Virus record (IMG/VR): IMGVR_UViG_3300045988_124991
Origin: a virus
Reading direction: 5' to 3' (one strand)
Length of the DNA: 17,493 bases
Shown: one piece after another, positions 1 to 17,493 of the stretch
Position numbering within the stretch: position 1 is the stretch's first letter
How the letters are laid out: each line of letters starts with the position of its first letter
Position numbers and translations under genes: made by a program
Notes under the pieces: model-generated
Database searches by the model: none
Told to the model about the DNA's origin: nothing
The model's input: the letters and a program-made list of their open reading frames with translations, nothing else

Positions 1-1
1 C

Positions 2-607
2 ATGAATGGAATTACGAATTGGTTTCAAAACATCGACATGGGTGACCCGAACTGGGTCATGGCGATTTGCGCAATATTGACAATCATCGGTGGGGCGGGC
101 GCGTTCATCGTCAAAAAACTTATTGGCCTCGTTAGCAAAGCGTCCCGGAAGGAAACACCAGCGGAAGGGCCTGCGACGCCAATCACGAATGACGAAATAG
201 ACGCCATGTTTCCAGCAACAACGCCGGCAACTCGCAAGCCACCCATGCCGCCCATGCCGCCCAAGTTCAGAATCGACATCGACGAAAGCGGGTCGCGCTT
301 CGTCCTTACCAACATCGGAGGCCCCGCGCGCAACATCTCCGTGTTTGCCGAAGCGGTCGAGGGAACCTACACGAACACATGGAACAACTATCTCGGAAGA
401 ACCGATAGCGAACCATGGGGGCTGCCCGACGTCCACTTCTTCAACATTGAACTGCCGAAACTGCGAGAGGAACGTCAACAAGGCGGCACCGCGTTCTTTG
501 ACGGACACGTGGAGGACGGGGACGGCAAAGCCCATTACCCCATCAAATTCACCATCGTCTGGGACGGATGCCCTGAACCCGTGGAGATCATTAAAACCAT
601 CAACTAA
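2..607 (+). CDS. Membrane-anchored protein of unknown function (candidate prophage-expressed exclusion/defence protein)
   Basis: 201 aa. It has one hydrophobic helix (WVMAICAILTIIGGAGAFIV) followed by KK..K.SRK, which suggests positive-inside topology. A Pro-rich linker (TRKPPMPPMPPK) and a ~110-aa C-terminal domain follow. Visibly lower GC than the structural genes. The strand is opposite to its neighbours. A TAGATT hexamer lies 7 nt upstream of the ATG (17363-17368). Confidence 0.7.
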   Translation: MNGITNWFQNIDMGDPNWVMAICAILTIIGGAGAFIVKKLIGLVSKASRKETPAEGPATPITNDEIDAMFPATTPATRKPPMPPMPPKFRIDIDESGSRFVLTNIGGPARNISVFAEAVEGTYTNTWNNYLGRTDSEPWGLPDVHFFNIELPKLREERQQGGTAFFDGHVEDGDGKAHYPIKFTIVWDGCPEPVEIIKTIN

Positions 608-800
608 CATCCGGGGCCTCCGTAATCCGGCCCGACAGCGCTTCGCCAAGCTCGTCGCGCAACGCTTCGGCCTCGGAACGATCCAGAGGAACAACGAGGT
701 TCCCCACAGAACCGGCACGAGAGAACTCGACGAAGAACACATCATGGCAATGCGCCAGACGGCTCACATGCACCGACACACGTTCCACGCCAGCCATCAC
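600..800 (-). CDS. Hypothetical small protein (66 aa), co-transcribed with the cro-like XRE gene
   Basis: The start overlaps the upstream stop (GTGATG context at 795-800). Moderate GC3. The sequence pattern resembles the 64-aa product of 16829..17023. Confidence 0.5.
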   Translation of the reverse strand: MMAGVERVSVHVSRLAHCHDVFFVEFSRAGSVGNLVVPLDRSEAEALRDELGEALSGRITEAPDVS

Positions 801-1003
801 GCCACCTCCAATGGCTCTCGGCCAAGCACGAAATCGGTGGAAACGTCGAAGAAGTCGGCTATACGCGACACGTCACGCAACGTGAAATTTGAGCGGCCAT
901 GGAATTTGTCGCTGATGGCCTGCTCGGAGACGCCCAACTCATGCGCCAGATCGCGCTGTGTGACGTAATTGTCTCTCATGAGTTTTCTTATCTGACTAAT
1001 CAT
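797..1003 (-). CDS. XRE-family helix-turn-helix regulator (cro-like, heads the leftward/lytic transcription direction)
   Basis: 68 aa with a typical XRE HTH (VTQRDLAHELGVSEQAISDKFHGRSNFTLRDVSRIADFFDVS). Divergent from the second XRE gene across an AT-rich 100-bp region. An alternative ATG lies at 979. Confidence 0.8.
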   Translation of the reverse strand: MISQIRKLMRDNYVTQRDLAHELGVSEQAISDKFHGRSNFTLRDVSRIADFFDVSTDFVLGREPLEVA

Positions 1004-1111
1004 TTAAAAACTTTCAGACTAAAGATTTGATGAAGTTCTAGACCAAAGATTAACCATATGACGTAGCCAACACGCCGAGTACTACGCTAAAACCGTAGTA
1101 AAATGAATTTC
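1004..1111. promoter_or_regulatory. Divergent promoter/operator region of the genetic switch
   Basis: AT-rich intergenic region between divergent XRE genes. It holds the direct repeat AGACYAAAGATT at 1016-1027 and 1040-1051, the palindrome tactacg-N7-cgtagta at 1080-1100, and TAAAAT at 1099-1104. Confidence 0.65.
1099..1104 (+). promoter_or_regulatory. Candidate -10 hexamer (TAAAAT) for a leaderless repressor transcript
   Basis: TANNNT, then a 7-nt spacer (gaatttc), then the in-frame ATG at 1112. There is no SD upstream of either 1103 or 1112. Confidence 0.45.
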
Positions 1112-1528
1112 ATGACAATGCTAGATATTCAGCCGAGCGCTACATTGCGCAGGCAGGACGTTGTTGCGATGAATACGAACATGATCTTGTCCAACAGCGG
1201 TTTAATGAAGAAGGACCTTGCTAAGGCAATGGGGCTCTCGCCGCAATCGATGGCGTCGAGGCTTCAGAGCAAGGCCGATTGGACCATTGACGAAACTTGC
1301 GCGGCGGCCGATTTCTTCGGCGTCCCGTTGATGGCTTTGCTGGATGAGAACTTAACGCCAGCAAAAGCCATGGAATATATAAAAAACCGCCGTTCCGATA
1401 ATGGGAACGACGGTCAATTGGTAGCGGGGCATGGATTTGAACCATGGACCTCTGGTAACGTCGTTGCCCAGAGGTCCACGGTTCAAATCCATGAAGCCCG
1501 ATTATTTGATTTTATCCTAGCGGCGTAA
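1112..1528 (+). CDS. XRE-family HTH repressor-like protein (cI-like), phage-encoded form ending ...FDFILAA; its 3' end contains the attP core
   Basis: HTH LMKKDLAKAMGLSPQSMASRLQSKADWTIDETCAAADFFGVPL. The ORF track starts at 1103; 1112 is preferred because of the TAAAAT-N7-ATG geometry. Codons from 1418 onward run through the tRNA-fragment core and the inverted repeat. Confidence 0.75.
   Translation: MTMLDIQPSATLRRQDVVAMNTNMILSNSGLMKKDLAKAMGLSPQSMASRLQSKADWTIDETCAAADFFGVPLMALLDENLTPAKAMEYIKNRRSDNGNDGQLVAGHGFEPWTSGNVVAQRSTVQIHEARLFDFILAA
1419..1455 (-). other. attP core: 3'-terminal fragment of a tRNA (variable-loop/T-arm/acceptor/CCA), not a complete tRNA gene
   Basis: The minus strand reads CCAGAGGTC-CATGG-TTCAAAT-CCATG-CCCCGCT-A-CCA. 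This is a perfect 5-bp T-stem, a GGTTCAAATCC T-loop, a 7-nt acceptor strand, a discriminator A and CCA. No matching 5' acceptor, D-arm or anticodon arm follows. It lies 92 bp upstream of int. Confidence 0.75.
1430..1493. repeat. 26-bp inverted repeat (25/26 match) with 12-nt spacer, built from the tRNA T-arm sequence
   Basis: The left arm 1430-1455 (catggatttgaaccatggacctctgg) is the reverse complement of the right arm 1468-1493 (ccagaggtccacggttcaaatccatg), apart from 1444/1479. The spacer is taacgtcgttgc. A U-rich tract (gattatttgatttt) follows. Confidence 0.9.
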
Positions 1529-1546
1529 TGCCGCCGGCCGCCAAGG

Positions 1547-2386
1547 ATGCCGGCCGTGAGTATGCACAAAAAGCTGCCCCCTGCTCAGTGGCGGGACGAA
1601 ATCACCCTATGGCTCGAATCGCTCACGGCGGCGGGCCTCAGTCAGGACACCGTCAACACGCGGCGGTGCAAGATAGGCCACGCGGCGCGGTGCCTGGATA
1701 AATCGCCCTATGACGTGACGTCGGAGGATCTAGTGCATTGGACCGCCTCGCAATCATGGAAGGCGGAGACGCGCAAGGGCTACCGAAACACGCTCGTCGG
1801 TTTTTTCCGGTGGCTGCATGCCACGGGCCGGCGCGCGGACGATCCGGCCGCCGTGCTGCCGAAGGTGCGCAAGACGCGGCCGCATCCCCGCCCGTGCCCC
1901 GACGTGCACATATACGCTGCCATGTGCGCTGCGAACGATGTGGAACGGCTCATGCTGCGCCTCGGTGCCGAAGCCGGGTTGAGACTGTCCGAAATCGCGG
2001 CCGTCCACTCGCGCGACGTGCTGGAAGGCGACGCCGGCCCGTCGCTGATAGTGCGGGGCAAGGGCGACAAACAGCGCATAGTGCCCATAAGCGAAGACCT
2101 GGCGAAGCGGATAACGGCCGCGCCCGGTTGGCTGTTCCCCGGCCGGTGGCGGGGACACGTCGAAAAATCGTATGTGTCCCGCCACCTCACACGGCTGCTG
2201 CCGGACGGTTGGGGGCCGCACTCGCTGCGCCACCGGTACGCCACGCGCATGTACGAGACCACGCACGATCTGCTGCTGGTCTCGAAACTGCTGGGACATA
2301 GCAGCGTGGAGACCACGCAAATCTACGTGGCGATGCCGGACAGCCGTCTGCGCGTCGGTCTGGACGCGGTGACGTTGGCCGGCTAG
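1547..2386 (+). CDS. int: Tyrosine recombinase / phage integrase (short, XerC/D-like, no obvious arm-binding N-domain)
   Basis: 279 aa with catalytic-type motifs: AEAGLRLSEI (box I Arg), HSLRHRYAT (H-x-x-R) and LGHSSVETTQIYV (His/Tyr). Adjacent to attP. An alternative ATG lies at 1562. Confidence 0.9.
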   Translation: MPAVSMHKKLPPAQWRDEITLWLESLTAAGLSQDTVNTRRCKIGHAARCLDKSPYDVTSEDLVHWTASQSWKAETRKGYRNTLVGFFRWLHATGRRADDPAAVLPKVRKTRPHPRPCPDVHIYAAMCAANDVERLMLRLGAEAGLRLSEIAAVHSRDVLEGDAGPSLIVRGKGDKQRIVPISEDLAKRITAAPGWLFPGRWRGHVEKSYVSRHLTRLLPDGWGPHSLRHRYATRMYETTHDLLLVSKLLGHSSVETTQIYVAMPDSRLRVGLDAVTLAG

Positions 2387-2646
2387 GCCGCGTGCTGCGC
2401 GCGCGACTTGGGTGTGATGGGGTTGTCCTTCCACCACGCCCACAGCGCGGCGCCCACGTTCCACACGAGCGCGACGAGCTGGTTAACCGTCTCGTCGGCG
2501 ATGGGGATGGTATCGACGCCGAACATGACCAGGCAGGCGTTAATCAAGCCGAGCAGCAGCACGGCCGCGCGGGCGATGGTCGCACCGCTGACGCCTGGCG
2601 TACGCGGGTCGCCGCCTTCCACCTGTTCCTCTCCGTAATCCATCAT
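2383..2646 (-). CDS. Holin (two predicted TM helices; WWKDNPIT motif like phi-LC3/LL-H-type holins)
   Basis: 87 aa. TM segments are AAVLLLGLINACLVMFG and LVALVWNVGAALWAWW, followed by KDNPITPKS. The ATGA overlap with the amidase stop places it immediately downstream of the endolysin. Confidence 0.75.
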   Translation of the reverse strand: MMDYGEEQVEGGDPRTPGVSGATIARAAVLLLGLINACLVMFGVDTIPIADETVNQLVALVWNVGAALWAWWKDNPITPKSRAQHAA

Positions 2647-3521
2647 GCCTCCTTGTTCGTGAGCGTCACCGTGAGGTTCTTCAGCGCCGCGTTGACGGCC
2701 TCGCTCACGGTCTTGGTGATGTCGGATGGGTTCGCGCCCACCGATTTCGCCAGAGCTTCCAGCGCGGCCGTCTGGGCCTTCTCATACGCGGTGGTCTTAG
2801 CCTGCACGTAACCGCTGATCTGATCGGCGCGGGCGGCCCACGGGGCCTTCTTGCTGGAATGGATCAGCTTCACGCCAGCGTCCTCCAGCACCTTCATCTG
2901 GTCGGGATGCCCCAAACCGATGCGGCCTGTCTCCGGGCTCCAGTAATAGACCACGCCGGTGTCGTCGTCGCGGATCATAAGCGCGCAACTCATGTCTGTT
3001 CCTCCTTGGTTGTTCAGAATCTGATTCGCCCTGTTGATGACGCGGGCCACGTCCAGGCCGTTCACGGCCCTATCGGGGCAGCCGGCGTGATCCGTGCCGG
3101 GCACCTCGCGGTGCAGCACGATATTGCCGGTGCGGTTGCCGGTCTCGTCGTGCCACAGCTTCGTCCACCCGTAACGGCGGGCGATATCCGCGCAGAGCTG
3201 CGCGGACGCCTCATATTCGGCGTCGGTCGGCGCGATGCCGGCGATACCGCCGGCGTGCTCGATGCTGATGCCTGAGCAGTCGCTGGCCATGTTCGCGTCG
3301 CACCAGGCACCATTGATCTCGTCAACCCACTGGTAGACGGTGCCGTCTGTGCCGACGCCGTAGGTGCTGGACGCCCGGTAGCTGGATCGCTGGAACACGG
3401 TATCCGTGCCCTGGAGCGAGCCGACCATGATGTGCAGCGTGATGTGCGTCACCTTGTAGCCGTTGCGGCCTTGATAGTGGTTCGGGCTGCCGCGCCACAC
3501 GGCCTTCGCGTATCCGACCAT
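2643..3521 (-). CDS. Endolysin, N-acetylmuramoyl-L-alanine amidase (amidase_2/PGRP-type) with C-terminal extension
   Basis: 292 aa. The N-terminal ~170 aa carry amidase_2-like motifs (ITLHIMVG..., SIEHAGG, VLHREVPGTDHAGCPD). Strong SD GGAAGGAG upstream of the ATG at 3521. Confidence 0.85.
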   Translation of the reverse strand: MVGYAKAVWRGSPNHYQGRNGYKVTHITLHIMVGSLQGTDTVFQRSSYRASSTYGVGTDGTVYQWVDEINGAWCDANMASDCSGISIEHAGGIAGIAPTDAEYEASAQLCADIARRYGWTKLWHDETGNRTGNIVLHREVPGTDHAGCPDRAVNGLDVARVINRANQILNNQGGTDMSCALMIRDDDTGVVYYWSPETGRIGLGHPDQMKVLEDAGVKLIHSSKKAPWAARADQISGYVQAKTTAYEKAQTAALEALAKSVGANPSDITKTVSEAVNAALKNLTVTLTNKEA

Positions 3522-3536
3522 GTTTCTCTCCTTCCG

Positions 3537-3776
3537 TCAGTCGTCGTGGTCGAAAAGGTTTTCAGGGGGTTCGGGCGGCGGTGGCCCCAATCCCTTGTAG
3601 ATGTGGTCAACCAGCTGTCGGTTCCATTGCCACAGCAGCGCGTTGTCGGCCTGCATCTGCTGCGCGAGCCGGTACGCTTCCATACGGTCGCGTGCCGCCG
3701 TCACGAGCTGCTGCGCGAACGCGCCGGCGACGACGCCGACAGCGCCGACTATTGCGATGATTACGTTCTCGGTCAT
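3537..3776 (-). CDS. Small membrane-anchored protein in the lysis cassette (possible second holin / lysis accessory)
   Basis: 79 aa. N-terminal hydrophobic helix (VIIAIVGAVGVVAGAFA), then a helical region and a Pro-rich acidic tail. Strong SD AAGGAG 3-4 nt upstream of the ATG. Directly upstream of the endolysin. Confidence 0.6.
   Translation of the reverse strand: MTENVIIAIVGAVGVVAGAFAQQLVTAARDRMEAYRLAQQMQADNALLWQWNRQLVDHIYKGLGPPPPEPPENLFDHDD
3762..3767 (+). promoter_or_regulatory. Candidate -10 hexamer (TACGTT) for a leaderless antisense transcript
   Basis: TANNNT, then a 7-nt spacer (ctcggtc), then ATG at 3775. The geometry is identical to 1099 and 17363. Confidence 0.35.
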
Positions 3777-4074
3777 GATCTCCTTTCATCGGGGGTGTGG
3801 TTCACAGGGTTATGAGTCCGGCACGTTCAGCGGACAGACGAACGGCGACGCCGTGGCGGAAATCTCGTGGAAGTCCCACACGACCAAACCGGCGGGCATG
3901 GTCGTCACGAGACTGCGAATCGACAACCAATCCGACGATTCCACGGTGTACATAGTGCCTTACCTGTGGTCCCTGCGACCCGGTTCGGCATGGGTGCGGT
4001 TCCGCAACAACCTCATGAACACGTGGGCCACGACGTACCCGGTGAGTTTCTGCTGGTTCGCCTGGTGGGACTAG
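3775..4074 (+). CDS. Hypothetical 99-aa protein encoded antisense to the late operon, between tail-tip and lysis genes (moron-like)
   Basis: This is the only frame open across 3786-4070. By my hand count, third-codon-position GC is ~85-89% from ~3817 to 4070. The phase-sharing minus frame is broken by TAA at 3960-3962 and 3810-3812. Alternative starts are GTG 3853 and ATG 3898. The stop shares CTAG with the convergent tail gene. Confidence 0.4.
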   Translation: MISFHRGCGSQGYESGTFSGQTNGDAVAEISWKSHTTKPAGMVVTRLRIDNQSDDSTVYIVPYLWSLRPGSAWVRFRNNLMNTWATTYPVSFCWFAWWD

Positions 4075-4760
4075 GCGAACGTCACGCCGGCCGGTATCGG
4101 CAGCGTTCGCGGCGTGTGCAGGCACCTGTCGTTGACCGCCATGCCGCCGATTACCGAAACGCTGCCGTCGGTGTTCCACTTCGCCTGTTTCGCGAAGTTG
4201 CTGCCGGGAATGGACCAGAGACAGCCGAGACTCACGGCCCTGGATGGCTTCGGCCCTGATGCGTAGTGGAAGACCGGGAAACCGGCCGACAGCGACACGG
4301 TGCTTTTGAAGCCGCTCAGATGCACGTGCAGCAGGCGGTTGGCCCTGTCCACGACGATTTCCATTCCGCCGCCGTAGGAGTCCGGCTGGAAACTGCCGGT
4401 GTTCTGCCAGGTGAATTTCGCGGACTCATAACCCTGTGTCAGTTGGTTCCGCAGACTGTCAAGCATGGCGCCGGTCGCGTAAGGGAGCCACGCGGTGCCG
4501 TTGTAGTAGTACGGGCCGTTGTTCGCGGTCGTCGTGTCGGCGGTCACGTAGCCGGTCTGGCCTGTCACGCCGGTTTGCGCCGCCAATGCCTCGAGCGTGG
4601 TAGCGATGACGGGTTTCACGCCGGCGGGCGTGTTTCGTGAATCAACCTCGGTCAATGCGGTTTCGATGCCCTCGGCCATGGTCTTGAACTGTGCTGGCGC
4701 GCTTGACACGAGGTCGTCGGCCTCGATGTAGGGCAGGCCGTAGATCGGTGTGGTTTTCAT
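4071..4760 (-). CDS. Minor tail protein / candidate receptor-binding (tail fibre-like) protein
   Basis: 229 aa. The N-terminus MKTTPIYGLPYIEADDLV is a motif I recognise from actinophage minor tail/fibre proteins. SD GGAGGAA upstream. ATGA overlap with the preceding tail gene. It is the last gene of the tail module. Confidence 0.65.
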   Translation of the reverse strand: MKTTPIYGLPYIEADDLVSSAPAQFKTMAEGIETALTEVDSRNTPAGVKPVIATTLEALAAQTGVTGQTGYVTADTTTANNGPYYYNGTAWLPYATGAMLDSLRNQLTQGYESAKFTWQNTGSFQPDSYGGGMEIVVDRANRLLHVHLSGFKSTVSLSAGFPVFHYASGPKPSRAVSLGCLWSIPGSNFAKQAKWNTDGSVSVIGGMAVNDRCLHTPRTLPIPAGVTFA

Positions 4761-6286
4761 GGTTCCTCCGTGATGGTGGTTGGTTGCTGGTAGCGGGTGA
4801 CGAGAGAGAGTTCGGCGAGGGTGAGCGCGCACTGCCTCCATATGGCTGGCCATGCTCCCATGCTCGCCCAGGTAATCGCGGTCTCGGCGGCTACGGGTAG
4901 TGGCCAGAGTGTGACCTCGTTGCGGAGCAACGGCCGCCCGCTCGACCACTGGTAGGTGAGCGTGCCGCCGATGGTCGCCCACGCGCCGCCCGTGGCGGAT
5001 ATGCCGTCGTCGCCGGTGAGACGTGACGACGTGGCGCCCTGGATGACGAGCGGCCCGGAACTGGCGGTGAGATACAGGCGCGCGTGCGTGGCCGGGTCCA
5101 GCTTGCGGCCGTCGAACACCACCGTTGCCGGCCGTAACCGCCGGTCGATGGTGACGAGCAGTCGGGCGAACGCGTCACGATCCGCGTCGGTCGGGGCCCA
5201 CACGCTGCCGCCCGCGCGGCCCCATACGCCGCCCGACTCGTCGGCCGTCACCACGTCGGCCTCAACGGTGACGCTGGATTGCGTGGCCTTCAGGTTCGCC
5301 GGCAGCCGGCCCATGTCCGTCAAAGCAGTTTCGTGCTGGTCGAACTCAAGCGCGCCGTCGGACGCTTTCGCTGTCTTGCCCTGAATAACGAACTGGGTGA
5401 CGGGTTCCGGGATCGTCAATGATTGTTCGGCGTCGGTGATGACGTCGGCGGCGTCCAGGCCGTCCAGCGTCTCGCCCGTCCAGTCGGTCACGGTAAGTCG
5501 GGCTGTGTCGTCGATGCCGATGCTGGCGGGCGCGCCGAACGGCATGTAGTCGATGCGGCTCGCGTCGCGGTCGGGGTATTCATACCACAGCGGCCACATT
5601 CGTGAGTGCGCGTAGAGACGGTGGAGCAGGGCGAGCTGTGACGGGTAGTCGTCGGTCCGGTAGGGTGCCACGGATGCGGTGATGGGGAGACCGTTGGCGT
5701 TGGCCTGCGGCGCGTCCGCCTCCCCGGCACGTCGGTTGAGCTCCGTCAATCGTTCGGCCATGGTGCCGACCCAGTGCAGGCCCGTGTAGCGTGCGTCGGA
5801 CGAGATGGGCCCTTGTTTCTGCATTCTTTTCCACAGGATCATGCGGCTGGAGGCGCTGAGTTCCAGTAGCCAGCCGTCGCCGTGGTGCCGGGTTTCGCCG
5901 CCGTTCTGCACCAGTCCGTCGAACAATGTCGTCGCCGTGCTGGACTTGCCGGACGGGTTTCCGGGCGTGTATGCCTGGTGCATCGCGTCCAAACGCATGC
6001 GCTGCGCCGACCATGCGCCCATGTCGTCGCGGAGCATGCCCCATGTGGGTTGCGCCGAGATCTGCACGAGCACGCGCGCGCCGGCCAGGGTGAGGGCGCG
6101 GCCGGTGAGCCAGCCGGTCGAGTCGCGTAGCCGGAACGTCATCACGGACGGGTCGGGCTGCTGGTCGATGCCGTCGGTGCCCCACTGGATGCTGAAGCCG
6201 TCCAACGCGGCCACGTCGTTGTCGTGGTCGTTGACGGCAACCCAGCCGTCGCCCCAGTCGAGGAACATGAAACACTGCTGCGCCAC
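4757..6286 (-). CDS. Minor tail protein (distal tail/tip protein)
   Basis: ~509 aa from GTG 6286 (GAGG SD 6 nt upstream, TAGTG overlap with the TMP stop), or 503 aa from ATG 6268. It immediately follows the tape measure gene. The upstream part of the 625-aa track ORF is an out-of-frame shadow of TMP. Confidence 0.7.
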   Translation of the reverse strand: MAQQCFMFLDWGDGWVAVNDHDNDVAALDGFSIQWGTDGIDQQPDPSVMTFRLRDSTGWLTGRALTLAGARVLVQISAQPTWGMLRDDMGAWSAQRMRLDAMHQAYTPGNPSGKSSTATTLFDGLVQNGGETRHHGDGWLLELSASSRMILWKRMQKQGPISSDARYTGLHWVGTMAERLTELNRRAGEADAPQANANGLPITASVAPYRTDDYPSQLALLHRLYAHSRMWPLWYEYPDRDASRIDYMPFGAPASIGIDDTARLTVTDWTGETLDGLDAADVITDAEQSLTIPEPVTQFVIQGKTAKASDGALEFDQHETALTDMGRLPANLKATQSSVTVEADVVTADESGGVWGRAGGSVWAPTDADRDAFARLLVTIDRRLRPATVVFDGRKLDPATHARLYLTASSGPLVIQGATSSRLTGDDGISATGGAWATIGGTLTYQWSSGRPLLRNEVTLWPLPVAAETAITWASMGAWPAIWRQCALTLAELSLVTRYQQPTTITEEP

Positions 6287-8367
6287 TAGTTGCCTCGCTT
6301 CCGGTCGTAGTCGCGGAGAATCTTCCTGATTTCGCGTGCCACGCCCTCGCGGTCCACGGGCGCGTTGAACGTGACGTTGAAAACGGTGGTCGTACTGGCC
6401 GCCTGACTGCCGGCGGTGGTGCCGCCGTTGAACACGACGTTGGATAGGCGGCCGTTGATGTTGCCGATGGTGCGGCGCACGTCGGTGTCGAAGCCGGTGC
6501 GCAGGCCTCGTGCGAAGCCCTTCATGATGAGCCGGCCGTTGTTGACGAGCATGATGGCGTCGTAGGCGGGCGGCCCCTTGTGTTCCTTGATCCAGTCGCC
6601 GATGCCGCCTATCCAGCCGGTCACGGAGTCCCACATGCTTTTCAGGCCGTCAAGGAAGCCGCTGATGATGCTGGAGCCTGCGTCGTACAGCAGTCTGCCC
6701 ACGTTGCCGATGGCGGACAGGATGCGGCCGGGCAGTCCGCTGAACCAGCTGACCACGTTGTTCCACGTGTTCTGCGCGAACTGGGCGGCGCTGGAGAAGA
6801 ACGCGCCTATCCTGCCGGGCAATGATTGGAAGAATCCGATGATGTTGCTCACGCACGAGCCGACGAAGCTGGTGAATTTGCTCCAGATATTCCGGCCGGC
6901 CTCGGTCTGGGTGAAGAAATAGATTAAACCGGCCACCAATGCGGCAATGAGAGTGATGATGAGCACGATGGGATTGGCGTTCATCGCCACGTTGAGCGCC
7001 CATTGGGCCACGGATGCGGCCGTGTTGGCGATGCTGAACCCCTGCAATGCGGAGGATACGGCGGTGATGACGCCTGCGACTTTGAACACGGCGAAGCCGG
7101 TGCCGATGCCGACCAGGGCGGAGCGGATTGGTTCCGCGTTCGCGCTCACCCAATCGGAGAACGCGGTGAGTTTGCCGGCCACGTCGGCCACGATGCCGGC
7201 CGCGCCGCTGAAGGCGTCGCCCAATGCGGTGCCCGCGCCGGCCGCGCCGCCGAACGAGTCGGTGAGCGGCGCGAACTGGGCGAGCACGTCGCCGGCGGCT
7301 CCGGCGAGGCTTTTGCACGTCTCCCACACGTAGCCGAAGATGTCGCTGGCCGTCTGCAACGGGCCCGTGTCGTTGAACGCGGTCATGAAGTCCGTCACGG
7401 CGGTTTTCGCGGTGTCGAACGTGTTGGCGGCGGTGTCGCGCACAGTGAGCAGGAAGTCGGTTATCGGGCTGTCTTCCTCGATGTTGAAAGCCTCGCGCAG
7501 TTCCGCGCTGAAGTTGCCGTCCTTGACGAGGGTTATCACGCCTTTCAGGCCGGTTGTGGCCTTGCCGCTGAACGCCGTGATCTTCTCGGCGGCGACGCCC
7601 ATGGCGGAGGTCACGGCGGGTTTCACGAGGTCGAAGGCGTCGGTGAGGCCGCCGACCACGGACGCTTCGAGGTTGCCCATCGCGCCTTCGATGGTCTTGG
7701 TGCTGGTGGCGGCCTCCTTGGCCACGTCGCTCATGCCGAGCTGGATCAGCGCCTGGTTGAATTCGTCGGCGGTGATTTCGCCCCTGGCCATCGCGTCCCT
7801 GAAGTTGCCGGTGTACGCGCCGTTGGCGAGCATGGCCTCCTGGAGCTTGCCCGAAGCGCCGGGGATGGCGTCGGCAAGCTGGTTCCAGTTTTCCGTCGTC
7901 AGCTTGCCCGCGCCGGCGGTCTGGGTGAGCATCATCGCCACCGATTTGAACGTGTCGGAGTTGCCGCCGGCCACGGCGTTGAGGTTGCCGGCGGCTTCGG
8001 TCAGCTCGGTGTAGTTGGTGATGCCGTTGGCGGCGAGCTGGGCGGTGGTGTTCTGGATCGTGGTGAGGTCGTACACGGTGTCGTCCGCGTATTTGCGGGT
8101 GGCCTTGGTGGCGGCCTCCACGGCGCTGGTGTCGAGGCCGGCGAAGCTCATGGTGTTCTTGAACTTGTCGGTCGAGTCGCTCATCTCCACGACCGCGCCG
8201 CTGAAGTTCTTGAGCGTGTCCCACAGGGCGGTCACGCCCTTCAATGCCGCGCCGCCCATGAAGCTGCCGAACGCGGCGGCCTTGCCGGTCGCCTTCTCGA
8301 ACGCCTTCACGGCGTCGTTCGCGTTGCCCGTGATGCGCACGGACATGATGGCGCTATGCCCCGCCAT
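6286..8367 (-). CDS. Tape measure protein
   Basis: 693 aa, Ala/Gly/Thr-rich and helical, with hydrophobic segments in the C-terminal half. It sits after the chaperone pair. Strong SD AAAGGAGGTG. By the ~0.15 nm/aa rule of thumb this implies a tail of roughly 100 nm. Confidence 0.9.
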   Translation of the reverse strand: MAGHSAIMSVRITGNANDAVKAFEKATGKAAAFGSFMGGAALKGVTALWDTLKNFSGAVVEMSDSTDKFKNTMSFAGLDTSAVEAATKATRKYADDTVYDLTTIQNTTAQLAANGITNYTELTEAAGNLNAVAGGNSDTFKSVAMMLTQTAGAGKLTTENWNQLADAIPGASGKLQEAMLANGAYTGNFRDAMARGEITADEFNQALIQLGMSDVAKEAATSTKTIEGAMGNLEASVVGGLTDAFDLVKPAVTSAMGVAAEKITAFSGKATTGLKGVITLVKDGNFSAELREAFNIEEDSPITDFLLTVRDTAANTFDTAKTAVTDFMTAFNDTGPLQTASDIFGYVWETCKSLAGAAGDVLAQFAPLTDSFGGAAGAGTALGDAFSGAAGIVADVAGKLTAFSDWVSANAEPIRSALVGIGTGFAVFKVAGVITAVSSALQGFSIANTAASVAQWALNVAMNANPIVLIITLIAALVAGLIYFFTQTEAGRNIWSKFTSFVGSCVSNIIGFFQSLPGRIGAFFSSAAQFAQNTWNNVVSWFSGLPGRILSAIGNVGRLLYDAGSSIISGFLDGLKSMWDSVTGWIGGIGDWIKEHKGPPAYDAIMLVNNGRLIMKGFARGLRTGFDTDVRRTIGNINGRLSNVVFNGGTTAGSQAASTTTVFNVTFNAPVDREGVAREIRKILRDYDRKRGN

Positions 8368-8811
8368 TGTCCACCTCCTTTTCGGCTCGTTCCATTTCCT
8401 CGGTCAATAGGCGCATGCCGGTGCCCCAGTCGAGTTCGCTGGCCTCCTCGCGCCATTGCCACGGGGTGCCGCCGAAGCGGCTGGCGAGGATGAAGCTGAG
8501 TCGGCCGAGCGAATCGTCTGGCCACGCGGCTAGTTCGTAGGGTCCAGCTGCGCGTCCTCCGTGTCGTCGGGCGTGTTGACCACCACGTCGATGATGCTGT
8601 CGAGCCATTGTTCGTAGGGGAGTTTGGTCTTGCCCTGCTGGCGTGCGGCGGTGTAGGCGAAGTAGTAGACGAACCGGATTTTGCAGTTCTCCACGGGCCC
8701 CCACCCGTTGGTCTGGGCGTGTTCCTCGGCCTGGCATTGGGCGCGGGCGGTGAGGGTCACGGTGTCCTCGTGGCCGTCCTGGTAGCCGATGGTCGCGGTC
8801 TTCTTCAACAT
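8354..8811 (-). CDS. Tail assembly chaperone, frameshifted long form (gpGT-like; -1 shift near 8539-8545 proposed)
   Basis: The -1 frame continues past the G stop with a protein-like sequence (YELAAWPDDSLGRLSFILASRFGGTPWQWREEASELDWGTGMRLLTEEMERAEKE). It has no start codon of its own and ends 14 nt inside the TMP gene. The exact shift site is not determined. Confidence 0.5.
8530..8811 (-). CDS. Tail assembly chaperone (gpG-like, short form)
   Basis: 93 aa, directly upstream of TMP. SD AAGGAG 8 nt upstream. An overlapping -1 frame stays open and extends to the TMP start. Confidence 0.7.
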   Translation of the reverse strand: MLKKTATIGYQDGHEDTVTLTARAQCQAEEHAQTNGWGPVENCKIRFVYYFAYTAARQQGKTKLPYEQWLDSIIDVVVNTPDDTEDAQLDPTN

Positions 8812-8814
8812 GGC

Positions 8815-9201
8815 TTATGCTCCTTTGACTTGTTTCATGGTTTTCTCCACGAACGCCTCATATGGTTTCATCCAGGCGCTTTCGCTTCGTGCCACGCCGT
8901 TGTTCACGTACAGGCGTGGTTTGATGTTGTGGCCGGGCCACCCGTAGTTGATGGGGCCGGCGTAGGGCACGACCTTGCGGCCCGCGCGGATCACGCCGGC
9001 CTTTTTGGTCGCGCCGGCGCGCAGTGATTTCGAGAGTTTGCCGGTCTTGCCGACGGGGGCGAGGGCCTGCACGGCGGGGAGGGCGATTTCGGCCGCTTCG
9101 CGGTTCACGCCCTTGAGTTCGTCCAGGTCCGCGCCGGCCTTGCGCATCGTGGCGACGAAGCGTTTCTGGCCGACGACCATCAGAGCCTTGCCGGTGTTCA
9201 T
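8815..9201 (-). CDS. HK97 gp10-family head-tail/neck protein
   Basis: 128 aa from the ATG at 9201 (ATGA overlap with the upstream stop). The gp10-like core is LPAVQALAPVGKTGKLSKSLRAG...VVPYAGPINYGWPGHNIKP. Confidence 0.7.
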   Translation of the reverse strand: MNTGKALMVVGQKRFVATMRKAGADLDELKGVNREAAEIALPAVQALAPVGKTGKLSKSLRAGATKKAGVIRAGRKVVPYAGPINYGWPGHNIKPRLYVNNGVARSESAWMKPYEAFVEKTMKQVKGA

Positions 9202-9620
9202 GCGCCCGGGGTGGCCGTGTGGGCGGCGTGCTTGAGGTTCGTGACGGGGAAGCTGAAGTCGTTGGTGTTCTTCGATTTCACGTCGCCGCCGACGCCCACG
9301 GGGGTCACGGTCACGTCGCCGCTCCATTTGATGGCCCCGGTCTTGTTGGGCACGAACTCGAACGGCAGGGTCTCGTTGGCGTGGTCGAAGCACCACACGC
9401 TCAGGCCCTCGGCGCTGAAGTCGTCGCCGATGGTGCCTTCCATCGTCCAGGTGGTGGACGTGTTGGCCTCCTGCGATCCGTCGAGGTAGGTGGTGGGGTC
9501 GTCGGACGAGTTGGATGGGTTGAGCTGCGCTTTGGTCAGGTCGGCGCTGAAGTCGCGGCCATTCTTCTCGTCGGTGATGTTGAACGAGCCGGGGCCGAGT
9601 GTGCGCACCTTGCTTGCCAT
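9198..9620 (-). CDS. Major tail (tail tube) protein
   Basis: 140 aa. The N-terminus MASKVRTLGPGSF and the C-terminal WSGDVTVTPVGVGGDVKSKNTNDFSFPVT are typical of small TP901-1/actinophage-type tube proteins. SD GAAAGGA. Confidence 0.65.
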   Translation of the reverse strand: MASKVRTLGPGSFNITDEKNGRDFSADLTKAQLNPSNSSDDPTTYLDGSQEANTSTTWTMEGTIGDDFSAEGLSVWCFDHANETLPFEFVPNKTGAIKWSGDVTVTPVGVGGDVKSKNTNDFSFPVTNLKHAAHTATPGA

Positions 9621-9630
9621 GATGTTCCTT

Positions 9631-10011
9631 TCAGATTATTTCCAATGGGTTGAGTGTGAGCTGGTAGGCGGCGAGGTCCCCCGCGCCGGAGAGGCTAAGA
9701 GTCACGGGCCGTGCCGCCTGGATGTTGAGCTCGTGTTCGGCCATGAGGTCGATGGCCCGCATGACGAGTTCGAGCGAGGGGGCCTGGGTGGCCATGGTGC
9801 CGGCGATGACGTCGAGCCGCCACGTGATGTCGGGCTCGTTGCCCCATTTCTTGTAGGCGAGTTCGGGCGGTTCGATGAAGACGGCCACCTTGTTCGGCAG
9901 GGGGCGGGCCTTCTGCTCGTCTGCCGTGACGATCTGCACGAGGTCGCCTAGGCAGTCTTCGAGCAGGCGGGTGAGCGCGGCGCGTTCGCGGATGACGAGA
10001 CTGCTCATCAT
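9631..10011 (-). CDS. Head-tail connector component (tail-terminator/stopper-like)
   Basis: 126 aa, lying between the adaptor and the tube gene. ATGA overlap with the adaptor stop. The assignment rests on position and size only. Confidence 0.5.
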   Translation of the reverse strand: MMSSLVIRERAALTRLLEDCLGDLVQIVTADEQKARPLPNKVAVFIEPPELAYKKWGNEPDITWRLDVIAGTMATQAPSLELVMRAIDLMAEHELNIQAARPVTLSLSGAGDLAAYQLTLNPLEII

Positions 10012-10340
10012 GCCACCGCCAGACTGCCGGCCATGACGCCCACGGCGTTGAGTTTGGGGTAGACGCTGCGCAGCGGGTCGGTGGACACGCGGAACGGTTC
10101 GAGCGTCGAATCGGCGACGCTCATCACGCCGAACCGCGCGTCACGCGAGTTGTAGAGGTCGGCGGCGCACGACACGATGCAGTCGCGGCGCACGTCGGCG
10201 GGGCATGTCTGGCCGGCGATGGCGGCGTCCACGTAGGTGGTCGCGGTCCGTATCTTCGCGGTCAGGCGTTCGTTGTCGCCGGCGGGCATGTTCACCTCGT
10301 CGCGCAGCAGGGCCACGAGTTCGCTTGTCTCGTCCGTCAT
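10008..10340 (-). CDS. Head-tail adaptor (gp6-like head-tail connector)
   Basis: 110 aa starting MTDETSELVALLRDEVNMPAGDNERL, immediately after the capsid gene. The remaining upstream part of the 605-aa track ORF is an Arg/Pro/Gly-rich shadow of the capsid gene. Confidence 0.65.
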   Translation of the reverse strand: MTDETSELVALLRDEVNMPAGDNERLTAKIRTATTYVDAAIAGQTCPADVRRDCIVSCAADLYNSRDARFGVMSVADSTLEPFRVSTDPLRSVYPKLNAVGVMAGSLAVA

Positions 10341-10342
10341 GG

Positions 10343-11950
10343 TCAGGCCGCGAACTTGATGGGGATCAGGCCCGTGGGCAGGGTGGCGGCGACGGCGAGG
10401 TAGCCGTACACGCTGTAGCTGTCGGTGAGCTTGGTCGGGTCGGTGGCGGACAGCTGGGTGGGGCCGCCGGATTCCCAGACGGTCACGGCCTCGGGGTCGA
10501 TGAAGCAGGCGGTGCCGGCCGGCGCGGCGGGGAGCATCTGCACGGGAAGGCGCAGGAAGCGGCCGGCGATGCCGGTCAGGTCGAAGTCGCCCAGCGTGTC
10601 GCTGCCGTCGCCGCTTAGGTCGAAGAAGCGGCTGCCGGAGTCCTTGAGGGCCACGAGCGCCTTCATCACGTCCTTGCTGACGCCGAGGCGGGTCAGGTTG
10701 ACGTTGCGGTCGTCGGCGAGTTCGGCCGCGTCGATGATGAGGCCGGCCCACTGGTCGATGGTCATGGCGTCCAGCGCGGCGGGCGCGTCGAGCTTGTTCG
10801 GTTCGTCGGCCGAGTCGCGCTGGGTGGCGATGGTGTCGTAAAGGAACTGGCGGACCTTGTTCTCGGTGGCTTTCGCGTAGGCGTTGCGCAGGGCCTTCAG
10901 GGCGGTGTTGAGCATGGGCGTGGTCGAGCGTTCGATGGTCTGGCGGCTCAGGGTGGTGTAGCCGCCGTAGGTGCCCACGGTGGTCACCTTCGTGCCGAAC
11001 GAGACCTTGCCGAACGCGAGCGTGTCGCCTTCCTTGGCCTGCGCCGTGACGCTGGTGGTGTCGGTCTCCACGACGTTGTACTCCATGCTCATGCCGGTGG
11101 AGGGCAGGCTGTCGTGGGTGAGGATGCCCATGACCTTGCGGCGCTGTTCGATCAGTCGCAGGTCGTCCGCGATCCAGGTGCTCGTGTTGCCGGTGTCGCC
11201 GGTCACGATCAGGTCGCGGCCTTCGCGGTACAGGTTCACGGCCGCTTCGTCGCCGTCCACGAGGGCGCGCAGGTATTCGCCCGCGTTGCGGTATTCGCCG
11301 CCCATCGTCTTGCGTTCGGGTGCCGCGCCCTTGGCCAGCGCGGCCTTCATGCCACGCTGTTCCTCCTGGATGCCGTCGAGCATGGCGCGCAGTTCCTCGT
11401 CCATGTGGTTCTCCTTCTGGTTGTCGGTTTGGTTGTTTCCGGTTTCGGACAGGTTTTCGTGGGATTGTTCGCGCTGGGTGGCGATGACCGCGCTCGGATA
11501 CGCGGGTATGCCGGTGACGGCCACCTCGTATAGGTCCACCTTGCGGCGGTGCACCTCGGTGATGCCGTCGTCGGCGGCCACCTCGCGGTTGTCCACGGGG
11601 ATGAAGCCGACGCTGAACCCGTCGTAGACGCCTTCGCGCACGAGCTGGATGGCCTCGCGCGCGGCCTGGGTGCCGGCGAGCTTCGCGGTGATGTGCAGTC
11701 CGTCCGCCTCGGCATCCATGCCGGTGACACGGCCGATGAGCTCGCCGTGCTGCCGGCTGATTTTCACGCTGTCGCGCGAGCCGAAGTCGGTGTCCGGGTC
11801 GAACACCTCGGCGTAGTCGCCCCACAGGGCGTACCTGGTGTTGAACGGCACGGCGATGCCGGTCAGGATGCTGCCGTCCCCGTCTTCCGCGTCCCTTACC
11901 TGGATGCCGCGCACGTCGAGCGTGCGCCGTTCCATCAGTCTGTCGTTCAC
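10343..11950 (-). CDS. Fusion of HK97-type prohead protease (S78/U35-like, aa 1-~160) and HK97-fold major capsid protein (aa ~183-535)
   Basis: The protease part has the SRQHGE...GFSVGF motifs. An N/Q-rich linker follows, then MDEELRAML... (a coiled delta-like segment) and a capsid-like body. GTG start with AAGGAG SD and a GTGA overlap with the portal stop. An internal AAGGAG-N6-ATG lies at 11404. Confidence 0.85.
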   Translation of the reverse strand: MNDRLMERRTLDVRGIQVRDAEDGDGSILTGIAVPFNTRYALWGDYAEVFDPDTDFGSRDSVKISRQHGELIGRVTGMDAEADGLHITAKLAGTQAAREAIQLVREGVYDGFSVGFIPVDNREVAADDGITEVHRRKVDLYEVAVTGIPAYPSAVIATQREQSHENLSETGNNQTDNQKENHMDEELRAMLDGIQEEQRGMKAALAKGAAPERKTMGGEYRNAGEYLRALVDGDEAAVNLYREGRDLIVTGDTGNTSTWIADDLRLIEQRRKVMGILTHDSLPSTGMSMEYNVVETDTTSVTAQAKEGDTLAFGKVSFGTKVTTVGTYGGYTTLSRQTIERSTTPMLNTALKALRNAYAKATENKVRQFLYDTIATQRDSADEPNKLDAPAALDAMTIDQWAGLIIDAAELADDRNVNLTRLGVSKDVMKALVALKDSGSRFFDLSGDGSDTLGDFDLTGIAGRFLRLPVQMLPAAPAGTACFIDPEAVTVWESGGPTQLSATDPTKLTDSYSVYGYLAVAATLPTGLIPIKFAA

Positions 11951-13080
11951 TGTTGGTTCTCCTTCACTGGTTCCGGTGTGGATGCCAACGGGGCAAGTCC
12001 CCGGTCGGCGCGCACCTCGTCAACGGTCATCCACTGGTGCTCCAAAGCGCTGGCGTAGGCCGCGTACCGTTCGCTGGTGTTCGTGCGGCCGCTCGAATCC
12101 CAGTCGAACCGCGCCTCGCGGCCGCGCGGCAGAAGACGGTTGAACAGTTCCTCGATCTCGCCCGCGTAGGCGGCCAGCGTGTAGTCCGCGAACTCGATCC
12201 AGCTTTGTTCGATGTTCTGATAGGTCAGGTTGCTGCCATCGACGGCCGCGAGCATGATGGACGCGGGAATGCCCAACAGCCGCGCGATCTGGGTCGTGTC
12301 GAACTTCTGGGTCTCCAGAAACTGCAAATCGGCGGGCTTGAGGTCCAAGGGCACGTATTTCAGGCCCTCGGAGACGAAGCGCACCTGGCCGGCCTGGCCG
12401 TCCTTGCCCCAGTCGTCCTTCAACGCCTTCAACGTGGGCAGGCTGACCTTCTGCTCGGTGGTCACATATCCCTTGATGTTGCTGGAATCGGTGTAGAACT
12501 TGGCCTTGTAGTCGCGGGCCATCTGCGCGGACTCGACCTCTTCGCGGGCCGCGCCGATGGGCCCCAGGCCCCTGAGCCGTCCGGGCACGTTGAGGAACTT
12601 GCAGTGCACGATGTCGTCGGGCGTGTAGTCGCGGCCGAGATAGCCGTAGCGCAGGCGCGGGCTCGCGGGGTCGTCGCCGTCGTCGCTGACGGTCACGAGC
12701 TGCGGGGGCAGCACCTCGCAGGTCACGATCTCGCCGCCGTATCTCACCAGGCGGACGAAGGCGTTGCCGTCGAGGACCATCGAGGCCACCATGTCGGCGA
12801 GGAAGTCGCGGCGCGAACGGTTGATGTCGGGGCGCTGGACGAGAGCGCTGACGGTATCGAGCTTGATGCCGTTGCGGGTCTCGTTGATCGGCAGGCCGGT
12901 GATGGCTGTCTGCAGCACCTGGACCCCACGGAACACGGTGGACAGGGTGAGCGGGTCGCATTCCGCGCGGCGGGCCGGGGGCAGGATGCCGTCGGGCACG
13001 TCGTCGAGCGCGGCCGCGCCACGGGTGACGATGCCGCCCGCGAGCTTGAGCCTGCGCCAGAATCCAAGTCGTTCGTTCAT
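11947..13080 (-). CDS. Portal protein (HK97-family)
   Basis: 377 aa from ATG 13080 (MNERLGFWRRLK...). Conserved portal-like segment TQIARLLGIPASIMLAAVDGSNLTYQNIEQSWIEF. The upstream 322 aa of the 699-aa track ORF overlap terL out of frame or cover the tandem repeat. Confidence 0.85.
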   Translation of the reverse strand: MNERLGFWRRLKLAGGIVTRGAAALDDVPDGILPPARRAECDPLTLSTVFRGVQVLQTAITGLPINETRNGIKLDTVSALVQRPDINRSRRDFLADMVASMVLDGNAFVRLVRYGGEIVTCEVLPPQLVTVSDDGDDPASPRLRYGYLGRDYTPDDIVHCKFLNVPGRLRGLGPIGAAREEVESAQMARDYKAKFYTDSSNIKGYVTTEQKVSLPTLKALKDDWGKDGQAGQVRFVSEGLKYVPLDLKPADLQFLETQKFDTTQIARLLGIPASIMLAAVDGSNLTYQNIEQSWIEFADYTLAAYAGEIEELFNRLLPRGREARFDWDSSGRTNTSERYAAYASALEHQWMTVDEVRADRGLAPLASTPEPVKENQQ

Positions 13081-13120
13081 GCCCACAAGAATGGGGCCGA
13101 AGGCGGCGGGCCGTCCAGCA

Positions 13121-13180
13121 CCGTGAAGCCAAGCGAAGCCAAGCGAAGCCAGGCGAAGCCAAGCGAAGCCAAGCAGCGCC
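13121..13180. repeat. 10-bp tandem repeat (AAGCGAAGCC)n: 4 good units plus 2 degenerate flanking units
   Basis: Read directly: ccgtgaagcc aagcgaagcc aagcgaagcc aggcgaagcc aagcgaagcc aagcagcgcc. It fills most of the 101-bp gap between the terL stop (13182) and the portal ATG (13080). Confidence 0.9.
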
Positions 13181-13181
13181 A

Positions 13182-14621
13182 TCAGACTATGAACGGCGTG
13201 GTCTCCTCGGGCTGGTGGGTCGCTCCCCATGCGGCCAACATGCAGCTTTCGAGCGGCGACGTGAGGCCGGTGGAGCCACGGCGGGTGATGCGCCATGCGT
13301 CGCCGCTCCACGTGCGTGCGCTTTTGGCCACGCTCATGTCCAGTTCCATGTCGAGCGCGTGGGTCACGGTGTGGTTCTGCAAGCCGGAAACGTAGGCCTG
13401 GCCGACCGCGAGGTAGTCGGCGGCGGAGAGTTCCACGAACCTCACGAGCGGGTCGCCGTAGCTGTCGGTGAGCGATGCGAGCCGGTCGCGCAGGTCGGCG
13501 TTGGGGCCGCGCGTGTCCATCACGAGCGGTGCCGCGTAGTCGGTGCACAAACGGGTTATCTCGTCGGGGGCGTTGCCGGTGCCGGCCAGCACCTTGAGCA
13601 GTTGGGTGGTGACGGTGCCGTCCTGGTTGACGATGCCGACGCTCACGCTGGTGTTGGTGGCGTCCACGTCCACGGCGGCCGCGAACACGATGGGCCGGCC
13701 GTTGAGCTCGGCGGGCCTGACTGGCGCGACGGCGGTGGTCTCCCACAGGTCGGCCGCTATCACCCTGTCGGAAACGCCGGTGTCGCGCCTGTTGCCGAAC
13801 GCGCGCGCCCAACCGGCCACGTTGTCGCCGAACCCTTCGCGGAAGTCCCTGAGCTGTGGTTTGTACCACAGGTAGCCGGCGGCGGGATGGTAGCGCATGA
13901 CCACGTCCAGGTCCTCGGGGTCGGCGTCCTCGGGTATCCCGAAATCGAACCAGCAAGTGCGTTCGGGCACGTCGCCGGCGCGCAAACCGTCCAGTAGCGG
14001 GTTGAAATAGGTGCTGTCGGCGTTGCCCTCGGTCGAGGTTATCCACCGTTGCGCGGCCACCCCGGTGCGCATAAGCCGCGTGTTCATGGTCGGGATGATG
14101 GCGTCCATGATGGTGTCGCCGGCCTCCTTCGTCAGCGAGAACGCCTCGTCGATGGTGACCTTGTCCATCTGCTTGCCGTGGCCGGCTATCTTGGTCATGG
14201 CCATGGGGCTTATCGTGCTGCCGTTCGTGAAGCTCACGCTCATGCCGCCGTTGGAGAACCGGAACTTACGGACCTTCTGCATCAGGCGCGTGCCCTGCAT
14301 CAGTTCGGCGTACTCCTTGAAATGGTCCTCGGCGTCCTTGCCGGTCTGCGCCGCGTAGGCAATGCGCCGGCGACGGCCGAGCGATGCGTTGAACGTATCC
14401 GACGAGTCCACCAGCGCGCTCTTGCCGCACTGGCGCGGCGTGCTGATCACGACGGTGTCGTAGTGGAAGGTGCCGGTGTCTTCGTCGATCTCGCAGGCCA
14501 CGTCCGCCACGTAGCGTTGCCACGGGATCAGCGGCGTGCCCATCATCGCCGCGATGCCCGCCAATCGCGGCCCCAACGTCCTGCGCGTCTCGTCGCGCCG
14601 GGTGCCGCCCCTAATCAGCAT
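13182..14621 (-). CDS. terL: Terminase large subunit
   Basis: 479 aa from ATG 14621 (SD GGGAGGTG 6 nt upstream). Walker A-like VISTPRQCGKSAL, Walker B-like DKVTIDEAF, and a C-terminal nuclease-like half. The N-terminal 61 aa of the track ORF overlap terS out of frame. Confidence 0.9.
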   Translation of the reverse strand: MLIRGGTRRDETRRTLGPRLAGIAAMMGTPLIPWQRYVADVACEIDEDTGTFHYDTVVISTPRQCGKSALVDSSDTFNASLGRRRRIAYAAQTGKDAEDHFKEYAELMQGTRLMQKVRKFRFSNGGMSVSFTNGSTISPMAMTKIAGHGKQMDKVTIDEAFSLTKEAGDTIMDAIIPTMNTRLMRTGVAAQRWITSTEGNADSTYFNPLLDGLRAGDVPERTCWFDFGIPEDADPEDLDVVMRYHPAAGYLWYKPQLRDFREGFGDNVAGWARAFGNRRDTGVSDRVIAADLWETTAVAPVRPAELNGRPIVFAAAVDVDATNTSVSVGIVNQDGTVTTQLLKVLAGTGNAPDEITRLCTDYAAPLVMDTRGPNADLRDRLASLTDSYGDPLVRFVELSAADYLAVGQAYVSGLQNHTVTHALDMELDMSVAKSARTWSGDAWRITRRGSTGLTSPLESCMLAAWGATHQPEETTPFIV

Positions 14622-14922
14622 CGCCGACACCTCCCGACCACGCGGCCTCCACGTCGTCGTCCGCGACGACCTCGGCGGGATACATGTCGCGAATCTTCCA
14701 CAGGGCGTCGATGTACTGCGCCATGTTGCGGCTGATTTCACGGCCCGCCCGGTTCTGGCTGTCGATGTTGGCCGCAAGGGAGAGCATGGCCTGGCAAAGA
14801 CCATCGCGGATGGGGTCGTATTCCGGGTGCGATTCCTCCAAGTCCTTGACGATGCGGCGCGTGGCCTGCTCCTGCGGGCCGATGTTCCGGCCGGTGTCCT
14901 CGTCGAATCCTTCGAGCATCAT
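14611..14922 (-). CDS. terS: Terminase small subunit (candidate)
   Basis: 103 aa, acidic and helical, immediately upstream of terL and overlapping it by 11 nt. The assignment is mainly positional. Confidence 0.55.
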   Translation of the reverse strand: MMLEGFDEDTGRNIGPQEQATRRIVKDLEESHPEYDPIRDGLCQAMLSLAANIDSQNRAGREISRNMAQYIDALWKIRDMYPAEVVADDDVEAAWSGGVGDAD

Positions 14923-15090
14923 ACGTGGTTTGCTCCAATCATAAAAAAGGTGTATCTTGTGTTTTTGAAGAGCGATACCCGGAAAAACGTTGATATTCCA
15001 ACGTTTTCCGGCTTTTTTATTCTTGTGTTGGGGGGAGAAAAAACTGGGCGCGGGGTCTTGGTCGAGGCCGGCGAGTTTAAAAAACCGCGT
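14923..15090. promoter_or_regulatory. AT-rich intergenic region between HNH and terS: candidate cos/packaging-recognition and late promoter region
   Basis: 168 bp with A/T runs (ataaaaaagg, gtttttga, cttttttatt, gagaaaaaac, gtttaaaaaac), a G6 run and a GC-rich block (ctgggcgcggggtcttggtcgaggccggcgag). The location is typical for cos in HNH-dependent cos phages. Confidence 0.4.
14979..15018 (+). terminator. Stem-loop plus T6 tract with intrinsic-terminator geometry, oriented for the plus strand
   Basis: ccggaaaaacgttg (14979-14992), loop atattc, caacgttttccgg (14999-15011), then c-tttttt (15013-18). One bulged A. On the minus (gene) strand no U-tract follows the stem. Confidence 0.45.
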
Positions 15091-15810
15091 TCACCACTCA
15101 GGCCGCGCCGCGACGCTGGCGGCGTCGGAGCGAAGGCCCAAGGCCGTGAGACGGGCCCGTCGGGCGGCCTGCCTTGCATCCACCAGCGCCTGCGAGAGAT
15201 GCAGCGAGTACCATCGGCGCACCAGCACGCGCTCGTCCTCGGTGACCGCATGGTCCCATGCCTCGGCGTAGTCCACATCCATCACGTGTATGTCGTAGTC
15301 CAGTGCCAGCCACTCGTCCAGCATCCGCGGGTGCCGGCGGCTGGACGGGAACGTGCGCACGCACCACACGTCCAACGGTTCCGCGCATGTGGTGAAGCTG
15401 CGGTACGCGGCGCTCCATGCCATGCCCACGGCCACGCGCTCGGCGCGCGATTCGGTCTCGGCCACGCCCATCGCGTCGGCCAGATACGAGTAGGCCACCA
15501 CTGGGTCCGTGCTTCTGCTGTGTTCGGTGATGTAGTCCAGCGCTGTCGCGTCGCAACCCGGCGGGCACACGATTATGTGCATCCTTGCGCCGTAACCGTA
15601 CAGCACGCGGTCCTGTCGGCTGGCGTTGCAGTGCTTGCAGGCGCGGCGGATGTTGGCCACGGTCGCTTTGCCGCCGTGCGAGTGGGGCACGATGTGGTCG
15701 TCCTCCTCGCCCACCACGGTGCATCCCGGCAACCCCAGCCAACAGGTGTTGCCGTATGTGGCGATGACCTCGGCGCGCACGCACGGGTCGATGACCTGCC
15801 TTCTGCCCAT
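15091..15810 (-). CDS. HNH endonuclease fused to a C-terminal domain with a degenerate P-loop-like motif
   Basis: 239 aa from ATG 15810 (SD GGAAGGAG 8 nt upstream). The HNH core is CWLGLPGC...DHIVPHSHGG...NIRRACKHCN. The C-terminal ~165 aa start with MHIIVCPPGCDAT. Sits next to the terminase genes. Confidence 0.8.
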   Translation of the reverse strand: MGRRQVIDPCVRAEVIATYGNTCWLGLPGCTVVGEEDDHIVPHSHGGKATVANIRRACKHCNASRQDRVLYGYGARMHIIVCPPGCDATALDYITEHSRSTDPVVAYSYLADAMGVAETESRAERVAVGMAWSAAYRSFTTCAEPLDVWCVRTFPSSRRHPRMLDEWLALDYDIHVMDVDYAEAWDHAVTEDERVLVRRWYSLHLSQALVDARQAARRARLTALGLRSDAASVAARPEW

Positions 15811-15812
15811 GG

Positions 15813-16019
15813 CTATCGCTCCTTCCGTGCGGCGAGCCACATGTCAAGGTCGGCCAGCTCGTACAGGATCGGGGAGTTCGGGGCCTCGCCGCTTCGGAAG
15901 TACGCCGGCCCCGTGCCCTTGTCCCGCATCCGCTGCATCGTGCGCCGCGACACATGCAGATACCTTGCGGCCTGGCTGACGGTGAGTTTCACGCGCGGGT
16001 TCACAGCAGACCAACCCAT
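15813..16019 (-). CDS. Excisionase/MerR-type helix-turn-helix DNA-binding protein (candidate Xis/RDF)
   Basis: 68 aa. LTVSQAARYLHVSRRTMQRMRDKGTGPAYFRSG....YELADLDMWL matches the excisionase-family wHTH pattern. An alternative GTG at 16004 makes a GTGA overlap with the upstream stop. Confidence 0.7.
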   Translation of the reverse strand: MGWSAVNPRVKLTVSQAARYLHVSRRTMQRMRDKGTGPAYFRSGEAPNSPILYELADLDMWLAARKER

Positions 16020-16360
16020 GCCTTGAGCGACGTGATCAGGTCGTCGCGGTCGAACCCGTAGTTACCGGCGATGCGAAAAGGCTTGGGCACAATGCCCTCG
16101 CTGACCAGCTGCTGCATCGCATGGTCCCCGGTAGGGTCGGCGGTCGGGCTGATACGGTCCAAACGAAGCAGATTGATGACGATGGAACGATCGACAGTAG
16201 CGGTACCGGTCGTATCATGTTCTAGCGTCGGCAGATTCCACCGAACCGCGTTCCTCATATCCCGAGCCCTGACCGCCTTGCTGGTCACATGCTCACGGCG
16301 GTACTTCTTCTTAATCTTCCTTCGTTCCCTTGTCGGCACGTAATCAACTGCATAACCCAT
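16001..16360 (-). CDS. Hypothetical protein with basic N-terminus and AlpA/excisionase-like C-terminal wHTH
   Basis: 119 aa from ATG 16360 (SD GGAG 6 nt upstream; the track ORF starts at TTG 16372). The C-terminal segment LLRLDRISPTADPTGDHAMQQLVSEGIVPKPFRIAGNYGFDRDDLITSLKAW resembles AlpA-type HTH. Confidence 0.6.
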   Translation of the reverse strand: MGYAVDYVPTRERRKIKKKYRREHVTSKAVRARDMRNAVRWNLPTLEHDTTGTATVDRSIVINLLRLDRISPTADPTGDHAMQQLVSEGIVPKPFRIAGNYGFDRDDLITSLKAWVGLL

Positions 16361-16828
16361 GATGTTCTCCAATCAGCTCGTAGGCGGTTAAGTGGGTAAG
16401 TCCTGTAATCGATGGAATCAATGAATTTCGGATGGTGGAAGGTTAGAGCGGGGAACCATAAGGCGGGAAAACAAGAATCAAGAAGGTTCCTGATTCCCGT
16501 TCTTCCCGAAGGGTTCCCACATGTGAAGCATTTCGGCATGGAGCCAAGGCCGTCGCATATGGTCAGCGGCGCAAGGCCGCGACGAAGGTCAACGCACGTG
16601 CCACCCCACGCATGGGGCCGATGGTGCCGCTTTCGTCCCTGGGAACACGACACGTGCGTTTAGCTGCAACCCGCACGCCTCCCCGCTAGGGACGCTTCAA
16701 CCACCACGCCACACGTGGTGTGTTTGTAACGCGCTGGGCAAGGCGCGGCCGGATGCTTCATCACGCCTCGCACGCAACCGACGGTCGGCGTGGTCAAAGG
16801 CATATTCGGTTATCGACGGCGCAAGCCG
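16361..16828. other. Long non-coding, structured region (candidate early regulatory region, origin or ncRNA)
   Basis: No convincing ORF. The left third is low GC. Three CACGTG palindromes lie at 16595, 16651 and 16712. GGGAAC/GTTCCC motifs lie at 16451, 16485 (half site), 16513 and 16641. There are several short GC hairpins. Confidence 0.55.
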
Positions 16829-17023
16829 TCACAGATCGCCGCCGCGTCTTCGCCGCACCGCATCGTCATGAGCCAACGAATCAGTCACGCACGAGCGCAA
16901 CTGCTCCAACTGCGGGCGGGTCAGCACCACCGCCGCGCGAACATCACCGGAGTCGAACGACACACGGAAGATACCCGGATAGGCCTCGTAATTATCCACG
17001 CAGACCCTAGTAGCCGTACCCAT
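16829..17023 (-). CDS. Hypothetical small early protein (64 aa)
   Basis: ATG at 17023 with SD GAGGAG 5 nt upstream. The upstream part of the 98-aa track ORF is Cys/Arg-rich and unlikely to be translated. Confidence 0.6.
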   Translation of the reverse strand: MGTATRVCVDNYEAYPGIFRVSFDSGDVRAAVVLTRPQLEQLRSCVTDSLAHDDAVRRRRGGDL

Positions 17024-17136
17024 ACCAACTCCTCTCGTCATCGTCGTCCCACAGCCACCGCCAGAACGCGCACAAACCAACCGCCAGCAGCACCGACGGC
17101 AACACAGCCACGACGCACAGGCCACGTAGCACGGTC

Positions 17137-17346
17137 CTACAGATGGCGCGCATGCTTCGCCTCCCTGATGGCCCTGGCAATCTCACGATTGACCGTCACC
17201 AACTCACCCATCGACAACCCATCCACGTCCAACAACTGCCCACGGATGTCCGCGAGGACATGGAAACGATAAGGATTGCCACCATCGGTCACCCTGCAAA
17301 ACACGTCAAACGTGTCGCTGGTGGACTCAGGCTTCAGATACGGCAC
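17137..17346 (-). CDS. Hypothetical small early protein (69 aa)
   Basis: GTG start at 17346 with SD GGAGG 6 nt upstream. It is the first gene of the long minus-strand series after the switch region. Confidence 0.6.
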   Translation of the reverse strand: MPYLKPESTSDTFDVFCRVTDGGNPYRFHVLADIRGQLLDVDGLSMGELVTVNREIARAIREAKHARHL

Positions 17347-17362
17347 GAGACACCTCCGGTTG

Positions 17363-17368
17363 TAGATT
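17363..17368 (+). promoter_or_regulatory. Candidate -10 hexamer (TAGATT) for a leaderless transcript of the membrane-protein gene
   Basis: TANNNT, then a 7-nt spacer (gaacgtc), then ATG at 17376. No SD is present. The same geometry occurs at 1099 and 3762. Confidence 0.4.
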
Positions 17369-17374
17369 GAACGT

Positions 17375-17493
17375 CATGAATGGAATTACGAATTGGTTTC
17401 AAAACATCGACATGGGTGACCCGAACTGGGTCATGGCGATTTGCGCAATATTGACAATCATCGGTGGGGCGGGCGCGTTCATCGTCAAAAAAC
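17375..17493. repeat. Terminal direct repeat identical to 1-119 (circular closure / assembly overlap)
   Basis: Read directly: 17375-17493 (catgaatggaattacg...cgtcaaaaaac) equals 1-119. It contains the ATG (17376) and first codons of the CDS annotated at 2..607. Confidence 0.95.

Follow-up and report, generated by a model that had tools for sequence, protein, structure and literature searches.

What does it mean for a phage to carry its attachment site inside the gene for its repressor? The question is raised by a viral genome of 17,493 nucleotides (IMG/VR record IMGVR_UViG_3300045988_124991; hereafter, the window), in which the 3' end of a tRNA lies antisense within the coding sequence of a repressor-like protein. 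To our knowledge, integration-dependent immunity is the simplest phage lysis–lysogeny switch known, and it has been demonstrated in mycobacteriophages only, such as BPs, whose Rep exists in forms of 136 and 103 aa. Broussard and colleagues reportedly described it in 2013 (Mol Cell) for BPs and Halo (Cluster G), Brujita (I1), and Charlie (N). The hallmarks of such systems are (i) an attP within rep, (ii) a compact rep-int cassette with a divergent cro, (iii) an arm-less tyrosine integrase, (iv) an ssrA-like tag on viral Rep that integration removes, (v) a degradation tag on Int, (vi) no xis, cII, or cIII, with Int alone integrating and excising, and (vii) immunity that needs integration, the full-length Rep being ClpXP-unstable and inactive (Broussard & Hatfull 2013, PMC3694055). 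From the sequence comparisons detailed below, we consider it probable that the window represents a temperate siphophage of Bifidobacterium in its excised circular form, with a switch of this type.

Anatomy of the cro-rep-int cassette

The window is a complete, circularly assembled phage genome; positions 17376-17493 repeat 1-118, giving a unit length of ~17,375 bp (about 17.4 kb), and Pfam and PHROG profile searches returned a full phage gene set. Its control cassette is arranged cro(-)/rep(+)/int(+). The divergent gene (797-1003, minus strand), already recognized as a second XRE gene in an earlier note on this DNA, encodes a cro-like protein of 68 aa that matches Pfam HTH_3 (E 6.7e-10) and several PHROG transcriptional-regulator families; its position equals that of Halo gene 34 and Emperor gene 22. 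The intergenic control region that separates it from rep (1004-1102; 99 nt) contains two 19-nt direct repeats (1009-1027 and 1033-1051; repeat family D1), which we infer to be candidate operators. A simple scan of this region found no promoter of sigma-70 consensus. Both rep (1103-1528) and int (1556-2386) lie on the plus strand, and their co-directional arrangement is consistent with co-transcription.

In its viral form, the listed rep ORF (1103-1528, plus strand) encodes 141 aa from ATG 1103 or 138 aa from ATG 1112; the former is taken as the real start because the N-terminal PSATLRRQDVVA stretch is kept in diverged homologues. PHROG 4583, "transcriptional repressor", matches Rep residues 20-89 (E 1.7e-10); Pfam gives it no more than a weak HTH match (DUF739, E 0.0016, below cut-off). 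We collected 70 Rep homologues, and homologues carry PF01381. The AlphaFold model is helical over residues 17-98 (pLDDT about 80-85) and without secondary structure over residues 100-141 (pLDDT about 40). The Rep tail is thereby predicted to sit on a disordered segment, such that its truncation would spare the HTH domain (residues 17-98).

The adjacent int (1556-2386, plus strand) encodes a tyrosine integrase (PF00589, E 1.4e-20) of 276 aa from GTG 1556; alignment of relatives suggests that this codon, and not the alternative ATG 1547, is the real start. The spacing of 92 bp first reported between the tRNA-like core and the integrase holds when measured from the core end to ATG 1547 (92 nt). 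To the integrases of Halo and other BPs-type mycobacteriophages, Int shows 43.8% identity over 95% of its length (residues 9-271); to those of Gordonia phages Emperor and EricDab, its closest relatives among cultured-phage integrases, the figure is 44-47%. Its best PDB match is 5vfz_A, "Gp33" (E 1.6e-22, residues 19-270), which we take to be Brujita Int. Since near end-to-end alignment leaves no room for an N-terminal arm-binding domain, Int is arm-less. The three-gene layout is that of BPs-type phages, as had been claimed: the cassette order is the same, and the arm-less integrase is homologous to those of BPs/Halo and Brujita.

Two hallmarks are less clear-cut. A degradation tag on Int, as in the mycobacteriophage systems, is not evident from the sequence; window Int ends VTLAG, its relatives end RLI, LDV, LGS, LSA, LVG, LAV, KQA, or LGA, and no conserved AA-type end was found across this set. 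Int may conceivably carry a degron of a kind other than ssrA. Emperor Int ends ...TWAA, whereas that of the window ends LAG. Within the cassette, there is no xis, cII, or cIII. The absence of xis from the phage as a whole is uncertain because an ORF of 68 aa with the excisionase-family fold HTH_17 (PF12728, E 8.5e-12) lies outside the cassette, at 15813-16019 on the minus strand. This ORF adjoins HNH and terminase genes, with homologues beside an HNH gene in two prophages (L001 and L286), and it is possibly either a directionality factor or a packaging-related DNA binder.

The tRNA-Met core and the two natural forms of Rep

The attP common core (1419-1455, minus strand; TGGTAGCGGGGCATGGATTTGAACCATGGACCTCTGG) is the 3' 37 nt of a tRNA-Met, comprising in reverse complement the anticodon-stem 3' strand, variable loop, T-arm, acceptor strand, discriminator, and CCA; within Rep, it encodes LVAGHGFEPWTSG. 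It falls in the last third of ORF 1103-1528, and is identical to positions 10311-10347 of Bifidobacterium sp. M3-N-101 (L001), the last 37 nt of a tRNA-Met(CAT) called by ARAGORN at 10311-10387. The perfect tRNA 3' end, its Met-type target, and its placement inside the repressor ORF, all proposed in the earlier note, are thereby upheld. ARAGORN calls no complete tRNA in the window, which holds the 3' part only; the 34-nt inner core together with anticodon-loop bases is present in at least 120 Bifidobacteriaceae genome stretches.

Two further elements surround the core, neither of which the earlier note mentions. Directly after the tRNA end, a terminator scan gave a minus-strand signal running from 1415 to 1385. 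It corresponds to a putative intrinsic terminator for the reconstituted tRNA-Met (1376-1415, minus strand; 12-bp stem, 7-nt loop, T-run; -28.5 kcal/mol, z -4.4) that is antisense to the Rep linker codons KNRRSDNGNDGQ. Relatives preserve the pairing with other stem sequences, and in host genomes a native hairpin occupies the corresponding position. On its other side, the core contributes arm 1 of a 26-nt inverted repeat (1430-1455 and 1468-1493; 96% complementary). The 12-nt spacer between the arms (1456-1467; TAACGTCGTTGC) holds the first phage-specific bases and keeps the rep frame open, in agreement with the departure from tRNA sequence originally remarked upon at this point; among relatives, the spacer is 5, 8, 12, 14, or 15 nt long. 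Arm 2 (1468-1493, plus strand) repeats the anticodon-stem/variable-loop/T-arm sequence in sense orientation, and all free attP sites and integrase-side junctions that we found contain it. As it is translated in two different phases among relatives, arm 2 is conserved as DNA. No second inverted T-arm copy occurs in Halo or Emperor, both of which were inspected.

Base retention points to CCTCTGG (1449-1455) as the segment within which strand exchange most likely takes place. Free attP sites are always tRNA-like at 1444 and 1447-1448 despite the mismatch to arm 2, with 1444 (CCN) being synonymous in Rep; retention of these tRNA bases implies that the phage donates them to a functional tRNA. The inverted-repeat spacer and the anticodon loop were considered as overlap region and rejected, since phage and host sequences differ there. 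The notion of "scarred" empty tRNA-Met sites was likewise set aside, with 122 of 122 genomic sites carrying A at the equivalent of 1444.

Integrated copies reveal what becomes of Rep. The homologues split into a "viral" form, read through the core to LAA/LTA, and a "prophage" form ending ...EPWTSGL*. The tail is lost at 70 rep-side junctions in IMG/VR contigs, where translated Rep stops at ...EPWTSGL*; 15 named Bifidobacteriaceae genomes also place a rep homologue directly upstream of core-plus-GTTATGA, a match scored at the DNA level. Over residues 1-118, two clusters of the prophage form, P0003 (with 294 members) and P0004 (with 82), match window Rep at 98-99% identity; they are 119 aa long when counted from the 1103 start, which corresponds to 116 aa from ATG 1112. 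At the L001 junction, the sequence is ACC TCT GGG TTA TGA, inside the ARAGORN-called tRNA-Met. Its TGA is complementary to tRNA nucleotides 33-35 (U33-C34-A35), and the stop of the proposed active repressor is built from the tRNA anticodon. The in-frame antisense-anticodon TGA that had been predicted two codons past the core, shortening Rep from 138 to ~116 aa, therefore exists at natural junctions. Contigs with both junctions (L063/L287, L071/L150, and L077/L141) show int at one and rep at the tRNA one. A 1-nt insertion in an apparent free attP (L074/L106) yields an immediate TSG* end, which could represent a viable tag-less phage or a sequencing error.

Arm 1 itself presents a separate observation: it is tRNA-like in free attP, and at most junctions on the integrase side it pairs perfectly with arm 2, the complementarity being at 1444 and, in one lineage, also at 1447-1448. 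Several readings were rejected. Use of arm 2 as an integration site predicts an inverted spacer and a disrupted tRNA, neither of which is seen among the junctions. An assembly artefact is at odds with the variable bases lying 7-11 nt from the phage-specific spacer, as a usual k-mer spans both. Single-crossover and overlap-region heteroduplex models cannot yield a free attP that is tRNA-like, a rep side that is tRNA-like, and an integrase side that is palindromic. We entertain, as an improbable option, that attP is a quasi-palindrome in which a hairpin templates directional conversion of the displaced host tRNA fragment after integration, as an irreversibility or "addiction" device. Were this true, a later excision would either be hindered or leave the host with a regenerated tRNA-Met that is defective in its T-stem or variable loop, affording built-in irreversibility to an arm-less integrase without a directionality factor.

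Selection on the tail of viral-form Rep

Only viral Rep contains the 23 codons beyond the core (1457-1525, plus strand; NVVAQRSTVQIHEARLFDFILAA), which end in an ssrA-like LAA (1517-1525); the FDFILAA terminus, as first read, is followed by TAA at 1526-1528. At the sequence level, the ...ILAA tail is proposed to be an ssrA-like degradation tag. For comparison, the tmRNA tag of a Bifidobacterium breve plasmid ends ...FTLAA (PMC10832533). A tmRNA search via the published tmRNA att core returned a tag of ANDNFVPAFAAAA in L283 (host unverified) and an unrelated tmRNA in L280, neither of which is relied on here.

The family-wide survey is more informative. All 18 distinct tails end L-[A/T]-A-stop, across at least six sequence classes, five spacer lengths (5 to 15 nt), two phases across arm 2, and 16 terminal DNA versions. 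Their terminal codons vary synonymously; Leu is encoded by CTA, TTA, or CTG, GCN codons of all four kinds occur at both Ala positions, and all three stops are used. Judged by this codon pattern, the L-[A/T]-A end is under protein-level purifying selection, with a tag-like end thus maintained in many lineages. Could the tail instead be incidental read-through, with both forms of Rep equally active and stable and immunity independent of integration? Long chance frames occur in G+C-rich DNA with its many overlapping ORFs, the tail is partly encoded by arm 2, an element conserved for other reasons, and the immediate-stop variant L074/L106 dispenses with it altogether. However, among the 209 stop-to-stop segments in the window that reach 40 aa, this ORF alone ends in LAA, and 4 of 209 end in [LIVMF][AT]A, so that the chance of such an end is about 2%; read-through would have to produce it in 18 of 18 tails over two phases and five spacer lengths, with synonymous variation in terminal and stop codons. 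Moreover, the Int C-termini at the same loci, serving as an internal control, display no such conservation. We consequently regard read-through as very unlikely.

Just as improbable, in our estimation, is that DNA or RNA is conserved here and not peptide. The 26-nt inverted repeat and the bases running to the stop would then provide integrase binding sites, or would fold as RNA into a hairpin (a terminator, an attenuator, or a processing site) governing int expression, with LAA being a by-product of int-start signals. Because the tail shares sequence with arm 2 and comes to within about 30 nt of the int start, part of its conservation is at the DNA level. Arm 2 is kept in two reading phases, the plus-strand RNA from 1415 to 1530 folds at -56 kcal/mol (z -7.4), and the last rep codons lie 28-30 nt before the int start. 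Most changes in the last four codons nonetheless affect the third base, and TAA, TAG, and TGA all occur as the stop, a pattern of peptide constraint and not of a nucleic-acid motif. Such a signal would also be compatible with a degron, not exclusive of it, as the repeat may have a DNA-level role of its own. Least probable of all is that ORF 1103-1528 encodes an accessory regulator (Cro-, Xis-, or antirepressor-like) whose truncation matters little, while the 68-aa HTH_3 protein or another gene maintains lysogeny: the weak DUF739 match, the stronger HTH_3 match of the 68-aa protein, and weak mycobacteriophage relatives labelled "repressor" or "excise" speak for it, but are countered by the PHROG "transcriptional repressor" match, the PF01381 of homologues, a position and orientation matching BPs-type rep as defined by experiment, and the fact that after integration this gene alone stands at its prophage end, reading outward into the tRNA.

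An integration-controlled degron on Rep is thus the reading that we prefer, and it would operate as follows. With attP being the 3' half of tRNA-Met, antisense inside rep and behind the HTH domain, the free phage would make a Rep of 138-141 aa with a disordered C-terminal extension of ~40 aa ending ...FILAA. This end would be recognized as a degron by ClpXP, preventing Rep accumulation and allowing lytic growth. Recombination of attP with the tRNA-Met gene by the arm-less Int would leave the last 23 codons at the far prophage end, such that integrated rep would run into the antisense tRNA and stop at the TGA after one extra Leu. The product would be a tag-less Rep of 116-119 aa with its whole HTH domain, stable and immunity-conferring. 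Integration would also sever int from the rep promoter, and the tRNA gene would stay functional through donation of a tRNA 3' half and terminator by the phage. We infer from the sequences that tagged Rep is degraded and that shortened Rep gives immunity.

Known relatives and implications

Among cultured phages, nucleotide searching with the cassette turned up no close relative, the sole match being a weak one to the integrase of Gordonia phage SallySpecial. Halo shares with the window the cro/rep/int order, an antisense tRNA T-arm inside rep, and lysis genes after int on the opposite strand. The window differs from BPs, Halo, Brujita, and Charlie in its Bifidobacterium host and tRNA-Met target, and a prophage-form stop derived from the anticodon itself is a feature of the window relative to BPs-type phages; repressors of the Cluster N type are only marginally similar to window Rep (35% over 65 aa, E 2e-3). 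The Gordonia Cluster CW phages Emperor and EricDab are likewise small (about 16.6 kb) and have the same cassette order, with a host and target tRNA that differ from those of the window. Emperor Rep has an antisense tRNA T-arm, a ...PVAA end, and a hairpin just upstream of the core.

The nearest published relatives are the tRNA-Met bifidoprophages Bb423phi2 and 689b-1 (B. breve) and Bl-1 (B. longum), which are ~18 kb long and have int beside one junction and rep beside that with the tRNA (PMC6109161). For Bb423phi2 and 689b-1, a viral Rep extended at its C-terminus by an ssrA-like tag was predicted in silico (Mavrich et al. 2018, Sci Rep 8:12772, PMC6109161). The novelty that the earlier note had assumed is therefore diminished; the same arrangement was already published for these related B. 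breve prophages, and the phage described here adds one more case to a design predicted for close relatives in 2018. The att core given there for the three prophages is TGGTAGCGGGGCATGGATTTGAACC[A/T]TGGACCTCTGG..., of which the window core matches the first 37 of 39 published bases. Rep of the Bb423phi2 kind appears to be of our P0035/P0036 type, whose two forms differ by the 18 residues published (PMC6109161). Window Rep is about 49% identical to the P0036 type; its 23-aa tail (NVVAQRSTVQIHEARLFDFILAA) and 12-nt spacer contrast with the YPRGPRSKPMPRLILSLAA tail and 5-nt spacer of the Bb423phi2 type, which crosses arm 2 in the other phase. In addition, the window is a physically assembled free circle, whereas the viral form of Bb423phi2 and 689b-1 is a reconstruction. 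The passages of that paper retrieved by keyword do not discuss the inverted second T-arm copy, the antisense terminator, or the arm-1 att differences.

The idea of integration-dependent immunity is thus not new, and is here confirmed and extended by sequence. The window contributes a natural free-form genome from a human-gut genus, and prophages of its family reside in at least 15 named species from the genera Bifidobacterium, Gardnerella, and Alloscardovia. A single 80-nt stretch codes for protein, acts as the recombination site, and provides both the 3' half and the terminator of the tRNA. Such small phages could be a source of compact modules for integration and immunity in the engineering of bifidobacteria.

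The tRNA-Met core within rep

Bases 17376-17493 repeat the first 118 bases, and the window is thus a circularly assembled unit of ~17,375 bp. By family matches, its minus strand carries a complete small-siphophage gene set, including the large terminase (13182-14804), portal (11947-14046), tape measure (6286-8367), a minor tail protein, an amidase endolysin (2643-3521) and an SPP1-type holin (2383-2646). A nucleotide search of cultured phages returned a sole match, i.e., weak integrase similarity to a 15.9-kb Gordonia phage. A 68-aa HTH_3 gene (797-1003, minus strand) is separated by 99 nt from the rep ORF (1103-1528, plus strand), with a tyrosine integrase gene ending at 2386 on the same strand as rep. 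The intergenic region contains two 19-nt direct repeats (1009-1027 and 1033-1051; 79% identical, 24-nt spacing) and a short inverted repeat (ACTACG...CGTAGT, 1079-1099), all candidate operators. Among minus-strand early genes, a plus-strand ORF of 201 aa (2-607) encodes a hydrophobic segment at its N-terminus as well as a proline-rich stretch, and gave no match in a family search; ORFs of 187 and 197 aa occupy the matching position in prophages of Bifidobacterium sp. M3-N-101 (L001) and Bifidobacterium saguini DSM 23967 (L286), and the gene may be lysogen-expressed.

Within rep, positions 1419-1455 correspond in reverse complement to a tRNA stretch that runs from the anticodon stem's 3' strand through CCA, and they exactly match the final 37 nt of the tRNA-Met(CAT) called by ARAGORN in L001; no complete tRNA was found in the window. 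This core constitutes codons 106-118 of the 141-aa ORF, encoding LVAGHGFEPWTSG, after which the frame runs for 23 codons to end in FDFILAA, then TAA. Of the window's 209 stop-to-stop segments with a length of 40 aa or more, only 1 ends in LAA. The features listed in an earlier note, among them a tRNA 3' end inside a repressor-like ORF with an LAA terminus, are thus all present, and its observation is confirmed.

Directly 5' of the core, and so right behind the tRNA 3' end, lies an intrinsic terminator for the reconstituted tRNA-Met (1376-1415, minus strand), antisense in the Rep linker codons; 1385-1415 forms a 12-bp hairpin followed by TTTTTT on the minus strand. In relatives, the stem sequences vary and still pair, and at empty host sites a hairpin of the host takes this place. 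With the tRNA 3' half and terminator both phage-borne, the phage supplies both to the tRNA gene.

Two DNA states and two forms of Rep

Both states of this DNA, and both forms of Rep, exist in nature. The 70 Rep homologues from a protein search fall into two classes, each containing ...QLVAGHGFEPWTSG: (i) those that run past this shared stretch to end in LAA or LTA, and (ii) those that end in ...TSGL. Two of the homologues (P0003, 294 member sequences; P0004, 82) are 98-99% identical to window Rep residues 1-118 and are 119 aa long, matching the change from 138 to 116 aa (counted from the ATG at 1112) that the earlier note had predicted. The L001 junction, ACC TCT GGG TTA TGA, lies within tRNA-Met beside a metA-like gene; the stop codon thus arises as the complement of tRNA U33, C34 and A35, just as anticipated from the antisense of the anticodon loop. 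Integrated copies, sought in host genomes and metagenome contigs, included 70 rep-side junctions of the L001 kind in IMG/VR contigs. A pattern scan of reference genomes (at least 120 stretches) yielded at least 122 tRNA-Met sites; at 15 of those listed, a rep homologue lies directly upstream, with hosts including B. callimiconis, B. cebidarum, B. biavatii, B. phasiani, B. vansinderenii, Alloscardovia criceti, A. venturai and Gardnerella swidsinskii. In B. saguini (L286, 3001-3386), a family member has integrated into another tRNA-Met gene; the TGA from that anticodon does not fall in the rep frame, and prophage Rep ends ...DYESHALTD at a stop eight codons later.

At many rep-side junctions (L020-L024, L071, L077 and L060, after the core; L117, L128 and L142), the tRNA sequence ends after GTTATGA and gives way to unrelated DNA (TCCCGAGCCGCCCGG...), with Rep still ending in TSGL and no intact tRNA detected by ARAGORN. 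This suggests that another integrative element, one that crosses over in the anticodon loop, occupies the same tRNA-Met locus. Separately, a 234-aa protein (P0034) joins the N-terminal 58 residues of Rep directly to an N-terminally truncated integrase, at approximately residue 105 of the window Int, which suggests that it derives from a cassette of this kind by deletion.

Selection on the LAA tail

All phage-side arms, both those of free attP sites and those at integrase-side junctions (where excision would restore the tail), were translated in the rep frame. This gave 18 distinct tails in at least 6 sequence classes, with spacers of 5, 8, 12, 14 or 15 nt. All 18 end in [I/S/M]-L-[A/T]-A-stop. 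Across 16 distinct terminal DNA versions, Leu is encoded by CTA, TTA or CTG, both Ala positions use all four GCN codons, and all three stop codons occur; such synonymous turnover is the signature of peptide-level constraint, and the codon comparison shows the tail end to be under selection as a peptide. As an internal control, Int C-termini from these loci show no such conservation (LAG, RLI, LDV, LGS, LSA, others). In B. breve, a megaplasmid-borne tmRNA specifies a tag with the ending ...FTLAA (PMC10832533). One attP-like site (L074/L106, IMGVR_UViG_3300008716_000143) has a 1-nt insertion (CTCTGGTTAACG) through which Rep stops at ...TSG with no tail; it represents either natural loss of the tag or an error in sequencing.

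The conserved arm-2 DNA is read in two different phases (AQRSTVQIH vs PRGPRFKSM). A purely nucleic-acid function for the region explains less of these data, and such a function would be compatible with a degron rather than opposed to it. Incidental read-through likewise explains less, given 18 tails with one ending. So too does misidentification of the repressor; residues 20-89 match PHROG "transcriptional repressor" families (E 1.7e-10). AlphaFold, supplied with 29 homologues, confidently folds residues 17-98 into a helical domain (pLDDT ~80-85) and predicts no structure for residues 100-141 (pLDDT ~40); on this model, truncation leaves the folded domain intact.

We propose, from homology to BPs and Brujita, that LAA-ended Rep would be degraded by ClpXP, such that infection would default to lytic growth, while integration would provide a stable repressor and, with it, immunity. 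Integration also parts int from rep; cut off from the rep promoter, Int would then fall to a low level. As sequence architecture and comparative evidence, the data support the earlier note's interpretation, and we regard the integration-dependent immunity account as a whole, observed and proposed parts together, as quite probable.

Known systems and a quasi-palindromic attP

The window Int (276 aa) is 43.8% identical, near end to end, to that of the BPs-type (Cluster G) mycobacteriophages, Halo among them, and 44-47% identical to those of Gordonia phages Emperor and EricDab. Its best solved-structure match is 5vfz_A "Gp33" (E 1.6e-22, residues 19-270), which we take to be the arm-less Brujita integrase. 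Halo and Emperor share the cro/rep/int order of the window, with minus-strand genes following int in all three (for lysis in Halo, for virion and tail in Emperor); an antisense tRNA T-arm likewise lies within the rep ORF of each (EGFEPP..., IRDSNPEP...), and Emperor Rep ends in PVAA. Integration-dependent immunity is defined by a cassette of three genes with attP located in rep, by tags on both Rep and Int, and by the lack of xis (PMC3694055). The window has the cassette, the internal attP, at sequence level the tagged Rep, and an Int of the arm-less type; an Int tag is not evident. The lack of xis is uncertain because of a 68-aa HTH_17 ORF (15813-16019, minus strand) of excisionase-family fold. 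It adjoins HNH endonuclease and terminase genes, a position kept in the L001 and L286 prophages, and could encode a directionality factor or a packaging protein.

Mavrich et al. 2018 (PMC6109161) described Bb423phi2 and 689b-1 as ~18-kb B. breve prophages in tRNA-Met, with int by attL and rep by attR; in-silico excision extended viral Rep by 18 residues including an ssrA-like tag, and the pair was likened to Gordonia Cluster CW phages and Brujita. The att core described there is that of the window. In the present data, the 18-residue difference belongs to the P0035/P0036 Rep type, ~49% identical to window Rep. The window is thus a further member of an already published kind; it contributes a free form that was physically assembled and whose tail is of another class.

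The 26-nt inverted repeat at 1430-1455/1468-1493 is absent from Halo and Emperor. Arm 2 (1468-1493), a sense-oriented second copy, inverts the anticodon-stem/variable-loop/T-arm part of the core and occurs at every free attP site and integrase-side junction; plus-strand RNA 1415-1530 folds at -56 kcal/mol. Position 1444, in the 5' strand of the tRNA T-stem, is A in 11/11 distinct free attP contexts, whatever the arm-2 base, in 47/49 rep-side contexts, and at all 122 genomic tRNA sites among those listed. At integrase-side junctions (L083, L085, L086, L089, L129, L141, L150 and L287 among the contigs), whose flanks match those of empty tRNA genes, it is instead G or T, whichever complements arm 2, in 21 of the 25 distinct contexts. 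One lineage repeats the pattern for a 2-nt difference at 1447-1448 (L287 vs L107 and L109).

A single conservative crossover cannot yield this set of free attP, rep-side and integrase-side sequences. The most coherent explanation, we infer, is exchange within CCTCTGG (1449-1455), after which the displaced host fragment beside arm 2 would be made perfectly palindromic by hairpin-templated correction. Alternatively, phages with palindromic attP sites may have integrated, but these were never observed among free attP sites. Exchange in CCTCTGG would mean that the phage donates the bases at 1444 and 1447-1448 to a working tRNA, with selection keeping them tRNA-like. The quasi-palindromic attP and the behaviour of the integrase-side junctions are the only parts of this system that might hold something new.

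Follow-up and report, generated by a model that had tools for sequence, protein, structure and literature searches.

Leaderless repressor transcripts, as that of lambda cI, and the abundance of leaderless genes in Actinobacteria are textbook knowledge, and the genetics of bifidobacterial phages is still poorly developed. Among described phages, the ~18-kb bifidoprophages Bb423phi2, 689b-1 and Bl-1, which integrate at tRNA-Met (PMC6109161), share attachment core and genome size with the phage studied here, whose DNA was analysed as one stretch of 17,493 nt (hereafter the window). These prophages and the window phage both carry a cassette for integration-dependent immunity in which the viral form of the repressor bears an ssrA-like tag (PMC6109161). 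They also have in common an inversion of ~500 bp in their tail region, at CAGGGTTA. Bb423phi2 gave no evidence of excision or induction in culture (PMC6109161), whereas the window probably represents a circular excised form. The phage family, integration-dependent immunity and tail-fibre inversion have thus been published already, and the mechanism is not new. The words for promoters and for leaderless transcripts have no occurrence in the study in question (Mavrich et al. 2018, PMC6109161). The results presented below make it probable that the window phage has two leaderless sigma-A-type promoters, a third site of the same form that arose by chance, and a contrast in Shine-Dalgarno (SD) usage between its strands that goes back to operon position.

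The circular genome and its immunity cassette

An exact terminal overlap of 119 bp indicates that the window is a circular genome of 17,374 bp. It is the complete genome of a small temperate Bifidobacterium phage of the Bl-1/689b-1/Bb423phi2 type that integrates at tRNA-Met. The phage type was named from IMG/VR relatives and the literature; megablast of the whole window against the INPHARED phages gave no match. An Rfam search of the window gave no match either, and a tRNA scan detected no tRNA gene in it, only a 3′ fragment. This 3′ end of tRNA-Met constitutes the attP core (1420-1457, minus strand), which is located within the repressor ORF towards its 3′ end. The published Bb423phi2/689b-1 attR has 39 bases, of which the first 37 are identical to positions 1420-1456 (PMC6109161). 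Antisense tRNA-Met matches were found across Bifidobacteriaceae genomes.

Viral forms of the repressor (those of the window, L049 and L069) are 138-147 aa long and end in ...ILAA, and integrated or prophage forms are 115-117 aa long and end in ...GHGFEPWTSGL. On integration at attP, within the repressor gene, the putative ...LAA degradation tag would be lost from the repressor and the integrase gene would be cut off from the repressor promoter, P_rep. As part of the joint reading given above, we consider it likely that the window is the excised circular form carrying this integration-dependent immunity cassette.

The tyrosine integrase gene (1547-2386, plus strand; 279 aa from ATG 1547; Pfam Phage_integrase, 1.4e-20; PHROG integrase) is the second cistron, placed directly after the repressor gene in the same orientation. 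It has a weak SD-type start and does not have leaderless geometry. GTG 1556 appears to be a likelier start than ATG 1547, and in the L069 allele the MSM start is at the position aligned with AAGGA-N8-GTG 1556. Divergent from the repressor lies a cro-like HTH gene of 68 aa (797-1003, minus strand; Pfam HTH_3 and HTH_26; PHROG regulators), to which a 66-aa gene (600-800, minus strand; SD GGAGGTG, -13.8 kcal/mol) is coupled. The switch region contains three direct repeats, TC(T/A)GAC(T/C)AA(A/T), spaced 23-24 nt apart (991-1051), which are candidate operators.

Hexamers upstream of the repressor and membrane-protein genes

The original prediction held that three plus-strand starts have the geometry TANNNT-N7-ATG and lack an SD. 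On re-reading, all three coordinates proved exact: TAGATT (17363-17368) with spacer gaacgtc before ATG 17376, TAAAAT (1099-1104) with spacer gaatttc before ATG 1112, and TACGTT (3762-3767) with spacer ctcggtc before ATG 3775, all on the plus strand. That they lack an SD was likewise borne out by anti-SD duplex energies of -2.9, +0.3 and -2.9 kcal/mol, respectively, the values at 17376 and 1112 comparing with a background mean of -3.5. The motif occurs four times in the window, every time on the plus strand, and the fourth occurrence, at 5661, leads only into an ORF of two codons. Dinucleotide-shuffled sequences contained 1.5 ± 1.2 motifs per window and reached four in 16 of 200 shuffles, so the raw motif count by itself is not significant. 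The original count of three out of four plus-strand genes with the motif needs correction: true plus-strand genes number three (membrane protein, repressor and integrase), and two of these have it. The weight of the evidence is in the coincidence of the motif with two real first-cistron starts, together with its conservation. In a scan of relatives for the hexamer and its spacing, which the original prediction had proposed, both were recovered for the repressor and the membrane-protein gene, and the hexamer of site 3762/3775 was lost.

The immunity repressor gene (1112-1528, plus strand; XRE-type HTH; PHROG transcriptional repressor; viral form of 138 aa ending in ...FILAA) is a first cistron preceded by a divergent intergenic region of 108 nt. 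The first in-frame ATG of its ORF is at 1103, within the hexamer TAAAAT itself. An ATG-ACN start is conserved across repressor alleles and corresponds to ATG 1112; because relatives keep ATG 1112 and not ATG 1103, the true start is ATG 1112, and the annotation is corrected to this codon. The putative -10 element of P_rep, TAAAAT (1099-1104, plus strand), is located 7 nt before ATG 1112 and is conserved in relatives. Of 32 distinct upstream sequences from IMG/VR, 29 have TANNNT 6 or 7 nt before the homologous in-frame ATG, and 25 of 27 diverged promoter families, which share less than 80% upstream identity, keep the hexamer at this spacing; the relatives are homologous and not independent, so that these counts overstate the statistical weight. 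When the spacing was scanned in the 27 families only 6 and 7 peaked (9 and 16 families, respectively), the smaller peaks at 1, 13 and 18-19 being echoes of the same hexamer seen from neighbouring in-frame start codons. TANNNT at this distance from an in-frame ATG was also present at 11 Bifidobacteriaceae genome loci. Eight of these belong by assignment to B. biavatii, B. santillanense, B. cebidarum, B. phasiani, B. imperatoris, B. olomucense, B. moukalabense and B. amazonense, and the other three are contigs from metagenome bins that carry the labels of other genera. A single-protein repressor scan of the genome collection returned mostly antisense tRNA-Met matches and ~15 real repressors; an alignment of the repressor alleles was too diverse to serve as pattern query on this collection.

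Positions T1, A2 and T6 are invariant in the repressor hexamers (TAAAAT, TAATAT, TAAATT, TATAAT, TATTAT, TATCAT, TACAAT, TAGTAT, TATGCT, TAATCT and TATACT), and NNN and the flanks vary. In promoters of B. breve, which conform to TATAAT/TTGACA, -10 positions 1, 2 and 6 matter most (PMC5746004). Several repressor alleles add a -35 box, TTGCAA or TTGACC, at 16-17 nt from the hexamer, resulting in the full promoters TTGCAA-N17-TAATAT, TTGCAA-N17-TAGTAT and TTGACC-N17-TACAAT in some of them. All hexamer-linked repressor starts are ATG and none is GTG or TTG. These data suggest that, in a widespread group of human-gut Bifidobacterium prophages, most repressor alleles may use a -10 box abutting the ATG.

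A consensus promoter scan requiring at least 9 of 12 matches detected no -35/-10 promoter at either of the two supported sites, which reflects weak -35 boxes and not promoter absence. Weak -35 boxes in the window, the non-significant motif count (4 versus 1.5 ± 1.2) and the GC content of 48% in region 1001-1500, which raises the chance rate, are points in favour of another explanation, according to which the hexamers are mere AT-rich intergenic sequence and leadered mRNAs made from upstream promoters are translated by SD-independent initiation, for example A/U-rich and assisted by protein S1. We consider this explanation unlikely. It does not sit well with a 6-7 nt spacing that is fixed in 25 of 27 repressor families, with the invariance of T1, A2 and T6, with proper -35 boxes at 16-17 nt in several alleles or with a start codon that is always ATG; moreover, the 29 nt between the membrane-protein gene and the divergent start leave no room for a separate intergenic promoter.

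The membrane-protein gene starts at ATG 17376, 7 nt after the second putative -10 element, TAGATT (17363-17368, plus strand), which is also conserved in relatives. Its ORF (plus strand) runs from 17376 to 17493 and continues over the circular junction as 2-607. As the window is circular with a 119-bp overlap, the ORF at 17376 is the same as the 201-aa ORF at 2-607, which is its full length according to the ORF translation. The membrane-anchored protein has a single hydrophobic helix at the N-terminus and a C-terminal domain that is conserved; it matched no Pfam or PHROG family, and a scan of the genome collection with the membrane-protein alignment found nothing. The gene is a first cistron, and the 29-nt divergent gap preceding it contains the SD GGAGGTG (-13.3 kcal/mol) of the first gene of the long minus-strand block (17137-17346, minus strand; 69 aa; GTG start). 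It is placed in antisense orientation with the cro-like genes on one side and the early genes on the other, the usual place of a gene that a prophage expresses for exclusion or defence.

Relatives with protein identities of 66-70% (L018-L022) and 50% (L245) retain TAGATT-N7-ATG, with differing spacers (gaacgtc, gatgggc, gatggac and gaattac) and unrelated flanks. The conserved block before the gene is the octamer TAGATTGA, which may be a protein-binding site in addition to, or in place of, a -10 element. None of the four diverged lineages departs from it, even at NNN, which is more than a -10 box needs, and there are other operator-like repeated motifs in the switch region. One could therefore argue that the conserved elements, and TAGATTGA especially, are mainly binding sites of regulators (repressor or Cro operators, or sites of a host factor) and not -10 boxes. 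To this proposal we assign little probability: the repressor hexamers have no sequence in common with TAGATTGA and, like -10 boxes, are free to vary at NNN, no second copy of TAGATTGA is present at the switch region of the window, and a dual function would be compatible with leaderless transcripts.

The proposal of leaderless -10 elements at three genes thus stands for the repressor and the membrane-protein gene, at which they are conserved and no SD is present, and falls for site 3762/3775, which is lost in relatives. The design appears to be frequent and not obligatory in both gene families, because some homologues of both genes have SD-led starts: those of repressors L172, L173, L238, L176-178 and L183, and that of a membrane-protein homologue with 45% identity, which starts from the SD AAGGAAGGAAGA. 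One repressor homologue, L086, has a spacer of 12 nt.

Site 3762/3775 and the invertible tail-fibre segment

The third match, TACGTT-N7-ATG (3762-3777, plus strand), lies antisense to the first five codons of a conserved 79-aa gene on the minus strand, whose start codon, CAT at 3774-3776, shares bases with ATG 3775. The plus-strand frame of ORF 3775-4074 is already open from position 3601. The hexamer is lost in homologues with 82%, 77% and 43% identity, and ~1.5 matches per window are expected by chance. On these grounds we rejected 3762/3775 as a promoter.

The motif had also been taken to support the reality of ORF 3775-4074, described as an antisense ORF of 99 aa. This argument fails, as the motif is not conserved and the coding appearance of the ORF (plus strand; GC3 of 0.80-0.89) comes from a silent, inverted tail-fibre C-terminal cassette. 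Codons from about number 10 onwards constitute this alternative C-terminus, and the first nine codons are located outside the cassette. In L112, L113, L114 and L116 sequence homologous to the 99-aa ORF follows residue ~98 of the tail-fibre protein, in frame and on the same strand. Gene callers rarely call the ORF, which is represented by two small clusters. We conclude that ORF 3775-4074 is not an independent gene, and it is re-annotated as a silent tail-fibre cassette and not as a gene with its own promoter.

The invertible segment (3803-4438, 636 bp) contains the expressed and the silent tail-fibre C-terminal cassettes and is bounded by inverted repeats with arms of 44 nt (3803-3846 and 4395-4438), one of them inside the tail-fibre ORF. 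The arms include a perfect 18-nt core, CACAGGGTTATGAGTCCG, at 3803-3820 and 4421-4438. The orientation is opposite in L109, in which segment 3803-4438 is inverted (99.5%), and in L112, in which 3803-4104 is inverted with 100% identity up to the end of the locus. The same inversion at CAGGGTTA has been described (PMC6109161). The expressed cassette is the C-terminal part of a tail-fibre or receptor-binding-type gene of 229 aa (4071-4760, minus strand; SD GGAGG, -9.5). No invertase gene was found beside the segment, and the integrase (1547-2386) carries the only recombinase domain of the whole 17.4-kb genome; the lack of a dedicated invertase was likewise remarked on in PMC6109161. Minus-strand interpretations of region 3777-4070 were rejected: read-through or extension of the tail-fibre gene, together with a 47-codon ORF, on account of stops in the wobble-sharing minus frame, and ORF 3802-4179 on account of its wrong GC3 phase.

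The arrangement resembles the Mu G/Gin, P1 C/Cin and bifidophage Rin shufflon systems, in which repeats are also located within the tail-fibre gene and after a silent reversed C-terminus, and both orientations occur naturally among relatives of the window phage, as in these systems. The window segment differs from Gin/Cin/Rin-type systems in having no adjoining invertase.

These results bear on the possibility of a true lysogeny-specific leaderless regulon with three or more members, in which ORF 3775-4074 would be an independent prophage-expressed gene and leaderless translation would be reserved for lysogenic functions. All three motif strings are exact, all four motifs of the window are on the plus strand, and the coding periodicity of the ORF is real and its composition resembles that of a protein. 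Against this, site 3762/3775 is antisense to codons 1-5 of a conserved gene and is gone in diverged homologues, and the ORF body joins the tail-fibre N-terminus in frame where 3803-4438 is flipped, an inversion after which ATG 3775 would read into other sequence. In addition, gene calls for the ORF are almost absent from a very large database, the cro-like lytic gene has no SD and the integrase is not leaderless. We therefore consider such a regulon extremely improbable.

Predicted leaderless starts, operon position and comparison with known systems

Judging from geometry and conservation, translation of the repressor and of the membrane protein very probably starts at the first base of their mRNAs. 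The hexamers at 1099-1104 and 17363-17368 would function as sigma-A-type -10 elements located 7 nt from the ATG, and RNA polymerase would begin transcription on the A of this codon or no more than one base away from it. This would produce leaderless mRNAs, onto which ribosomes would load via the 5′-terminal AUG and not via an SD site. With a 7-nt spacer the start could also fall one base before the A, giving a leader of 1 nt. In predicted folds the 5′ AUG is unpaired. P_rep would drive the repressor gene and, in the circular form, probably the integrase gene too, and the TAGATT promoter would drive expression of the membrane-anchored protein.

Strong SDs or stop coupling had been claimed for most minus-strand genes, and this was confirmed. 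Anti-SD energies of -8 or lower were found at 15 of 22 assigned minus-strand starts versus 5.5% of background positions, the 15 of 22 being an upper bound in that SD strength helped to choose among ambiguous starts; four further starts abut or overlap the stop codon of the upstream gene. The contrast that was drawn from this, a leaderless lysogenic regulon opposed to SD-led lytic genes, is not supported. The first lytic gene, the cro-like gene, is also without SD (-3.2 at start 1003), and the integrase gene is a downstream cistron. The cro-like gene has no TANNNT at 6-7 nt either: candidate hexamers at this distance lack T6 (TAATAC, TATGAA, TAAATA and TAGAAA, with TGAAAG in the window), and a conserved TTTAGT is located 14 nt upstream of it in the window. 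First versus internal cistron is the better reading, because a leaderless gene must be first and nearly all minus-strand genes are internal to long operons. As a component of the joint reading, the SD contrast between the strands is thus likely to reflect cistron position and not a separate lysogenic translation regime.

That the leaderless repressor (with the integrase when excised) and membrane protein represent, beyond operon position, a selected design of the bifidophage family seems decidedly unlikely to us. Translation of leaderless mRNAs does not pass through recognition of an SD. If the design were selected, lysogenic functions could continue to be made, or be made preferentially, in host states in which SD-led lytic translation is poor, the balance between lysis and lysogeny would be coupled to the translational state of the gut host, and the repeated changes from one type of start to the other, leaderless or SD-led, in the two gene families would mark lineages that differ in this coupling. 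For the preferred reading of two leaderless promoters and an operon-position effect, the promoter map offers concrete sites at which lysogeny control and prophage surface or exclusion functions could be studied and engineered in bifidobacteria.

Leaderless starts are common in the host phylum: about 15% of the transcription start sites of B. pseudolongum are leaderless (PMC4782308), and C. glutamicum has TAnnnT before 97% of its start sites and a leaderless share of 33% among its mRNAs (PMC3890552). The geometry is the same as in the window phage, with no SD and TANNNT ~6-8 nt before AUG or GUG (PMC3890552, PMC4782308). Those genes are chromosomal with mapped starts, whereas the case made here rests on conservation in a phage family.

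With respect to architecture, the window phage is similar to mycobacteriophages BPs and Brujita, which also have a rep-int operon transcribed from P_rep, a divergent cro gene, attP inside rep and a C-terminal degradation tag that is lost on integration (PMC3694055, PMC4557955). In BPs, operator ORep is located downstream of P_rep, proximal to gene 33, and overlaps the transcription start (PMC4557955); given this placement, a leaderless P_rep is not evident there. With respect to its start, the window repressor would be like lambda cI expressed from PRM, whose transcript begins at the AUG, has no SD and diverges from the cro side (PMC10491246). The two differ in host phylum and repressor family, and in the window phage the promoter probably also serves the integrase gene, with attP located inside the repressor gene.

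Genome organization and identity

Window bases 1-119 are identical to bases 17375-17493, and this exact 119-bp terminal overlap makes the window a complete circular genome whose unit length is 17,374 bp. Its gene content is of the small temperate siphovirus type. Three genes lie on the plus strand: one for a membrane-anchored protein of 201 aa (from 17376 through the junction to 607), one for a repressor of the XRE type (1112-1528) and one for a tyrosine integrase of 279 aa (1547/1556-2386). The minus strand contains a cro-like HTH gene (1003-797), a 66-aa gene coupled to it (800-600), and a single long gene block running from 17346 down to 2383. The products of this block are small early proteins, an HTH protein resembling excisionase, an HNH protein, the portal, a protease-capsid fusion, the tape measure, tail proteins, the tail fibre (4760-4071), a membrane protein of 79 aa, an endolysin and a holin; the block also contains a 479-aa ORF without a family match, in the position of a terminase large subunit.

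Megablast of the window against GenBank phages gave no match. Hundreds of relatives, many of ~17 kb, are present among the IMG/VR sequences from human-gut metagenomes. Window 1420-1456 is identical to the first 37 nt of the 39-nt attR published for Bb423phi2 and 689b-1, two B. breve prophages integrated at tRNA-Met (PMC6109161), and an antisense tRNA-Met match was seen repeatedly across Bifidobacteriaceae genomes. Together these matches indicate that the window is the excised form of a bifidophage of the Bl-1/689b-1/Bb423phi2 type. Excision of the related prophage Bb423phi2 was not seen in culture (Mavrich et al. 2018, PMC6109161); circular assemblies such as the window suggest that excision of this family occurs in nature.

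Hexamer-ATG geometry at the repressor and membrane-protein genes

According to the original prediction, three plus-strand genes lack a Shine-Dalgarno (SD) sequence and instead have a TANNNT hexamer 7 nt before their ATG, and most minus-strand genes are led by strong SDs. The three strings are indeed present, as TAGATT (17363-17368) before ATG 17376, TAAAAT (1099-1104) before ATG 1112 and TACGTT (3762-3767) before ATG 3775, and none of these ATGs is preceded by an SD. On the minus strand we assigned 22 starts, guided by GC3 phase, tiling and SD. For 15 of them the anti-SD duplex energy was -8 kcal/mol or better, versus 5.5% of background positions, and four others adjoin or overlap the stop codon before them. 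The fraction of 15 in 22 is an upper bound because SD strength was used when choosing among ambiguous starts. All the unambiguous starts (8367, 3776, 3521, 2646, 17346 and 800) have a strong SD. The window contains four TANNNT-N7-ATG matches versus 1.5 +/- 1.2 in dinucleotide shuffles, and four were reached in 16 of 200 shuffles. The ORF behind the fourth match, at 5661, has two codons. As the bare count is not enriched, the case rests on the identity of the ATGs concerned and on conservation.

The repressor ORF opens at ATG 1103, within the hexamer, and the in-frame ATG 1112 follows 9 nt later. Among repressor alleles of 44-99% protein identity the conserved ATG is the one before ACN (Met-Thr), equivalent to 1112; the counterpart of ATG 1103 is often missing, and one relative (L050) has TTAGTGGTT there. 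TANNNT was found 6 or 7 nt before the in-frame ATG in 29 of 32 distinct IMG/VR upstream sequences, the exceptions being a partial match, a deletion variant and an allele with a 12-nt spacer. The same geometry is present in 11 loci of the genome collection, eight in B. biavatii, B. santillanense, B. cebidarum, B. phasiani, B. imperatoris, B. olomucense, B. moukalabense and B. amazonense, and three in metagenome bins labelled as other genera. When promoter families were defined by <80% upstream identity, the spacing was 6 nt in nine and 7 nt in 16 of 27 families. An identical scan at each spacing from 0 to 20 peaked at 6 and 7 only; lesser peaks at spacings 1, 13 and 18-19 arise when this hexamer is counted from neighbouring in-frame start codons. 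The linked start codon is ATG in every case. Within the hexamer only T1, A2 and T6 never vary (TAAAAT, TAATAT, TAAATT, TATAAT, TATTAT, TATCAT, TACAAT, TAGTAT, TATGCT, TAATCT, TATACT), and in several alleles a good -35 box precedes it by 16-17 nt (TTGCAA-N17-TAATAT, TTGCAA-N17-TAGTAT, TTGCAA-N16-TACAAT, TTGACC-N17-TACAAT). This pattern has the look of a sigma-A -10 element placed for a leaderless transcript. The design is prevalent and not universal: a minority of homologues have an SD and a leader, with GGAGGGA-N7-ATG in B. callimiconis, B. vansinderenii and B. tissieri; the Gardnerella and Alloscardovia loci also belong to this minority. Between the cro-like start and the putative repressor promoter, P_rep, three direct repeats, TC(T/A)GAC(T/C)AA(A/T), lie 23-24 nt apart (991-1051), and CTAAAC and GGCGTGT/ACACGCC motifs recur across alleles around the P_rep -35 region; all are candidate operators.

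For the membrane-protein gene, TAGATT-N7-ATG is kept in relatives L018-L022, of 66-70% protein identity and with a different N-terminal transmembrane segment, and in L245, of 50% identity and in another prophage background. The spacers vary (gaacgtc, gatgggc, gatggac, gaattac). In L019 the upstream sequence is wholly unrelated and similarity starts at the hexamer. The block that is truly conserved, TAGATTGA, extends beyond TAGATT, and it may therefore be a binding site, in addition to or instead of having a -10 role. In the L247/L248 homologue (45% identity) an SD, AAGGAAGGAAGA, takes the place of the TAGATT arrangement. Homologues with a strong SD and a leader thus occur in both families (L247/L248 at 2501 for the membrane gene; L172, L173 and L238 near 2480 for the repressor, about 31-33% identity), which indicates that lineages switched between two initiation modes.

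The membrane protein, which gave no Pfam or PHROG match, has a single hydrophobic helix in its N-terminal part, a linker rich in Pro and Thr, and a C-terminal domain of ~115 aa that is conserved. Its gene lies antisense between the cro-like and the early genes, where prophages typically carry the exclusion or defence genes that they express, and the protein may have such a function. Only 29 nt (17347-17375) separate its ATG from the GTG of the divergent 69-aa early gene, and these are partly taken up by that gene's SD. The early-gene transcript must therefore start inside, or beyond, the membrane gene, to which the lytic transcript would then be fully antisense.

Third site and tail-fibre cassette

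ATG 3775 sits within tCATGa, at its centre; the CAT there (3774-3776) serves as start codon for the SD-led gene of 79 aa on the minus strand, and the TACGTT hexamer is the antisense of codons 4-5 of that gene. The antisense motif is gone in homologues of 82%, 77% and 43% identity. Thus, conservation of hexamer and spacing holds for the repressor and membrane genes but not for 3762/3775. The 99-aa ORF 3775-4074 does look coding, as predicted, but not for the reason proposed: its composition is protein-like and its GC3 is 0.80-0.89, also where stops interrupt the minus frame that shares its wobble positions. It is hardly ever called by gene callers (two small clusters among 5.8 billion). A perfect 18-nt inverted repeat, CACAGGGTTATGAGTCCG, at 3803-3820 and 4421-4438, inside 44-nt arms, bounds a 636-bp segment (3803-4438), and the first nine codons of the ORF lie outside this cassette. 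The segment is inverted in L109, at 99.5% identity and with both flanks collinear, and L112 has the same junction. In L112, L113, L114 and L116 the 99-aa sequence continues the tail-fibre gene after residue ~98, in the same frame and strand; L113 has two diverged inverted copies. Together these results indicate that ORF 3775-4074 is an alternative and silent C-terminus of the tail-fibre gene. The segment carries two alternative tail-fibre C-termini, with both orientations present among relatives. A ~500-bp inversion at CAGGGTTA between Bb423phi2 and 689b-1 has been described (Mavrich et al. 2018, PMC6109161). The 279-aa integrase is the sole recombinase in the genome, and it or a host enzyme would have to flip the segment. 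The repeat core GGGTTATGAGTCC may weakly resemble the attP core GGATTTGAACC.

Initiation, immunity and known systems

Beyond the directly established geometry, SD absence, conservation, cassette architecture and inversion, RNA polymerase would start on the A of ATG 1112 and of ATG 17376, or no more than one base away from it, and the 5'-terminal AUG, unpaired in predicted folds, would be used directly. A leaderless plus-strand regulon set against SD-led lytic genes is not supported. Leaderless expression is possible for first cistrons only, and nearly all minus-strand genes are internal, so the strand contrast follows largely from operon structure. Moreover, the cro-like gene (797-1003), first on the lytic side, also lacks an SD (-3.2); no TANNNT was found at 6-7 nt (upstream to 1060). 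In its other alleles the hexamer at 6-7 nt has TA at positions 1-2, without the final T. Hence the prediction is supported for the repressor and membrane sites, and not for the third site or the regulon contrast.

The attP core, the tRNA-Met 3' end (1420-1457, minus strand), lies inside the repressor ORF 1112-1528. The full-length repressor of the circular genome ends in an ssrA-like ...FILAA tag and that of integrated relatives in ...GHGFEPWTSGL. Judged from sequence, the arrangement amounts to integration-dependent immunity, which had been proposed for the family before (PMC6109161): integration would remove the ...ILAA tail and cut the integrase off from P_rep. The integrase start is most likely GTG 1556, which stands behind AAGGA-N8 and aligns with the start (MSM) in another allele. 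A 12-bp hairpin with a T-run after it (1385-1415, minus strand) lies directly 3' of the tRNA-Met fragment, within the repressor ORF, and is probably a phage-supplied terminator for the reconstituted tRNA gene.

The lambda cI transcript from PRM is the classic leaderless repressor transcript (PMC10491246). In C. glutamicum 33% of mRNAs are leaderless, with the actinobacterial TAnnnT pattern (PMC3890552), and in B. pseudolongum leaderless transcripts account for ~15% of transcription start sites (PMC4782308). B. breve promoters are TATAAT/TTGACA, -10 positions 1, 2 and 6 mattering most (PMC5746004). The words "promoter" and "leaderless" are both absent from the paper that published the immunity and inversion of the Bl-1/689b-1/Bb423phi2 family (PMC6109161). 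We propose that, while the genome is circular, P_rep would also drive the integrase, as it does in BPs-type systems (PMC3694055). In BPs itself an operator downstream of P_rep has been described (PMC4557955), and a leaderless P_rep is therefore no established trait of BPs. As far as sequence can tell, a new instance of a known leaderless design is well supported, together with two annotation corrections.
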